Below, piece by piece: positions 1 to 56,577 of a stretch of DNA of 56,577 nucleotides. Source of the DNA: a virus (Duplodnaviria > Caudoviricetes). The notes beneath the pieces were generated by a model. That model did not search any database. It worked only from the letters and a program-made list of their open reading frames with translations, and was not told where the DNA came from. Both the position numbers and the translations under genes were made by a program. The stretch lies in IMG/VR virus record IMGVR_UViG_3300048855_000094, positions 1 through 56,577 of that record, one strand, 5' to 3'. Position 1 is the stretch's first letter. Every line of letters begins with the position of its first letter.

Positions 1-39
1 CGACACGGTTTGGGAAGGTTCAGCGTCAGAAGTGCTACC

Positions 40-126
40 GCCCTGATGGTGAAATTGGTAGACACACCGGACTTAAAATCCGTCGTCCGAAAGGATGTGC
101 CGGTTCGACTCCGGCTCGGGGCACCA
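40..126 (+). tRNA. tRNA-Leu(TAA), prophage integration target
   Basis: Cloverleaf: acceptor stem GCCCTGA/TCGGGGC, D-loop TGGTAGAC, anticodon loop CTTAAAA, long variable arm, T-arm GCCGG-TTCGACT-CCGGC, encoded ACCA end. Confidence 0.95.
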
Positions 127-127
127 T
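103..127 (+). repeat. attL core (tRNA 3' end)
   Basis: GTTCGACTCCGGCTCGGGGCACCAT, repeated at 56060-56084 with one mismatch. Confidence 0.93.
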
Positions 128-163
128 ATTCGATTCTCATGCCCTCTCAGGCATGCTCAAAAG

Positions 164-195
164 ACCCCGCTGGCGCAGGCCAAGCGGGGTTTTTT
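164..195 (+). terminator. Intrinsic terminator after the tRNA (phage-supplied)
   Basis: ACCCCGCT...AGCGGGGT stem followed by a T-tract. Confidence 0.8.
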
Positions 196-288
196 GTTCT
201 TGGGCGTCCGCAACTCTTCTCACGCCTGCTCAGAATTTTTAGTACATTTATCAGCACATTCTGAATTCGATTATGTGGTGATGTACTA

Positions 289-1515
289 ATGCCCCTCACA
301 GACACGGCCGTCCGGCAAGCAAAGCCCCGCGACAAGGACTACAGCCTCACTGACTCGGCCGGGCTGTCGCTGTTCGTTGCTGCAAAGGGCGCGAAGTCGT
401 GGCATTTCCGGTTCTCCTGGCACGGCCGCCAACCGCGCATCTCCCTCGGCACTTACCCTGAAGTCAGCCTCAAGCAAGCACGCGAACGCCGAGACCAGGC
501 CCGGTCGCTCATAGCAAAAGGAGTAGACCCGCGATCCGCCCGGCGTGAAGAAAAGCTGACCGCCGGCACCGGTGCAGTGAAAACCTTCGAAGTTGTCGCT
601 GAAGAATGGCATGCCTTCAAGTCACCGCGCATGACGGCGGCCCGGAAAGGCGGTGCAACTCAATCGCGCATGTACCTGGACAAAGACCTCATTCCGTCGC
701 TAGGCAAGTTGCCGATATCCGATATCCGTCGCAGCGATGTGCTGTCGACCATGCGAAGGGTTGAGGCCCGGGGCGCGTTGAATGTCGCGAGGAAGTGCCG
801 CTCGTGGCTGAATGAGATCTTCCGGTTCGCGATCGCCTCCGGCTACATAGAGCACAACCCTGCGTCCGACCTGGACATCGTCGCGGTGAAGGAACCGCCC
901 GAGAAGCACAACCCGATGCTTCGGCTGGCTGAGCTTCCCGAGTTTCTCAATGCGCTGCGGACGTTCACCGGCGCCGAATACACGCGCAGCGCGGTGAGGA
1001 TATTGCTGTTGACCGGCGTTCGCACTGGCGAGCTTCGGTTCGCCACCCGCGATCAGTTCGACCTGAACAGCGGTCTGTGGACGATTCCGCCGACAGGCGT
1101 GAAGCAGTTGCAGAAGTTGATACGAGGTAAGGATGGGGCGAAAGTGCCGCCTTATCTGGTGCCGCTGTCGCGGCAGGCGGTGGAGGAGATACGCAACGTC
1201 AAGGAAATGACCGGCGCCTACACACTGCTACTGCCGGGCCGAAGTGACCCGGCAAAGCCGATAAGCGACGGAACGGTCAACATGGCGTTGAAGCGTATGG
1301 GATATGAGGGCCGACTAACCGGGCACGGGATCCGCGCGACGATTTCGACTGCCCTGAACGAGATGGGTTACAACGAGGATTGGATCGAGGCGCAGCTGTC
1401 GCACGCCGGATCAAGCAAGATCCGGAAGACGTACAACCATGCAGAGTACGTGGAGCAAAGGCGGGAGATGATGCAGAACTGGGCTGACTACCTGGACAAG
1501 GTCGAGGCCAGTTAG
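289..1515 (+). CDS. int: Tyrosine integrase, P4-like, with N-terminal arm-binding domain
   Basis: MPLTDTAVRQAKP N-terminus, LLLTGVRTGELR (catalytic R), HGIR (HxxR), QLSH and YNHA (catalytic Y); adjacent to attL. Confidence 0.96.
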   Translation: MPLTDTAVRQAKPRDKDYSLTDSAGLSLFVAAKGAKSWHFRFSWHGRQPRISLGTYPEVSLKQARERRDQARSLIAKGVDPRSARREEKLTAGTGAVKTFEVVAEEWHAFKSPRMTAARKGGATQSRMYLDKDLIPSLGKLPISDIRRSDVLSTMRRVEARGALNVARKCRSWLNEIFRFAIASGYIEHNPASDLDIVAVKEPPEKHNPMLRLAELPEFLNALRTFTGAEYTRSAVRILLLTGVRTGELRFATRDQFDLNSGLWTIPPTGVKQLQKLIRGKDGAKVPPYLVPLSRQAVEEIRNVKEMTGAYTLLLPGRSDPAKPISDGTVNMALKRMGYEGRLTGHGIRATISTALNEMGYNEDWIEAQLSHAGSSKIRKTYNHAEYVEQRREMMQNWADYLDKVEAS

Positions 1516-1727
1516 GGCACGCGCATGCGCGCCTCAGCCTTGCTCGTCGCCCATTGCTCGACCTCTGAACGTATCCAGGCAACAGCCTGTTCGCCGACCT
1601 TCGCCTGGCGGGGGAATCTCCCGCCGACGGCCATGCGGTAAATGGTTGCGGTGCTGAGCCCGGTGATGCGCCGCACTTCCGGCAGGCGGATGTACTCGAT
1701 TGGCTCGACTTTTTGAGCTGTGTTCAT
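1512..1727 (-). CDS. AlpA-family excisionase / recombination directionality factor
   Basis: IRLPEVRRITGLSTATIYR...FP...VAW AlpA signature; convergent on int. Confidence 0.88.
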   Translation of the reverse strand: MNTAQKVEPIEYIRLPEVRRITGLSTATIYRMAVGGRFPRQAKVGEQAVAWIRSEVEQWATSKAEARMRVP

Positions 1728-1749
1728 GGTGGCTACCTGCGTTCGGGGT

Positions 1750-2058
1750 CTATGCGGGTTCGAGTGGATTAAAGGCTTTGAGCGCGGCGTTGATGTTCGA
1801 AGCCAGCTTCTCCATCGGTTTCATGCTATCGGGCCTGGAGCCGATGCCTGTTTGGTCCATGTAGCCGCGCATCCGAATCACTATAGCAAGCAGTGTTTTG
1901 TTAGCTTCCTTTGCTCGCCAGTGCCGGCCCACAGCGTAAGAGGTGCTTTGGGACTGGATTGCTTCATCACCGAGGATGCCGATCCGTTCGACATGCTGTG
2001 AATGGATGGCTTTGATCAAGGCCTGGTCTTGCTGGTGGATCGGGTTTTCTTTTGACAC
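1750..2058 (-). CDS. Hypothetical phage protein
   Basis: 102-aa ORF in the leftward operon with a GGAG RBS. Confidence 0.5.
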   Translation of the reverse strand: MSKENPIHQQDQALIKAIHSQHVERIGILGDEAIQSQSTSYAVGRHWRAKEANKTLLAIVIRMRGYMDQTGIGSRPDSMKPMEKLASNINAALKAFNPLEPA

Positions 2059-2202
2059 AGGGAACTCCGGCCCGCCGTACCTCGGCAGGCATGGTAGGTG
2101 GGGAGGTAGTCCCTAAGCAGGGCGCATCGACAGATGCTCTTCACCGGTCACTGCATATCGGTTAAATTCGTCGTTCCGAAAGAGTTCGAGCACCTATAAG
2201 GA

Positions 2203-3216
2203 ATGGCAATGGAGTTGTCTGAGTTTTTGACCAACAACCGCGTAGACGCCAGCACATGGACGGCCGCGAACATCAGCTGGGAAGATTTGACGCTGATTTA
2301 TGATGATCACCAAAGCAGAATTCGGCAGTTAGAAGACACGGCTGATTTTTTCGTAAAAAGTATTCAAGCGTTTGAGGGGGTACATTCGGTTAGGTGGCGT
2401 GTAAAATCTCCTGAGCATTTGATTGAGAAAATAATTCGTAAGCGTGGTGCGGCTGAGCCCAGCGAACGATATATGTCTATTAATGTGCAGAACTATCATG
2501 AAGTGGTGACAGATCTCATCGGTGTAAGAGCGCTTCATCTGTTCAAAGATGACTGTCTGGTTATCCATGATCAGGTCTCAGAAATGTGGGATCTTCACGA
2601 ACGCGCCGTGTCTTATATTCGACAAGGGGACACAACTGATTTCGCTGCGGCGTTGGAGGAACGGGATATAGTCTCGAAAGATCATCCTGCAGGATATCGT
2701 TCAATTCACTATGTTCTGAAGACGAAGCCTGCGTCTCGAGAGACATTGGTAGAAGTGCAAGTAAGAACGGTCTTCGAGGAAGGCTGGTCTGAAATAGATC
2801 ACAAGGTTAGGTACCCTAATTTTTCCAAAAATAGTCAGGTTGAAGATGTTCTCAAGGTGTTCAATCGATTAGCCGGGAGCGCAGATGAGATGGCTGGTTT
2901 CATCAGAAGCCTGAGCTTCGAGCTCGATCTGATGGACAAAGAAGTCGATGCAATAGCCCTAGAGCGAGACTCCGCGTTAGAGGAAATGCAGAAGCTCTTG
3001 ACACAGCTCGCAGATACTCAGGAGACGAAGGCCGAAATGGTCGCGAAAGCCGACCTGCTTCAAAAAGAGCTTAATAAGGTCAAGAAAGCTATAAACCAGA
3101 AGGCGGAGCATGACAGTAAGCTCCGAACCAAGGTGGCTATCAATAACCCCTGGGTTCTTACTGCCGAAGGGGTAAGTGGGCGGAATAAGTACCTTGTTAA
3201 ATCTTTCAAAGGGTAA
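2203..3216 (+). CDS. RelA/SpoT-domain small alarmone synthetase-like protein with C-terminal coiled coil
   Basis: Synthetase motifs RVKS, DLIGVR, GYRSIHY and EVQVRT...WSEIDH; AT-richer than flanks; opposite strand to the surrounding operon. Confidence 0.9.
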   Translation: MAMELSEFLTNNRVDASTWTAANISWEDLTLIYDDHQSRIRQLEDTADFFVKSIQAFEGVHSVRWRVKSPEHLIEKIIRKRGAAEPSERYMSINVQNYHEVVTDLIGVRALHLFKDDCLVIHDQVSEMWDLHERAVSYIRQGDTTDFAAALEERDIVSKDHPAGYRSIHYVLKTKPASRETLVEVQVRTVFEEGWSEIDHKVRYPNFSKNSQVEDVLKVFNRLAGSADEMAGFIRSLSFELDLMDKEVDAIALERDSALEEMQKLLTQLADTQETKAEMVAKADLLQKELNKVKKAINQKAEHDSKLRTKVAINNPWVLTAEGVSGRNKYLVKSFKG

Positions 3217-3223
3217 TGTCTGT

Positions 3224-3418
3224 CAATCGCCGCAGTAGCACACAATGTTTGGTGGTAGTCGGCGAACATGTGGAATTGGTGTTGGGATAATTGAGCATCT
3301 GCTGATAGCTCGGGCGGTCGTCGCTGTCCAGCACTTGGCGCAGCATGTACGCGCTGGTCCGGCCGCCGGAAAATCTGACAACCGTCGTCCCGGACATTTT
3401 GTAGGGGACAGGGTTCAT
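3224..3418 (-). pseudogene. Internally deleted PAPS-reductase-like phage gene
   Basis: N-terminal PP-loop FSGGRTSAYML joined directly to C-terminal-type sequence (DRPSYQQML, then MFAD and CYCGD* in shifted frames). Confidence 0.7.
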
Positions 3419-3463
3419 CCTCGCCAGTGGGGTGATTCATGATTGGGCAGAAGAGGGCGGAGG

Positions 3464-5653
3464 TCAGGCCGCCACAGCTTGCCGCTGAGTAGCCCGCCAT
3501 GGATCGTTGGCCCGCGCGAGCGCGGCCATCGGCGGCGGGCTGACACTATTCCCGCACATGTGGACCTGCTCCGTCTTCGTGAACGCCTTCCCGTCGGCAC
3601 CATGCGTAATGATGTAATCCGGCGGAAAGCCCTGCGCCCGGTACAACTCGGCCGGTTGCAGCATCCGCAGTCGGATGTCGACGATCACATAGGGCGTGCC
3701 CTTGACCATGACGGTGACCAGGCCGAGTCGATCCTTTGTGGTGATCGTCGGGGTAGGCTGGTCGCAGCCGCTCATGTTCTCCGTGCCGTAGTAACTGATC
3801 AGGAAGGCAGCAACACGCAACGCGCCTTCTTCGTGCTCTGGCGACAACTCAAAGCTGACCATCGAGCTCTTGCCTCCGCCGCCTGCCGTGATGGTCGGTG
3901 CGGGCTCATCCAGGTGCTGGCCGACGCTGGCGCCAAACTGGCGCTCCATGAAAGCGGTGACGAGTCCGTGATGAGTTCCGCCGGCGCTGACCGTATGGAG
4001 TGGATCGGCGGCGCCCCGGGCGTCGCAATTGCCACGCAGGTGCAGGAGATGCGCCGTGGCGAGCATCTGGTGTTGCCCGGTCGTGAGCGTCGGTACCGGT
4101 CCTACGATATCTGACGGAGCGTGGCCGGTAGTGTTGGTGACCAGCGTTGCCGTCACCAGCTGTTGCTGGCTGCCGGTATTGGTGACGGTGGTTACCGGGT
4201 CCTCAAGGCTTTTCGCTACGGTGGTGTTGAAGCCGCCGTTCATCTGCGCCATCAAGGCGGTGGCGATGCCCATGGCGTGCGCCGCGCCGGCCGGGCGCTG
4301 ATAGTTGCCGCCGCCGGTGATTGTCGGCAGCGGCTCGTCCAACGCTTTGCCTTCGTCGTTAAACCTGAACTTCACCAGGTGCGCAGCGGCGAGCGCGTGC
4401 TTCACGCCCCCGGCGACGATTGTACCCAGCGGTTGATCCAATCCCGGCACGCGCGGTTGCTGGCCTTCGCGCTCCCCATAACCGGTTTGGATAAGCGTGG
4501 GACTGATCAATGTCAGCTCGCCGCGGTTGGCGCAGGTTACCGTCGGCAGCGGCTGAAGTGGGTCGTTGATACGGTCGCTGCCCTGATGCGTGGCCGGTGC
4601 GATTATTGGGCTCACCACCGAGAATGCGCCACCTTTCGGGTAAGACGTCACGGTGCGCAGCGGCTCGTTCAGCGACTGTACCGTCTCAGTCGACCAGTTC
4701 GCGATCGGCACAATAAACGGGGCAGGGTGGTCGATGACAAACTTCCTCATGCCCCTGGCGATTCGGCGTTTGGTGGCGTCGGCCAGCTCATCCTTGCGGC
4801 CGAAAATGCTCTTACCCAAATCGCTGAAGTCGATGCACTCGGCGGCGGTGCGGTACCTCAGCTGGCCCTTGCCGGGCTTCTTCGCGTGGGTCGGCTCCGG
4901 CCAGACGATCGGCAGTCCGTCGCTCCGAGCGATCATGAACAGGCGTTCGCGGCTGGTGGGCGCGCCGAAGTCGCACGCTTTAATCACTCGCCATTCGACC
5001 ACGTAACCGTGCTGCTCCAGCAGCTCCACAAAACGCTTCCAGGTGCTGCCTTTGCGCTTGGGGTTCGGGACGAGGAATTGCTCACCCACAGGAACAATCT
5101 CGCCGGGTGCGGCAACCACCTTCAGCAGCACTTCTTTGCCCTTTTTGTTCACGCCTGGCACCAGCTTGATGATGCGGCCGGTCGCTTTGTCGCGCTTGGC
5201 GATCAGCGGACCCCATTGCAGGATCTGCTTCACGTTTTCCAGGCTGATGACTCGAGGCCGCTTCTTGCCGGCCCACTTCAAACCGATCCACGACAGGTTG
5301 CGGATCTCGCGCTTGCGGGGCTGACCTCCGGCAGCCTGGCTGTGGTGTGTGCAGTCGGGCGACATGTGGAACCATCCGACCGCTTTTCCGCCGCACTCGG
5401 TGTCCGGATCACCATCAAACACGTCGGTGGTGATGTGCTTGGCGCCTGGGTGGTTGATGGTGTGCATGCTGATCGCTTTGGCGCTGTGGTTCTTCGCCAC
5501 GCTGACCTTGCGCCCGAGGCCCATTTCCAGCCCGGTACCGGCGCCGCCACCGCCGCAGAAGAAGTCCACGACGATCTCCTCGTCTTGCGGGTCGAAGCCG
5601 AGGCCGTACTGCGTTTTGAAATCGAACGGATGTTTCTTCTGATGTGCGGACAT
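3464..5653 (-). CDS. DNA (cytosine-5) methyltransferase
   Basis: Motif I DFFCGGGG, IV SPDCTH, VI ENV, VIII PTSRERLF, IX RML...EL..AQGFP, X GNSV. Confidence 0.93.
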   Translation of the reverse strand: MSAHQKKHPFDFKTQYGLGFDPQDEEIVVDFFCGGGGAGTGLEMGLGRKVSVAKNHSAKAISMHTINHPGAKHITTDVFDGDPDTECGGKAVGWFHMSPDCTHHSQAAGGQPRKREIRNLSWIGLKWAGKKRPRVISLENVKQILQWGPLIAKRDKATGRIIKLVPGVNKKGKEVLLKVVAAPGEIVPVGEQFLVPNPKRKGSTWKRFVELLEQHGYVVEWRVIKACDFGAPTSRERLFMIARSDGLPIVWPEPTHAKKPGKGQLRYRTAAECIDFSDLGKSIFGRKDELADATKRRIARGMRKFVIDHPAPFIVPIANWSTETVQSLNEPLRTVTSYPKGGAFSVVSPIIAPATHQGSDRINDPLQPLPTVTCANRGELTLISPTLIQTGYGEREGQQPRVPGLDQPLGTIVAGGVKHALAAAHLVKFRFNDEGKALDEPLPTITGGGNYQRPAGAAHAMGIATALMAQMNGGFNTTVAKSLEDPVTTVTNTGSQQQLVTATLVTNTTGHAPSDIVGPVPTLTTGQHQMLATAHLLHLRGNCDARGAADPLHTVSAGGTHHGLVTAFMERQFGASVGQHLDEPAPTITAGGGGKSSMVSFELSPEHEEGALRVAAFLISYYGTENMSGCDQPTPTITTKDRLGLVTVMVKGTPYVIVDIRLRMLQPAELYRAQGFPPDYIITHGADGKAFTKTEQVHMCGNSVSPPPMAALARANDPWRATQRQAVAA

Positions 5654-5874
5654 AGGGGATCCTGGCCAGTTGAATGATTTCGAGAAGTAAGGTTTTAGCG
5701 CTCAGTCCCTCCTGCAGAATTAAGGGAGGCTGTGGCGTGTTATCGAATCAGCAATAGCATCAGTGAAATTGCATGAACGGCGGGCTTGCCCGGCTCCGTG
5801 GAACTAGCGAAGATGGTGGTAATGCGGTATCTCTGTGCCACCACGGCTAGCAGATCAGATTAACGGAGCAGCAA

Positions 5875-7125
5875 ATGACGGAAGATGAGCTTTTTGGCGG
5901 GTCTAGGGGTGAAGCTGCATTTGTGGAAGCAATAAAAGCGATTTTCCGGCATCTCAAAGTGACCGATATCGAAGTTATCGATAACGCGGCGAAATGTAAC
6001 TTCAGAGGTACCTCAGTTCTCGTCACAAGGTCAGAGCTTGTCGACTATTTTCTTTTTAAGTCGCTCGTCAAAGAGCGCACCGAGACTAGTGTCAGTGCAG
6101 ATGGATATCTTGAACAAGCTGTAGATGTCCACGGCAATGGTCCTGCGGCGTACAGGGTGTTTCGCGAAAATCGCGACATTGTTTTACAGCATGAGCAGTC
6201 AGGCTTCTCAGCGGAGCTCGGACCAATATCGACAAAGTTCGCGCTTCTATTAATCGACACTGAGAAGATGAGTTCCGATCTCCGGAGAATGATCTACCTC
6301 AGGTCACCTCGCGCGCGCGGAGAAAGCACCTTAAGCGAGTTTTTTTCGCGATTTCAAACGTTAAAAGTAATCGCCCCATCCGGCCATGCGTTAGGAAAAA
6401 ATCCAAAGCAACTGAAGTTGATTGGGGAAGCTACCTTATTTCATATTTCGTACGGTACAGGGATGGCGTTGATCGAGCTCAAGAGCTGGGAGCGCTCTTT
6501 TTTTCGATTGGCGAGTAATCGCACCGAATCTGTGCAGTTTCCGCTGCAAACATATAATCAAGAGCTCGTCGCTTATTATCAAATGGCCGTAGGTGCTGAG
6601 AGTCTGATACTTTCTTATCTAACCCTCTACAAGATTTTAGAGTACTTCTATACGGATGCTTCAGAGCACGTGCTGCATAAAAAAATCAAAGATCAGTTAT
6701 TGGCCCCTGACTTTTCGCATACCAAAGTAGCGAAGCTTAGAGATTTGGCTAAGATTGTAAGATCTTTTGACAATAAGATGAACGAAAAAGGAATGCTGCA
6801 GACGGTGCTTGAACAGAGGATTGATAAGGAAGAACTGAAGGTTTGGATCGAACGCTTCGAAGTGGAGTTCGGGCAGCACTTTACTGAAAATCATGAAATT
6901 TTTGGCAAGACCCAGAAAGTTGATCTTTCAGATAATCAAATTTTCCCTGGTATTAGCGCGCGTATTTACCAGATTCGAAACGCGCTTGTTCATAATAAAG
7001 AGGGAGAGGAGTCTCGATTTACACCATTTTCCGGGCAGGAGGGGATATTGACAAAGGAAGCTCCGCTCCTGCTCAGAATTGCGGAAGAACTTATCCAAAA
7101 ATCTGGAAAGGATATTCATCTGTGA
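5875..7125 (+). CDS. HEPN-like (RxxxxH) accessory protein
   Basis: YLTLYKILEYF helix and C-terminal IRNALVH motif; AT-rich insertion on the opposite strand. Confidence 0.65.
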   Translation: MTEDELFGGSRGEAAFVEAIKAIFRHLKVTDIEVIDNAAKCNFRGTSVLVTRSELVDYFLFKSLVKERTETSVSADGYLEQAVDVHGNGPAAYRVFRENRDIVLQHEQSGFSAELGPISTKFALLLIDTEKMSSDLRRMIYLRSPRARGESTLSEFFSRFQTLKVIAPSGHALGKNPKQLKLIGEATLFHISYGTGMALIELKSWERSFFRLASNRTESVQFPLQTYNQELVAYYQMAVGAESLILSYLTLYKILEYFYTDASEHVLHKKIKDQLLAPDFSHTKVAKLRDLAKIVRSFDNKMNEKGMLQTVLEQRIDKEELKVWIERFEVEFGQHFTENHEIFGKTQKVDLSDNQIFPGISARIYQIRNALVHNKEGEESRFTPFSGQEGILTKEAPLLLRIAEELIQKSGKDIHL

Positions 7126-7603
7126 ATTGCGACGTGTGGCACAAAAACAGCCGGCGTGCATTTTGACGTCCTACCAATCCGCCGTTGTAAAAGCTGTGCT
7201 AAGAAGACGCGTCGACGTCTCTGCCACCGGAAGGTCGGTAGCTGGTGTAATTGATTGCACTGGCCGTGGCTGTGGGAACGCCCGGGCAGTGATACTTTCG
7301 GTGTGATAGCACAGGCCTCTATTCAGGTTCGAGACTTGTCCGTCGATTGCCGCGGTTTGGTCTCGAGCCTTAAGCGAAGACCCTAAGATGGGGGAAGTGC
7401 CCTGCGCTTAGCTCCCCACTGGAAGGAAGCGTCGGTGATGACCAGACTGCCTCAAGTCCGGGAGGCACTGAGCCGCGCGATCACGTCAGTTGGCAACTTC
7501 CTGCGGCTCCCCTAGCAGGCCAGGCCTCCGACAGTTCGGTGGCGAACAGATTGGGAATGGGCTATACGTATTGGCCGGCAAGGGCCCGGCCGAAGGAGGG
7601 ATC

Positions 7604-8308
7604 ATGGGAAAGAAGCTTGAAATTCTAGGCGGCCTGGCCACAGCGGTATACCTGATTATCATCATTGCGTTTTTAGCTACAAGATTTGGAGAGTTTGCAT
7701 CACTAAAGCTTAACGAGTTGGGTGATTTCTTGGCTGGTTCATTTGGGCCTATCGCTTTTCTGTGGCTTGTTTTAGGGTTTCTACAGCAGGGTCGGGAACT
7801 AAAGTTAAGTACTGACGCACTTCACCTTCAAGCTCAGGAGCTAAAGCATTCCGTAGAACAGCAGTCGATCATGGCGGATGCTGCTGTTAGGCAGATTGAG
7901 GCAGCTCGCCAGGCTTTGGATCTGCAAATACAAGATGCCGAACGCGCGGTGGTAGCTGACTTCGAAGTTACACCATCATTGAAGTCAGGTAAGGACGGGC
8001 TGGTACTTAATAGGATAAAAATTCTGAATAATAAAAATAATGCCTACCGGGTCACTAGCGAATTCCGTGGGGATCTTCCATTTTCTGACCATCGTAACCA
8101 CGGAACGATGAAAGAGGGGGCTCAAGTAGAGGTGGAGATATTGTTTCCGCCGGGATCAAGTGATGGCAAGGGTGGTGAGTTATTAGTCATGTATGAAGAT
8201 GTAAATTCTACTACCAGAATCGACGTATTTATCGTGAAAGTCACTTCAGAAGATTGGCTAAAAATAGATAAAGTCCGAAACAAAAGCTCCCGACTAGTTA
8301 AGGTTTAG
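7604..8308 (+). CDS. Two-TM membrane protein with coiled coil and C-terminal soluble domain
   Basis: Two hydrophobic helices flanking LNELGDFLAG; Gln-rich coiled coil; GGAGGG RBS before ATG 7604. Confidence 0.75.
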   Translation: MGKKLEILGGLATAVYLIIIIAFLATRFGEFASLKLNELGDFLAGSFGPIAFLWLVLGFLQQGRELKLSTDALHLQAQELKHSVEQQSIMADAAVRQIEAARQALDLQIQDAERAVVADFEVTPSLKSGKDGLVLNRIKILNNKNNAYRVTSEFRGDLPFSDHRNHGTMKEGAQVEVEILFPPGSSDGKGGELLVMYEDVNSTTRIDVFIVKVTSEDWLKIDKVRNKSSRLVKV

Positions 8309-9178
8309 ATAATAAAAATAGGTAAGATCTCGCGCGATCGTTGACAAGCAAGATGGCGCGGTGGTGTCATGCGGCAAAACTACCCAGCTATAGTTTGCCG
8401 CAGATCCAATCTTGCTTTCCAGCACTGCTTTAAACTCGTGAGCGATCGCCTCTCGCTGTAGCTCTTCGCCAACCCAGCGCAACTTCAGCACCGGCACCGA
8501 TCCGCTGGTAATCACAGAAATGCGCAGCGTGATCTGCTGCTCGGCCAGTCCCTCAAACGGCACCACATTAAACTGCAAAGCCGCCGGCAGTGTTTCTTTG
8601 CTCCGCGCCTCGATCTGGTCCATCGCACTCCGGCTGGCGCTGGTGTCACCGACGGTTGTCTCCGACTCGCTGGTGGCCTTGATGGTGATCGTGCGTACTG
8701 CGGCGATGGCTTTGGCGATCGGAATCGCGGTGCCTGCTTCGTCGACCGGTGTCAGGTACTGGTGCCAGTCCTCGATCCAGTCGCTCAGGTCCTTCTGCGC
8801 AAGACGGTTACCCGCAATTTGCTGCGCGGCGGTGTACCCGGCAGTTGGCTTGAGCTTCAGCACCGCGCGGTCATCGGCGTGACCAGGTGCTGATGTGGTG
8901 CCGAGGTTGAACAGCAGAACGCAGCTCATTTCTTCCTGATTGATGAAACCCCGAGCGTCAGCCTCGGCGCGGTCGGTGACATACGCGCTGAAGTCCGCCA
9001 GCGAGTGAGTGGCGTAGGTGCCTCGGAAACGGCTGCGGCCGGCCTGGTATTTCTCCAGATCCACAACTTTGATGCCTTCCGGAAGCAATGCAGTGGGCGT
9101 ATCAGTAGGCAGCGCCTTGCCGGTGGCTTCCAGCGAGGTGTCGGTGATGAGTTGTATCGCTTCTTTGCTCAGGGACAT
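8294..9178 (-). CDS. DUF2303/YfdQ-family phage protein
   Basis: RSRFRG, FNLG...PGHADD, WIEDW and AVRTITI motifs; C-terminus probably frameshifted. Confidence 0.8.
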   Translation of the reverse strand: MSLSKEAIQLITDTSLEATGKALPTDTPTALLPEGIKVVDLEKYQAGRSRFRGTYATHSLADFSAYVTDRAEADARGFINQEEMSCVLLFNLGTTSAPGHADDRAVLKLKPTAGYTAAQQIAGNRLAQKDLSDWIEDWHQYLTPVDEAGTAIPIAKAIAAVRTITIKATSESETTVGDTSASRSAMDQIEARSKETLPAALQFNVVPFEGLAEQQITLRISVITSGSVPVLKLRWVGEELQREAIAHEFKAVLESKIGSAANYSWVVLPHDTTAPSCLSTIARDLTYFYYLNLN

Positions 9179-9208
9179 TTCACAGGTCTCGTACGGGGAA
9201 AGGTGGTG

Positions 9209-9556
9209 TCAGGTGCGTGGTTTGATGGGCGCTTCGTCACGACTGAACAGCTGGTCGTGCTTTTCCTGGAACAGCGAAATCTTGCCGCCGGTGCCGACAT
9301 GCATCGGTGTGTCGAGGCTGGTGTTCTCGCTGCGAGTGCCGCGCTTGGTCGGCACTTTGTAGTCGAGCTTGTGTTTGATTTTCACCATCTGGCCTTCCCC
9401 GATCTGGCTGAAGTCGAGGGTGATGACTACCTTTCCGGCTTTGCCATGGTCGACTACGCCGGCGGCCACTTCAGACAAGGCGTGTCCGATCTGGCTAGCG
9501 AACGCGCCGCCGTTGAGCTCTTCGAGGAATTCGGCGGTATCGGTTGGAGTGGACAT
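9209..9556 (-). CDS. Conserved phage protein usually paired with DUF2303
   Basis: FLEELNGGAF...EVAAGVVDHGKAGKV; directly upstream of the DUF2303 gene. Confidence 0.7.
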   Translation of the reverse strand: MSTPTDTAEFLEELNGGAFASQIGHALSEVAAGVVDHGKAGKVVITLDFSQIGEGQMVKIKHKLDYKVPTKRGTRSENTSLDTPMHVGTGGKISLFQEKHDQLFSRDEAPIKPRT

Positions 9557-9799
9557 GCGTGCTTCTCCGATTGGGCGCCAAGCCCGCTTGGTGGGAGTTG
9601 ATGTTGGGATGCTTTTTTGTTGCGCTGCGGGGTCTTGAAAACTCGTCTCACGCCGCTTTCACCCGAATCCGGGTGAAACCATCGGCGGTGAGCGTTTGGC
9701 CTTGCGGCGTTCTGTAGGTTGGCGGCGCGCGGTGGGCGCTCTGGATGGCGCGACCGGTTGCCCCTGGCTGGGAGCAGATGAAGCGGGACTGGTGCTGAC

Positions 9800-10042
9800 T
9801 CATCTCACCCGCGCCCTCCGCTGAAGGCGGCCACGCTCCGCCGCCGACAACACCCGAGGTCTGCGCTTGAGCACCGTGTCAGGATCAATCCAGTCCCGCC
9901 GCTTCGGCGGGATCGGGTTTCCCGTGAAGCATTCACCCTGCAAAATCTGCCTGCCGCGGCTCTCGAACTCCGCCACGGCCGCCGCCAGTTCGGCGGACTT
10001 GATCCGGTTTTCCGCGTCAGGATTCAAGCTGAAGCTGATCAT
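9800..10042 (-). CDS. Hypothetical phage protein
   Basis: 80 aa; ATGA overlap with the exonuclease stop. Confidence 0.6.
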   Translation of the reverse strand: MISFSLNPDAENRIKSAELAAAVAEFESRGRQILQGECFTGNPIPPKRRDWIDPDTVLKRRPRVLSAAERGRLQRRARVR

Positions 10043-11688
10043 GCCGCCACCTGCTGCAGCTCAACGCCATCCATGTTGAAGGCATCGCCGTGAATCAGCA
10101 CCAGGTCGTCCAACGCTCCCCAGTTCACCGTCAGCACCGCAAGTGGGGCGCGGCCTTCGTAGACAGCCTTCACCAGCGCCTCCAGATCGGTGACCTTCGC
10201 TTCCAGTTTCGTGGGTTTCGGCGGCACTTTCGCCGATGGCGCGGCAGAGGTGACGCGCCGCGCGGGCGGCTGAGCCAAGTTGGCAGCAGGAGTAGGCGTC
10301 GGCGCTTTCCCCACAGCGGCTGCAGCCTCCGTGAGTTCGTTCGCTTCCCGCTCCAGCCGCCGCGCCTCTTGCTGACGAATCTGCTCGCGCTGCGCCTCAA
10401 GGCGAATCTCTTCGGCGCGCTGGTGCTCACTGATACGGACCTTGATCAGCGGGACCAGGTCCTCGTTCTCCTTCAGCACCAGTTGCTGCAGATCGTTGAA
10501 CAGGAACACGTAGTCAGCAGCGAGCTCAGCGAAGCTGTTGAGGTTGGTGCGCATTCTGTCTCCGGTTTGGCTGGCTTCGATTTTCGCCCGGGCCAGTTCG
10601 CTGTCAGCCGCGTCGCGCAGGCTGGCGATCGTCTTTTTGCCCTTGATGGCGCCGGCGAAGTCAGCAACGATCTTCGGCATCCGCGCCTTGCCGCCGAGCG
10701 TGTTGTTGATCTGGTCGACGTGCGTCTGCAGGGACTTCGCGGCGGTCATCACGATGTCTTCCCTGATCGCGACTTTGCGGGCCTTGACCAGCTTGTCGAG
10801 TTCCAGCCGCTTGGCGCGCGCTTCGCTGCTGATCTCGTCGATCGCGCGGAAGAGGGCGTCGATGCTCTCTGTCTGGCTCAGCGCGTGCTGCTTCGCCGCT
10901 GCCAGGCGATCTTCGACTTCGCTGCACCACTTCACTGTCTTCTCGGCGTCGGCGAAATGCTGGTCGGTCTGCAGATCCGTGTTGATGGCCGCGAACACGG
11001 CCAGCGAGTGAGCCTTGAACTGCTCCAGGTTGCTTGCGGTCACCATGCCCGTGACTTCGATGCGTAACGCCGGGAGCGCGTCCGGCGTTTTGCCTACAGC
11101 CTCGGCCGCTGTTTCGCCCGGCTCATAGGCGGCCAGATCTGCTTCAAACTGCTTCCAGCCGGCAACGAGCTTCGCGGCACGGCCGCGTACGGGGAAATAC
11201 TCCATCGAGACGAAATTCTCTTCGGTACCGTCGGAGCAGACGAAGATGACCTTTTCGGCGTCCGCGACGAGCAGTTGCTGCTCGAGCTGCCAGTAGTAGT
11301 GGGCGTCCAGCTCACCGGCGCGCACGTCGGCGGCGAGCTGCTCGTTCCACATTTTGTGCTCGAACAGGATCTCGCCCAGCATGGTGCAGCCATCGAGGGA
11401 GGCCAGCAGGTCGCCTTCGGTACCGACGAGGGGGAACAGGTCTTCATCCAGGCGGGCCTCAAGTATCGGCCGGGCGCTGGCTTCGGCTTCGTGGCCTTTG
11501 TCGAAGAGGTACTTCTGCACCCACCACGAGATATCGCGATCAAGTCCCGTCTTCTTCGCGTGCAGCAGCTCGGTGCGTTTCAACTGCTTCGAAGCGCCCA
11601 TCATCGCCGGGGCTTCCGATGCGGTGTGGTAGTTGGCGCGTAGCGCGTGCCATTCGGGGCTTCTCTGCGCGACGTTGTGGATTTTCAT
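10039..11688 (-). CDS. YqaJ/lambda-exonuclease-family recombination nuclease with long coiled-coil tail
   Basis: QRSPEWHALR, TASEAPAMMG, ASLDG, FEHK and YYWQLEQQL motifs. Confidence 0.9.
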   Translation of the reverse strand: MKIHNVAQRSPEWHALRANYHTASEAPAMMGASKQLKRTELLHAKKTGLDRDISWWVQKYLFDKGHEAEASARPILEARLDEDLFPLVGTEGDLLASLDGCTMLGEILFEHKMWNEQLAADVRAGELDAHYYWQLEQQLLVADAEKVIFVCSDGTEENFVSMEYFPVRGRAAKLVAGWKQFEADLAAYEPGETAAEAVGKTPDALPALRIEVTGMVTASNLEQFKAHSLAVFAAINTDLQTDQHFADAEKTVKWCSEVEDRLAAAKQHALSQTESIDALFRAIDEISSEARAKRLELDKLVKARKVAIREDIVMTAAKSLQTHVDQINNTLGGKARMPKIVADFAGAIKGKKTIASLRDAADSELARAKIEASQTGDRMRTNLNSFAELAADYVFLFNDLQQLVLKENEDLVPLIKVRISEHQRAEEIRLEAQREQIRQQEARRLEREANELTEAAAAVGKAPTPTPAANLAQPPARRVTSAAPSAKVPPKPTKLEAKVTDLEALVKAVYEGRAPLAVLTVNWGALDDLVLIHGDAFNMDGVELQQVAA

Positions 11689-12572
11689 GCGGACTCTCCT
11701 TCGATGGGCGCGAGGTTGTTGATCTGCTCAATCTGTTGCTCGCTCAGGGTGTATTTGCTGCTGATGGTGGCGATGAGGTGCCCGGGCGATGACTTGCGGT
11801 CGTCGACGGACTTCTGCCACTTGGGCAGGTTCTCGGCGAACTTGGCGTCCGGATACGGCGGCAGGCCGGCAGGCTCGGCACTTCGGGTCGGGGACACGTC
11901 GCGAACGCGCGGGGCGCTTTCTTCCAGTTCGTCGGGGCTATACACGCCAAGAATCACGTCGGGGCAGTAGAGGCGTGACCAGCGCTTGGTCGCGAGGTAG
12001 GCGAGTTGCTGGCGCGGATCATCAGCCCACAGCGTGCTGTTGCGCGTTCGTGCCTGGGCCAGCAGCAGTTCGAGCACGCGCGGTTCGTCTTCGCCACGGA
12101 AGGTCGCCCATACCTTCACGCCCAAGCCTTCTTCGTCGGCCATCTTCCAGCCAGGTACGCGGTACTCGCCTTTCTCGCCTGACTTGATCGTGAATTTGCC
12201 GATCACCTTTTCCCACGCGCCGAACCACTCGTAATGCAAGCGATCCAGAACCGGTGCGCACGTCGTGATGACGGCGTTGACCAGCTGCGCCTCATAGCCG
12301 AGGACGCCGTTCACCAGGTGGGTTTTCTGGGCGACGGCGAAGGGGTTCATCTTCCACTGCATCGACTGCATCACCACGGCGAGGCAATCGGCGGCGTTGC
12401 CGTTGAAGTGTTTCGGCATCGTTGCGCGGCCGCCGGCCATGACTTCTGCCAGCCGCATCATCTTGTCGAGGCTGTCGCCATCCAGCACCAGTGCGCTGGT
12501 GCTGGTCGCGGCGTGGGAAATCAGGTTGAGCTGGTGCTCGTGCGCCACGGGGGCGGTGTTTGGTGCGGACAC
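11685..12572 (-). CDS. recT: RecT-family ssDNA annealing protein
   Basis: DCLAVVMQSMQWKMNPFAVAQKT, GYEAQLVNA, W..DP.QQLAY; GTG start after AAGGAG; coupled to the exonuclease. Confidence 0.85.
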   Translation of the reverse strand: MSAPNTAPVAHEHQLNLISHAATSTSALVLDGDSLDKMMRLAEVMAGGRATMPKHFNGNAADCLAVVMQSMQWKMNPFAVAQKTHLVNGVLGYEAQLVNAVITTCAPVLDRLHYEWFGAWEKVIGKFTIKSGEKGEYRVPGWKMADEEGLGVKVWATFRGEDEPRVLELLLAQARTRNSTLWADDPRQQLAYLATKRWSRLYCPDVILGVYSPDELEESAPRVRDVSPTRSAEPAGLPPYPDAKFAENLPKWQKSVDDRKSSPGHLIATISSKYTLSEQQIEQINNLAPIEGESA

Positions 12573-12627
12573 GGTTGCTCCTTGCGCCATGCCGTTGCCG
12601 GCGCGCTGCGATGAAACGGGGAGGGGG

Positions 12628-12741
12628 TTACTGGGTGATGTGCTCGGCGTAGGCGCTGACCAACATCCACAGAATGCAAACAAGAAAGGTGACTGCCGAA
12701 CCGCGCCAGTAAGCCGCGCGACGGACTCGTTGACGGCTCAC
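12628..12741 (-). CDS. 37-aa single-TM small protein
   Basis: GTG start overlapping the upstream TGA; basic N-terminus then a hydrophobic stretch (VTFLVCILWMLVSAY); below the ORF-track cutoff. Confidence 0.5.
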   Translation of the reverse strand: MSRQRVRRAAYWRGSAVTFLVCILWMLVSAYAEHITQ

Positions 12742-12941
12742 ACTGAACTCCATTGCACGTCGTCCAGTTCAGGGCGGGGATCGCGATAGCCATCTACACG
12801 GCAGCGTTGCTGAGGCAGCATGATGGTTGCGCAAGCGCGTGGCCGGAGGCGTTTGCATTCCGGGCATTCGATGCCGAACATCGCCCGCAGCCGCTTTTTG
12901 TGCTCCTTGATCGCGGTCTGCATTTCACCGAAATCACTCAT
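12738..12941 (-). CDS. Small Cys-containing (CxxC) protein
   Basis: CPEC motif; overlaps both neighbouring genes. Confidence 0.6.
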   Translation of the reverse strand: MSDFGEMQTAIKEHKKRLRAMFGIECPECKRLRPRACATIMLPQQRCRVDGYRDPRPELDDVQWSSV

Positions 12942-13158
12942 TGCGCACCTCATACGCCAAGGTCCATTCGCCGCACAGACACGCGCGGCGGCTCCAGGCC
13001 TCAGGATTGGAAATGTGGGCCTGCTCAGCAGCACGCATTGCGTCCTGCATGGTCAGCCCCTTGAACACCATCAGGACGCGACCGGGTGCGACGGCCAGGT
13101 GACGCGGCAGCTCGCAAATCTGCTCACTGAAAAGCGGTTGGCCAATGGAAGTGGTCAT
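12934..13158 (-). CDS. Hypothetical phage protein, 74 aa
   Basis: MTTSIGQPLF...; ATGA coupling to the upstream gene. Confidence 0.6.
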   Translation of the reverse strand: MTTSIGQPLFSEQICELPRHLAVAPGRVLMVFKGLTMQDAMRAAEQAHISNPEAWSRRACLCGEWTLAYEVRNE

Positions 13159-13391
13159 GCCGAATCCCTCGCGTCTGACGTCCCCATGAAGCGGGCATCG
13201 ATGTCGCGAATGCGCTCGCAGTAGCGCTTGAATTCTTCGCCCGTGATGGCCTGCAGCTCGTGGCTGACGTTGACCGCGGTGTAGGCGGCGTTCGAGTAGA
13301 CCAGGTGCATTTCGGCATGCCCGTTTGCCAGAGTATTGATGGCCGTATTGATCAACGCGACGGCTCTGGTGTGGCTGGACTCGGTACTCAT
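13155..13391 (-). CDS. Hypothetical phage protein
   Basis: ATGA coupling on both sides. Confidence 0.6.
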   Translation of the reverse strand: MSTESSHTRAVALINTAINTLANGHAEMHLVYSNAAYTAVNVSHELQAITGEEFKRYCERIRDIDARFMGTSDARDSA

Positions 13392-13675
13392 GCCGCCCAC
13401 CGTGATCGGTGCATGCGGCTGTCGATCTCGTGCCAGAGCGCAACGCGGATGGCGGTGTCGTGCTGGGCGGCGATGGTGCGCAGATCCGAAGGCTGGACGT
13501 CCTGCGGCTTACCGTTGCGGTCATAAGTGGTGCCTGCGAGCACGAGGTAATCAAGCTCGCGAGTGCCCATGCAGTCCCAGTCGCTCTCGCGGTTATCAGG
13601 CTGGGGCGGCGTGTTCTCGCAATGCGTCACCTCAACCTCTAGGACGAACTCCTCAACAATTATTTCGTAAGTCAT
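13388..13675 (-). CDS. Hypothetical phage protein
   Basis: AGGAGG RBS; 95 aa. Confidence 0.7.
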   Translation of the reverse strand: MTYEIIVEEFVLEVEVTHCENTPPQPDNRESDWDCMGTRELDYLVLAGTTYDRNGKPQDVQPSDLRTIAAQHDTAIRVALWHEIDSRMHRSRWAA

Positions 13676-13727
13676 GGTCGCCTCCTGGGCGAGCTATTGA
13701 GCGGCCCCGACGGGCGCCGCTTTGGGG

Positions 13728-13931
13728 CTAAGAAGCCAGCTGATCCGCAGGTTGGGTTGCGCTCGATAGCTGGTCTTGAATGCGCTGGTAGATTTCCTCC
13801 CTGTGCACCTGAATTTCGCGGGGGGCGGTGATCCCGATCCAGACCTGCTGGCCCTGAGCTCGGGTGACGGTGATCTGGATGTCGTCGTTGATACGGATGG
13901 TTTGGCCGGGTCGACGGGTGAGGATGAGCAT
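13728..13931 (-). CDS. csrA: CsrA/RsmA-family RNA-binding protein (phage-encoded)
   Basis: MLILTRR...[18 protein letters not shown] closely matches the family consensus. Confidence 0.93.
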
Positions 13932-14477
13932 CTTGAGTTCCTTCTGACGTTGGTTTCCCAATGCAGCCTGTTGCCAGGCTGCATCAGTGAAATCGCTTTC
14001 CGGGCCGCGATCCGCTGCTGGCGTCGATCGCGGTTTGTGGCGTTAACGATGTCGGCGCGCGCTACGCCGCCGATGGCTTCGCGCGAGTTCTGTGCGGCCT
14101 TGAGCTTCCCTGTTCACAGTGCCTACATCGACTTCGGCGCTGTGGTCGTGGGGTCAGATGTTCGCTACACGACTGTCAACTGCAGCTCTGGCGGCCTACT
14201 GAGCAGGGCAGTTCGTCGTGGGTTGCCGGTCCGAGATCCGGCTGGGCTTAGTGGTGCATCGGCGCTTTCCTCCTGATGGTGTTTGTTCTCCACCACACAA
14301 CACTGCCGAGTCATCTCTCACCGGCGCCGCACATTTCGTGTTCGGTGCATTGCCGGTTTGGGTGTGTGGTTTCGCGTGCTTGCGTTGGGAAGCACGGCAG
14401 CTATCCAGAGGCTGCATGGACGACGGTTTAGCTTTGTTGCCACCGGTTTGCCGGTACGTCGTTGGGTCACGTCGGAT

Positions 14478-14490
14478 TGTGTAAAGAGCG
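14478..14490 (-). promoter_or_regulatory. boxA-like antitermination element
   Basis: Minus strand reads CGCTCTTTACACA, ~55 nt downstream of pL; resembles lambda and rrn boxA. Confidence 0.65.
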
Positions 14491-14548
14491 ACCTCGGATG
14501 AGGTGGGCCCGATTCGGGCCGTCGCACCAAGCAATCTGCGACGACACA

Positions 14549-14591
14549 AATATAAGCCTGCTTATCTTCATCAGTCAATAAGCGTGCTTAT
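14549..14591 (-). promoter_or_regulatory. pL promoter with two operators (oL)
   Basis: TTGACT-N18-TATATT on the minus strand; operators ATAAGCCTGCTTAT (14552-14565) and ATAAGCGTGCTTAT (14578-14591). Confidence 0.8.
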
Positions 14592-14610
14592 ATTATTTTC
14601 CCCAGGCATG

Positions 14611-14632
14611 AAAAAGCCCGCACCAGGCGGGC
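14611..14632 (-). terminator. Intrinsic terminator insulating pL
   Basis: GCCCGC stem followed by a T-tract on the minus strand. Confidence 0.7.
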
Positions 14633-14707
14633 AGAAGTACGAAGGAGAGTCCATCTTGAGCAGATGGTCGTCAGAGCCTACTGGAGGTTGGATGCATGGG
14701 GCAGGCT

Positions 14708-14732
14708 AAAAAGCCCGGCTTTATACCGGGCT
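14708..14732 (-). terminator. Intrinsic terminator of the cI operon
   Basis: AGCCCGG-loop-CCGGGCT followed by TTTT on the minus strand. Confidence 0.7.
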
Positions 14733-14803
14733 GAGGATGTTCATTAAACAGGGGGTGCGGCTTGAGGATTGGATTGCTTCTGAATTCAGCCTTCAGTTGG
14801 TTC

Positions 14804-15232
14804 TCAGATGGCCATGACTACCATGGAAAATCGCCGACCTGACACAAAGGCGTAGCTCAGGCTGAGAGTCAGTAGGAAAGCGATCGCAGTACCCACCGGT
14901 TTCAGCAGACTGTCATTGACCACCAGTGCAATGCAGCTGACGGCCATAGTGGCCAGCATGAAGCCGCAGGTAAGGAACGTATCTCTCATCAGCACCCGAA
15001 AGTGTCCAGTTTTCCGCATGTTCGCTATCAAAGTCTTTTCGACAAGAGCTGTGATTATCGCGACTGCAGCTATCATGAAGCCTAGCAAGGTGGCGCAAAC
15101 CCCGGCAACGACTCCGCCAGCAGCATAAAGCTGCGATGAACTAGCGGCACTCCATTTCCAGAAGCAGAACGCTACCAAGCCAGCTAGTACAATCTTAGGA
15201 AACAGTCTCGTCCAACGAACCGAAGTACTCAT
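14804..15232 (-). CDS. Small ~4-TM membrane protein at the rexB position
   Basis: Four hydrophobic segments in ~142 aa; overlaps the end of the upstream gene. Confidence 0.8.
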   Translation of the reverse strand: MSTSVRWTRLFPKIVLAGLVAFCFWKWSAASSSQLYAAGGVVAGVCATLLGFMIAAVAIITALVEKTLIANMRKTGHFRVLMRDTFLTCGFMLATMAVSCIALVVNDSLLKPVGTAIAFLLTLSLSYAFVSGRRFSMVVMAI

Positions 15233-16103
15233 CAATTTGCCCCTGGCATTCTTCCATGGCCGTGTCTATCGCTCCATACATCGTCCCGCTTGGCGGGTAT
15301 TTCGCATTCGTCTGAACCATTTGGGAAGACGATACGCGATCAGCGATGAGATCAATCGGGTGTTCAATGCCCTCATCATACACATCAGCTCTCGCGCTGG
15401 TTGCCCCAAGGTTTGCTGCATGTGCCAGCGCCGTTTTCAGACGACTCGATAGGTGACCACTTGTATCAGCGCGTCTCATGTCCACGCCCATCTCGATATG
15501 AATTGAGTCAGCGTCAGCCCCATTCATCATCTGCATCAAGCCTCGGGTGAACTCGTCATCGTTGTACATTTCGGGATTAGCCGGACGTGGAATGACGAGC
15601 TTAATGCGTTTGAGCGTTATGTCCCTGCTCATCAGCCGCCGAGCTGCGTCCGGCTCCAGAACCGGTCCAGCAAAAACAGAGGTGGACCACATTTCGCTTA
15701 AAAATCGAGCAAATTGTGCTGCGGTATTACCATGCGTGTTGCGACACCAGGCCAAGATCTGACGTCGGGGATAAAATACAAAAAAATTCTTCTCAACGAG
15801 CCCTTGGTCAGCTTCCAGTTCGATCTCCTCAGCGTCCTCTCCAGCAGCGCCAATTTCGGGAAGGTCGCTGGTTCTGAATTTTCTAAACTGGCCAGCATAG
15901 GTCGCTCCAGCGCCTCGACCCCTTTTCACCATCTTCCAAATTTCTCGGGTGTAGCCCGCCACGCTTAGCGCTTGAGTTGTTTCTCCATCATCATCGACGA
16001 TGTCTGTGAAACCGCTCTCAACTGACGGAATGTCAGCAGTTGGCTGCACAGACATCTGAAAGAAATCAATGTGATAAACCTTGTCCTGTAATACATCTAC
16101 CAT
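15195..16103 (-). CDS. Soluble 302-aa protein at the rexA position (possibly DUF6731-like; unverified)
   Basis: Intact ORF immediately downstream of cI on the same strand; no motif identified with certainty. Confidence 0.75.
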   Translation of the reverse strand: MVDVLQDKVYHIDFFQMSVQPTADIPSVESGFTDIVDDDGETTQALSVAGYTREIWKMVKRGRGAGATYAGQFRKFRTSDLPEIGAAGEDAEEIELEADQGLVEKNFFVFYPRRQILAWCRNTHGNTAAQFARFLSEMWSTSVFAGPVLEPDAARRLMSRDITLKRIKLVIPRPANPEMYNDDEFTRGLMQMMNGADADSIHIEMGVDMRRADTSGHLSSRLKTALAHAANLGATSARADVYDEGIEHPIDLIADRVSSSQMVQTNAKYPPSGTMYGAIDTAMEECQGQIDEYFGSLDETVS

Positions 16104-16209
16104 GAAACACCCCGTCCCTAAGTATCTCCACGTGTCGGAGACTGAAAAATACAGCGAATCACCAGCACGGCTGCGCCATGCATAACGTAGCTCTACACGA
16201 AGAGCCCGC

Positions 16210-16869
16210 TCAAAATTTCATCAACGCCCTAACCACCACCCCGATGATCCGGCAGTCGGGTCCAAACGCCTCCATCGGGTAATTCCCGTTCAATGGCTTG
16301 AGGAACCTTCTGCCTCCGTCATCGACAAGTTTCTTGAAGGTCGCCCTGCTGCAATCGCCCAATTTGGCAACGACTAGCTTGCCAGAATGAACCTCGGCCT
16401 CAGTGTCAACCAGAATTAGACTCCCCTCTGGCACGCTTTGCCCCACCGAAGATGTCATTGAGTCACCTTTAACTTCAAGCCAAAAAGCAGGACCTTTAGA
16501 GGTGTAGTCAGACAATTCATAATCATTCGAGAGGCCAGCCGGATATCGCGCAACTGCCTCGTCCCAGGTTCCGGCCGATTCCCAAGAGATGACCGGATAC
16601 CGAAACATCACGTATGGCGGGGGAGACGGCTCAGCGCTCAATGCTTCCCCCCCAGCTCCAGACAGCATTTCTCCTATACCGTCAGAAAGCCAAATTGCGC
16701 TCACACCACACACGTGAGCGAGCTTCGCCAAATGTGCGCTTTGAAGGTTTTTTCCGGTTTCCAGTTGAGAGATTACTGGCTGCTCTACACCTGCCTTCAC
16801 TGCAAGTGCTTTCTGCGTCAGATGCCCGTGCTTGCGGGCCAGCTTCATTCGATCAGCAAGTGTATTCAT
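16210..16869 (-). CDS. cI: CI repressor (XRE HTH plus S24 autopeptidase)
   Basis: HTH LTQKALA..AGVEQPVISQLETG; cleavage site SAG; VKGDSM and ATFKKL catalytic motifs. Confidence 0.95.
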   Translation of the reverse strand: MNTLADRMKLARKHGHLTQKALAVKAGVEQPVISQLETGKNLQSAHLAKLAHVCGVSAIWLSDGIGEMLSGAGGEALSAEPSPPPYVMFRYPVISWESAGTWDEAVARYPAGLSNDYELSDYTSKGPAFWLEVKGDSMTSSVGQSVPEGSLILVDTEAEVHSGKLVVAKLGDCSRATFKKLVDDGGRRFLKPLNGNYPMEAFGPDCRIIGVVVRALMKF

Positions 16870-16876
16870 ATTCGGA

Positions 16877-16942
16877 AATTTATAAGTTCGCTTATTCGCT
16901 TGCAAATAAGTGTGCTTCTTCTTAGGATATAAGCATGCTTAT
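16877..16942. promoter_or_regulatory. oR region: three operators with divergent pR and pRM
   Basis: Operators ATAAG-N4-CTT(A/C)T at 16882, 16906 and 16929; pR TTGCAA-N17-TAGGAT (+); pRM TTGCAA-N17-TAAATT (-). Confidence 0.82.
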
Positions 16943-16956
16943 CATGAGGCTCATGC

Positions 16957-17169
16957 ATGACACCTATCGAAAAGCTCGTTGACTTTTTCGGCGGGCAAAC
17001 CAAAACAGCGATTGCCTTGGGCTGCACGCAAGCAGCCGTCTCGTACTGGGTCACGGGCGTCCACTCGATGACTGCTCAAAGAGCATTCAAGGCTGAGGAG
17101 CTTACTGGGGGGGTGATCACAGCGCGTGAACTGTGCTCCTGCCCACTTAGCTCGGTCGAAGCTGCTTGA
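16957..17169 (+). CDS. cro: Cro-like repressor
   Basis: FGGQTKTAIALGCTQAAVSYW HTH; divergent from cI. Confidence 0.9.
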   Translation: MTPIEKLVDFFGGQTKTAIALGCTQAAVSYWVTGVHSMTAQRAFKAEELTGGVITARELCSCPLSSVEAA

Positions 17170-17443
17170 CCACCAATATTGCCCCGAAGAATGCGCGTGC
17201 CTAATACCGGGAGACGTTCGTTAGCACTCCATTTCGCCGCGGAAAAAAGCGGCCTCCAAAAGTCAGCCCCGTCCAAAGCTCCCCGTCAAGAAACGGGGAG
17301 CGGGGCGAGCGACTCCCCGTACGAGGAAGTTGATAAAGCGTTTCATCGCAGCCGATTGGATGAAAACACCGTTCAGTAGCAGGCAAACCAATGATCGTGC
17401 ATCTGCAAGCGCCCCACCACGCGAGAAAAACAGAGGTTTCGCA

Positions 17444-17875
17444 ATGGAAAATTTTGAAAGAACGCTTCACCGCGAGGTAAAGGCCGGCGGCGGTACCGCG
17501 CTGGCCAAGCGTATAGGCGTCAACGAAACGCGACTGCTGGATTGCGCAAATCCAAACAGGGAGGCGCATCGCATGAACCTGGAGATGTTCGGCCAGGTGC
17601 TCACGCATCTGTCCGACGCCGGGCGCCGTAGCGTGTTGGCTGCACTGGCGAACGAGTTCGGCTTCGACATCGTTCCCAGAGTCACGCCGCCGCCTCAGGC
17701 CCTGACCGCGTCGTTGATCAACGTTGGCAAAGAAGTCGCCGATCTGACGATCGCGGTTCACCAGGCACTGGGCGACAACCACGTCAGCACCTTCGAGAAA
17801 TCCCAGATCCGCGTCGAGATCGACCACGTTCGCAAGAGCCTGGACGTGATGGACGCGTCGGTTCGGGCAGCCTGA
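17444..17875 (+). CDS. CII-like phage regulatory protein
   Basis: HTH-like GGTALAKRIGV...L....NPN; position between cro and O. Confidence 0.7.
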   Translation: MENFERTLHREVKAGGGTALAKRIGVNETRLLDCANPNREAHRMNLEMFGQVLTHLSDAGRRSVLAALANEFGFDIVPRVTPPPQALTASLINVGKEVADLTIAVHQALGDNHVSTFEKSQIRVEIDHVRKSLDVMDASVRAA

Positions 17876-17885
17876 ATTTCAGACA

Positions 17886-17914
17886 TAAAAAAACCGCCGG
17901 GCAGGGCGGTTTCT
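17886..17914. terminator. Hairpin with flanking A/T tracts (possibly bidirectional terminator)
   Basis: AAAAAAACCGCC-loop-GGCGGTTTCTT. Confidence 0.55.
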
Positions 17915-17938
17915 TCAGAACGGTTAGCGAGAAAAATC

Positions 17939-18784
17939 ATGACAAACATCGTCTCCTTTGACAAGTCCCGAGGGTTTACCCGGATGGACAACGATTTGAT
18001 AGACGCCTTGATGGCCATCGACTTGCCAGGCCGGGAGCTGAAGGTCGCGCTGTTCATCGCCAAGGCCACGATCAATTTCCAGACGGGTGCGTTACGGATC
18101 AAGGCTACGGACGTCGCTAAAGCCACCCACTTGCATCCTGACGTCGCATCCAAGGCGATCAGTCATCTGCTCAAGCGCAGGGTCATCTATCGAGAGGGTG
18201 GGTCGCGCGGTGAAATCGGGCTTGGCGACACGAAGGAGTGGGTTTATGCCGAACGTCCGAGTCGGATCAACCGGTCTGACTCGGATCAAATGGGCCGAGT
18301 CGTACTTTTCGCGAGTCAGACCAAAACCGACGACTCCCTTCTCTATTCCAAGAAATCTAACCCCAAAGTAACTCTTCCTTCGGAAGAGGTTACTTGCTCC
18401 CCACAGCAGCCGTCGGCTGAGAAAATCGAGCGCAAGAAACCGTTCGGCAAGCGCGACATGCTCGCTGCCAACCCCCACGGCATTCCCGAGCCGCTGCTGG
18501 ACGATTACCTCGCCGTGCGGAAGGCCAAGCGGGCGCCGATCACCTCTCGCATCTGGTCTGCCCTGAACACTAAGCTCGCCGGCTGCAAGGCTTTCGGAGT
18601 GAGCGCCGAGCAGGCGCTGACCATCGCCGTCGACTCAGGGTGGCAGGGCTTCGAGGTGGAGTGGGTCACTCGCCGCATCGGCGTTCACGCCCACGCCGCA
18701 CCGTCCCGCCACACCATGCTCGGCCAGATCGATCACCACGCCAACCTCGGGGAGGCGAATGCCGATGGCTCGTACCGCATCTGA
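17939..18784 (+). CDS. Replication initiator, lambda O-like
   Basis: GFTRMDNDLIDAL N-terminus typical of phage O proteins; C-terminal RKAKR...GWQGF; internal repeats. Confidence 0.85.
   Translation: MTNIVSFDKSRGFTRMDNDLIDALMAIDLPGRELKVALFIAKATINFQTGALRIKATDVAKATHLHPDVASKAISHLLKRRVIYREGGSRGEIGLGDTKEWVYAERPSRINRSDSDQMGRVVLFASQTKTDDSLLYSKKSNPKVTLPSEEVTCSPQQPSAEKIERKKPFGKRDMLAANPHGIPEPLLDDYLAVRKAKRAPITSRIWSALNTKLAGCKAFGVSAEQALTIAVDSGWQGFEVEWVTRRIGVHAHAAPSRHTMLGQIDHHANLGEANADGSYRI
18259..18375. repeat. Putative replication origin iterons within O
   Basis: GA(G/C)TC-core repeats at 18259, 18278, 18297, 18313 and 18332, followed by an AT-richer tract. Confidence 0.6.
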
Positions 18785-19583
18785 AGTCGTGAGCCTGGTT
18801 GGGACGTTGGGCCAGGTGCTCAAGTCCGAAAAGCGCAGCTGCGCGACCCACGGCGACTACACCGATCACCTGACCGGTTTGGGCAAAGCCCGGTCCGCTG
18901 CCTGGCATGGCTGCAACCGCTGCAATGCGGCAAACCGCGCCGAAGACACGCGCCGGGAACAGCAACGGCTGATTCGCGACAACTTGCGGCGATCGATCGA
19001 GGGCCGGGTAGGGCGCTCCTGCATTCCGCGCCGTTTTTCGGACCGCTCACTGGCTGGATTCCGTGTTGACGGGGAAGGGCAAGCCAGCGCGCTGCGGATC
19101 TGCACGGATTACGCCGAGAACTTCCCCGCGCATGCTCGAATGGGCCGTAGCCTGATGCTTCTCGGAACCGTGGGCACGGGGAAAACTCACTTGGCGACGG
19201 CGATCGGCAATCACGTCATACGCCGCTTGGGGATGACGGCGCTGTACCTGACCGCCAGTTCGGCCTTCCGCCACGTCAAGGCTTCCTTCGGCAGCGATAG
19301 CCCCCACACCGAGTCGCAGGCCTATGCGCTGTTCGAGTCCCCGGACCTGCTGATCCTCGACGAGGTGGGCGTCCAGAGCGTGACCGAGTTCGAGAGGACG
19401 GTGATGTTCGAACTGTTCAACTCACGCTACGAGGCGATGAAACCCACCATCGTGATTTCCAACCGTGGCAGGGACGAGCTGCCGATCTACATGGGCGATC
19501 GCGTCGTGGATCGACTGCGCGAGAACGGCGGAAAGCTGGTGCTGTTCACTTGGGAGTCGCAGCGCGGCAAGGAGAGTGTTTGA
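18759..19583 (+). CDS. DnaC/IstB-like AAA+ helicase loader
   Basis: Walker A GTVGTGKT, Walker B LLILDE, PTIVISN, DRVVDRL; N-terminal C..H...C..C. Confidence 0.92.
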   Translation: MPMARTASEVVSLVGTLGQVLKSEKRSCATHGDYTDHLTGLGKARSAAWHGCNRCNAANRAEDTRREQQRLIRDNLRRSIEGRVGRSCIPRRFSDRSLAGFRVDGEGQASALRICTDYAENFPAHARMGRSLMLLGTVGTGKTHLATAIGNHVIRRLGMTALYLTASSAFRHVKASFGSDSPHTESQAYALFESPDLLILDEVGVQSVTEFERTVMFELFNSRYEAMKPTIVISNRGRDELPIYMGDRVVDRLRENGGKLVLFTWESQRGKESV

Positions 19584-19810
19584 TGGCTGACTATTCGAAG
19601 TTGAGGGCGCTGGCTCAGAAACAGGTCAACCCCGCGAACTGGTTTCAACCTGGCGAAGTGGTCGCGGGCATAGAGCCTGAAGACCTGGAGTACATCGCGG
19701 CCGCGGACCCCGCAGTGGTGCTTGAGCTGATCACCGAAGTCGAAGCGCTGCGTGCGCAGACCCAGACCCAGACCCAGACCCAGACCCAGCCCCTGCAGGC
19801 TGCACCATGA
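19583..19810 (+). CDS. Ead/Ea22-like small protein
   Basis: YIAAADPAVVLELITEVEALR motif. Confidence 0.65.
   Translation: MADYSKLRALAQKQVNPANWFQPGEVVAGIEPEDLEYIAAADPAVVLELITEVEALRAQTQTQTQTQTQPLQAAP
19757..19792 (+). repeat. In-frame hexanucleotide tandem repeat (CAGACC)x5 plus one variant
   Basis: Directly visible; encodes QTQTQTQTQTQP. Confidence 0.95.
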
Positions 19811-20208
19811 CTGAATTCGCACTCAAGTCGCCCGCCGACATCGCCCGCATCATGGGCTACCTGCACGGCACCGATCTGTCCAAGCCAAAGCTGGTTGTGA
19901 TCAAGGACGAGAAACGCCCGGACATCAGCAATCGCAAGATGTGGGCGATGCTGCGCGACGTGTCACAGCAGGTGGATTGGTACGGCAAGAAGCTCTCGGA
20001 TGAGGACTGGAAACACGTCTTCAGTGCTTCGGTCGAGAAGCAACGCGCTGTGCCCGGGCTCGACGGCGGGTTTGTCGTTCTCGGCATCTCCACCCGCAAG
20101 CAGTCGCAGCAGTGGTTCAGCGATTTGTTTGAAGTCATGCATGCGTTCGGCGCGGAGCATGGGGTGCGGTGGACGCAGGCTGATCTGTGGGGTGGCCGTT
20201 ATGACTGA
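19807..20208 (+). CDS. ninB: NinB-family recombination protein
   Basis: NRKMWAMLRDVSQQVDWYG, WKHVF and VPGLDGGFVVLG. Confidence 0.9.
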   Translation: MTEFALKSPADIARIMGYLHGTDLSKPKLVVIKDEKRPDISNRKMWAMLRDVSQQVDWYGKKLSDEDWKHVFSASVEKQRAVPGLDGGFVVLGISTRKQSQQWFSDLFEVMHAFGAEHGVRWTQADLWGGRYD

Positions 20209-20295
20209 GTTGGGCAAGGTCTTCCATCAGGCCGGCGCCATGCTCGCGCGCCTTCATGACTTGCCTCCCGGCCGCCGATGGTCTGGAGGTGAGTT

Positions 20296-20892
20296 GTGAT
20301 CGGACAGGCAGCAAAGAAGTCGCTGCTGACGCGCAGGAAGCGCCAGTGCGCCAATCCCGTATGCGCTGCTGAGTTCGTTCCGTTCCAACTGGGCCAGAAG
20401 GTGTGCACTTGGCAGTGCGGCCTGGCCATCGCCGTTACGCACCAAGACAAAGCTCGCAAGTCGCTCGCCCAGGTCGAGCGCCGGAACATTAAGGCCCGCA
20501 AGGAAAAGCTGAAGTCGAGATCCGAGCACATGAAGGACACGCAAACAGCCTTCAACGCCTGGGTGCGTGCCCGTGACGCCGGGCAGCCTTGCATCAGCTG
20601 CGGCCGCTTTCACCAGGGCAAGAACGACGCAGGGCACTACCGCACAGTCGCGAGCGCGCCAGAGCTTCGCTTCGAGCCGCTGAATTGCCATCTGCAGTGC
20701 TCGCCATGCAACACGCACAAGTCGGGCGACATCGTGAACTACCGGATCAGCCTGGTGCAGCGCATCGGCGCGGAGAAAGTCTCATGGCTTGAAGGCCCAC
20801 ATGCGCCGAAAAAATACACGGTCAGTGATCTGAAGGCGCTGACCACTCAGTACCGGGAACTGACCAGAGCATTGAAGAGGGGAGCAGCATGA
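20296..20892 (+). CDS. ninG: NinG/Rap-family endonuclease
   Basis: FNAWVRARD...PCISCG, DAGHYR, N.HLQC..CN. Confidence 0.92.
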   Translation: MIGQAAKKSLLTRRKRQCANPVCAAEFVPFQLGQKVCTWQCGLAIAVTHQDKARKSLAQVERRNIKARKEKLKSRSEHMKDTQTAFNAWVRARDAGQPCISCGRFHQGKNDAGHYRTVASAPELRFEPLNCHLQCSPCNTHKSGDIVNYRISLVQRIGAEKVSWLEGPHAPKKYTVSDLKALTTQYRELTRALKRGAA

Positions 20893-21470
20893 AGATTTTT
20901 TCCGCACGTCAGGCGTGGCATGACTGCACTTATAACCCGGCGCCGGGGCAGAGTTCGGAGGTGGTACAGCTCGGCGTCGTCGTCCAGAGCACGAAGCGCG
21001 GACCTACGGCGAACCACGCCATCCACAGCGCGCTGGCCGGGCACATCCAGTCGGCGATCGCCAAGCTACATCCCCAGGTCCGCGTGTTCGGCGAATACAT
21101 GTACGCCGCCAACCGGGACGACGATATCCGTGAGGCGGCGGAGGAGGTCGTGTTTGGCATGGTGCTCTCGAAGTCCAAGCGCATGACCGCGGCCAAGCGC
21201 GAGAAGCTGGGGTACGTGGTGAAGGGCGTGATGTGCCGGTACCGCTACATGCACCAGGGCGGGCAGTCGGCGAATCAGGATCCGCTGATTAAACCGGAGG
21301 GGTTTCGTGGTTGGCTGATGGCGGAGTATGGCGTGCGCCTTGAGTCGTGTAACTGGGACCGCGATTGGCAGTGCTTTGTGATGTTGGCTTTTGATTGCTG
21401 CGAGGACCTGGATCGCATGGCGTTGAGCCCAGTAGGGGCGGTGATCTATTCGATGAAGGCGGCCGCTTGA
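20889..21470 (+). CDS. Putative Q-like late antiterminator
   Basis: Position after ninG and directly upstream of a promoter-terminator pair; sequence family not confirmed. Confidence 0.55.
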   Translation: MKIFSARQAWHDCTYNPAPGQSSEVVQLGVVVQSTKRGPTANHAIHSALAGHIQSAIAKLHPQVRVFGEYMYAANRDDDIREAAEEVVFGMVLSKSKRMTAAKREKLGYVVKGVMCRYRYMHQGGQSANQDPLIKPEGFRGWLMAEYGVRLESCNWDRDWQCFVMLAFDCCEDLDRMALSPVGAVIYSMKAAA

Positions 21471-21565
21471 CTTCATGTGCGGCTGAGGGCATCATTTTGT
21501 CACATTGAGTATTTTGCCTACGGCAAGTTGCTCAGGAATACCCCGCCAACGAGCGGGGTTTTTTT
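21467..21565 (+). promoter_or_regulatory. Late promoter pR'-like with downstream terminator tR'
   Basis: TTGACT-N17-CATCAT, then CCCCGC-loop-GCGGGG-T7 at 21541-21565. Confidence 0.65.
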
Positions 21566-21577
21566 ATTGCGGAAGCT

Positions 21578-21889
21578 TTATGCAGGACGGGGTTTCTTCT
21601 TCAGCAGGGCCACGGAGTTTTCGATAAAGAACTTTCCGTACATGACAATATTAAATCCCCACAACGCGCAGTTTGAAATTTCTGCTCTAGACGGATCGCC
21701 CGATGCTGTACGAAACTCGTACCAGACATAGAGGCCGATTAGAACCATGCCGAGCTGCACTATAGCGATTAACCATTTCCAGAATGTGAGACGCACTTCG
21801 CTCGAAACCGTCAAGAGCCCGAGTAATAGTGCAAGTACTCCTGCTGCGCCGCCAAAGATGCCGCCTAGCTGATTCGCCGTTTCCATCAT
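21578..21889 (-). CDS. Small membrane protein (2-3 TM)
   Basis: Hydrophobic helices; ATGA overlap with the hicB stop. Confidence 0.65.
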   Translation of the reverse strand: MMETANQLGGIFGGAAGVLALLLGLLTVSSEVRLTFWKWLIAIVQLGMVLIGLYVWYEFRTASGDPSRAEISNCALWGFNIVMYGKFFIENSVALLKKKPRPA

Positions 21890-22311
21890 CCGACCTCCTG
21901 CACTGCGGCTAGGCGCTTACTCAAGACCGCTAGCGCAGCCTCAACTTCCCCCACATTTGATTCGTGCAGGAAATTGACTAGTCGAGCACCTTGGATTTGG
22001 CTTACCCCGAGTGCATGGGAGAGGTCACCTTTGCCCATTCCCAGTTCTATTATTGCGTTCCACAGCGCGATCTTCAGTACGGTCGCAGCCGGAAGATGAA
22101 CGATATGCTCTCCGTCTTCGGGAGGAGTTGCCGTAGGAATCGCCCTGTACTCATCGACATAGATCGACAATGTGCTTTCGACGCCATCCACGGCCTGAGT
22201 CATTGCGTGCTGCTCGTCATTCCCATAGCTGCTGAACTGCGGAAGGTCGCGGCAGTACACGGCAAGCCCAGGTGCCATGTCTTTCTCGAATCGAACGGCG
22301 TAGTTGTACAT
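21886..22311 (-). CDS. hicB: HicB-family antitoxin (no intact hicA)
   Basis: Y...F......AV..RDLP...SYG....A...A.D, followed by KIALWN and a C-terminal HTH. Confidence 0.85.
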   Translation of the reverse strand: MYNYAVRFEKDMAPGLAVYCRDLPQFSSYGNDEQHAMTQAVDGVESTLSIYVDEYRAIPTATPPEDGEHIVHLPAATVLKIALWNAIIELGMGKGDLSHALGVSQIQGARLVNFLHESNVGEVEAALAVLSKRLAAVQEVG

Positions 22312-22478
22312 GTTTGCTCCTCGCGGGTTCGCTCAGCGTCGTGGCACCTCTAGGCCTCTTTACTGGACGCTGAAATGCATCACCAACTTCATGTTGGGAT
22401 GAGTGAATTACACACCAAAGTTGTGGTGCCTGAACAGTTATATGGCGCCGCTATGCATGCCTGTACGGAGTCGAGCGC

Positions 22479-22808
22479 ATGGAGTTATTTCACCGCCTGC
22501 TCGACAAGCTCGACTGGCTTATTGCAGGTCTGATGGGGGCAATCGTCGCCAGCTGGTGGCACAAGGACGACCTCAAAGACATCTGGTCCTGGGTAATTTT
22601 TCTCGTCACCGGGATCGCCTGCGCGTTCTACCTCACCAGCATCGTGTGCGACCAGCTTGGCGTCGTCGACTCCAGCGATGTAGCGGGCGTCGCGTTTCTG
22701 CTCGGCGCCTTCGGCGGGTCGCTTATGGCGGCGACCAACCGAGCTATCAAAGCCGCTGACCTTTGGGCGCTGATCCGTCAGCGGTTTGGGGGAGGTAATC
22801 CACCATGA
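22479..22808 (+). CDS. Putative holin
   Basis: 109 aa, ~3 TM segments, first sense gene of the late operon. Confidence 0.65.
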   Translation: MELFHRLLDKLDWLIAGLMGAIVASWWHKDDLKDIWSWVIFLVTGIACAFYLTSIVCDQLGVVDSSDVAGVAFLLGAFGGSLMAATNRAIKAADLWALIRQRFGGGNPP

Positions 22809-23161
22809 ACCTCGAACTGATCAACTCTATCGCGTGCGGGCTAATCGCGCTGTGGGCTACCTGGTGCGTGTTGAGCGGAAAGGTGCGCGACGGGATCATC
22901 GGCAAGATCATCTATTCGGCGATCGCTATCAGCGGATTCGTCGTGATGTCGCGCAACCAGACATTGTTCATCGGCGCGACGAATGCCGAGCTGACGTTTC
23001 ACGCGTCCCTCTGCCTGGCTGGAATGCGGCATATGTTCATGGTCACTTACTGGCCAGCAGTGAAGAAGTGGATCTGCTGGAAGCTGGATTGCGAACGTTG
23101 CGCCCGCGACCCTCGCTTCGGCGTGCACTCGAAGCGGGGTCATCGTTGTAGGGAGCGGTGA
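22805..23161 (+). CDS. Membrane protein coupled to the holin
   Basis: Multiple TM segments; ATGA overlap. Confidence 0.65.
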   Translation: MNLELINSIACGLIALWATWCVLSGKVRDGIIGKIIYSAIAISGFVVMSRNQTLFIGATNAELTFHASLCLAGMRHMFMVTYWPAVKKWICWKLDCERCARDPRFGVHSKRGHRCRER

Positions 23162-23381
23162 TCCATCAATGCCCGGTGAGATAAGCAACATGGCAAGGGC
23201 AGCGAAGCCTTTCAGAGTTTTTTTACTGTACTGGTGTGGCATGGAAGATACCTTGTTGAGTGATCAACGATTCAGTCTCCCCATTTTCCGATCTGCCGCC
23301 ACTCAACCCGGAGCTTTTGCATCCAGCCCTTGCCACGTCGTGCTTCCAGACCCGTACAGCTGCGAGGTCGTTAGCGGCACT

Positions 23382-23810
23382 TCAGATATTCCCGTGATAG
23401 CAAGCCTGCAGCGACGCTTGATAATCCTTCATCATCTCTTGCAGCGCGCCTAAATTCCCTGAGGGAGTACCGCTTGAAGCGACCTCAACGGTAATTGCCA
23501 AGCTGTCCACCTTGGCTTGGATGGGAATGCAACGATCATTTTTTAGGCGCTGTAATGTGGCCTGCGTCGATTGGAGTTGCGCTTGCTGCGCTTCGTAGGC
23601 TTGCCGCCACTCTTTGAGATTTTGCAGTAGGTCTTTATTAGACTCTCGATATTCCTGATTTCTCTCTGTCAGCGAGGTCAGGGCTGTTTCCTGTTGTCCG
23701 TATTTAACGCCCATGGTTGCAACCGATGCTAATGCTGAGCCGAGAAGCGTGAACGCTCCCACGGTAAGCCAGCTTGGGCGACTGTTTGGAGTTGCGGTGT
23801 CTTCGCTCAT
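23382..23810 (-). CDS. Single-TM coiled-coil moron protein
   Basis: N-terminal TM, Gln-rich helical domain, two Cys; AAGGA RBS; antisense to the late operon. Confidence 0.7.
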   Translation of the reverse strand: MSEDTATPNSRPSWLTVGAFTLLGSALASVATMGVKYGQQETALTSLTERNQEYRESNKDLLQNLKEWRQAYEAQQAQLQSTQATLQRLKNDRCIPIQAKVDSLAITVEVASSGTPSGNLGALQEMMKDYQASLQACYHGNI

Positions 23811-23890
23811 GGCGCGGTCCTTGTCCGATGATAAAAGACTCAGTTTATCCACGGGCCAGTCTGAATAGAACAACATGGAGGGGCAGTTGA

Positions 23891-24514
23891 ATGGAAAGAC
23901 CGTTGCCGCCGCCCGCACGTCTGCAGAGCTCTGAACCTTGGACGCCCGATATCCGGTTCAGCCTGGCATCCGAGGTCTGGCAATGGGCCCAAACCGAAAT
24001 CCTCGCCGACACCGGCAGCATCCATAACCCAGATCACGCCCACCTCATCGACGCTGACATCGCCGTCATGTGGGCATCGTCCAGCTTCGAAAAGGCGGGC
24101 CGCCGCGTATTGGGCCAGGCCGAACAGGTCGCCTTCCGCGCCGGTGGTTGGCAGAAGGCACGCATGGAACAGCAGATGCGTGACTGGTTCGGCGATGTGC
24201 CGGCCTTCATCATCACTCTGGCCGCTGATTACTGCTCGACGTGCAGCGACACCGAGTTCTGCGCCTTGATCGAGCACGAGCTGTATCACTTGGCTCACGC
24301 CACCGACAAGTACGGCCAGCCTGCCTTCACCCAGGAAGGCGGACCCAAGCTGAAACTCCAGGGCCATGACGTCGAAGAGTTCGTCGGTGTAGTCCGCCGC
24401 TATGGTGCAAGCACTGAGGTTCAGGCTCTGGTCGATGCAGCAAATAAACCCGCCGAGGTGGGCAAACTGAATATTTCGAGGGCCTGCGGAACCTGTCTAC
24501 TCAAGTCTGCCTGA
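23891..24514 (+). CDS. Putative phage metallopeptidase
   Basis: HELYH (HExxH) and HDVEEF motifs. Confidence 0.8.
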   Translation: MERPLPPPARLQSSEPWTPDIRFSLASEVWQWAQTEILADTGSIHNPDHAHLIDADIAVMWASSSFEKAGRRVLGQAEQVAFRAGGWQKARMEQQMRDWFGDVPAFIITLAADYCSTCSDTEFCALIEHELYHLAHATDKYGQPAFTQEGGPKLKLQGHDVEEFVGVVRRYGASTEVQALVDAANKPAEVGKLNISRACGTCLLKSA

Positions 24515-24545
24515 CCCCTGACAGACCCCAGACGGAATCCAGCCT

Positions 24546-25022
24546 ATGGCCACCCTGAACAACGAGGTGAAGGCCTTTATCGTTCAGGCCTTGGCGTGCT
24601 TCGACACCCCCTCACAGGTCTCGGCCGCCGTCCGAGAAGAATTCGGCATTGAGGTGCCCCGGCAGAAGTGCGAAGCCCATGACCCGACCAAGCGTGCCGG
24701 ACGAGATCTGGCCAAACGCTGGGTCACGCTTTTTGAGGACACCCGAAAGAGGTTCCGCGAAGAGACTGCCGATATCCCGATCGCCAATCGTGCGTATCGC
24801 CTGCGCGCCATGAACAGGTTTGTCGAGCGCGCCGAGACCACCAAAAACATCGGGCTCGCCATGCAGATCCTTGAGCAGGCCGCGAAAGAAGCAGGCGACA
24901 TGTACGTCAACCGGCAGAAGAAGGCCGATGCAGACGATGAGCCCGTTGTCCCAACCGCAGTGTCGGTTCATGTGATTGACGCGAGGAAGCGGGATGCCGA
25001 GCCTGAACGTTCCCCAGGCTGA
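24546..25022 (+). CDS. terS: Terminase small subunit (DUF2280-like)
   Basis: FIVQALACFDTPSQV and IPIANRAYRLR; upstream of terL. Confidence 0.8.
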   Translation: MATLNNEVKAFIVQALACFDTPSQVSAAVREEFGIEVPRQKCEAHDPTKRAGRDLAKRWVTLFEDTRKRFREETADIPIANRAYRLRAMNRFVERAETTKNIGLAMQILEQAAKEAGDMYVNRQKKADADDEPVVPTAVSVHVIDARKRDAEPERSPG

Positions 25023-26295
25023 CTTCCTGCAACTGCCGCACAAGTTTCGCGGATTCGTCGCAGGGTTCGGTTCTGGCAAGACGTGGGTGGGCTGCGCGGC
25101 GCTGTGCAAGCACGTCTGGGAATGGCCGGGCATCAACTCTGGCTACTTCGCTCCGACGTATCCGCAGATCCGCGACATTTTCTTCCCGACCATCGAGGAA
25201 GTTGCCTACGACTGGGGCTTGAAGGTTCGCACCAAGGAAAGCGATAAAGAGGTCGATTTCTACAGCGGCAGGCAGTACCGCAGCACGACGATCTGCCGGT
25301 CGATGGAGAAGCCGCAAACCATCGTCGGCTTCAAGATCGGGCACGCGCTGGTCGACGAGCTCGATGTGTTGCCGTCGCTCAAGGCGCAGCATGCCTGGCG
25401 CAAGATCATTGCGCGGATGCGCTACGACGTCCCCGGTCTGAAGAATGGCGTCGACGTCACGACGACGCCGGAAGGCTTCAAGTTCGTGTTCCAGCAGTTC
25501 GTCAAACAGCTGCGGGAGAAACCGGCGCTGAGCGGTATGTACGGCCTAGTGCAGGCGAGCACGTTCGACAACGAGCTGAACCTGCCGGACGACTACATAC
25601 CGTCGCTGATGGAATCTTACCCGGAGCAGTTGATCCGGGCTTATCTGAACGGCCAGTTCGTCAACCTGACGTCGGGGTCGATCTACCACGCGTACGACCG
25701 CAAGCTGAACCATTGTTTCGACACCGTGCAGGCGGGCGAGCCGCTGTTCATCGGCATGGACTTCAACGTCGGCAAGATGGCAGCGATCACCCACGTGAAG
25801 CGCGATCAGGGCATGCCGCGCGCGGTCGACGAGTTCACCAACGGCTACGACACGCCGGACATGATCAAGCGCATCAAGGAACGGTACTGGCGCTACAACG
25901 GCAACACCTTTGAAAAGACCTGTGAGATTCGGATCTACCCGGACGCGTCTGGCGACTCGCGCAAGTCGGTGAATGCCAGCCTGACCGATATCGCCATGCT
26001 CAAGCAGGCGGGGTTCACGGTCATTGCGCCGGCCGCTAACCCGCCGGTGAAAGACCGGATCAACGCGATGAACGCCATGTTTTGCAACTCCCAGGGCGAG
26101 CGCCGCTACCAGGTCAACCCTTTCACGTGCCCGACCTACGCTGATGGCCTCGAGCAGCAGATCTGGGCGCCCAACGGGGAACCCGACAAGAGCCAGGGCA
26201 ACGACCACGCGAACGACGCGGGCGGCTACTTCATTCACAAAGACTTCCCGATCATTAAACCGGTCACCACCTTGAACATGGGGTTCGCACGCTGA
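24994..26295 (+). CDS. terL: Terminase large subunit
   Basis: Walker A AGFGSGKT, APTY, Walker B LVDE, TTTPEG; nuclease motifs GMDFN and DHANDA. Confidence 0.95.
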   Translation: MPSLNVPQADFLQLPHKFRGFVAGFGSGKTWVGCAALCKHVWEWPGINSGYFAPTYPQIRDIFFPTIEEVAYDWGLKVRTKESDKEVDFYSGRQYRSTTICRSMEKPQTIVGFKIGHALVDELDVLPSLKAQHAWRKIIARMRYDVPGLKNGVDVTTTPEGFKFVFQQFVKQLREKPALSGMYGLVQASTFDNELNLPDDYIPSLMESYPEQLIRAYLNGQFVNLTSGSIYHAYDRKLNHCFDTVQAGEPLFIGMDFNVGKMAAITHVKRDQGMPRAVDEFTNGYDTPDMIKRIKERYWRYNGNTFEKTCEIRIYPDASGDSRKSVNASLTDIAMLKQAGFTVIAPAANPPVKDRINAMNAMFCNSQGERRYQVNPFTCPTYADGLEQQIWAPNGEPDKSQGNDHANDAGGYFIHKDFPIIKPVTTLNMGFAR

Positions 26296-27761
26296 TGGCC
26301 AACGACGTCACCTTCACTCGCCCGGAGTACGACGCGGCGAAGAGCCGCTGGCGGCTAGTGCGTGATGTCTGCAAGGGATCGGAAACCATCAAGGCGGCTG
26401 GCGAGGGGTATCTGCCCAAGCCCAATGCCCACGATCTCAGCGACGAGAACAAGGAGCGGTACAAGGGCTACAAGGCGCGCGCGGTGTTCTTCAACGCCAC
26501 CGGCCGCACCAAACACAGCTTGGTCGGCGCGGTGTTCCGCACTTGGCCAACGCTGACGCTGCGGGGTGCGCTCGATTACGTTTCCCGGGATATCGACGGC
26601 CAGGGCGTCAGCATCTACCAGCAGTCCCAGTCGGTGATCGGGCATCTGCTGGAGGTGGGACGCCATGGCCTGTTGGTGGACTACGCCGCTGTCGAGGCTG
26701 GCAGCGTCAGCAGAGCGGATGAAATCGCCGGCCGCGCTCGATCAAGCGTCAGCAGCTACCCGGCCGAGGCCATCCGAAACTGGAAGACCCGTCGAGTGGG
26801 TGGGCAGCATCTGCTGAGTCTTGTCGTGCTGCGCGAGAGCGTAGATGTCGACACCGAGGACGGGTTCGGCAGCGAGCAGGTGACCCAGTATCGCGTGCTC
26901 CGGCTCGACGCCGCGGGCATCTACACTCAGGAGATCTGGCAGCAGGGGAAATCAGCGACCGAGCTGGTCACGCCTCCCTTCGCGCCGCTGAACGGATCAG
27001 GCTTGCCATGGACAGTGATCCCGTTCCAGTTCCTCGGGAGCGAAAACAACGACACCAGCATCGACGATTCGCCGCTGTACGACATGGCCGAGGTCAACAT
27101 CGGCCATTACCGCAACAGCGCCGACTACGAAGACGCGGCGTTCCTGATGGGCCAGCCCCAGGTGTTCATGGCCGGGCTGGACGAGCAGTGGGTCAAGCTG
27201 CTGGAAGAAAAGGGCATCTACTTCGGCTCCCGGGCGATCCTGCCACTGCCGGCGAATGGCTCGGCGGGCATTCTGCAGGCCCAGGCCAACACCATGATCA
27301 AGGAGGCCATGGACGCCAAGGAAGAGCAGCTCGTCGCCCTCGGCGCGCGACTGATCGAGCGTGGCAGCGCGGTGAAGACGGCCACCCAGGCCGACAGCGA
27401 CAGTGCCGCCGAACACAGCGTCCTCTCGCTCGTGGTCAACAACGTCAGTGAGGGTTACACGCAGTGCCTGGCATGGATGGTCGAGTTCACCGGTGCAACC
27501 GGCGGGGCCGAGTACAAGCTGAATCAGGATTTCACGCAGATCAGCCTCGACGCCAACATCATGGCCGGGCTGTTCAACGCCGTGCAGGGCGGCCGCCTGC
27601 CGGTGACTGACTTCTGGCAGTACCTGCGCGATCGCGGGGTCATCAACCCCGAGAAGGATGACGACCAGATCCGCGATGAGCTCCAGACCGATGCCACCGC
27701 TTTGGATCTGGATGACGATACTGGGATGAAAGATGATGGCCGCCAACCAAGCGATCCTTGA
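26295..27761 (+). CDS. Portal protein (DUF4055-like)
   Basis: YLPK...Y..Y..RA.F.N motif, N.GHYRNSADYE; follows terL. Confidence 0.88.
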   Translation: MANDVTFTRPEYDAAKSRWRLVRDVCKGSETIKAAGEGYLPKPNAHDLSDENKERYKGYKARAVFFNATGRTKHSLVGAVFRTWPTLTLRGALDYVSRDIDGQGVSIYQQSQSVIGHLLEVGRHGLLVDYAAVEAGSVSRADEIAGRARSSVSSYPAEAIRNWKTRRVGGQHLLSLVVLRESVDVDTEDGFGSEQVTQYRVLRLDAAGIYTQEIWQQGKSATELVTPPFAPLNGSGLPWTVIPFQFLGSENNDTSIDDSPLYDMAEVNIGHYRNSADYEDAAFLMGQPQVFMAGLDEQWVKLLEEKGIYFGSRAILPLPANGSAGILQAQANTMIKEAMDAKEEQLVALGARLIERGSAVKTATQADSDSAAEHSVLSLVVNNVSEGYTQCLAWMVEFTGATGGAEYKLNQDFTQISLDANIMAGLFNAVQGGRLPVTDFWQYLRDRGVINPEKDDDQIRDELQTDATALDLDDDTGMKDDGRQPSDP

Positions 27762-28821
27762 CGCGACCTTGCGGCATGCGGTCTTCCTGGAACAACTGAA
27801 GTCGGGCGAGGTTGAAAAGTTTGCGCCATTTCTGAAAGAGATCGACCGCAGTCTCCGCGACCGCCTGGGCAAGGCCGATCTCACTGAGTACACGGCAGCA
27901 CGCCTTGAGCGTCTGCTGAAGGAAGTCGACAGCCTGTTGCTCGGCATCTTCGGGCGGTTCAGCGAGCAGCTGCATCTCGACCTGGTGGACATCGCCAACT
28001 ACGAGGCACAGTTTGAAGCGACCAGCCTGACACGGGCTGCGCCGCCCAGCATCACGTTCGATGCGGCGTTGCCCGGCACTGCGGCAATCCGCGCCGCCAT
28101 CCTCACTAACCCGCTGAGCGTACGCGGCGCTGACGGCGGCAAGCTGCTCAGCTCATTTATCGAAGGCTTTACCTCAACGGAACGTCAACGCCTCACAGGT
28201 GCGATCAGGCAGGGCTTCTTCGAAGGCCAGACCAACTTCCAGATCATCAAGAACATCCGCGGGACCAAGGCGCTCAATTACAACGACGGCATCCTGGCCA
28301 CGACTCATCGCAATGCCGGCTCGGTTGTTCGCACGGCGGTCCAGCACGTGGCCACGCAGGCACGGATGGAGACGCTGAAGGCAAACGGCGAGGTGGTGCT
28401 GGCGGTGGAGTGGGTCAGCACGCTGGACTCGAACACCACTGTGCAGTGCAGGACGCTGGATGGTCGACGCTTCAAACTGACCGAAGGGCCACGGCCGCCG
28501 ATTCACATCAACTGCCGTTCGACGGTGGTGGCGATCACCCGATTCAGCGCGCGGTTTTCCAAGGACGGCACGCGGGGCTCGGTCGGGGGCATCGGTGCAG
28601 GGCAGGTCAGGGCTGATCTCAGTTATTACGAATGGTTGGTGCTGCAGCCGGCGGCGTTTCAGGACAGAGCGATCGGGCCGGTGCGCGCGAAGCTGTTGCG
28701 CGATGGAGGGCTCAGTGTCGAGCGGTTCTCCGAGCTGCAGCTGGGCCGAAATTTCGCGCCGTTGGCGCTTCAGCAGATGAAGGCTCTCGAGCCCCTAGCA
28801 TTTAAACGCGCCAGCCTCTGA
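27733..28821 (+). CDS. Minor head protein, SPP1 gp7/MuF-like
   Basis: STLDS.T...C..LDG and PPIHINCRS motifs. Confidence 0.88.
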   Translation: MMAANQAILDATLRHAVFLEQLKSGEVEKFAPFLKEIDRSLRDRLGKADLTEYTAARLERLLKEVDSLLLGIFGRFSEQLHLDLVDIANYEAQFEATSLTRAAPPSITFDAALPGTAAIRAAILTNPLSVRGADGGKLLSSFIEGFTSTERQRLTGAIRQGFFEGQTNFQIIKNIRGTKALNYNDGILATTHRNAGSVVRTAVQHVATQARMETLKANGEVVLAVEWVSTLDSNTTVQCRTLDGRRFKLTEGPRPPIHINCRSTVVAITRFSARFSKDGTRGSVGGIGAGQVRADLSYYEWLVLQPAAFQDRAIGPVRAKLLRDGGLSVERFSELQLGRNFAPLALQQMKALEPLAFKRASL

Positions 28822-28823
28822 TT

Positions 28824-29366
28824 TCAGGATTCTGAGCATTGTTTACGCTCGTCCTGGAACGACTGCATGTGTTCGATATAACTCTTATTCCATCCGCTGA
28901 ACGACCCGCGCGCGGCGTCGATGGCTTTTTCCTTTTGCTCATCGGTATGAGCAATAAGACCAGCGTAAACAGTCGCTGCGATTCTCAGTGCCACGACATT
29001 GAGATCAGCAGGTGCATAGGCAGTGAGCGCAAAGGCTGATCGAATGACCTGCTTGGCCGGCTCTCTCGGGATTTCGTCAGCAGACCCGGACGATCCAAAA
29101 GATCCCAGAAAGATGCCCATATCACCGAGCAAATCCTCCGCCTTCTTGCGCGTGATCATCTCTCTTTCGTCCACGCGCTTTACGCAGCTTTCGACTCGGC
29201 TGAGTTTTGCTGATGAAACGAGGGCGTATGCACCAAATGCCGCACCGGCCAATGTTGCGAGAGCGGCAATGGCAGCCACGAGCAAGTTGTTCGAGGCTGG
29301 TGCGGGGTTTCTGTTGTAGTCAGCCGTATCTCTATTTGTATCTTTCATGCGGACCGGAACGCGCAT
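28824..29366 (-). CDS. Single-TM helical moron protein
   Basis: Hydrophobic LLVAAIAALATLAGAAFGAYALV, two Cys; antisense insertion in the head operon. Confidence 0.7.
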   Translation of the reverse strand: MRVPVRMKDTNRDTADYNRNPAPASNNLLVAAIAALATLAGAAFGAYALVSSAKLSRVESCVKRVDEREMITRKKAEDLLGDMGIFLGSFGSSGSADEIPREPAKQVIRSAFALTAYAPADLNVVALRIAATVYAGLIAHTDEQKEKAIDAARGSFSGWNKSYIEHMQSFQDERKQCSES

Positions 29367-29459
29367 TCCGCAACCTCTTTTAATGATTCGGGTTGACGAC
29401 TTTACCCGGATTTCTACTTAGCAGGCAGGGCCTGCGCCATCGTCTCTGGGAGACACCCA

Positions 29460-30176
29460 ATGTTGAAATTCCAACTCGACACCCTCGATGGCGTCGACGG
29501 ATCCGTGCGCCCGCTCTACACCGAAAAAGACGGCAAATTCGTGCTGGCGGTCGATGGCTTGCCACAACCGGAAGACGTGACCGGCCTGAAAGCCAAGGTC
29601 GATGAGTTGCTGGGCGAGAAAAAAACCGCTGAGAAGGCGCGCAAGGACGCCGAAGAAACCGCCCGGTTAGAGCGCGAGGAAGCTGCTCGCAAATCCGGCA
29701 ACGTCGAAGAACTTGAAAAGTCCTGGTCGGAAAAGTACGACCGTCTTCAAGCCGAGCTCGGCGGCCAGCTGGAGCAGGAACGGACTGGGTTGCACGGCCA
29801 GATCAGGGATCTGACCGTGGGACGCACGGCGACCGACATCGCTGCAACACTGGCCATCCCCGGCAGTGCGGAAGCGCTGTTGCCTCACATCGAACGCCGC
29901 CTGAGCGTCGAGCAGCGTGAAGGTAAGCCTGTCGTCGTTGTTCTCGACAAGCAGGGCAAGCTCTCCGCCTCCACCCTGGACGAGCTGAAAGCGGAGCTCG
30001 CCAATAACCCTGCGTTTGCGCCACTGATCGCAGGTAGTAAGGCATCGGGCGGTGGGGCCGCCGGTGCAAAAGTTGTCGGCGGGGCCGCGCTCAAACGTTC
30101 CGAAATGTCCTCCGTCGCCAAGCGTGAATACATCACCGCGCACGGGCAGGACGCCTACCTCAAATTGCCCAAATAG
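29460..30176 (+). CDS. Capsid scaffolding protein
   Basis: Charged coiled coil; directly upstream of the major capsid gene. Confidence 0.78.
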   Translation: MLKFQLDTLDGVDGSVRPLYTEKDGKFVLAVDGLPQPEDVTGLKAKVDELLGEKKTAEKARKDAEETARLEREEAARKSGNVEELEKSWSEKYDRLQAELGGQLEQERTGLHGQIRDLTVGRTATDIAATLAIPGSAEALLPHIERRLSVEQREGKPVVVVLDKQGKLSASTLDELKAELANNPAFAPLIAGSKASGGGAAGAKVVGGAALKRSEMSSVAKREYITAHGQDAYLKLPK

Positions 30177-30186
30177 GGAGTAACCC

Positions 30187-31152
30187 ATGGCGACCACCGT
30201 CAACACGGACATGATCGTTTACAACGACCTTGCTCAAACCGCGTACCTGGAGCGCATTCAGGATGTCATCGATGTGTTCAACGCATCTTCCAACGGAGCG
30301 CTGGTGCTCGACAATGAGCTGATCGAGGGCGATCTGCGCAAGCGCGCGTTCTACAAACTCGGCGGGGCCATCGCGCACCGTGATGTGAACTCGACTGCGG
30401 CGGTCGCCGGCCAGAAGATTGGTTCCGGCGAAGTCGTCGGCGTGAAAGTCCCGTTCAAATACGGCCCGTACGAAACGACCGAGGAGGCGTTCAAGCGCCG
30501 GGCACGTTCGCCGGAAGAGTTCTCGGAGCTGGTCGGCCAGGATTACGCCGACGCGGTGCTGGAAGGCTACATCCAGTACGCCATGGCCGCGCTGAAGGCC
30601 GCCATCGGCGCAAACCCCAACATGGTCGCCTCGGCCAGCTTCGCAACGGACGGCAAGAAAGCGCTCACCAAGGGCATGCGTAAATTCGGTGACCGCTTCG
30701 GCCGCATCGCTCTGTGGACGATGGACTCGGCGACGTACTTCGACATGGTCGACCAGGCCATCACCGAGAAGGTGTACGAAGAGGCCGGCGTCGTCATCTA
30801 CGGCGGCCAGCCCGGGACCATGGGCAAGCCGGTTCTGGTGTCCGACACCATCCCGGCCGAAACCATCTTCGGCTTGCAGGCCGGAGCGATCAAGATCACC
30901 GAGTCTCAGGCGCCCGGCTTCCGCTCGTACAACATCGACAATCAGGAAAACCTGGCGATGGGCTTCCGCGCTGAAGGCACCTTCAACCTCGATCTGTTGG
31001 GCTATAGCTGGAAAGACTCCACCGGTGGGGTGAACCCAAACCTGGCATCTGTCGGCAGCGGTGCCAACTGGAGCAAGTACGCGACCAGCGACAAAGTCAC
31101 GGCCGGTGTTCTCATCGATCTGTCCGTCCCGGAAGCCGGCGGAGGCGAATAA
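30187..31152 (+). CDS. Major capsid protein
   Basis: 321 aa; strong RBS; strongly biased codons; G.PVLVSD motif; position. Confidence 0.88.
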   Translation: MATTVNTDMIVYNDLAQTAYLERIQDVIDVFNASSNGALVLDNELIEGDLRKRAFYKLGGAIAHRDVNSTAAVAGQKIGSGEVVGVKVPFKYGPYETTEEAFKRRARSPEEFSELVGQDYADAVLEGYIQYAMAALKAAIGANPNMVASASFATDGKKALTKGMRKFGDRFGRIALWTMDSATYFDMVDQAITEKVYEEAGVVIYGGQPGTMGKPVLVSDTIPAETIFGLQAGAIKITESQAPGFRSYNIDNQENLAMGFRAEGTFNLDLLGYSWKDSTGGVNPNLASVGSGANWSKYATSDKVTAGVLIDLSVPEAGGGE

Positions 31153-31194
31153 GCCATCAACCCGCGGCTTTCACGAGCCGCATTGGAGCGCGTC

Positions 31195-31545
31195 ATGGAA
31201 CTCGTTTACACCTCTCAAAAATTAAACTTCGACCCCGCCAAGCGCTACCGCAATCCTGAATACTTCGAGCGGCCGGAAGCCGGTGTCGCGAAGGTGACGC
31301 TCATCGGCGACTGGCCTGCGGTGGCAGAAGCGTACAAAGCCGCGAATGTCGAGGTCGCCATCGTGAAAACGGCGACGCCGAAAAAGGCCGCGGGGAATAA
31401 GCCAGCCGTTAAACGCATCTTCACGGTCGCGGAGATAGCAGACGGCAAGTGGGCGCTGAACGCCGACGGCAAGGTGCTCGGCGACCCGTTTGATTCGCAG
31501 GACCTGGCTGAAGCAGAAGCAAAACGACTGGCTGAGGCGGAATGA
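31195..31545 (+). CDS. Head-associated hypothetical protein
   Basis: Follows the capsid gene; GGAG RBS. Confidence 0.65.
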   Translation: MELVYTSQKLNFDPAKRYRNPEYFERPEAGVAKVTLIGDWPAVAEAYKAANVEVAIVKTATPKKAAGNKPAVKRIFTVAEIADGKWALNADGKVLGDPFDSQDLAEAEAKRLAEAE

Positions 31546-31548
31546 TAC

Positions 31549-32049
31549 ATGCTCATCATTGAAGACGGCGCCGGTGTGCCGGACGCGGAGAGCTTTGCCT
31601 CGGCCGCAGAACTGGTTGTTTACGGTGGGAAGTATGGCGTAACGCTGCCCATGGAGGAGGCCGCGCAGGAGGCGCTTTTGCGTCGGGCCGCTTTGGTGAT
31701 GGAGGGCCTGAGCTGGAAGGGCAGGAAGGCGTCAGGGGATCAGGCTCTGGCCTGGCCTCGGCGCGGTGTCGAGCTGGATTGTGAGATCAAACCCGACAAC
31801 CTCATCCCAGCCCGGATTAAGTTCGGCCAAATGGCACTTGCTGCAGAGATCCACGCGGAGGATATCGACCCGATCGACCAGCGCAAAGGCGCGGTGACTA
31901 AGGAGAAGGTGGATGGCGCTGTCGAGCGTGAGTACGCGACTATTGGCATTACCAGCCGCCGACTGGTGCCAGCGGCAGCCGAGCGACCGAGTGCTACGCA
32001 GTTCGCGACCTACTTAAACGGACGAAGGCTGTTCGTAGTCAGGGCTTAA
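31549..32049 (+). CDS. Head-tail adaptor (DnaT-like annotation family)
   Basis: MLIIEDG.G..DA.S, QALAWPR and IP..IK..Q..LA motifs. Confidence 0.8.
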   Translation: MLIIEDGAGVPDAESFASAAELVVYGGKYGVTLPMEEAAQEALLRRAALVMEGLSWKGRKASGDQALAWPRRGVELDCEIKPDNLIPARIKFGQMALAAEIHAEDIDPIDQRKGAVTKEKVDGAVEREYATIGITSRRLVPAAAERPSATQFATYLNGRRLFVVRA

Positions 32050-32360
32050 TCGTTGAAGTCGTGAACCAGCAGCTGATGGTGGAATAACTTCAGCAAGCTC
32101 TCATCGCCTTTAGCGATGGCGCCTGCCAGTGCATGCATTCTGAGAACGGAAATTTCGCTGAATGTCTCGCATAACGGGACGATATCGTTTTTCAGCTTTT
32201 CAGTGATTCTGCTGGCTACAGTTCCCGCGAGGGCCAGAGCAATAGCGTCCCTGGCCGCGAACTTCAGCAACAGCTTGTTCGCGCTGTTGCTCAACGTTGC
32301 GTCATAGAGATCGCCTGCTGCGCGCACAAGATGCTGGCGCTTTTCATCATTGGTCATCAT
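32046..32360 (-). CDS. Helical hypothetical moron protein
   Basis: GGAGGG RBS; fills the gap between two neck genes on the opposite strand. Confidence 0.6.
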   Translation of the reverse strand: MMTNDEKRQHLVRAAGDLYDATLSNSANKLLLKFAARDAIALALAGTVASRITEKLKNDIVPLCETFSEISVLRMHALAGAIAKGDESLLKLFHHQLLVHDFND

Positions 32361-32379
32361 CCCTCCAGCGGTTAGGCAT

Positions 32380-32748
32380 ATGAGCTTCTACGACGAGATG
32401 GCCGTAATGGCTTTAGATTTGATCACAGTTTTCGGTCAGCCAGTCACCCTTCGCGACACCATCAAAGGCGAGTACGACCCGGCCACCGGGAGCACCGGAC
32501 CAGACACGATCGTCGAGCGCGCCGCCCACGGCATCCTACTCGATTTCACCGGTCAGGAATTCCAGACCAACAACCTGATCACCGCCGGCGACAAAAAGCT
32601 GAAGATCGCCGCGAGCGGGCTCAATGCGCCGCCAACGCTTCTCAGCAAAGCGGTCATCCAGGGCAAGACCTGGTCGATCATCCCCCCGCTGAAGGAGATC
32701 AACCCGGCGGGCACGCCCCTGTTGTACGAACTGCAGGTGCGCTCGTGA
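32380..32748 (+). CDS. Head closure / neck protein
   Basis: FGQPVTL...YDPATG and P.GTPLLYELQVR. Confidence 0.78.
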   Translation: MSFYDEMAVMALDLITVFGQPVTLRDTIKGEYDPATGSTGPDTIVERAAHGILLDFTGQEFQTNNLITAGDKKLKIAASGLNAPPTLLSKAVIQGKTWSIIPPLKEINPAGTPLLYELQVRS

Positions 32749-33401
32749 GCCGCGCGGGTACCGGGCGCTCCGGCAGCTTTGCCTTGAGCCTCGCCCGGTT
32801 CGCCGAGCAGGCCAATGAAGCCATCAACGCCAGCTTGCGCGAGATCATCATAGAAGTGGGCAACAGCGTGATCCGCATGTCGCCGGTCGGCAATCCGGAG
32901 ATCTGGGCCGCGAACGTCGCGCACCGCGAACAAAACACGCGCGCCGCCGATGACTACGACTTCAAAGTGGCGGTGCGCAACACCGTCATCAATCTGGACG
33001 ACAGCAACTTCACCAGGTCCGGCAAGCTCCGAAAAGGCGTCAAGTACGCCAAGCCACTCACCAAGGCGGAGAGGGTACAAAACTTCAACGTGAACGGTTT
33101 GGTCTCCGGCCGGGGCTACGTGGGCGGCCGCTTTCGTGGCAACTGGATGTTCAGCATCGGCAGCTCGGACAACACCACGACAGATCAGGTCGATCCGACC
33201 GGGCGTAACGCTTCGGCGCGCATCATGAACGGGGCGCTCGAGTTCAAGGCGGGGGAGACGGCCTACATCACCAACTCACTGCCCTATGCCATCCCTCTGG
33301 AATACGGCCACTCAACCCAGGCGCCCGGCGGCATGGTGCGCATCACCGTCGCGCGCTTTCGGCAGATCGTGCTGGAGGCCATCAGGAACAATCAGCTATG
33401 A
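32745..33401 (+). CDS. Tail completion protein, HK97 gp10-like
   Basis: SPVG, GRFRGNW and N.LPYA..LEYGHS.QAP.GMV. Confidence 0.8.
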   Translation: MSRAGTGRSGSFALSLARFAEQANEAINASLREIIIEVGNSVIRMSPVGNPEIWAANVAHREQNTRAADDYDFKVAVRNTVINLDDSNFTRSGKLRKGVKYAKPLTKAERVQNFNVNGLVSGRGYVGGRFRGNWMFSIGSSDNTTTDQVDPTGRNASARIMNGALEFKAGETAYITNSLPYAIPLEYGHSTQAPGGMVRITVARFRQIVLEAIRNNQL

Positions 33402-33808
33402 GCCACAAAATCATTCGCTCGCTGTTCGAGCAACGCCTCACTGCGTGGGCCGCGGCGCGCAAGCTGCGCATCGCCTATCAGGGCGTCACCTTCAATCCGC
33501 GCCCAGATGAAACCTACCTCGCGGCCTTCACGCTGCCTGCCGGCACGAGCGCCAACACGCTGGCTGGCGACCACAGCGTCTATACCGGCGTGTTTCAAGT
33601 CAACATCATCACGCCCGCCGGCAACGGCGCCGGCGATGCGGAAGGGCTGGCGGACGAGCTCGCCGATCTGTTTCCCGTGTACCTGCGGCTGAGTCAGGCC
33701 GACTTCAGAGTCATGGTGCTGACCCCCGTCGAGCCGGGGCCTGCCGTCCAGGCTGAAAACACGCTCTCCGTTTACGCGTCGTTCCAATACCGCGCCGACG
33801 CCGACTAA
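33398..33808 (+). CDS. Tail terminator (DUF4128-like)
   Basis: YTGVFQVNI..P.G.G motif; position. Confidence 0.78.
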   Translation: MSHKIIRSLFEQRLTAWAAARKLRIAYQGVTFNPRPDETYLAAFTLPAGTSANTLAGDHSVYTGVFQVNIITPAGNGAGDAEGLADELADLFPVYLRLSQADFRVMVLTPVEPGPAVQAENTLSVYASFQYRADAD

Positions 33809-33877
33809 TCGCCCATGGGGCAACTCTCAACCTCGCCGCGTGCGGGGTTTTTCATTTCTGCACCAGGACAACAGCCA

Positions 33878-34528
33878 ATGAGCGCGATTCTTCCCAACGG
33901 CGCGATCTTCGAGATTGCGGCCACAAACAGCCCGCCGACAGACTTCACTGCGATCACCAACGCCAAGCCGCCTGAGGTCACTGCGCCCGGCCACGGATTC
34001 ACCGACGGCGACGTGCTGGTTGTGACGTCCGGCTGGACCCGTCTCAACGACAAGGTCGTGCGGGTGGCAGCCTCCACCGATGACACCTTCAGCCTGGAGG
34101 GAATCGACACCACGAAAACCACCGTTTACACCGCCGGGTCGGGCATCGGTGCGGTTCGCGCGGCCACCGGTTGGGCGCAGATCAGCCAGGTCACCGACAA
34201 CAACAGTTCGGGCGGCGAACAGCAGTTCGCGACGTTCGGTTTTCTGGAGGAGTCGGACGATCGTCAACTGCCAACCACCAAGAACCCCATCACCCTGACC
34301 CTTACCGTCGCCGATGACGACAGTCTGCCGTACGTGGCACCTGTGGAAGCGGCGGATGACGATCGAGAGCCGCGAGTGCTGCGCCTGACCCTGCCAAACG
34401 GCGCAACCATCTACTACAACGCCTACGTGTCGATCACACCGACCCCGACGCTCACCCGCAACAACGTCATGGCCCGCGTCATCACCCTATCGTTGGCGTC
34501 CCGCCCGACGCGTTACAAGGGGGCTTGA
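33878..34528 (+). CDS. Major tail tube protein
   Basis: LPNG, ITNA.P, SGW..L and GGEQQF motifs. Confidence 0.85.
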   Translation: MSAILPNGAIFEIAATNSPPTDFTAITNAKPPEVTAPGHGFTDGDVLVVTSGWTRLNDKVVRVAASTDDTFSLEGIDTTKTTVYTAGSGIGAVRAATGWAQISQVTDNNSSGGEQQFATFGFLEESDDRQLPTTKNPITLTLTVADDDSLPYVAPVEAADDDREPRVLRLTLPNGATIYYNAYVSITPTPTLTRNNVMARVITLSLASRPTRYKGA

Positions 34529-34531
34529 GTC

Positions 34532-34924
34532 ATGGCGACCAGGTTCAAGATTGCCCAGGCCGCGACGTTCAAAGCGGACGTCGAAATCCCCCGCGTCGGT
34601 GGCACCACGATTAAGGTGTCGTTCGAGTTCAGATACCGCGACCGCAAAGCGCTGGCGAAGCTGTTCGCTGGCTGGCAGCAGGCTGCAGAGCATGATCAAG
34701 AGCGCTTCAAGCAGAAGGGCGACGAGGTCACGTTGATCGACATCACCGACGCTCACATCGAGCGACAGATCGAGCAGGTCAGCGAGTTGGTCGTGGGCTG
34801 GGGCTTCGACGACGCGTTCACGCCTGACGCGGTTCGTGCGTTGGTGGAAACCTCCGCCGGCGCCGGCGATGCCATCGTCACGGCTTACCAAAATGCTTTC
34901 GCGGTAGCCCGCCTGGGAAACTGA
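34532..34924 (+). CDS. Tail assembly chaperone (gpG-like)
   Basis: TFKADVEIP; ends in the slippery sequence GGGAAAC. Confidence 0.85.
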   Translation: MATRFKIAQAATFKADVEIPRVGGTTIKVSFEFRYRDRKALAKLFAGWQQAAEHDQERFKQKGDEVTLIDITDAHIERQIEQVSELVVGWGFDDAFTPDAVRALVETSAGAGDAIVTAYQNAFAVARLGN

Positions 34925-35235
34925 GAACGGTCGCGCGCCTGATGTACGAGGCCGGGCCGTCCGACGCCGACCTCGCGGCTTTCGGGCTGACGCGCGCCGA
35001 TGTTCCGGATGAAGAATTCGGGGTTTTTTCCGATGCCTGGCCGGCCTTCGTGACGTTCAACGCCTTGTCCACACAGTGGCGCACCGGCTTCGGGGGCGCC
35101 GTTGGCCTGGACTACGGCGTCATCGGCGACGTGGCCGCTTTCCTCGGCTTCACCAAAAAACAGACTGCCAGACTTTTTCCGGACCTTCGGGTGATGGAGG
35201 CCGAGGCGTTGCTCGTCATGAGCGAATTGAAATAG
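34915..35235 (+). CDS. Tail assembly chaperone gpT-like part (DUF1799-like), reached by -1 frameshift
   Basis: TQWR.G..G.VGLDY motif; the -1 frame is open from the slippery site through ATG 34942. Confidence 0.8.
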   Translation, partial: GKLRTVARLMYEAGPSDADLAAFGLTRADVPDEEFGVFSDAWPAFVTFNALSTQWRTGFGGAVGLDYGVIGDVAAFLGFTKKQTARLFPDLRVMEAEALLVMSELK

Positions 35236-35245
35236 CGGAGCACGC

Positions 35246-38200
35246 ATGTCGGGAACAATCGCAGAACTGGGCATCGCGGTTGACTCCGGGGATGCCCTCC
35301 GGGCCGCGGCCGATCTGGATAAATTGACAGAGGCCGGCAACAAGGCCGAGAAAGCCGCCGACGATGTCACGGCCGGCTTCAAAAAGACTGCCGATGCGGC
35401 AGACAAGCTGGCCGAAGCCGAGGCCCGGGCGGCGCAGGCCACGGCAGACGCAAAGGCTCGACTGCTTGAGACCGCCACGGCCTCGCTGAAGAACAGCGAG
35501 TATTACCAGCGGCTGACCACCAGCGTGACGGGCACTGCCACCGCGATGGATGCCAGCCGTGATTCGACCGCGAGCCTTGCCGCGCTACAGAAACGCCTTC
35601 AGGCCGAATCAGACGCGCTGGTGGGCACCAACCAACAAGCCGCCCGGTCTGCGAAAGATGCCGCTGCCGCTACGGGGGTTCAGGCTGACGGATTGCAGGC
35701 GCTGTTGGGCAAGATCAGCCCGGCAATGGCTGCACTGCAAAACCTCGACGACCAGCAAGAGCAACTTAACAAACATCGCAAGGCCGGGACCATTGGCGAG
35801 GACGAGTTCAAGACCTATTCGGCCGACATTGATGTAGCGCGGCACAGGATCAAAGGGCTGGGCGATGAAACGTCGACGTTCAGCCTCAAGACCAAACGCG
35901 CGCGGGAAAGTGTGCTCCAGTTGGGCAACGCGTTGGCTGAGGGCGATTTCCGCGTTGCGGCTCACAACTTACTCGAAATTGGAACAAGCGCCGGTGCTTC
36001 AGCCCTACGGCTGGCGGGCATGCTCGCGCCCATTGCTGCAGTGGGCGCGGTGGTGGCTACGCTGGGCATTGCGTACTACAAGGGCGCGGAAGAAGCCAAC
36101 CAGTTCAACCAGTCGCTGATCACGACGGGCCATGCGGCGGGTGTCAGTGCCGGGCAGCTGGGTGCGCTTGCTCGGCAGGTCAGCGCAATCGTGGGCACCA
36201 CCGGCGCCGCGGCCGAGGTACTGGCCACGCTGGCGGGCAATGGCAAGATCGCCGGGGAAAGTTTCGGTGCGATCACCCAGGCCGCTGTCGGCATGCAGGA
36301 GGCGACCGGCGCCGCAGTCAGCGCAACCATCGCTGAGTTTGTGAAGTTGGCAGACGACCCTGTCAAAGCCTCCGCCGCGCTCAACGAGCAATACCACTAT
36401 CTGACGGCCTCCGTGTACTCGCAGATTGCCGCGCTGGAAGAGCAGGGCGATCACGCCGGCGCCGTCAAGCTTGCGACCGAGCAGTACGCGGACGCGATCA
36501 ACGAGCGTACCCCGAAGATCCTCGAGAACCTGAGCATCTGGGAGCGCGCCTATCTGAAGGTGGCGAAAGCCGCTGATATCCTCGAAAACGTTGGTCGACG
36601 AGACCTCGACTCCGATATCCAGAACGCAAAGGCGAGTCTTCTCGAAGCGCAGAGCATGGACGGGCTGTTTCAGTCCAAAACGTCCAAGGATGCCCTTGTC
36701 GAGTTTCGCCAATCCCAACTGAATTATCTCGTGCTGCAGCGCGATGCCGAGGCCTCACGGACCGAATACCTGGGCAAACAAGCGCAGCTGGAGCAGGACT
36801 CAATCACGGCGATGGGCAAGGTCGATGCCCTGACGAAGTCGTCGCTGACGAACGAGCAGCGGCGCACCGAGGCCCTGCAGGACTACAAGAAGTCGCTCGA
36901 CGCCATCCGTGAGACGGATCCGAACGACCCGCGGCTGGCGCAGTCGGCGATCGATAAGAACATCGCAAACATCAAGGACAAATATAAAGACCCCAAAGCC
37001 GCGACCACTCAGCCGGACCTGACCGGGTTCAACGATGCTCAGAACCGCCTGAAGTCGATCACTGGTCACTACCAGAACCTGGAGAAGGAACTGGAAGCGG
37101 CTCAGAAAGCTGGCCTGGTTTCTGCCAAGTCCTACAGCAGCCAGCGAATCGCGATCGCAGAGCAGCAAAAGGGCGACGTGACGGCCGTGTATGAAGCTGA
37201 GATCGCCGCCCTCGAGTCAGCACGCGGTAAGTCCTCGACCACTGCTCAGCAGCGCATCCAGCTGGACCAGAAGATTGCCGACGCCCGCACCAACATGGTC
37301 AAGGCTCAGAAGGATGCTGACTCCCATCTCACGATACTGGCGACCAAGGAAAAAGACAGGCTGGCAAAGCAAACGCGCTCGGTCGATGCCTACGTTCAGG
37401 CGCTGGGACAGCAGCAAAAAGCGCTCGCGCTCGCGGGTCAACGCGCGGTCGTAGGTGTGGGCCGCGGCGATCGCCAGAACGCGCTGGACGGTGAGCTGAA
37501 TGGCCAGCAAGACCGGTTCGCCCAGCAGGCGCTGGCTTTGGAGACTCAACGGTCCGACCCCTCCCGCGACATGTCGGACGATGAGTACGCCCAGAGGTCT
37601 CAGGCCTTGGCCGACGCCAACAAAAAGGCGACCGACCAGATTCGCCAGAACTACGCCGACGTCGAAGCCGCGCAGGGCGATTGGACCAATGGCGCGACCT
37701 CAGCCTGGGAAAACTATCTCGACAGTGCCCAGAACGTTGCCGGCCAAACGAAAAACCTCTTCACCAATGCCTTCGGCGCGATGGAAGACGCAGTGGTGAA
37801 CTTCGCGCTGACCGGCAAGCTGTCGTTCGCGGACTTCACCAAGTCCATCATCTCGGACATGGCACGCATCGCGACCCGGCAGGCGGCATCCTCGCTGCTG
37901 AGCTCATTGGTCGGCGCCGGAATGAGCTACTTCGGCGGCGCGGCTGGCGCCGGCGCTCAATCCCTGGGCGCCAGCCAGGCCGGGTACTCGTCGGCCTATT
38001 TCCCTCAGGCCAAGGGTGGTGCCTGGTTGGATGGCGTGCAGATGTTCGCCAAGGGCGGGGCGTTTAGTAACGGGATCGTCAGCTCGCCAACCGCGTTCGG
38101 CATGGCTGGGGGCGGGAAAGGCGTGATGGGCGAAGCAGGCCCGGAAGCGATCGTGCCCCTGACCAGAACCAGCAGCGGTGCGCTCGGAATTCGCTCAGTC

Positions 38201-38395
38201 GGCGGTGGTGGGTCAACGATCCAGATCAATGCGCCGGTCAGCGTCGTCACTGAGGACCGCAGTTCGGAAGGTATGCAGCTTGATCAGACCGCGCTGGCGC
38301 AGAACCTTCAGACACAAATCAAACAGGCCGCCGAGAAGGCCGTCGCCGAGTCGTGGCGGCCCGGCGGCGTGAGCTTCCGGCAGTCGAGGACCTGA
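35246..38395 (+). CDS. Tail tape measure protein
   Basis: 1049 aa, Ala-rich helical; lambda H-like motifs DPVKAS..LNEQYHYLT and MGEAGPEAI.PL. Confidence 0.93.
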   Translation: MSGTIAELGIAVDSGDALRAAADLDKLTEAGNKAEKAADDVTAGFKKTADAADKLAEAEARAAQATADAKARLLETATASLKNSEYYQRLTTSVTGTATAMDASRDSTASLAALQKRLQAESDALVGTNQQAARSAKDAAAATGVQADGLQALLGKISPAMAALQNLDDQQEQLNKHRKAGTIGEDEFKTYSADIDVARHRIKGLGDETSTFSLKTKRARESVLQLGNALAEGDFRVAAHNLLEIGTSAGASALRLAGMLAPIAAVGAVVATLGIAYYKGAEEANQFNQSLITTGHAAGVSAGQLGALARQVSAIVGTTGAAAEVLATLAGNGKIAGESFGAITQAAVGMQEATGAAVSATIAEFVKLADDPVKASAALNEQYHYLTASVYSQIAALEEQGDHAGAVKLATEQYADAINERTPKILENLSIWERAYLKVAKAADILENVGRRDLDSDIQNAKASLLEAQSMDGLFQSKTSKDALVEFRQSQLNYLVLQRDAEASRTEYLGKQAQLEQDSITAMGKVDALTKSSLTNEQRRTEALQDYKKSLDAIRETDPNDPRLAQSAIDKNIANIKDKYKDPKAATTQPDLTGFNDAQNRLKSITGHYQNLEKELEAAQKAGLVSAKSYSSQRIAIAEQQKGDVTAVYEAEIAALESARGKSSTTAQQRIQLDQKIADARTNMVKAQKDADSHLTILATKEKDRLAKQTRSVDAYVQALGQQQKALALAGQRAVVGVGRGDRQNALDGELNGQQDRFAQQALALETQRSDPSRDMSDDEYAQRSQALADANKKATDQIRQNYADVEAAQGDWTNGATSAWENYLDSAQNVAGQTKNLFTNAFGAMEDAVVNFALTGKLSFADFTKSIISDMARIATRQAASSLLSSLVGAGMSYFGGAAGAGAQSLGASQAGYSSAYFPQAKGGAWLDGVQMFAKGGAFSNGIVSSPTAFGMAGGGKGVMGEAGPEAIVPLTRTSSGALGIRSVGGGGSTIQINAPVSVVTEDRSSEGMQLDQTALAQNLQTQIKQAAEKAVAESWRPGGVSFRQSRT

Positions 38396-38396
38396 T

Positions 38397-38735
38397 ATGG
38401 CCATTGAGACCTTCACCTGGCCGACCCAGTTTGGCGATACGCCGGACATCAGCTGGCGCACCCGCAAATCGCAGTTCGGCAATGGCTACAAGCAGATTGC
38501 AGGGGATGGCCCGAACAACAAGGAACAGTCGTTTCCCATCACTTACACCGGCACCAAAGCCGCGGTGGTGAAAATCATGGCGTTTCTCAACCGTCACGGC
38601 GGCGCCAAGGCATTCTTGTGGACCAACCCTCTCGGCGAACTCGGGCTGTACACCTGCGAAAAAGCTGCGCCAACGCCCATCGGTGGTGGCCAGTTCAAAG
38701 TCACCGCCACATTCGAGCAAGCCTTCCACCCTTGA
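38397..38735 (+). CDS. Minor tail protein M-like
   Basis: QFGNGYKQ..GDG.N and FL..HGG.KAFLW. Confidence 0.88.
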   Translation: MAIETFTWPTQFGDTPDISWRTRKSQFGNGYKQIAGDGPNNKEQSFPITYTGTKAAVVKIMAFLNRHGGAKAFLWTNPLGELGLYTCEKAAPTPIGGGQFKVTATFEQAFHP

Positions 38736-38744
38736 GGAACCAAC

Positions 38745-39494
38745 ATGCCGTTAATCAGCGACCTGCAGGTGCTGGAGCCAGGCAGCGAGGTGCTGTTGTT
38801 TGAGCTGGACGGCTCCGACTACGGCGCGGACGTGCTGCGCTTCCACGGCTATTCCATTCCGCACAGCCCCGAAGAGTTACAGGCGGCCGGCGTCGATGCC
38901 GATCAGCTTCCCGCGAAGTCGATCTGGTGGCAGGGAGAGGAGTACGGCGCCTGGCCGATGCAGATTGACGGCATCGAAGCCAACGGTGACGGCACCGCCG
39001 TGCGCCCGACGCTCTCCGTCGGCAACGTCAACGGACGGATCACTGCGCTGTGCCTCGCATTCGATGATCTGCTGCAGTTCAAGCTGACAATGCGGCACAC
39101 GCTGGCGCGCTACATCGATCCGGCGAACTTCCCGGCCGGCAACACCGAGGCCGATTCCACCCAGGAATCGATCGAGGTCTGGTACATCGACCAGAAGGTC
39201 AACGAGGACGGCGAGACAGTTTCGTGGGAGTTGGCCAGCCCGGGTGATGTGGGTGGCGAGTCGATCGGGCGGCAGATGACCACGCTGTGCCACTGGTGCC
39301 TGACCGGGGGATATCGCGGGCCTGACTGCGGCTACACCGGCCCGTACTTCGACATGGACGGCAACCCCACGGACGACCCTGAGCACGACGAGTGCAACGG
39401 TCTGCTCACCACCGGCTGCGAGCCGCGCTGGGGCGCGAACAACGAACTCCCCTTTGGCGGCTTCCCGGCCGTATCACTCATCGCCCGGAGCTGA
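38745..39494 (+). CDS. Minor tail protein L-like
   Basis: WQG.EY..WP, C-terminal Cys cluster and LPFGGFP. Confidence 0.9.
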   Translation: MPLISDLQVLEPGSEVLLFELDGSDYGADVLRFHGYSIPHSPEELQAAGVDADQLPAKSIWWQGEEYGAWPMQIDGIEANGDGTAVRPTLSVGNVNGRITALCLAFDDLLQFKLTMRHTLARYIDPANFPAGNTEADSTQESIEVWYIDQKVNEDGETVSWELASPGDVGGESIGRQMTTLCHWCLTGGYRGPDCGYTGPYFDMDGNPTDDPEHDECNGLLTTGCEPRWGANNELPFGGFPAVSLIARS

Positions 39495-39495
39495 C

Positions 39496-40281
39496 ATGCG
39501 CAAACACATCCTCATGGCGGTCCAGGCGCATGCGGCTGCCGAGCACCCGCGCGAGTGCTGCGGCGTGATCGTGGCCGTCGGCCGGGCGCATCGGTACATC
39601 CCTTGCCAGAACACCGCGACTGACCCGAACGAAGAGTTCCGGATCCCGCCGGAGGACTACGCGGCCGCCGAGGACCTGGGCGAGGTGATCGGCATCGTCC
39701 ACTCGCATCCCGATGCGACCAGCCGACCTTCGCCGCGCGACCTGGCGATGTGCGAGGCCACGCAATTGCCCTGGCATATCCTCAGTTGGCCGGAAGGCGA
39801 TCTGCGAACGATCGTTCCCGCAGGCAATACGCCGCTGCTGGGCCGGCCGTTCGTGCACGGTGCCTGGGATTGCTGGCAGGTCTGCGCTGACTGGTACAAG
39901 CGCGAGTGGGGTCTGGATTTCGACGCCTTTAAGCGGGAGGACGGCTGGTGGGAGCAGGCAGATGGCCCGAGCCTTTACGAACAGGCCTACGAGGCGGCAG
40001 GGTTCGAAAGAGTCGGTACCCCGCAGCGCGGCGACATGATCGTCATGGAAGTAGGACGGACGAAGCACCCGAACCATGCGGGGATCTTCCTTGGGTCAGA
40101 TGCGAGGTTGCCTGGCGAACAGGTTACGTTGCACGGCGCGGGGCCGTTTCTGCTTCACCATATGCACGGCAGGCCGTCTGAGATCGTTGTTTTTGGCGGG
40201 CCATGGCATGACAGAATGCGGTTGATTCTAAGAAAAGAGCGCCGAGGCCTACCTGTTCATTCTGGTGATGCTCAGGGATGA
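39496..40281 (+). CDS. Tail assembly protein K-like (JAB plus NlpC/P60)
   Basis: PRECCG, VHSHPD, DCW and NHAGI. Confidence 0.9.
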   Translation: MRKHILMAVQAHAAAEHPRECCGVIVAVGRAHRYIPCQNTATDPNEEFRIPPEDYAAAEDLGEVIGIVHSHPDATSRPSPRDLAMCEATQLPWHILSWPEGDLRTIVPAGNTPLLGRPFVHGAWDCWQVCADWYKREWGLDFDAFKREDGWWEQADGPSLYEQAYEAAGFERVGTPQRGDMIVMEVGRTKHPNHAGIFLGSDARLPGEQVTLHGAGPFLLHHMHGRPSEIVVFGGPWHDRMRLILRKERRGLPVHSGDAQG

Positions 40282-40382
40282 TGATGCCCCGCGTGGGTGA
40301 TAGGGCCGGGCTACGTGAGCATCCCTAATCAGCACCTGTCTCCCCCGGTGAATGGAGTATTCAATAACCCTAGGAGTTACAG

Positions 40383-40718
40383 ATGGCCCGTTTTTCAGTA
40401 GTCGCTTGTTGCATCTTAGCGACAGTAGCATCCAGTTTCGCGTTAGCAGCTCCTGGAACCGCGAGGGATATAAAAGCCATAAAAGAGTCGCTGCAGGGAC
40501 GGCTGAAGGATCCTGACAGCGCCAAGATTAAAGGCGTGGTAGTCGCACCAGACGGGACAATATGCGGGTTCTTGAACGCCAAAAACTCTTACGGTGCTTA
40601 CATCGGGTTCGAGCCGTTTATAGGAATGAAGCTTACCCCCGACAAGTTTTTCTTCTTGGGCACTGGCGACGCTTCTGCTCAGATGTGCGCTGAAAAAGGC
40701 ATCATGCCTAAAGTTTGA
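40383..40718 (+). CDS. Exported protein (signal peptide)
   Basis: Signal ending ALA; LKDPDSAK...CG.LNAKNSYGAY.G motif. Confidence 0.75.
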   Translation: MARFSVVACCILATVASSFALAAPGTARDIKAIKESLQGRLKDPDSAKIKGVVVAPDGTICGFLNAKNSYGAYIGFEPFIGMKLTPDKFFFLGTGDASAQMCAEKGIMPKV

Positions 40719-40756
40719 GCCAGCCCGTAAGTCTGGCTGTTTCTTAATGAGGGAAC

Positions 40757-41104
40757 ATGATGCGAATTCTTATAGGGGCGCTGGCGGCTTCCCTTCTTGC
40801 TGGTTGCGTATCTCCAAGCGACCTGAAAAGCAACACGCCAACTACAAGCGCGACAACCAAGAAATCACCGAAGGATTACGCGATCTGCGTCTTTCCCAAA
40901 TGGCAGGACGCACGGTCCGAAGCTGTGATGTCAGAAACATCCGACGGTTATCGTCTTGTCGTCGGAGCTATGCAGCTGACTGACGAACTGTTGGAGGTAA
41001 AAAAATCCTCAGCGGGCAGTAAAGTCACTTTTTATCAGCGTGTTGCTTGGATGCCCGGCATTGGGCGATCCGCAATCGAGGAGGCGGTTAGAACCTGCCT
41101 TTGA
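40757..41104 (+). CDS. Lipoprotein moron
   Basis: Lipobox LAGC. Confidence 0.8.
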   Translation: MMRILIGALAASLLAGCVSPSDLKSNTPTTSATTKKSPKDYAICVFPKWQDARSEAVMSETSDGYRLVVGAMQLTDELLEVKKSSAGSKVTFYQRVAWMPGIGRSAIEEAVRTCL

Positions 41105-41115
41105 TATACAAACTG

Positions 41116-41138
41116 GCCACCTTCGGGTGGCTTTTTTC
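41116..41138 (+). terminator. Intrinsic terminator after the lipoprotein moron
   Basis: GCCACC-TTCG-GGTGGC-TTTTTT. Confidence 0.8.
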
Positions 41139-41152
41139 ATTTGCGAGTTAAA

Positions 41153-41746
41153 ATGTCCGCATCCGCTTCCTGCAATTCCATGACCACAATTCTGCTTTCT
41201 GGCTCGCTCGCCAAACGCTTCGGACGAGCCCATCGCCGCCAGATCGATTCCGGCCAAGTGTGGGAAGCATTTAAGGCGCTCAAGGCGACCCTCACCGGAT
41301 TCGACGAGGAGATCAAGCGTCTCGACAACCTAGGGATGAAATTCGCCATTTTCCGCAACCGCAAAAACGAGTCTGCTGACAGCTTCGAGCTTGGCGGCAC
41401 CCGCGAGCTTCGCATTGTCCCCGTGCTGTCCGGGAGCAAGCGTGCAGGGATTCTGCAAACGATCATCGGGGCAGTGATATTCGTGGCGTCGTTCTACGTG
41501 CCCGGCATGCAAGGCTGGGGACAGTCCCTGGGTGTGTCTCTAATGGTGGGTGGCGTGATGCAGATGCTCAGCCCTCAGTCGTCTGGATTAAAGCAAAGCG
41601 GCGCCCCCGAAAACCTGCCTTCCTACGCCTTCGGCTCTGCCAAAAACACCACTGCCAGCGGCAACCCGGTGCCGATCTGCATCGGCCGGCGGCGCTGGGG
41701 AGGGGCGATCATCAGCGCGAGCATCTACGCGGAGGATAAAACATGA
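41153..41746 (+). CDS. Tail assembly protein I-like
   Basis: L.G.LAKRFGR, IVPV..GSK and NT...G.PVP...G.R..GG..ISA. Confidence 0.9.
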   Translation: MSASASCNSMTTILLSGSLAKRFGRAHRRQIDSGQVWEAFKALKATLTGFDEEIKRLDNLGMKFAIFRNRKNESADSFELGGTRELRIVPVLSGSKRAGILQTIIGAVIFVASFYVPGMQGWGQSLGVSLMVGGVMQMLSPQSSGLKQSGAPENLPSYAFGSAKNTTASGNPVPICIGRRRWGGAIISASIYAEDKT

Positions 41747-41857
41747 CGGCACCGTCCAATCTAGCTACTGAGCCGATGGTTAGGGTAGCGCTTGAATACC
41801 TTGGCTACCTGCGGGCTTCCTGTCGGATTGACCTAAATTATTACATCGACGAAAGCG

Positions 41858-42502
41858 TTATTGCTGAGATGTATCGGAGGATGGAGACGGTTCGGACTGG
41901 AAATGTTCCGCCTCATAAGCTTTGATGTGGCGCTGAGTTACATCAATGGCGTGTTGGATCATCTGATCCCTCAGTTCGGCATCCGGCTCGTATCGATCTC
42001 TAGCCCAGTTTCCGTCGGCCAGGGACTGTCTGCTAATGAGGTGCATCAACGTCGCCGCATTGCTGAGCAACATAGCAGCCCTGGCAACCTTCCAAGATAT
42101 CTTCTCCAGATCTTTGAGCGCGAAGTCCCGTCTTTCCACTGGTTGCCCAGGCTTGGCTCTGAGCGAGTTAGTAGCCATGCCTTCCTCGCCCTCTGTCACT
42201 GCCCATTGCCAATGTGCTACCGCATTTCTCTCGGGGATTGATTTCGTGAAGTCTCCGAGAGCTTGCAGTATTGATTCATGCAGGATGGCTGGACGTACCC
42301 GATGTAATTCAATCTTGATCACAGGGATCATCTTTTCCGAATTGAGATTGGCCTTCGACACAAGCAGATGCATCTGATGCTCATCGAGAGACATGACCGA
42401 TCTGAAAATGTCATGAATTGACCGTTCGCACTCAGAGTAGTTGACCATGACTTGGCCAATCTCCTTGAGTAATTCCGGCCCGGGTCCAATTTGATATTTC
42501 AC
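41858..42502 (-). CDS. Helical protein with RxxxxH motif (HEPN-like), antisense moron
   Basis: IGQVMVNYSECE helix and ERNAVAH; GTG start after GGGAGGG. Confidence 0.6.
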   Translation of the reverse strand: MKYQIGPGPELLKEIGQVMVNYSECERSIHDIFRSVMSLDEHQMHLLVSKANLNSEKMIPVIKIELHRVRPAILHESILQALGDFTKSIPERNAVAHWQWAVTEGEEGMATNSLRAKPGQPVERRDFALKDLEKISWKVARAAMLLSNAATLMHLISRQSLADGNWARDRYEPDAELRDQMIQHAIDVTQRHIKAYEAEHFQSEPSPSSDTSQQ

Positions 42503-42652
42503 TTAGCCCTCCCTGTCTATGCCCCATTTCCGCTGGCCCTCAATGAGCGATGGAAACTATCCCATCCGCCAACGCTGGCCTAGTGGCATTTCATACACCC
42601 TGTACAAACACCCAGACCGCCATTGGCGGTTTTTTTATGCCTGGAGAAAAGC

Positions 42653-45600
42653 ATGGGCGCAGCCGCACGAATTGACATCACCGGCGCCAAAGGCGGCAGC
42701 AGCAGCCCGAAAGCGCCCATCGAAGCAGCCGACAGCCTGCGCTCCACCAACCTAGCCAAGCTGCTGATCGCCGTCGGAGAGGGTGAATTCGACGGCGTGC
42801 CGACTGCGGCCAACATCTACCTGGATAACACGCCGATTAACGACGCCAGCGGCAACGTCAATTTCCCGAACGTGAAGTGGGAATGGCGCAGCGGTGCGGT
42901 CGATCAGAGCTACATCCCTGGCATTCCGTCAGTCGAAAACGAAACCACCATCAACGTCGAGCTGCGCAGCGACACCGCTTGGGTGCGCTCGCTCAACAAC
43001 ACTCAGCTCTCGGCGGTTCGCCTGCGTTTCGCGTGGCCGGCGCTCCAGCGGCAGGACGACAGTGGCAATGTCGGCGGCTACCGGATCGAATACGCCGTCG
43101 ATGTTTCCACGGACGGCGGTGCGTATCACCAGGTGCTGGACGAGGCTGTCGACGGCAAGACCACCACCCGGTACGAGCGCTCTCGACGGGTCGACCTGCC
43201 GGCGGCAACGTCTGGCTGGCAGATCCGCGTCCGTCGCATGACGGCGAACCAGAACACGAACAAGATCGCCGACACGATGTTGATCGCGGGTTATACCGAA
43301 GTCATCGACGCGAAGCTGCGATACCCGAACACCGCGCTGCTGTATCTCGAATTCGACGCCGAGCAGTTCACCAACATCCCGGCAGTGACGGTCGACTGCA
43401 ACGCCCGCAAGTGGCAGGTGCCGAGCAACTACGATCCCGTTGCGCGGACATACGCCGGCGTCTGGGACGGCTCGTTCAAGTCGGCCTGGACCAACAACCC
43501 CGCGTGGATCACCTACGGAATCTGCGTCCAAGACCGTTTCGGGCTTGGCCGTCGGATTAAACCGTGGATGGTCGATAAGTGGGAGCTTTTCCGCATCGCG
43601 CAGTATTGCGATCAGTTGGTACCGGACGGCGGTGGGGGGCAAGAGCCCCGCTTTCTCTGCGACATAAACCTGCAGGGCAAGGCCGAGGCGTGGACGCTGC
43701 TGCGAGATATCTCGGCGATTTACCGGGGCATGACGTACTGGGCTGAGGGCCAGATCGTGATGCAGGCCGACATGCCGCGCGCGCAGGACTTCGACTACGT
43801 GTTCACGCGCGCCAACGTGATCGACGGCAAGTTCTCCTATGGCAGCGCTTCATCGCAAACCCGCTATACCCGGGCGATCGTCAGCTTCGACAACCCGGCC
43901 AACAACTACGACACCGACGTCACCGCGTATTCTGATCCCGCGCTGCAGCGGCGTTTCGGCGACAAGCCTGTCGAGATCAGTGCGATCGGCTGCACCCGGG
44001 CGTCGGAGGCTCAGCGCCGCGGCAAATGGGTGGTGATGAGCAACAACCAGGACCGGACTGTCACGTTCAAGACGGGCATGGAAGGCGAGATCCCGCTGCC
44101 TGGCTACATCATCCCGATTGCAGACTCGTTGCTGGCCGGGCGCGAAGTCGGCGGGCGTATCTCGGCTGCCGCTGGCCGCATTGTGACACTGGACCGTGAT
44201 ACACAAGCCAAGCCCGGCGACCGGCTGATCATCAATCTGCCGAGCGGGAAGGCGGAAGGGCGCACGGTGAACTCCGTGGCTGGCCGCGCTATCACCGTGA
44301 CGACGGCTTACAGCGAGATCCCGTCGCCTCAGCTGCAATGGGCGCTGGACGCCGATGATCTTGCCATCCCGCTGTACCGCGTGCTCAGCCGAAAGCGCAC
44401 GGCCGAGGGCGACTACGAAATTGCGGCGCTGCAGTTCGAACCCAGCAAGTTCGCATTCATCGACACCGGCGCCAGGCTGGAGGAACGGCCGATCACCGTC
44501 ATCCCGATCACCGTCGTTCCGGCGCCGGCGAGCGTCGCGCTGGCGTCGAACACCGCGATCGCCCAGGGCCTCGCTGTCACCACCATGACCGTCACGTGGC
44601 CTGCGGTCGCCGGCGCGGTCGGCTACGACATCGAGTGGCGCAAGGACAGCGGCAACTGGATCAAGGTGCAGCGCACGGGCTCAACGAGCGTCGATATCGT
44701 CGGCATTTACGCGGGCTCGTACCTAGCCCGAGTGCGGGCAATCAGCGCCTATGACATCTCATCTATCTGGCGCACATCGGTCCTGACCCAACTCAATGGC
44801 AAGGAAGGCTTGCCGCCGGCGGTGACCTCGCTGACGGCCGCGCCGCTGATCTTCGGAATTCAGCTTAGCTGGGCGTTTCCGCCCGGAGCGGAAGACACCC
44901 AGCGCACCGAGATCTGGTACGGTCCCACGACAGACCTTGCTGCAGCCACCAAACTCACCGATCTGGCCTATCCGCAGTCGGCGTACAGCATGCAAGGGCT
45001 GTTAGGCGGTGTAACCTTCTTCTTCTCGGCGAGGCTCGTCGACCGTACGGGCAACATCGGCCCGTGGTACCCGGCCGGGCTTGGCGTGATGGGGCAGAGT
45101 AGTTCCGAAGCCGGGCCGATTCTCGACATGATCGCAGGACAGATCGGTGAGTCGGAGCTGGGCCAGGACCTGCAGGACCAGATCGACAAGATTGAGGATT
45201 TGCAGGGCCAGATTGATGCGCTGGATGGCCTCAAAGCGTATGACCCTGATCGAACCTACGAAAAGGGTGAGATGGTCGTTGACGGAGGGCGCATCTACCA
45301 GGCCAGCGACGCTGTCCCCCTGGAAACTCCACCGCCTGATCCGATGCATTGGATGGACGTGGGCGGGAGTATCGAAACCGCAAACGGCCTGGCACAGCAG
45401 GTCGCGAGCAACACCACCGAAATCACGGAACTTGACGGTGTCGTCACGGCGCAGGCGAGCAGCTTGCAGGCCCTGCGCGCGGCGGCCCGCGATGACGACG
45501 CCGAAGGGGACCTCACTGACGCCTTGGGCGGCTGGATCAGCACGGCGAGTATCGTCACCGAATCCAAAGTGGCGGCTAGCGCGAATGCCGCCATGGCGAA

Positions 45601-46216
45601 ATCCGTCACTCAGTTGACAGCGACCGTCGGTGATAACTCGGCGCAAGTGACCAACTTGCAGCAAGTTGTCACTGATCACCAGTCGGCAACCGCGACCGCG
45701 ATTCAGCAACTCAATGCATCGGTGGGCAACATTTCCTCGACCGTTGAGCAAACGAGTGAGGCTGTCGCAACGCTGGACGGCAAGGTCTCGGCTTCCTACT
45801 CCGTGAAGTTGCAAGTCAACGCCAACGGGCAATATGTGATGGCCGGTATCGGCATCGGGATCGAGAACACCGAAGCGGGACTGCAAAGCCAGATCCTGAT
45901 GTCAGCGGATCGGTTTGCTCTGGTCAACAGTCTGGCGGGTGGCGGGATCTCAACGCCGTTCGTTGCTCAGGGAGGGCAGTTGTTTCTCGGCCCGACGTTC
46001 ATTCAGGACGGCACGATCACCAACGCCAAGATCGGCAGCTTCATCAGCTCGACCAACTACATCGCGGGACAGCAGGGCTGGATTCTCAACAAAGACGGGA
46101 CGCTGGAAATCAACGGCATCGTGCCGGGACAAGGGCGGCTGGTAATCAATGCGCAAAACGTGTCGGTCTACGACGTCAATAACATACTGCGTGTACGTCT
46201 CGGATATCTGGGGTAG
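42653..46216 (+). CDS. Central tail fibre / host-specificity protein J-like
   Basis: GEGE, WTNNPAW, EPRF, GCT...EAQR.GKW, FnIII-like segments, coiled coil and IQDGTITNAKIG. Confidence 0.93.
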   Translation: MGAAARIDITGAKGGSSSPKAPIEAADSLRSTNLAKLLIAVGEGEFDGVPTAANIYLDNTPINDASGNVNFPNVKWEWRSGAVDQSYIPGIPSVENETTINVELRSDTAWVRSLNNTQLSAVRLRFAWPALQRQDDSGNVGGYRIEYAVDVSTDGGAYHQVLDEAVDGKTTTRYERSRRVDLPAATSGWQIRVRRMTANQNTNKIADTMLIAGYTEVIDAKLRYPNTALLYLEFDAEQFTNIPAVTVDCNARKWQVPSNYDPVARTYAGVWDGSFKSAWTNNPAWITYGICVQDRFGLGRRIKPWMVDKWELFRIAQYCDQLVPDGGGGQEPRFLCDINLQGKAEAWTLLRDISAIYRGMTYWAEGQIVMQADMPRAQDFDYVFTRANVIDGKFSYGSASSQTRYTRAIVSFDNPANNYDTDVTAYSDPALQRRFGDKPVEISAIGCTRASEAQRRGKWVVMSNNQDRTVTFKTGMEGEIPLPGYIIPIADSLLAGREVGGRISAAAGRIVTLDRDTQAKPGDRLIINLPSGKAEGRTVNSVAGRAITVTTAYSEIPSPQLQWALDADDLAIPLYRVLSRKRTAEGDYEIAALQFEPSKFAFIDTGARLEERPITVIPITVVPAPASVALASNTAIAQGLAVTTMTVTWPAVAGAVGYDIEWRKDSGNWIKVQRTGSTSVDIVGIYAGSYLARVRAISAYDISSIWRTSVLTQLNGKEGLPPAVTSLTAAPLIFGIQLSWAFPPGAEDTQRTEIWYGPTTDLAAATKLTDLAYPQSAYSMQGLLGGVTFFFSARLVDRTGNIGPWYPAGLGVMGQSSSEAGPILDMIAGQIGESELGQDLQDQIDKIEDLQGQIDALDGLKAYDPDRTYEKGEMVVDGGRIYQASDAVPLETPPPDPMHWMDVGGSIETANGLAQQVASNTTEITELDGVVTAQASSLQALRAAARDDDAEGDLTDALGGWISTASIVTESKVAASANAAMAKSVTQLTATVGDNSAQVTNLQQVVTDHQSATATAIQQLNASVGNISSTVEQTSEAVATLDGKVSASYSVKLQVNANGQYVMAGIGIGIENTEAGLQSQILMSADRFALVNSLAGGGISTPFVAQGGQLFLGPTFIQDGTITNAKIGSFISSTNYIAGQQGWILNKDGTLEINGIVPGQGRLVINAQNVSVYDVNNILRVRLGYLG

Positions 46217-46219
46217 CCA

Positions 46220-46540
46220 ATGCCGTATGGGATGCGCATTTGGGGCCCAGACGGGTCCCTGCAATTAGACGAAAACTCTTTCACCTTGCGGGTCGTGCTT
46301 TCCCAAGTGGTGACCTTCAGCGGGACGCGGCAGGTCCAGACTTTTTCGGTACCGGGCTGCGGCCAGGACAACGCCAGTGCCGTCGTCATACCGATCGGGA
46401 ACTATGGCGAGTACGACCGTCAGTTCGAAGTCGCCATGGGGAGCGATGTCGTAGAGGTCGCGAACTGGATGCGGAACTGGAGCCCCGGGACTTTTACCGC
46501 ATCCGGTTCCATGCGTCTGTTGGTCATGAGGTTTCGATGA
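46220..46540 (+). CDS. Tail tip accessory protein
   Basis: YGMRIW..DG motif; follows J. Confidence 0.7.
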   Translation: MPYGMRIWGPDGSLQLDENSFTLRVVLSQVVTFSGTRQVQTFSVPGCGQDNASAVVIPIGNYGEYDRQFEVAMGSDVVEVANWMRNWSPGTFTASGSMRLLVMRFR

Positions 46541-47217
46541 GTTTCGGACTGAGCTTTAGCAACAACCAGAACACGGTGGTTCTCGATTCAGAATTTTCCA
46601 GGCTGTGCATCATTTCAAGCGGCCGCTACACGCCCACGCAAGAATCGGGGCTGGGATCGGTGACGGTTTTTCCACGAGCAGTTACATCGCAGGAGCCCCC
46701 GCTGGTGTTCATCCGGCCGGACACTTCGGGCGTTATGGGGGCGGCTGGGAAGATGTTTCTGACGGGATCGCCGGGCAACTGGACGGGGTTCTATGTTCGG
46801 GCATTCAGCACAAAAACTGCGGCTCCAAGTGGCCGGTACTTCGTGGCGGCCTTCGCGGCGCAACCCGTCGCGACTTATGGCATGAGGCTGTGGGACGGAC
46901 AGGGCAAGCTGCTGTACGACACCGGAACGCCTACTGCGCTGTTTACCCGTTCGTTTGCCAACTGGACGTATATCAAGTCAGAGCAGACGGCGACGAATTC
47001 CTACCGTAACTATTACCGGGTGGACTTCAACTTTCCGGAGAATGAATACCTGATGATCAACTCATTCGGCATGGGCTTGCTTGCCGGAAGCATCGTCGGG
47101 AGAACCCTGTTTTCACTGTGGGACTTCGCCGGCGGCAACATGTGGGCGATCACGGAAGCTTTCGTTAATCCCCTCGATTTTCACCTCCCAGCGGTATTCG
47201 CAAAGATGGCGGCGTAG
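46537..47217 (+). CDS. Tail tip accessory protein
   Basis: MSFGL.F.N, PPLVF.RP and YGMRLWD..G; ATGA coupling. Confidence 0.7.
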   Translation: MSFGLSFSNNQNTVVLDSEFSRLCIISSGRYTPTQESGLGSVTVFPRAVTSQEPPLVFIRPDTSGVMGAAGKMFLTGSPGNWTGFYVRAFSTKTAAPSGRYFVAAFAAQPVATYGMRLWDGQGKLLYDTGTPTALFTRSFANWTYIKSEQTATNSYRNYYRVDFNFPENEYLMINSFGMGLLAGSIVGRTLFSLWDFAGGNMWAITEAFVNPLDFHLPAVFAKMAA

Positions 47218-47250
47218 CCCGCCAGTCACCCATTTCAGAAGGATTGTCAT

Positions 47251-48231
47251 ATGCCCTGGTACAAGGCCGGGACGGTTTCGGTCGTCCAAAATTCGAACGC
47301 CGTCACGGGAACTGGAACCGCGTTCATTGCCAACAGTCGGGTCGGGGATGCGTTCCTCGGACCGGATGGTGGCTGGTATGAGGTGACCAACATTGCCAGC
47401 GATACCACGATGGCGATTTCACCGAATTACCTCGGCGCATCAACCATCGACGGTACGTACGCGATCGCGCCGATACAGGGTTACGTCAAGGATTCGGCTG
47501 ACGCGTTGCGGGCGCTGGTAGTCCAATTCGGCAGCACGCTTGCTGTGCTTGGGGTCTCCGGAACCCTCAGAGACGTACGCGCGGCTCTCGGACTTTCTGA
47601 TACCGACGGTCTGCCTGAGGGCAGCGCTAACAAGTACGTCACCGACGAGAGGGTTCTTGCCTCATCGCTGAAGGGCCTGCCCAAGGACGATGCCTCCGAC
47701 GTGGTCGCAGAGGATGTACTTCTGGCCGCAATCGGCAAGCTCCAGGCACAGCTCGTGGAGCGCGTCGCCGAGATAGACGAGCTGCAGGTGTCGGTAGCTG
47801 GCCGTGCGCTCAGCGGCAGCAATGCTGACATTACATCCTTGTCCGGGCTGACCACCGCGCTGTCGGTTGCTCAAGGGGGGACCGGCGCAAGCAGTCCGGC
47901 CGACGCCTGCTACCACATTGGTGCTGTGCAAAAAGGCGCTCAAAACGGTACTGCAGGCACCTACTTTGCCAGTGGCGCCCCGCCTTCAATAGCTCACATT
48001 TCGGCGAGCGGTAACGACCGCAACACACCTGCTCTGTTCAGCAACGGCGCAAACGAAGCCGCCTCGGCGGTCATTTCGTTCATCCGCGAGAACGCTTTTG
48101 GGGTGCATTTGGGACTTGATACCGACAATCAATTCAAGGTCGGCGGATGGTCGATGGGCCCGCATTCCCACCGGATTTATCACGAAGGCAATACCACCCG
48201 TGCCGCAGACGGCACGCTAAAGGCTATCTAA
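47251..48231 (+). CDS. Side tail fibre protein
   Basis: MPWY..GTV.V N-terminus, N.DITSLSGLTTALSVAQGGTG and GLDTDN..K.GGWS. Confidence 0.82.
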   Translation: MPWYKAGTVSVVQNSNAVTGTGTAFIANSRVGDAFLGPDGGWYEVTNIASDTTMAISPNYLGASTIDGTYAIAPIQGYVKDSADALRALVVQFGSTLAVLGVSGTLRDVRAALGLSDTDGLPEGSANKYVTDERVLASSLKGLPKDDASDVVAEDVLLAAIGKLQAQLVERVAEIDELQVSVAGRALSGSNADITSLSGLTTALSVAQGGTGASSPADACYHIGAVQKGAQNGTAGTYFASGAPPSIAHISASGNDRNTPALFSNGANEAASAVISFIRENAFGVHLGLDTDNQFKVGGWSMGPHSHRIYHEGNTTRAADGTLKAI

Positions 48232-48233
48232 TC

Positions 48234-48611
48234 ATGACCTCACGCGCAGCAATCAACATCATCGGCGCTACGGGCGCCACCTATGACCTTGTGTCCCTGG
48301 GCTCGTCCGACGTGACGTCCTCGCGGGTCAGCAAAGGCGTCTACCAGATAAGAGGTACTTTGGGGCTGGTGCCGTATCCGCCAATCGACAGTGGCTGGGG
48401 TTACACCCTGAATCAGATGGACCTGGCCACTGACGTGGAGATTGAGTTTGAGGATGGCGTGCTTACCGTGACGGCGAGCAAGGACGGTATGCCCTACGAC
48501 ATCACACACATGATCACACTCCACATTTTGGTGCCCGACGGCATCCTCAGAGATGTAGGTAGCGCGCCGCCTGAAATCGGTGACTTGACCGACATGGGGG
48601 GCGAGCCGTGA
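48234..48611 (+). CDS. Tail fibre-associated protein
   Basis: Follows the fibre gene; G.Y.I.GTLG and PYDI motifs. Confidence 0.65.
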   Translation: MTSRAAINIIGATGATYDLVSLGSSDVTSSRVSKGVYQIRGTLGLVPYPPIDSGWGYTLNQMDLATDVEIEFEDGVLTVTASKDGMPYDITHMITLHILVPDGILRDVGSAPPEIGDLTDMGGEP

Positions 48612-49039
48612 ATCTCTGGGCAACAGACAAGGATCGAGCAATCCTGGCCCTCACGCTGTGGGGTGAAGCCCGGGGGGAGGAGCTGGCCGGGATGGTGGCC
48701 GTGGCATGGACGATCCGCAATCGAGTGGAGGACGGCAAGGATCGATCGTGGTGGGGTGAGGGCTATGCCGGCGTTTGCCAACGGCCGTATCAGTTCAGCT
48801 GCTGGAACGCGAACGATCTCAATTACCCGTATCTCAGCGGCGCCAAGGAGATTCCGTCCGCCGAGTTCGACAAATGTCAGCTCGCTGCGCAGCTGGTCAT
48901 CGAGGCTATAACGCCTGACCCTACTGGTGGCGCAACCCACTACTACTCGACGTCGATGACCAAGCCCCCGAAGTGGGTATCGGGCGCGACGCAAACGTTG
49001 CGGCTGGGCCACCACATCTTCTTCAAGGACGTGCCGTGA
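48608..49039 (+). CDS. Endolysin, SleB/Hydrolase_2-type cell wall hydrolase
   Basis: TLWGEARGE, AVA..I.NR, QFSCWN, D.T.GATHY and G.HIF. Confidence 0.9.
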   Translation: MNLWATDKDRAILALTLWGEARGEELAGMVAVAWTIRNRVEDGKDRSWWGEGYAGVCQRPYQFSCWNANDLNYPYLSGAKEIPSAEFDKCQLAAQLVIEAITPDPTGGATHYYSTSMTKPPKWVSGATQTLRLGHHIFFKDVP

Positions 49040-49551
49040 CTGAGGCTCAGTTAAAACTGATCGGCGCCGCTGTGATTGCGGTAGGCCTGTTCGCGGCCGG
49101 TGCTACCGGCGCCTGGATATGGCAGGCCAATGCATACGGCAAGGTTATCGCCACGAACGAAGCCAGCCGTCAGGCGGATCTAGCGTCTATCGCCAACGCT
49201 GGAGCAGAACAAGCTCGCAGGGCGCTCGCCAAACAGCGGAACGCCGAGCAGCGCCTTGCCGCTTTAGATCGGAACGCAACCGAAGAGAAGGTGAAAGCCA
49301 ATGCTGAAAACGAAACTCTGCGCCGCGCTGTTGCTAATGGCGCTCGCCGGCTGCGCATCGCGGGAAGTTGTAGTGCCGGTGGCGGGAACTTGCCCGAGGC
49401 CACCAGCGCCTCCGGCGTGGGTGATGCAGGGACCGTCGAACTCGCTGCAGCAACTGGACGATCTGTTTTCGATATCCGCGCCGGGATCATTGCCGATCAA
49501 GCAGCCTTGAGAGCTGCTCAGTCGTACATCAGGGACGTGTGCCTTCAATAA
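49036..49551 (+). CDS. i-spanin (Rz-like)
   Basis: N-terminal TM, coiled coil, G.RRLR and C-terminal Q.YIR.VC. Confidence 0.88.
   Translation: MTEAQLKLIGAAVIAVGLFAAGATGAWIWQANAYGKVIATNEASRQADLASIANAGAEQARRALAKQRNAEQRLAALDRNATEEKVKANAENETLRRAVANGARRLRIAGSCSAGGGNLPEATSASGVGDAGTVELAAATGRSVFDIRAGIIADQAALRAAQSYIRDVCLQ
49301..49510 (+). CDS. o-spanin (Rz1-like) embedded in Rz
   Basis: Lipobox LAGC, Pro-rich CPRPPAPPAW; alternative frame inside Rz. Confidence 0.85.
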   Translation: MLKTKLCAALLLMALAGCASREVVVPVAGTCPRPPAPPAWVMQGPSNSLQQLDDLFSISAPGSLPIKQP

Positions 49552-49694
49552 CATCCGGGCTGATTTGGAGGTGTGCCATTGCAGGGAATGGTTCCTGCTC
49601 TGTGTATGCCCCGATAATCGCCCTGGCTAAAGTGGTTACATCCGGAAAGCGCAGCAACCGCAACGACCAGTAAAGCTAGGAACCTTAGATTCAT
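49545..49694 (-). CDS. 49-aa lipoprotein
   Basis: Lipobox LSGC, GGAG RBS, two further Cys. Confidence 0.72.
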   Translation of the reverse strand: MNLRFLALLVVAVAALSGCNHFSQGDYRGIHRAGTIPCNGTPPNQPGCY

Positions 49695-49795
49695 CGTGTT
49701 CTCCCTGAAAGTTTGGGCTGGATGATAAATGAAATAGGCGCCAGTGAGCATCGTTCGGCAAGCCCCATGGATCCGCTCTCCGGGACTGATTCCGA

Positions 49796-50499
49796 TCATT
49801 TGATCGATTCTTCCAAGGGTTCAATCAACTGCGACCCCTGATTCCTCACGTTTCCGACATCCTTGGTAACCTCGAACCCGGTGAATTCCTCAGTCGGCCT
49901 GCAGCACTCCTTCGCGATCTCGGCAGCGCGCTCTGGCGTTGTTTCGGGATCCACCCATTCCCGGGCGTGTTCTGGGCTCAGCACCACCGGCCGGCGAGCG
50001 TGAATATTGACCATGCCTTGATCGCTGTCGGCGGTGATGATCACGAAACCGTCCTGCGGTTCCGGCTCCAGCCCCTGATGCACTTCCGCCAGCGCGGCGA
50101 AGAACATCGGGCCTTCCTCTTTCAGCCTGATGAAGTAGGTTTCTTCTTCGGATCGTTGGGATCTTTCACCCATTCAAACCAGCCGTTGGCCGGAGCCAGG
50201 GCCCGCCCCTTCGGCCATAGCTGTTTGAAGTACTTCCCAGTCATCACCGTCTCGACTCTGGCATTTATCGGAGCGGGGCGCTTCCCTTCACCCTTCGCCC
50301 AAAACGGCGACCATCCCCACCGCACCTTGTCTACGCTCAGCCCTCCCTCCGTTGGTCTGATGATCTCCACGCGAGTCGTCGGCGCGACGTTATAGCGCTC
50401 GATCGGCCAAAGGTCGTACCCATTTATAACCAGCTACTCTGGCGCAAGCTCCTTGAGGTAGTGGTCCATTGGCTCGTAGATCGAGTAGCGTCCGCACAT
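49796..50499 (-). pseudogene. SRAP (YedK/HMCES-like) pseudogene
   Basis: MCGRY start, RYNVAP, INAR.ET and H.R.PVVL; in-frame TAG at 50434-50436 and a frameshift near 50140. Confidence 0.88.
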
Positions 50500-50559
50500 A
50501 GGGTCACCTGTCGCAAATTGGCTTATACAGTGTTGACCGCGGCCGCACCGCTTAGTTAA

Positions 50560-50575
50560 CTGTACGTATATACAG
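50560..50575. promoter_or_regulatory. LexA (SOS) box
   Basis: CTGTACGTATATACAG fits CTG-N10-CAG; lies between divergent SRAP and UmuD-like units. Confidence 0.85.
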
Positions 50576-50597
50576 TATCAACAAGCGAAGCATTCCC

Positions 50598-50894
50598 ATG
50601 TACGTCCTTATCACCCCACGGCGCCAGATGGGCGTTGCCGTCCCGAAAGATCAGCTCAGCAAGATCCCTCCGCTTAGAGGCGACGTGCAGATCGTCGAGT
50701 CACAGTGCCCTGCGCTTGGCCGCATTACCCGGGAAGCCTTCATCTTGAACAGCGTCAGCCACGCGCGGGATGCTTTGCCCCGGCTGCTGGATGCAAGCGT
50801 GACGAGCATGGGTACCCAGGGACTTATTATCTCGGGCATCGAGCAGGTGGAGGAGGCGTTCTTCTTCCAGTCGTGGTGGTGCCGCTTTGAATGA
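50598..50894 (+). CDS. Hypothetical protein, probably SOS-regulated
   Basis: 98 aa ending QSWWCR; directly downstream of the LexA box. Confidence 0.7.
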   Translation: MYVLITPRRQMGVAVPKDQLSKIPPLRGDVQIVESQCPALGRITREAFILNSVSHARDALPRLLDASVTSMGTQGLIISGIEQVEEAFFFQSWWCRFE

Positions 50895-51243
50895 CGACAT
50901 TGCTCCTGACCAGATCGATATCTCCCTGGACAAGTTCCTGAATATCCGCGCGCCCGGCACTTACCTTGTGAAGGTTGAAGGCGACAGCATGGAGGGGGCG
51001 GGCATCTTCTGCGGTGACCTGCTTATCGTGGACAAGGGGCTCGAAGCCACCGCCGGACAGGTCATCATCGGCGTGGTGAACCAGCAACCGCTGGTCAAGT
51101 ACCTTGCCTTTGTGGGCAGCCACCCAGTGTTGCGTTCGGCCACCCGCAAGTATCCCGACCGCTCATCATGGAAGGGGACGAGTTCGGTATCTGGGGCGTG
51201 GTTACGCACAGCGTCCGGAATCACTCGAACAACTGAGCAATAA
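50887..51243 (+). pseudogene. UmuD-like S24 peptidase, frameshifted
   Basis: VEGDSMEGAGI..GDLLIVD and VK; the expected ending IMEGDEFGIWGVVTHSVR lies in another frame after ~51163; no umuC follows. Confidence 0.75.
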
Positions 51244-51691
51244 TATCATTAAGCGCGTAATTGAATCCCGGCACGGGATCATAGATGTGGCGGAGCGAGG
51301 TCAGCGCTCGCTTGATCGCAGACCATGCGAGGCAGGGGTGTCGCGCTCGATAGGTCTCCTCAATGAGGGATTGGCACGGGAAATGCTCACGCGCGCCTAT
51401 CCTGCTTACATCCAGAGCGCGTAGTAGCCAGGTGATTTGGGCAGAGCACTGGGATAGGAACGAGCCCCGCTGTTGCAGCACAGCCGGATCAAAGCTTGCG
51501 CACCACTTATTTGCACCGCCTGAAGGATTCGCGCAGGAGGAAATGGGGTTATGCGAACAATGAATCCCGGGACTAATCGCCGTCGTTTACTGGCTTTTAC
51601 ACATTCCGAATTATGTCGCAATTTACGGCTGTAGCTCGCCAAACTGGCACTCCAAGGCGATTGGGAGGCCTGGAGTAATGAGCAACCGTAC

Positions 51692-54600
51692 TCATGCGTT
51701 TATGTATCTAAGTTCTGGCAATGGATCAGTACTGGCTTCCTTCAACCAAAGCCCGCACGCATCCTCGGCTAGAAACAGAGTGGTGACGCTCAGCGCCTGC
51801 GAAAGTTTGACGCAGCCGAGCCGCAGCACGGGAATGCTGTCATCCGGGATGCCGGTGCCATCCGGGCGGTTCTCGTAGCTGAGCTCAGACAACATAATCT
51901 TCAGGCCAACGTTTAGCAGCGAGTAGCAGCTAGAAGTGATCCACCCCGGGTGTTGTTTCGATATCTCAGTCAATGTACCTAGCGCCCATGGCAACACCGG
52001 AATCCGGCGGGCTGAAACTACACCTGCCAAGGAGTAGATGAGACCACTGGGAGCGTCATGCTTTTTAGATCCTGGATGCTTTGTCCAGTAGGAGATCACT
52101 CCCGCGATGTAATTGGCGCCAGCGATGTCAGAGTCAAACAGACGCAGAAGAATTTTACCCTCGAGCTCGGCCAGAGCGGCTCTATCGTCTGCGTCAAAAG
52201 CGCAAGCAATATCGGTGCGCAGCATGCTCGAACCAGCTAGAGCTAAGCCGGCCCGAATTTCCTCCACCCATTCCGCCAATGCCGGGTACTTCAACAAGGC
52301 ACTCATTGAGTGTCTGTGTATGAAAGCCGCAATGATCGAATCGATCATATTCATCCGTTCAAAAAACATTTTTTTTAGGTCGTCGAGCCTAGCCAACTCA
52401 TGCTGAATAAAAGCCCACTCTCCATCCCACCAGCGCTTGATTATGAGAAGAGCAGCAACCATCTCGTCTTCCGCCCATTTAGAGCAGTCAACCGCGTAGC
52501 AGAGATTCGTCAAGAAAACGTCCGCATTTCGCAGCGCCCATGATCGGATCTGTGCTCCGTCTGCATTTGGACGTGTCGAGGAAAAATCCTCCAGATGCTG
52601 TTCCAGAATCCAACGCCTGAAACGCTTCTCCACAGATTTTTTTCGAGCTTTGCTCACCCAAGACAGTGTCGCCCAACTGTGATGACCTGGGATCGTCGGC
52701 CAGTCTTTGTCAGATAGAAGTAGACTTTCCAGGGCTAACATCTGGCTTTTGGATATGCCAGCCCAGTCTTTGATCCAAAATAAGCGAGCCCAAATACTCG
52801 CAGTGGAAGGTTCGGGGTCCATTGAACCTCCTTTTTTTGCGGCCGAATACGCCACCAGACAATCAATCAGTGTGTCGACGATTACCTCAATCTCGCTGTT
52901 GGGTTCAGCGATAATCAAATCTTCCTCTCGCCGGTGTAGCAAACTCAGATCTAGCCAATCGGCTTCGTGAAACTGACCGCGAACCTTCAGTTCCGGACGA
53001 TTCGGGATTGAGGAAATTAAGCCTACGGCTTCTAACCGTTCTAACGGTGACATTGCCTCGAAGCAGCGAGCGGTCAAATTTTTAGCATCCTTCCAGAGGT
53101 CGGGATGTAAAACGATCTGTTTCGCGTCATAGAGCCGAACTATCCTTTTAAGCTGGTCCCTAGCAAATCCAGTGGCGCTAATACGAATGATAAGTCTCGA
53201 CAGCACCTGCAGATGGAAACCTATAGTCCGCTCCATCAAATCGGACTGAAACTCTTGAGGAAACATGCGCTCGACGAAATCCATAGAACGTTCGAAAAGC
53301 TCTCGAGCAAGCAGTTCTGGGGTTTTGGCTACCTGGTAGCGGGATAGCCAGCCTGCTGAATGGATGAACTGTGTGGGGTTACGCGGCTCAAGCATTTTGC
53401 TATTCAACAGTCTCATAACAACGCTAAGAACCCTTTGCATCGAATCCGCATGTTGCACCCACCAAGCTGCTTGGCCGAATGAGCCTATATCAAAGGTCGC
53501 ATTCCCTACCCGGGGCACCAGAGACACTCTGTCGGTCAAAGATAGCCATTCAAAGGCGGCACGAATCTTCTTACCATATGAGTGACTGCCGCCAAGGTGT
53601 CGAGTCGTCGAATAGCGGCCTAGTTCAAACAATGGTGTGTAAGTGACAGGTTGGGAGGGCGCAGGGGTTTCTGCATTCAAGTCAGCAGTAAGCTGTAGCA
53701 CCTCTTTTCTCACGTCATGGCCTGCCGCTGCCAGGTCGATTAACCTCTGCGTAACTTCTTCCGGAAGGAATTCTAACGACTCCGGTGGCGCCTGCTGATC
53801 GAGAGTGACGTCGAGTGAATCCTGGAGATAACCTATCGCCAGGCAAGCCCAGGCCTCTTGCGACAGGTATAGGGTTGAATTGGAACGTGATCTTTGATTC
53901 TTTCGGAGGTGTTTCAATCCAACCAAGGCAATCTTCAAACCTGATGCTACATCTCCTAGTTCCCCAAGCAACATACCTTTTCTTATCAGCATGTAGCTAT
54001 CTGGCGATCGGATATCCCAAGTTTTAAGCGACCGTTGTGCAAAATCCCGATCACCAGAGTAGAGCTTAAGCAAAATTCCCTCATACATAATTTTATCGGC
54101 CACCCGCAGGTCGGTTGGGAAGTATCGCAGCAGCGAGTCGCTTATCGCGGTGAACTCAGTCTGGCGCAAGGCCTCCCTTGCCCAACGCAGGACGGCCAGT
54201 CCGAGTTCTCTCCAGCGCTGTTGAAAGCCCTGTGGAGTATGGGCCTCGAACTTTTTCAAATCTGATTTTGCGGCAGCGTTGACACCGGTGGACTGCGGGG
54301 CTGTGAGCTCGAGTAGCTGAACCGCAAGCGTTGCAGACCCATCATCTAAAGATTGAAGCAGTACTTCTTGGTGCCACGCATACTCTGCCAAAATCACAAT
54401 CCCTACATGAGGGGTTGTGCTCAGAAAGTGCTCTTTTACTTGAGCGGATCGTAACAGGTCATGAAGTTCCGTGACGTTAGAATAGAATCGCTTTCTGACG
54501 GCGTAGGGGGTTACAAACCAACCAGGATAGCTTTTTCTCGTCTCGCTCATACTGCTAAATGCAGCGACAGCCTGCTCATAGTGTTGTTCACTACCCTTTG

Positions 54601-55507
54601 ATGCGCGCAGCAATAGATTCAGCTCAGCAGGTCGCTTGCCCCAGTCGTCCACTTTTGAAGTCAACGGCTTCTTAAAAATTTCAAAGAGCGTTGCGAAGCG
54701 AGCAGCATAATCCCACTCTTCCACCCCATCTTTTGTTGGGAGAACGACAGCAGTAACCCTGCGTGATTCCAGTAGTTTTTGCATCCCCAAACTCGGTGGG
54801 CGGATTACAAATAGATAGATGGGAAGAGCATGCTCGTCGAGCATGTCCCGCACCCAGCCAATCCAGAACAGAAAGTTCGGGTCTTCTCCGGAAAATCCTA
54901 TTAAGCAAAAAACATTCTCCAGCATAGATTGGCGCACTAAATTAATGAAGGGTGCGGATTTCTCTGGGTAGCGGCGGTAGTCCTCTTCAGTGAAAATAAA
55001 CGGCCGCTGTGATGGGAATGAGCCGTGAAGTTTCACAATACGTCGGCGGCCTAGAATTTTCGACTGAGGGATATCCTCTCTGCACATAACCGTATAGTGA
55101 GCTTTGTCTACTACTGCTTCAGCGGCACGCTCCAGTAGCGTGTCGTAGTTAGTTGTGAAGATTTCTGACCAAGGCAATGACAGCAAGCTACGATGCAAAA
55201 GTCCGGGTGCTACGCGCTCGTCTGGAATCAAACGTTTCAACAGCTCTTCAAGCCCTGGCTTGGAAAACACCCTTGCATACTGCTCACCGAGTTGCGTCAC
55301 AGTGCTCGCAGAAAAATCGCCTAACTCTGCCCCATCCGGATTGAGCTCACGCCAAAGCTCTTGGGCTACTTCGTGCCACATAGCTAGTTCGTCACCGTTT
55401 TCGGCATTTTTGCTGAAGCCTGCTCCCACCATGACTGCTGCATTGCCATTTTCCAATGCTCGACGGACGGCATTGTAGTGCACCTGATCGTTCGGACTGC
55501 TTGTCAT
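51692..55507 (-). CDS. SIR2-domain defence-associated sirtuin (DSR1-like), 1271 aa
   Basis: VMVGAGFS, TTNYDTLLE, KLHGS and LIGFSG.DPNF motifs, then ~1000 aa of helical sequence; GGAGG RBS. Confidence 0.85.
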   Translation of the reverse strand: MTSSPNDQVHYNAVRRALENGNAAVMVGAGFSKNAENGDELAMWHEVAQELWRELNPDGAELGDFSASTVTQLGEQYARVFSKPGLEELLKRLIPDERVAPGLLHRSLLSLPWSEIFTTNYDTLLERAAEAVVDKAHYTVMCREDIPQSKILGRRRIVKLHGSFPSQRPFIFTEEDYRRYPEKSAPFINLVRQSMLENVFCLIGFSGEDPNFLFWIGWVRDMLDEHALPIYLFVIRPPSLGMQKLLESRRVTAVVLPTKDGVEEWDYAARFATLFEIFKKPLTSKVDDWGKRPAELNLLLRASKGSEQHYEQAVAAFSSMSETRKSYPGWFVTPYAVRKRFYSNVTELHDLLRSAQVKEHFLSTTPHVGIVILAEYAWHQEVLLQSLDDGSATLAVQLLELTAPQSTGVNAAAKSDLKKFEAHTPQGFQQRWRELGLAVLRWAREALRQTEFTAISDSLLRYFPTDLRVADKIMYEGILLKLYSGDRDFAQRSLKTWDIRSPDSYMLIRKGMLLGELGDVASGLKIALVGLKHLRKNQRSRSNSTLYLSQEAWACLAIGYLQDSLDVTLDQQAPPESLEFLPEEVTQRLIDLAAAGHDVRKEVLQLTADLNAETPAPSQPVTYTPLFELGRYSTTRHLGGSHSYGKKIRAAFEWLSLTDRVSLVPRVGNATFDIGSFGQAAWWVQHADSMQRVLSVVMRLLNSKMLEPRNPTQFIHSAGWLSRYQVAKTPELLARELFERSMDFVERMFPQEFQSDLMERTIGFHLQVLSRLIIRISATGFARDQLKRIVRLYDAKQIVLHPDLWKDAKNLTARCFEAMSPLERLEAVGLISSIPNRPELKVRGQFHEADWLDLSLLHRREEDLIIAEPNSEIEVIVDTLIDCLVAYSAAKKGGSMDPEPSTASIWARLFWIKDWAGISKSQMLALESLLLSDKDWPTIPGHHSWATLSWVSKARKKSVEKRFRRWILEQHLEDFSSTRPNADGAQIRSWALRNADVFLTNLCYAVDCSKWAEDEMVAALLIIKRWWDGEWAFIQHELARLDDLKKMFFERMNMIDSIIAAFIHRHSMSALLKYPALAEWVEEIRAGLALAGSSMLRTDIACAFDADDRAALAELEGKILLRLFDSDIAGANYIAGVISYWTKHPGSKKHDAPSGLIYSLAGVVSARRIPVLPWALGTLTEISKQHPGWITSSCYSLLNVGLKIMLSELSYENRPDGTGIPDDSIPVLRLGCVKLSQALSVTTLFLAEDACGLWLKEASTDPLPELRYINA

Positions 55508-56059
55508 TACTTCCTCCATCAATGCGAGTTACCGGCGTCGGGCCTCAGCACTTGGAGCTTAGCGTGATTGATTAGGTCAGGATATAGAATCTTCTGTGCG
55601 CCAACGGGGGGTGGGTTGTAGCGGTGTTCGTGATCAAGTGTGCCTGGCTCTGAAAAGATGTATAGGCGTTCCGAATGCCGATGACAGGCCGCTTCCTAAC
55701 ATTGGCCGGCAGAATGCAAACTGTTACCGGAGGATGGTTTCGAGCCGTGCCGAAGCCGCACGGTCCGCACTCCGAGCTGCAGACCTTGGCGAACCTCGAA
55801 TATCAGAGATATCAGGTAAATACCTAAAAGCCATCGTTGCCCCAAATCATCGAAGCCGCGCGTGAGTCGGGATGTGCGCGGACGTGAAAGCCGGTACGCA
55901 GCGCTCTGTCAGAGAGAAGCTGGTCAGGATTCATTAAATCCGGCAGGACTCCGGGGGAGGGGGCAAAGAGTCCAGCGAAAGCGAAACAGTACATCCATCA
56001 GTACAGCAAAACCGTGGATGTTCAATGTAGCCAAGCAAATACTGGGCCTTGTTCAATCA

Positions 56060-56084
56060 GTTCGACTCCAGCTCGGGGCACCAT
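56060..56084 (+). repeat. attR core
   Basis: GTTCGACTCCAGCTCGGGGCACCAT, 24/25 identical to 103-127. Confidence 0.93.
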
Positions 56085-56092
56085 TTAAAATC

Positions 56093-56126
56093 AGGCGCTT
56101 ACGGAGTAATCCGAAGCGCCTTTTTT
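56093..56126 (+). terminator. Original host tRNA terminator, displaced by integration
   Basis: AGGCGCTT-A-CGGA-GTAA-TCCG-AAGCGCC-TTTTTT immediately after attR. Confidence 0.8.
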
Positions 56127-56357
56127 GTCCCCAGATTTCCGCAATCCTCCAACATTGCCGCAATTCCCCTTCCAAGTCAGGCGCAACACAGCTCATCGGC
56201 GAGGTTGAACTGGACGTACCCAGCTCTAACCCCCGCACTTGGATGCCACGGGCGTTGCGCTCAAACCCCATGTTCGCCAGCAAGCCGGCTTCTACAGGGC
56301 GGCGTACTGAACGTCTTCATCCAGTGATTGACCCGCGCGGGCAATGAATTACGCCGG

Positions 56358-56384
56358 GCCTCAAGCCTCAAGCCTCAAGCCTCA
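56358..56384 (+). repeat. Heptamer tandem repeat (GCCTCAA), about four copies
   Basis: Directly visible; spans the stop codon of the host gene. Confidence 0.85.
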
Positions 56385-56577
56385 CCCCCCAGCACCTTGC
56401 TCAGAAACGGCGCCGTCCGGCTGTCCGCGACTCTGGCGACTTCTTCGGGAGTGCCGCAGGCCACGACGTTGCCGCCCTTGTCCCCGGCGCCAGGGCCGAT
56501 GTCGATGACCCAGTCACTTTGCGCCACAACGCGCATTTCATGCTCCACCACGATGACGCTGTGCCCGCCGTCAACCA
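56375..56577 (-). CDS. UvrA-family ATPase, C-terminal fragment (host gene, truncated by the window edge)
   Basis: [43 protein letters not shown]. Confidence 0.88.

Follow-up and report, generated by a model that had tools for sequence, protein, structure and literature searches.

We tentatively interpret the gene at positions 2203 to 3216 of the window (the whole stretch of DNA analysed, 56,577 bases) as an active, stand-alone pyrophosphokinase of the small-alarmone-synthetase type, acquired by a tRNA-Leu-integrated lambdoid prophage, close to the integrase end, as a cassette of one cargo gene. Most likely, the gene is mobile and its product an oligomeric enzyme that pyrophosphorylates nucleotides to (p)ppGpp or (p)ppApp, and this enzyme may restrain itself and serve in exclusion or defence. 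The prophage is 56 kb long and its host is a Pseudomonas-type bacterium. A 25-nt repeat at tRNA-Leu forms its two boundaries. The features of the locus are the following.

103..127, plus strand: attL core, 3' end of tRNA-Leu(taa), from the 25-nt repeat
1512-1727, minus strand: AlpA
1750-2058, minus strand: 102-aa ORF without family
2150..3300, no strand: low-GC single-gene island (GC 0.41-0.52, against 0.60-0.66 in the flanks)
2203..3216, plus strand: RelA/SpoT-family small-alarmone-synthetase-like gene (ORF, Pfam PF04607, phrog_2211)
3206..3418, minus strand: 70-aa ORF whose first approximately 30 residues are a PAPS-reductase-like N-terminus (translation, sister-prophage matches)
3245-3442, plus strand: co-oriented 65-aa ORF, starting 29 nt 3' of the synthetase gene
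3464-5653, minus strand: methylase
56060-56084: attR, partner of the attL core (24 of 25 positions identical)

The synthetase gene lies 2.1 kb inside the prophage from attL. It is encoded on the plus strand among minus-strand early genes, which also include RecT, an exonuclease and cI, and the early operon runs leftward; the initial annotation had rightly described an insertion against this operon. The low-GC island spans around 1.15 kb, and the repeats around the gene are only short and chance-like. An orthologue is missing from all of the 80 sister prophages. One of them carries a different RelA/SpoT gene (L181) in the same slot, between the methylase and the excisionase/integrase; it matches PDC-S33 (2.8e-18), a PADLOC candidate family of single RelA/SpoT genes, and is 27% identical to the prophage synthetase. 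The description of the gene as a moron is thus borne out by its composition, its orientation and its absence from the sister prophages. We rejected membership of the synthetase itself in PDC-S33, as the match (4.6e-7) covers 92 residues (149-240) and model positions 124-222 of 349, and is not full-length.

The open reading frame is intact, with 337 aa from ATG 2203 and 335 aa from ATG 2209. The latter is probably the real start, because ATG 2203 follows the AAGGA (2198-2202) without any spacing, and homologues start with MEL or MDR. At the island's right edge, the 70-aa ORF is a remnant: 6 of the 80 sister prophages have, upstream of their methylase, 25-30-aa matches (86-96% identical) to its PAPS-reductase-like stretch. 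The co-oriented 65-aa ORF is antisense to this conserved fragment and is not conserved beside homologues. Such a gene fragment next door, together with a consensus scan passing no sigma-70-like promoter or terminator on the plus strand near the gene, could indicate a passenger, currently functionless in the prophage. We regard this as very improbable, given that the frame is intact, that every catalytic residue is retained, and that the core is strongly conserved over thousands of relatives. By eye, a weak promoter-like TTCACC-N17-TAAATT (8 of 12 positions) is visible at 2148-2176.

The protein has a single Pfam family above the cut-off, RelA_SpoT (PF04607; E 5.2e-21, 75.5 bits against a cut-off of 27), and HD, TGS and ACT domains are absent. 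The 337-aa protein also matches phrog_2211 over residues 3-308 (2.8e-81). A six-frame search of the window found PF04607 only once, in this gene (77 bits), and HD_4 hydrolases not at all, consistent with the earlier statement that no hydrolase accompanies the synthetase. We divided the protein as follows.

2203..2913, plus strand: catalytic core, residues 1-237, with N-terminal helices, the SYNTH fold and the first part of a long helix as in RelP/RelQ (AlphaFold2, VIA-align, alignment)
2398..2820, plus strand: Pfam RelA_SpoT match, residues 66-206 (profile search)
2833..3123, plus strand: two long predicted helices, residues 211-271 and 277-307 (DSSP on the AlphaFold2 model, periodicity, identity)
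3124..3213, plus strand: variable tail, residues 308-337, predicted disordered (pLDDT, alignment, isoelectric point)

The active site is complete. Residues R64, R66, K68, K76, R79, D104, G107, R109, G164, Y165, R166, S167, H169, E184, Q186 and R188 are invariant in all 56 aligned relatives and line up with the motifs of RelP, in agreement with the annotation of intact synthetase motifs. They provide the donor-ATP, Mg and G-loop residues (R-x-K...K...R; D-x-x-G-x-R; G-Y-R-S-x-H; E-x-Q-x-R-T), which we take to be the four Syn motifs as usually numbered. We took the roles of these residues from FaRel2, as described in PMC11782079. The core is predicted with high confidence (pLDDT 89-98 for residues 1-190) and its mean identity to the query across the family is 62%. 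It is acidic to neutral (family median pI 5.9), and such a charge would suit a nucleotide as acceptor more than tRNA.

In both its sequence and its modelled fold, the synthetase is closest to the housekeeping enzymes RelP (SAS2) and RelQ (SAS1) of Firmicutes (PDB 6EWZ, 6FGX, 5DED, 5DEC), and not CapRel, Tas1 or FaRel2. RelP and RelQ are also single SYNTH-domain enzymes. They lead the Foldseek (E 1.2e-8), phmmer (9e-9) and profile (3.3e-11) searches, and they are the top structural matches of VIA-align, RelQ with Z 15.9 and RelP with Z 15.8 (rmsd 2.4-2.9 over 177-182 residues, model residues about 30-241). The ten RelP/RelQ entries are all in the range of Z 14.9-15.9 (rmsd 2.4-3.5, 170-184 residues), whereas CapRel, Tas1 and FaRel2 reach 10.6, 10.3 and 7.2. 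The overlap extends into the helix after the catalytic domain, which RelP and RelQ use for oligomerisation according to PMC11782079, and which is conserved in the family by alignment and structural match. The ATP, Mg and G-loop residues are the same in RelP, although RelP has a Ser in place of His72. There are also differences. Identity to RelP/RelQ is 22-24%; the prophage synthetase exceeds them by around 100 C-terminal residues, i.e., the second half of the long helix, a return helix and the disordered tail; and RelP/RelQ are core genes, whereas this family is mobile and patchy. We rejected an assignment to the RelP/RelQ (YwaC/YjbM) equivalog, for which the NCBIfam YjbM model NF053588 gives 35.4 bits against a cut-off of 320.

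The C-terminal part evolves much faster. The initial annotation had proposed approximately 90 aa of coiled coil. The amount of helix is about right (approximately 95 residues) and the hydrophobic periodicity is 3.5 residues over positions 238-305 of the family alignment, a value reached by none of 2000 column shuffles, but the model has two helices with a break and not one 90-aa rod. These helices are predicted with pLDDT blocks of 67-86, and they keep an a/d-type hydrophobic pattern despite a mean identity of only 28% to the query. Structural matches, e.g., to histidine-kinase DHp domains (Z 6.5-7.0, weak for helices), suggest a helical hairpin. The tail has a pLDDT of 41-48 (below 50 over the last 30 residues), cannot be aligned among relatives and is basic (pI 10 for residues 312-337). 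Used as the sole query, the last 100 aa retrieved one protein among 1.84 billion representatives; with this single match we dropped the idea of an independent module. No second domain was clearly above the cut-off in the long tails of 27 scanned proteins of the 46 members with at least 395 aa. One of these searches (L045) was borderline for LAGLIDADG_WhiA (24.3 bits, cut-off 23.2), and no single stretch of it passed.

This architecture bears on whether the protein could be a fused toxin-antitoxin like CapRel-SJ46 (PDB 7ZTB), which would pyrophosphorylate the 3'-CCA of tRNA and whose C-terminus would keep it off until bound by a phage protein. CapRel, presented as such a system in PMC9712102, is the precedent: like the prophage synthetase it is one prophage-borne polypeptide with an RSH head and a C-terminal extension that is its least conserved part. 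Yet only the head of CapRel aligns (model residues 22-230), and the family profile did not recover it at E up to 10. The same paper describes a three-stranded pseudo-zinc-finger with a YXXY neutralisation motif in the C-terminal part of CapRel, where the prophage synthetase model has a helical hairpin and a disordered tail, with no beta strand after residue 189. YXXY was found after residue 237 in none of the 56 relatives, which upholds the view that this C-terminus differs from the CapRel type. [quoted passage not shown] Nor is its tRNA substrate indicated here, and the acidic to neutral core would argue against it. Hence, by sequence and model the prophage synthetase is not a CapRel, and we find a CapRel-like mechanism improbable.

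The family is widespread and mobile. We found 3819 proteins at E up to 0.001, in a search that also takes in other small synthetases, matches in 102 plasmid records, and matches in 7 of the 301 genomes sampled from one Pseudomonas-type genus. The relatives come from Bacillus, Fusobacterium, Ilyobacter, Paracoccus, Ralstonia and Caballeronia plasmids. The homologue of pMARC1 is carried by a plasmid of only 5.1 kb, in an AT-rich islet where, according to PMC3832669, sister plasmids have a retron-type RT or an SMC-like ATPase. The gene probably belongs to a catalogued but functionally uncharacterised subfamily, possibly FpRel, whose range (Firmicutes, alpha- and beta-proteobacteria and Fusobacteria; Atkinson 2011, PMC3153485; Jimmy 2020, PMC7229694) fits the hosts of the relatives found, a comparison of taxonomic range alone. 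The papers searched give no function for FpRel, and the literature searched has no description of the function of the family. One Vibrio genome encodes a family member and a separate 258-aa protein with a weak PF04607 match. From its host and its length (RelV of Vibrio has approximately 259 aa), the latter may be RelV, which would set the family apart from RelV. Among the longer proteins there is one fused form (P0121, 670 aa, RelA_SpoT and CYTH), which we set aside as too little to serve as a clue.

No neighbour is conserved over 108 family loci. The largest cluster of neighbours has 8 members in mixed positions, and the tightly linked co-oriented ORFs are heterogeneous; clustering used BLASTP at 1e-6, a threshold that very fast-evolving small partners could escape. 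On this basis we rejected the bicistronic toxSAS (FaRel, FaRel2, PhRel, PhRel2), as there is no conserved adjacent antitoxin. The solo status proposed for this gene, without an antitoxin-like partner, thus extends to the whole family.

A partner could also be encoded elsewhere. A preprint (10.64898/2026.04.06.716658) describes GRel/Pag1B of type I PANGU as an inert tetramer at rest that is non-toxic alone and defends via pppGpp synthesis, with a layout similar, by description only, to that of the prophage synthetase (synthetase head, alpha-helical linker, C-terminal part). An effector of this type, activated by a host or prophage protein from another locus, or else a stabilisation module of mobile elements, might account for the homologue named 'addiction module component' by its source and for the pMARC1 copy on such a small plasmid. 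However, type I PANGU is described there as bicistronic with a nucleoid-associated protein, and such a neighbour is neither conserved in the 108 loci nor present beside the prophage synthetase, where the family-less 102-aa ORF and the methylase are found. The tail is short and disordered, not a folded acidic domain, and lone travel between phyla makes one specific partner unlikely. We consider these possibilities together improbable, if a little less so than a CapRel-like mechanism.

A non-toxic accessory (p)ppGpp synthetase is a more serious alternative. It would be a lysogenic-conversion enzyme, a low or stress-responsive source of alarmone without phage sensing or abortive role, and would affect stress tolerance, persistence, biofilm or prophage maintenance. 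Its kinship to RelP/RelQ in sequence, fold and oligomerisation helix, the absence of an antitoxin throughout the family and the many distant homologues placed among housekeeping genes are all in line with this. Genomes with a copy also retain RelA and SpoT, so that a hydrolase is available. Against it stand the very patchy distribution, the recurrence of copies at exchangeable sites of prophages and small plasmids, the hypervariable C-terminus and the defence genes of the same prophage, which encodes a full DSR2 (PADLOC 1e-149) at its opposite end and a DzbB-like gene 2.7 kb from the synthetase gene. All in all, we hold this alternative to be possible but on the unlikely side.

The stand-alone pyrophosphokinase with a role in exclusion remains our preferred reading. 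With ATP as donor, the RelP/RelQ-like head would pyrophosphorylate a purine nucleotide at its 3'-OH, and the product would be (p)ppGpp or (p)ppApp. The C-terminal hairpin would prolong the oligomerisation helix and probably set the oligomeric and activity state, which the AlphaFold2 model, a monomer, does not represent. If any part of the protein regulates or senses, the best candidate is the disordered tail, which evolves fast. In a lysogen the enzyme would be held at low activity until a cue such as superinfection raises alarmone levels, slowing host metabolism and limiting the competing phage. The rationale for defence is that pppGpp serves Pag1B in this way and that, according to another preprint (10.64898/2026.01.27.700999), T7 lyses its host later when (p)ppGpp is raised, and RelA/SpoT are targets of inhibition by phage portal proteins. 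The DSR2 and DzbB-like genes of this prophage, and the defence genes beside some homologues, are also in favour.

Some of the genomic data argue against a defence role. The nearest relatives are non-toxic housekeeping enzymes, no plus-strand promoter passed our scan, and an established defence family directly adjoins the gene in only 5 of 81 loci (PADLOC candidate families in 8 more). The defence neighbours that do occur beside homologues include PD-T7-5, bSEFIR, DRT, Shedu and a type I restriction enzyme. The quick divergence of the helical linker and the disordered tail is compatible with weak constraint instead of an arms race. A regulatory cassette lies upstream of four homologues and is absent from the window; none of 49 other cargo genes behind it matches PADLOC. 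Sigma-54 and LexA-box readings of this cassette were weighed by eye and dropped, and downstream of the cassette the RNA folds unremarkably (z -1.15).

A bolder version has the family as a novel type of single-gene antiviral sensor-effector, a RelP/RelQ-like synthetase gated by a DHp-resembling hairpin dimerisation module and a phage-recognising hypervariable tail. We hold this, too, to be possible but on the unlikely side. If it were true, a lone gene hopping among prophages and plasmids of many phyla would trigger a stringent-like arrest on superinfection, and this arrest would bypass the phage proteins that silence RelA and SpoT.

Alarmone synthetases have been linked to phage defence in three published ways: as part of toxin-antitoxin pairs, as the fused CapRel and as the GRel of PANGU, which a partner activates. 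The family described here travels alone on prophages and plasmids with a different appendage, predicted to be a helical hairpin and a disordered tail. If it restricts phages, it would represent a fourth architecture, directly linking the stringent-response chemistry of RelP/RelQ to immunity. If it does not, it would be a clear example of an alarmone source that acts as a lysogenic-conversion trait.

The window, of 56,577 bases, is an IMG/VR provirus record and is complete. The RelA/SpoT-family (RSH) gene lies near one end of this provirus, which is bounded by a 25-nt direct repeat (103-127 and 56060-56084, 24 of 25 positions identical). The main features are:

40-126, tRNA-Leu(taa)
289-1515 (+), integrase
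1512-1727 (-), AlpA-type excisionase
1750-2058 (-), ORF of 102 aa
2203-3216 (+), RSH ORF, 337 aa
3206-3418 (-), ORF of 70 aa, PAPS-reductase-like N-terminal fragment, at the right edge of the RSH island and downstream of the methylase
3464-5653 (-), C5 cytosine methylase, 729 aa
5875-7125 (+), DzbB-like gene, 416 aa, with a partial match to DzbB (Dazbog; 3.5e-12, residues 232-383) and a weak one to MauJ
7490-8308 (+), membrane-protein-like gene, 272 aa, phrog_9267, with hydrophobic segments
right of 7490-8308 (-), DUF2303, exonuclease, RecT and cI genes
15195-16103 (-), DUF6731 protein, 302 aa, immediately next to the cI-type repressor and within lower-GC DNA
51692-55522 (-), full-length DSR2-type SIR2 gene, 1276 aa (PADLOC Dsr2 1e-149, residues 17-1219; Pfam SIR2_2)

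The initial annotation described the RSH gene as inserted against the early operon. Indeed, it is on the plus strand between the 102-aa ORF and the methylase, and these two, the excisionase and the DUF2303, exonuclease, RecT and cI genes are all on the minus strand. Each of the three plus-strand genes (RSH, DzbB-like, membrane-protein-like) has a low-GC island around it, that of the RSH gene (about 2150-3300) having a GC of 0.41-0.52 vs 0.60-0.66. The DSR2 gene, too, lies in low-GC DNA, at a distance of 0.5 kb from attR, and the prophage thus carries cargo at both ends. PADLOC matched neither the 272-aa protein nor the DUF6731 protein, whose slot beside a cI-type repressor is a classic moron position. 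DzbA was not found, and the record holds no HD_4 hydrolase. The piece matched by the 70-aa ORF is found upstream of the methylase, at 86-96% identity, in six of 80 sister prophages (viral stretches with a related methylase), and we read this ORF as a probable scar of rearrangement. The methylase itself is unusually long (729 aa) and has its Pfam domain split into three stretches; at least 80 viral contigs encode it, with 75-95% conservation.

The start of the RSH gene is likelier to be the second ATG, at 2209 (335 aa), because the AAGGA at 2198-2202 leaves no spacer ahead of ATG 2203 and one of 6 nt ahead of ATG 2209, and because relatives begin with MEL... or MDR...; residues are nevertheless numbered here from 2203. 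Pfam RelA_SpoT covers residues 66-206 (E 5.2e-21, 75.5 bits vs a cut-off of 27), and no other Pfam family passed its cut-off. The protein is matched nearly full-length (residues 3-308, 2.8e-81) by phrog_2211, a phage family of unknown function. The NCBIfam RelQ equivalog model gave 35.4 bits, below its cut-off of 320, and the PADLOC candidate PDC-S33 a weak, partial match (4.6e-7, residues 149-240).

The claim that all four synthetase motifs are intact was right, because the catalytic residues are invariant and align with the same motifs in S. aureus RelP. We aligned 56 of the 120 listed homologues (about every second one, regardless of length), and 56 of 56 sequences keep R66, K68, K76 and R79 (donor triphosphate), D104 of D-x-x-G-x-R (Mg binding), G164-Y165-R166-S167-x-H169 (G-loop) and E184-x-Q186-x-R188; we take these to be Syn1-4. 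RelP has a serine where the RSH family has His72, a family-specific change. The roles of the catalytic residues are as given for FaRel2 and RelP (PMC11782079). Over the 56 sequences the pI of the core (residues 1-237) has its median at 5.9, and this acidic to neutral charge would favour a nucleotide over a tRNA acceptor. In the query, pI is 4.27 for the N-terminus, 6.33 for SYNTH, 5.13 for the helices and 10.0 for the tail.

The AlphaFold2 model built from the 56-sequence alignment (mean pLDDT 83.3, pTM 0.70) has a well-defined core up to residue 190 (pLDDT 89-98), helices at 211-271 and 277-307 (blocks of 67-86), a tail at 308-337 below 50, and no predicted strand past residue 189. The loop 201-208 (KVRYPNFS) also falls below 50; its residues R203, Y204, P205, N206 and F207 are invariant or nearly so despite this, and it is possibly a loop ordered by substrate. 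Foldseek placed RelP/RelQ entries at the top (E 1.2e-8), and among the entries listed the first one other than a RelP/RelQ-type small synthetase came at rank 40, CapRel and FaRel2 following at ranks 41 and 42. VIA-align over the top 1000 Foldseek chains gave Z of 14.9-15.9 for ten RelQ, RelP and related SAS entries (rmsd 2.4-3.5 over 170-184 residues, model about 25-245), followed by B. subtilis Rel (12.2), an exported Streptomyces synthetase (11.8), CapRel (10.6, model 22-230 only), Tas1 (10.3) and FaRel2 (7.2). Even the nearest toxSAS is thus about five Z units farther from the head than RelP/RelQ. When the family profile was searched against PDB sequences (E up to 10), RelP/RelQ-type chains were the only RSH enzymes matched (8 of 51 rows), the other rows being coiled-coil proteins on positions 218-344. 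The profile and structure searches both class the head as a RelP/RelQ-type enzyme.

About 90 aa of coiled coil had been proposed to follow the head. The helical periodicity stands, but the model predicts two helices with a break at 272-276, which coincides with a hydrophobic-poor stretch at 270-282. A heptad scan of the query alone is suggestive at most (its maximum was reached by 8 of 200 shuffles), whereas the family-level signal is strong: for the L/I/V/M/F fraction of alignment columns over residues 238-305, power at a period of 3.5 residues is 1.08 vs 0.106 +/- 0.10 in shuffled columns, and 0 of 2000 shuffles attain the observed value. Positions 241, 244, 248, 259, 262, 266, 269, 283, 286, 290 and 293 are near-invariantly hydrophobic. 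Model residues 207-311 match the ERS1 histidine-kinase DHp domain (Z 7.0, rmsd 2.3, 97 residues), as well as LOV-kinase DHp and CorA, which are helical hairpins. Such Z are common for long helices, so these matches point only to an antiparallel two-helix arrangement, nothing more specific. Helix 1 belongs to the RelP/RelQ structural match for its first 30 residues, among which F220, N221, R222, G225, A227 and D228 are invariant. In RelP/RelQ the C-terminal helices are described as the oligomerisation interface (PMC11782079); by analogy, the hairpin may prolong such an interface and pair between subunits.

Mean identity of 55 relatives to the query is 44% for residues 1-58, 62% for 59-237 and 28% for 238-311, and the tail is unalignable. 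The last 100 residues of the query had a single match, an 85-aa protein, among 1.84 billion representatives. Tail length in the 56 sequences varies between 94 and 238 residues. A scan of 27 of the 46 long members (at least 395 aa) found no second Pfam family clearly over its cut-off, the borderline case being LAGLIDADG_WhiA in one protein (L045; 24.3 vs 23.2 bits). Tails of the Pseudomonas subclade often show a hydrophobic run, an N/D/G-G turn, a second hydrophobic run, a proline and then a basic stretch (P0006, P0010, P0012, P0016, P0031, P0033, P0036, P0038 and P0041 of the homologue listing A1; VAINNPWVLTAEG...KYLVKSFKG in the query), and a K-rich patch ends many family members. The C-terminus does lack obvious zinc-finger cysteines, as first noted: 50 of the 56 sequences have no Cys after residue 237. 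The regulatory domain of CapRel is likewise described as lacking cysteines, its defining features being a YXXY motif and a pseudo-zinc-finger of three strands (PMC9712102). Neither is present here (YXXY after residue 237 in 0 of 56 sequences), and the protein is not a CapRel. As modelled, its RelP/RelQ-like head is followed by a helical hairpin and then by a variable tail that is disordered.

A homology search gave 3819 proteins at E <=0.001 among 5336 candidates, a count that includes other small synthetases. The best homologues are 55-73% identical and, by source names, mostly from Pseudomonas. We fetched 80 genome and 31 viral loci and called an RSH ORF in 107 of the 111 (L008, L035, L053 and L088 were dropped), plus the window; the proteins have 306-579 aa. 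Clustering by BLASTP of all ORFs of at least 45 aa within 3 kb revealed no conserved neighbour across the 108 loci: the largest cluster was present at 8, in mixed positions and strands, and the next at 6. Tightly linked co-oriented ORFs of at least 50 aa were found upstream at 37 and downstream at 28 of the 108 loci and are mutually unrelated. The search for longer relatives found one fused form, a 670-aa protein on one metagenome contig (P0121) with RelA_SpoT and a CYTH triphosphate-tunnel domain. The suggested lack of an antitoxin or partner gene is thus, at BLASTP sensitivity, a property of the whole family. Jimmy et al. 2020 (PMC7229694) define toxSAS by operons of two or three genes that are conserved.

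The distribution of the family is patchy. Among 301 sampled genomes of the genus of one locus (L021), seven had a match at E <=1e-20, five being full-length (41-66% identity) and two shorter synthetases of about 240 aa. RelA and SpoT are also present in two Pseudomonas genomes and one Vibrio genome holding a copy. Phage records gave 14 weak or partial matches, the best in Ralstonia phage YO102_1 (44.6% over residues 1-238) and a Vibrio element (41.6%). Plasmid records gave 102, of which 95 in Bacillus and the others in Paracoccus, Ralstonia, Fusobacterium, Ilyobacter, Geobacillus and Caballeronia; a 350-aa copy on a B. mycoides plasmid has the layout of the query, K-rich end included. In the 5.1 kb Paracoccus plasmid pMARC1 the RSH gene is reported in an AT-rich "plasmid islet" (GC 35.7% vs 55.1%), and the islets of its sister plasmids pMOS7 and pMARC2 carry a retron-type reverse transcriptase and an SMC-like ATPase, respectively (PMC3832669). 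Compared by taxonomic range only, the family fits the range published for fpRel, i.e., Firmicutes, alpha/beta-proteobacteria and Fusobacteria (Atkinson et al. 2011, PMC3153485).

The methylase recovered 538 viral stretches, and the RSH gene has no orthologue in the best 80 of these (75-95% identity). Among the 80, L181 encodes a different RelA/SpoT protein of 375 aa at 8531-9658 (-), in the equivalent position, convergent with the methylase on one side and next to excisionase and integrase on the other; it shares 27% identity with the query over 175 residues and matches PDC-S33 (2.8e-18, PADLOC) and CapRel in the PDB (6e-5). The 102-aa upstream ORF occurs in four of the 80 relatives, in each case in the absence of an RSH gene, and hence belongs to the prophage backbone. 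Gene content downstream of the methylase varies greatly, with 908 ORFs forming 530 clusters.

In four homologues a conserved element of about 31-45 nt, GGTGGCAATTTGG-N3-GGG-N-TGGGGTATTAC, often preceded by CCGTGACCGG, lies 1-41 nt before the called ORF start (L082 5937-5967, L083 5935-5965, L193, and L277 6408-6438), and L081 has a degenerate copy. The same element stands ahead of eight other counter-oriented ORFs of methylase-type prophages and at least 120 viral contigs contain it as an exact match; the window lacks it. Among 80 listed loci (L206-L285) there are 81 copies, of which 78 precede an ORF of at least 50 aa by 2-107 nt (median 30), and these ORFs form 55 clusters. It looks like a portable promoter or regulatory cassette for prophage morons. 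PADLOC was run on representatives of 50 of the 55 clusters (the short low-complexity L246, L247, L259, L260 and L272 were left out) and, at 1e-5, matched none of the 49 non-RSH proteins; this cargo is therefore not recognisable as known defence genes.

We scanned 150 of the 201 nearest neighbours called, from 81 of 107 loci; the figures that follow are raw counts. Integrases flank six loci and other phage or mobile genes about 15. Established PADLOC families (1e-12) adjoin five of the 81 loci (PD-T7-5, bSEFIR, DRT, Shedu and a type I restriction enzyme), candidate families adjoin eight more, and there are two methylases; Pfam added NACHT, Schlafen-AlbA, DUF4062 and DUF2726. Two further PADLOC matches, an IstB called DrmD and a PolA, were judged false. 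Many loci in MAGs of Acidobacteriota, Bacteroidota and Firmicutes have plain housekeeping neighbours. These neighbourhoods are suggestive of a defence role, not decisive.

The literature searched gave no published function for this family. Jimmy et al. 2020 (PMC7229694) report 63 prophage regions around 12 SAS subfamilies. GRel of PANGU is described as inert alone, making pppGpp for defence upon binding of a nucleoid protein (preprint 10.64898/2026.04.06.716658), while a second 2026 preprint (10.64898/2026.01.27.700999) reports that T7 is hampered by raised (p)ppGpp and that RelA and SpoT are inhibited by portal proteins. The initial observation on the gene is confirmed with small corrections, and its gene may possibly encode a self-inhibited defence enzyme acting as a single-gene system, as was proposed. 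In our view there is somewhat less than an even chance that it is a latent alarmone synthetase used for exclusion or defence; plain lysogenic conversion is the next, less likely reading, and minor rivals together account for the rest. We consider a nucleotide pyrophosphokinase, travelling as mobile cargo, the likeliest identity of the protein. As the same cassette precedes four RSH homologues and a wide variety of other ORFs, RSH genes of this family are part of a diverse, swappable pool of prophage cargo behind a portable regulatory element.

Follow-up and report, generated by a model that had tools for sequence, protein, structure and literature searches.

How does a lambda-like phage keep its early leftward operon transcribed when no N protein can be recognised in its genome? 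The question is raised by some 600 nt lying between a pL-like promoter and a csrA-like gene in a stretch of 56,577 nucleotides of phage DNA, which was analysed as a whole and is called the window below. An original prediction, made from the sequence alone, had read this leader as a hairpin-dense, boxA-carrying antiterminator or regulatory RNA in a phage without N. Our results demonstrate that the leader is a non-coding, modular and conserved structured RNA, and that many Pseudomonas lambda-like phages, differing in immunity type and in first gene, have it at the head of their early leftward operon.

Organization of the early region

Rfam, PHROG and Pfam matches give the window a lambda-like gene order:

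40-123: tRNA gene, the sole match in the window at gathering score in Rfam 15
289-1512: integrase gene
1515-1727: excisionase gene
left arm, minus strand: DNA methyltransferase gene and small ORFs
10042-11688, minus strand: RecE-like gene
11688-12683, minus strand: RecT-like gene
13731-13931, minus strand: gene for a CsrA-like regulator of 67 aa, first gene of the operon (Pfam CsrA, E 4e-24; PHROG CsrA-like regulator)
13938-13944, minus strand: Shine-Dalgarno sequence (SD) GAAGGAA of csrA, whose start ATG is at 13931
14549-14591, minus strand: promoter with operators; the pL-like sigma-70 promoter reads TTGACT (14578-14573), an 18-nt spacer and TATATT (14554-14549), with 10 of 12 consensus matches in a promoter scan
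14578-14591 and 14552-14565, minus strand: two operator-like palindromes ATAAGCnnGCTTAT overlapping the promoter
14616-14632: terminator hairpin ahead of the promoter
14807-15235 and 15198-16103: two ORFs in the rexAB position
16213-16905: cI-like repressor gene
beyond the repressor, plus strand: cro-like, cII-like, O-like, DnaC-like, NinB and NinG genes

From the promoter to the csrA ATG (13931) the leader measures about 610 nt. Transcription probably starts near 14541, a position estimated from the sequence, in which case the leader would run from about 14541 to 13932 on the minus strand. In an alignment of relatives the promoter is found in the matching place and the operator sequences differ. 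The leftward operon had been taken to be about 12 kb long; this extent is not supported, as three plus-strand ORFs interrupt it (2203-3213, 5875-7122 and 7490-8305).

Distribution of the leader among Pseudomonas phages

A blastn search of phage records matched positions 14096-14291 of the window at 70-74% identity in 11 of the 21 matching records, all of them P. aeruginosa phages; three records (MR13, and MR15 twice) matched 14281-14419 only, and seven matched csrA only. Where the surroundings of a match were inspected, it is located downstream of the repressor gene, either in a gap without annotation or beneath very small ORFs labelled 'hypothetical'. A MAFFT alignment of the relatives revealed a shared boxA, a variable stretch and a strongly conserved block, with differing operators and first genes.

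An exact pattern taken from the conserved block was present in 37 IMG/VR stretches. A looser 16-mer pattern yielded at least 119 viral stretches and 120 genome stretches, the latter mostly from unrelated taxa; most of these 120 are chance matches because a 16-mer is too short, and a profile search among them kept only L145 (Pseudomonas graminis) and L261. The profile of the first alignment, run over the 263 collected sequences, gave 102 near-full-length matches, 101 of them usable and 61 distinct, which places the core in at least 101 Pseudomonas phage or prophage loci (61 distinct). With model R1, 151 genomes sampled from the genus of Pseudomonas graminis yielded the RNA in five cases, three of them at full length, and one further genome carried two copies. 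Such scattered occurrence is what a prophage element would be expected to show. A plasmid search returned a single match, in a 44-kb P. aeruginosa record.

Within the window the family profile finds one copy of the core, and the pR arm contains neither boxA nor core. Of the 101 loci, 21 have a CsrA-like gene following the core, and a strict link between core and CsrA was rejected on this count.

A conserved RNA core with seven helices and a pseudoknot

The conserved block corresponds to an RNA of about 220 nt. Its helices were set by hand and are listed here with the pair types (first base with second base, number of sequences) that exchange for one another in the 61-sequence alignment A4 described below:

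14056-14274, minus strand: core RNA, seven helices and a pseudoknot
14238-14242 with 14225-14229, minus strand: helix P1 (AU:38/GC:23)
14215-14220 with 14168-14173, minus strand: helix P2 (GC:31/AU:26 and AU:24/CG:20)
14208-14213 with 14178-14183, minus strand: helix P3 (GC:21/AU:17 and CG:40/GC:15)
14203-14207 with 14195-14199, minus strand: helix P4
14184-14188 with 14102-14106, minus strand: pseudoknot (GC:38/AU:23, 61 of 61 paired)
14140-14144 with 14115-14119, minus strand: helix P5 (AU:41/UA:17, GC:23/CG:22 and CG:35/GC:22)
14081-14085 with 14058-14062, minus strand: helix P6
14075-14077 with 14069-14071, minus strand: helix P7

Conserved single strands of the core include ACCCCAYGACC and AGGGAAGCYCAAGGCC.

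The helices were tested on three alignments, two of which cover the core. A3 is a MAFFT alignment of 22 window-type sequences that is not fitted to structure; here the covariation of the core was 0.111, compared with 0.067 in shuffles (none of 500 reached the observed value), and controls with slid helices gave at most 0.048. A4 contains the 61 representatives aligned to the covariance model and leans towards that model. In A4, 84.5% of 2507 cells are paired as opposed to 74.0% in shuffles (0/500 reach), 247 cells are changed on both sides as opposed to 95.9 +/- 9.7 (0/500), and covariation stands at 0.249 as opposed to 0.110 (0/500), with slid controls at 0.076 or less. The measures that count pairs or pair types in A4 were not significant, being reached by 75 and 209 of 500 shuffles. 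Since much of the covariation separates a few clades, the independent events are fewer than the cells.

Changes that preserve pairing can also be followed by eye, P2 reading CACGAC/GUCGUG, UCCGCGC/GCGCGGA or CUCGCG/CGCGAG and P3 reading AACUGC/GCAGUU, AGCUGC/GCAGCU or GACUGC/GCAGUC. On the MAFFT alignments, RNAalifold recovered P1, the pseudoknot pairing, P5, P6/P7 and the terminal hairpin described below; it missed P2 and P3 owing to their incompatibility with the pseudoknot and to misalignment of the P2 3' strand. The weak parts of the core are the inner pairs of P4 (59% paired) and P6 (57.1%); model R1 had been built with a wrong register of P6, in which 40.9% are paired, and 57.1% refers to the corrected register. 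As to the strand, the 35 G-U cells of P7 would turn into A-C mismatches if the opposite strand were the RNA; the overall count of G-U against A-C (122 vs 131) fails to distinguish the strands, and only well-supported helices such as P7 do so.

The prediction of a structured RNA was thus borne out by covariation beyond shuffled and slid controls on all three alignments (A3, A4 and the upstream alignment A5). As for folding beyond shuffled controls, it is covariation that exceeds the shuffles (0/500), and the folding energy of the whole leader does so only modestly (z of -2.56 for the sense strand and -2.29 for the antisense strand, 20 shuffles each); the energy says little because the complement folds better than shuffles too. 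Two of the stems first proposed, 14225-14242 and 14115-14144, coincide with P1 and P5 as tested in A4. The mini-ORF described below, P2, P3, P4, P6, P7 and the pseudoknot had been missed.

No Rfam 15 family matches the core at gathering score in a search of the window. At E values up to 10, the region 13400-15000 gave four matches of 13-17 bits against cut-offs of 49-86, and the P. aeruginosa version gave nothing at E up to 1. A literature search, covering text outside supplementary files, found none of three core motif strings and no description of the topic. Judging from sequence comparison, the core is a new RNA family without an Rfam 15 counterpart, and in kind a putative phage early-leader control RNA.

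The core opens with a minimal open reading frame

The 5' end of the core has a recurrent layout: AGGAGG, 9 nt, a start codon, one or two sense codons and a stop.

14248-14274, minus strand: mini-ORF Met-His-His-stop, with SD AGGAGG (14269-14274), ATG (14257-14259), CAC CAC and TAA (14248-14250)

Among 59 distinct 5' ends drawn from the 101 loci, 58 have a start codon 9 nt past the SD (ATG in 56, GTG in 2), followed in frame by a stop after one sense codon (27) or two (31); the exception is L072, in which AAG replaces the start. There are 15 different mini-ORFs, for example ATG AAG TAG, ATG CAG TAA, ATG AAG CAC TAA and GTG AAG TGA. All three stop codons are in use and the sense codons are variable, encoding Lys, Gln, His, Tyr, Pro and others. 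Where a stop stands at codon 3, the TAA at codon 4 is absent; the stop moves between codons 3 and 4. On this comparison, the conserved feature is a start with a very early stop, not a peptide, and the predicted mini-ORF is under selection, as its retention in 58 of 59 sequences with a shifting stop position indicates.

Strict conservation of SD, start and stop around one or two sense codons of free identity also fits a conditional attenuator or switch, in which a ribosome sitting on the mini-ORF, or else a ligand or protein held by the pseudoknotted core, would gate transcription or translation of the early operon. With usual footprint sizes, a ribosome terminating on the mini-ORF would mask the 5' strand of P1, which begins 6 nt past the stop, and the long invariant single-stranded blocks of the core resemble those of ligand- or protein-binding RNAs. 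Such a switch would link the lysis-lysogeny programme to the translational state of the host. On the other hand, no conserved alternative pairing was found. A pairing of the AGCCC after the stop with the 5' strand of the pseudoknot was rejected for lack of covariation, and so was one of GCCGAU in the P5 loop with the 3' strand of P1, where the UUCAGAU seen in L061-like sequences is uncompensated. The core is not followed by a terminator hairpin with a U tract, and Rfam gave no riboswitch match. We consider a switch of this type possible and rather doubtful.

The leader encodes no conserved protein

That no convincing protein gene lies between pL and csrA was confirmed, as no ORF of the leader is conserved or assigned to a family. 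Its ORFs (117, 86 and 49 aa on the minus strand, 166 aa on the plus strand) matched no PHROG family, and the two tested against Pfam (117 and 49 aa) gave no match there. Across the 61 leaders the longest sense ORF ranges from 15 to 144 aa, and alignments show relatives separated by 1-nt indels. Read from AGGAGG, the two frames other than that of the mini-ORF are open over 231 nt in 12 and 5 of the 61 representatives. The less open one is the frame of the 117-aa ORF, open over 111 nt in 10/61 and over 231 nt in 5/61; the other is open over 111 nt in 52/61 and over 231 nt in 12/61, and 1-nt indels cross it between types. We conclude from these comparisons that the leader probably encodes no protein beyond the mini-ORF.

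The absence of an Arg-rich N-like ORF from the early region likewise stood, since the genes of the left operon match no N family in PHROG: the names obtained were integrase, excisionase, methyltransferase, RecE, RecT and CsrA-like regulator only, and no PHROG match in the window names an N or Q antiterminator. For YA3, another P. aeruginosa lambdoid phage, the absence of an N homologue is likewise reported (PMC7326022).

A small Arg-rich N-like protein could nevertheless be hidden in the leader itself, encoded by the 117-aa ORF (14196-14549) and, in P. aeruginosa relatives, by a 102-aa ORF with a TTG start, in which case the conservation of the RNA would be secondary. Both ORFs are basic and Arg-rich and enter the start of the core in a shared frame. 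Arg-rich translations are, however, to be expected in DNA of 62% G+C. The shared frame is open in few representatives (10/61 over 111 nt and 5/61 over 231 nt), and relatives whose mini-ORF begins ATG AAG have a TGA in that frame across the mini-ORF start. The ORFs begin with TTG, lack an SD and have no PHROG or Pfam match, and the 102-aa ORF shares with the window only the stretch that is conserved as RNA. Rare open frames, the lack of a family, the 1-nt indels between relatives and a longest leader ORF of only 15-144 aa led us to reject the N-like reading, which we regard as highly improbable.

boxA and the upstream module

Upstream of the core, the leader contains a boxA and a second set of helices:

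14491-14542, minus strand: 5' end of the leader, in which three predicted hairpins precede boxA (sequence and fold); the region varies among relatives
14478-14490, minus strand: rrn-type boxA, CGCUCUUUACACA, with the exact motif CGCTCTTTA at 14482-14490
14286-14477, minus strand: boxA-linked upstream RNA module with helices U2-U6 (14286-14497 when boxA is counted in)
14457-14462 with 14420-14425, minus strand: helix U2
14451-14454 with 14443-14446, minus strand: helix U3
14411-14415 with 14397-14401, minus strand: helix U4, loop CUCUGGAUA
14390-14396 with 14375-14381, minus strand: helix U5
14363-14369 with 14293-14299, minus strand: helix U6

The boxA had been recognised from the start, and CGCTCTTTA at 14482-14490 proved to be the sole exact copy in the 56.6-kb window and to be conserved in relatives. 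With up to one mismatch the motif occurs nine times in the window, against a shuffle mean of 10.7; the motif alone is therefore not significant, and its conservation in relatives carries the weight. It reads CGCTCTTTACACA in the window, CGCTCTTTAACAA in relatives and CGCUCUUUAACAA in the P. aeruginosa versions, and the consensus of rrn boxA is GCUCUUUAACAA-like. Among the 95 loci with at least 300 nt of upstream sequence, 80 have a boxA motif upstream of the core, and at least 4 of the 15 left carry CGCTCTTTT. The distance from boxA to core is mostly 203-207 nt, otherwise 196-256 nt, and a spacing of about 203 nt is kept even in upstream modules of unrelated sequence. Nine representative loci have a core with no boxA within 260 nt and 5' modules of other kinds, and phages MR13 and MR15 have the boxA module without the core. 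Each part is found without the other, so the two can work apart.

Structure of the upstream module was assessed on A5, an alignment of 21 relatives with the window-type module, in which the helices were drawn from the stems first proposed. Covariation was 0.137 against 0.061 in shuffles (0/500 reach), slid controls gave at most 0.043, and 83.4% of cells were paired against 78.9% in shuffles. Pair switches were seen in U2 (UA:13/GC:4/AU:3), U5 (CG:17/UA:4 and CG:4/GC:4/AU:3) and U6 (UA:17/CG:3). The proposed stems 14375-14396 and 14292-14299/14363-14370 are retained as U5 and U6, and stem 14397-14415 as U4, which is invariant in 21/21 window-type relatives; by eye, its loop CUCUGGA(U)A recurs in MR13 and in another subtype, carried there by a different stem. 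Stem 14442-14455 (U3) shows compensatory variation by eye, but the MAFFT misalignment leaves it 60.8% paired, and stem 14320-14357, 53.6% paired, has partial support. On a mixed set of upstream sequences RNAalifold returned no structure.

The 3' part of the leader

Downstream of the core, a variable stretch precedes a terminal hairpin:

13985-14055, minus strand: 3' variable stretch with a hairpin at 14005-14033 (alignment and fold)
13985-13994, minus strand: conserved flank GAUUUCACUG
13961-13984, minus strand: terminal hairpin of 10 bp with a GCAA loop, followed by GGGAAACC, to 13952

The hairpin at 14005-14033, one of the stems first proposed, occurs only in the window among the 41 sequences compared, within a stretch absent from relatives. 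The terminal hairpin was upheld, its pairing being kept while its sequence changes (AU:18/CG:18 and GC:19/CG:17 in A1, an alignment of 42 sequences), and its flanks GAUUUCACUG and GGGAARYCAAC are conserved. It lacks a U tract and is therefore no intrinsic terminator. The profile gave 16 extra partial matches to the 3' part in other loci; in L008 (phage phi1), the sole case checked against annotation, a second copy of the 3' part lies just before a CDS. Such matches elsewhere, one of them directly before a CDS, suggest that the 3' part may be a separate intergenic cassette.

These 16 matches and the one checked position would also be in keeping with a passive stabiliser or processing module, in which structure and a ribosome near the 5' end shield the early mRNA from RNase E and define processing sites while transcription is unaffected. 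Ribosome binding at the 5' end and 5' stem-loops stabilise bacterial mRNAs, and a strong SD with a minimal ORF in the 5' leader could serve this end. Yet 220 nt of conserved sequence, a pseudoknot, invariant single-stranded blocks and a boxA would all be unneeded for it, which makes a purely protective role improbable.

The leader in RNA libraries

Contigs with the common P. aeruginosa version of the leader were present in all four RNA-library runs examined, from four studies. Three of them are short (549-636 nt), roughly the length of the leader, and map on L022 at 7287-7829, at 7289-7842 with 24 and 57 nt of flank, and at 7320-7974; the fourth, of 38.8 kb, is uninformative. The 5' limit of one contig, about 41 nt ahead of boxA, agrees with the transcription start expected from the promoter alignment. 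In one run the word depth of the leader contig was 384.6 as opposed to 105.7 for the next contig downstream, which would suit the conditional switch considered above, though such depths cannot rank regions. The contig breaks coincide with mosaic junctions. The contigs are weak hints that fit a transcribed leader; its ends and level are not proven by them, as library DNA or breaks at mosaic junctions could explain the same contigs.

Short contigs roughly coextensive with the leader, and hairpins that bound it, also recall a stable trans-acting non-coding RNA, cut from the pL transcript, that would titrate or guide a host or phage factor such as proteins of the Rsm/CsrA family. GGA occurs in or near loops (the U4 loop CUCUGGAUA, the SD AGGAGGA, the P1 loop CUCGGA, and AGGGAAG), the operon opens with a CsrA homologue, and such a gene is present downstream in 21 of the 101 loci. 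Set against this, 80 of 101 loci lack a CsrA-like gene in the sequence available, though 80 of 101 have at least 1 kb of downstream DNA; the GGA of the P1 loop is not conserved, many sequences having CGGG; and a constant position behind pL, together with the boxA link, speaks for a role in cis. Sponge RNAs of the RsmY/RsmZ type are richer in GGA hairpin loops and are transcribed from a promoter of their own to a terminator of their own. The leader contains a few GGA motifs, one of its loop GGAs is unconserved and the RNA is part of an mRNA leader; Rfam 15 gave no Rsm match in it. A trans-acting role of this kind appears unlikely.

Comparison with known early-control elements

The analogy first drawn was with HK022, in which N is replaced by the put RNA. 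As described for HK022, put is an element of about 70 nt with two stem-loops in a V shape and a triplex, present as putL and putR copies, that is factor-independent and acts through the zinc-binding domain of the RNA polymerase beta' subunit without protein factors (PMC9378689). The two are alike in being a cis RNA just past the early promoter of a lambdoid phage without N, and in the proposed role, an RNA polymerase made termination-resistant over many kilobases. The analogy does not extend to membership, as size, fold and copy number differ and boxA is present: the description of put sets it apart from a core of about 220 nt with seven helices and a pseudoknot in a 600-nt leader. Whereas put has two copies (PL and PR), the window has one profile match and no boxA in the pR arm. 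Here boxA is usually present, as is the mini-ORF (58/59). Rfam 15 returned no family match in the leader.

With the nutL/N leader of lambda it shares its place as first element of the pL transcript, a boxA and a long structured leader before the first gene. In lambda nut sites, boxA is followed within about 10 nt by the boxB hairpin, which binds the Arg-rich N protein encoded downstream. In contrast, no N homologue and no second site in the pR arm are found here, the boxA is of the longer rrn type, and no boxB-like hairpin directly follows it, the first conserved helix lying about 20 nt downstream. The leader thus occupies the place of nutL and putL and, by the features compared here, belongs to neither family.

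Leaders of rrn operons and CRISPR arrays offer a parallel for boxA: a consensus-like boxA is situated towards the 5' end of a long structured transcript that is not translated, and hairpins stand ahead of it, as boxB does in rrn leaders. The differences are that this leader is phage-borne and repressor-controlled, and that its conserved core with a mini-ORF has no rrn counterpart.

The predicted mini-ORF falls into the minigene or start-stop class by its SD spacing, start and early stop (58/59), and it resembles the bar minigenes of lambda in having two or three codons, a strong SD and a pL-driven transcript. The bar minigenes read AUG AUA stop, occupy other positions of the lambda pL transcript and work via drop-off of a single tRNA; here, by contrast, the sense codons vary and the ORF is embedded in a conserved RNA fold. 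A tnaC-type Rho-dependent attenuator also has a short leader ORF, a stop abutting conserved RNA and a Rho-exposed transcript. Peptides encoded by such leaders are 12 to about 30 residues long and detect a ligand while still nascent, which is impossible here because there are only two or three codons.

Proposed function of the leader

We tentatively propose, with somewhat less than even confidence, that the core, independently of N, acts in cis to protect pL transcription from Rho and from terminators. Immunity type and first gene vary while the place of the leader behind pL is fixed, which points to a job on the pL transcript itself, and a single copy per phage with none in the pR arm fits a pL-specific task. 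BoxA recruits NusB/NusE and suppresses Rho on long untranslated RNAs such as rRNA and CRISPR arrays, and by analogy its presence here suggests that Nus factors are involved.

According to this proposal, the leader would act in cis on its own transcript, replacing the N/nut system. Host NusB/NusE would be drawn to boxA, as happens in rRNA leaders, and the resulting complex would prevent Rho from stopping RNA polymerase on 600 nt of untranslated RNA. The folded core, together with a ribosome held on the mini-ORF, would then keep or extend the resistant state into the operon, so that the CsrA-like gene, RecT and RecE are reached, on towards xis.

Some observations speak against parts of this scheme. 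In a simple scan, terminator-like sites of the left arm are at background level (18 vs 14.6 +/- 3.2 in shuffles), which counts against antitermination in cis, and the nine core-only representatives and the boxA module of MR13 and MR15 count against joint action of boxA and core. Since boxA and core are also found separately, the core could instead be a ribosome-sensing gate, a trans-acting RNA or a stabiliser; should boxA by itself confer Rho resistance, the core may have a different task.

A more specific reading is that the core represents a new class of ribosome-coupled RNA device, in which a 70S ribosome on the ORF of two to three codons and the pseudoknot would act on the elongating polymerase, with or without boxA-Nus. 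We judge this unlikely. If true, it would be a third solution to early antitermination, independent of both N and put, and would report the translational capacity of the host to the lysis-lysogeny decision.

Implications for Pseudomonas phages

For the control of early operons without an N protein in Pseudomonas lambda-like phages, the leader is a concrete, widespread and covariation-supported candidate. The phage leader RNAs listed so far are few, and it enlarges their number by a structured RNA family of considerable size; it contains a mini-ORF that appears to be conserved through its start and stop codons rather than its sense codons. Prophages of this kind are common in P. aeruginosa isolates, and the element therefore bears on the biology of prophage induction.

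Accessory genes of the early region

Early left operons headed by this leader repeatedly contain a CsrA-like gene: one was found in 21 of the 101 related loci, the spacing between leader and gene ranging from directly adjacent up to ~2 kb.

13731-13931, minus strand: CsrA-like gene of the early left operon

Several GGA motifs are present in the leader, among them those of the loop of U4 (CUCUGGAUA), a hairpin of the upstream boxA module, and of the csrA Shine-Dalgarno sequence. Autoregulation by the phage CsrA or its interference with the host Rsm system is possible.

The place occupied in lambda by rexA and rexB is taken in the window by two ORFs.

14807-16103, minus strand: two ORFs between the cI-like repressor gene and pL

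One encodes a DUF6731 protein of 302 aa (Pfam E 3.5e-7; PHROG 7651, a family of unknown function), and the other a hydrophobic-looking protein of 143 aa (PHROG 8552). PADLOC gave no match for either, and the pair are candidates for an exclusion or defence pair expressed from the prophage. At the place corresponding to that of lambda Q, following NinG, lies a candidate late-gene regulator, for which Pfam gave no match.

20889-21467, plus strand: 193-aa protein, PHROG 3373 (function-unknown family)

Additional and partial copies of leader elements

Two IMG/VR loci contain a partial second copy of the conserved core, in tandem directly after the first.

L081: 4114-4425 and, partial, 4445-4694
L131: 4283-4584 and, partial, 4020-4263

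The terminal-hairpin cassette (GAUUUC, hairpin, GGGAAGUCAAC, Shine-Dalgarno sequence) has second, partial matches farther downstream in 16 loci, and in L008 (phage phi1) the second copy immediately precedes a CDS; the cassette behaves like a repeated intergenic module.

L008: 2356-2415
L015: 1834-1893
L033: 1302-1364
second matches in 13 more loci

In two Pseudomonas genomes, matches were confined to model positions 131-230 (P5 to P7), a part that may be a sub-module serving in a different context.

L266, G065:C24:44627-44728: P5-P7 match, E 1e-8
L267, G091:C25:100276-100369: P5-P7 match, E 2e-7

Plus-strand genes within the left arm

Near xis, and running against the direction of the left operon, lies a small alarmone-synthetase-like moron, whose product has a RelA_SpoT nucleotidyltransferase domain.

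2203-3213, plus strand: RelA_SpoT-domain protein, 337 aa (Pfam E 5e-21; weak PADLOC match, PDC-S33)

In the gene order, two further ORFs break the leftward run, the first matching DzbB (Dazbog) in PADLOC (E 3.5e-12).

5875-7122, plus strand: ORF with the DzbB match
7490-8305, plus strand: ORF

Transcription from pL towards the methyltransferase gene and xis would cross both of these ORFs in antisense.
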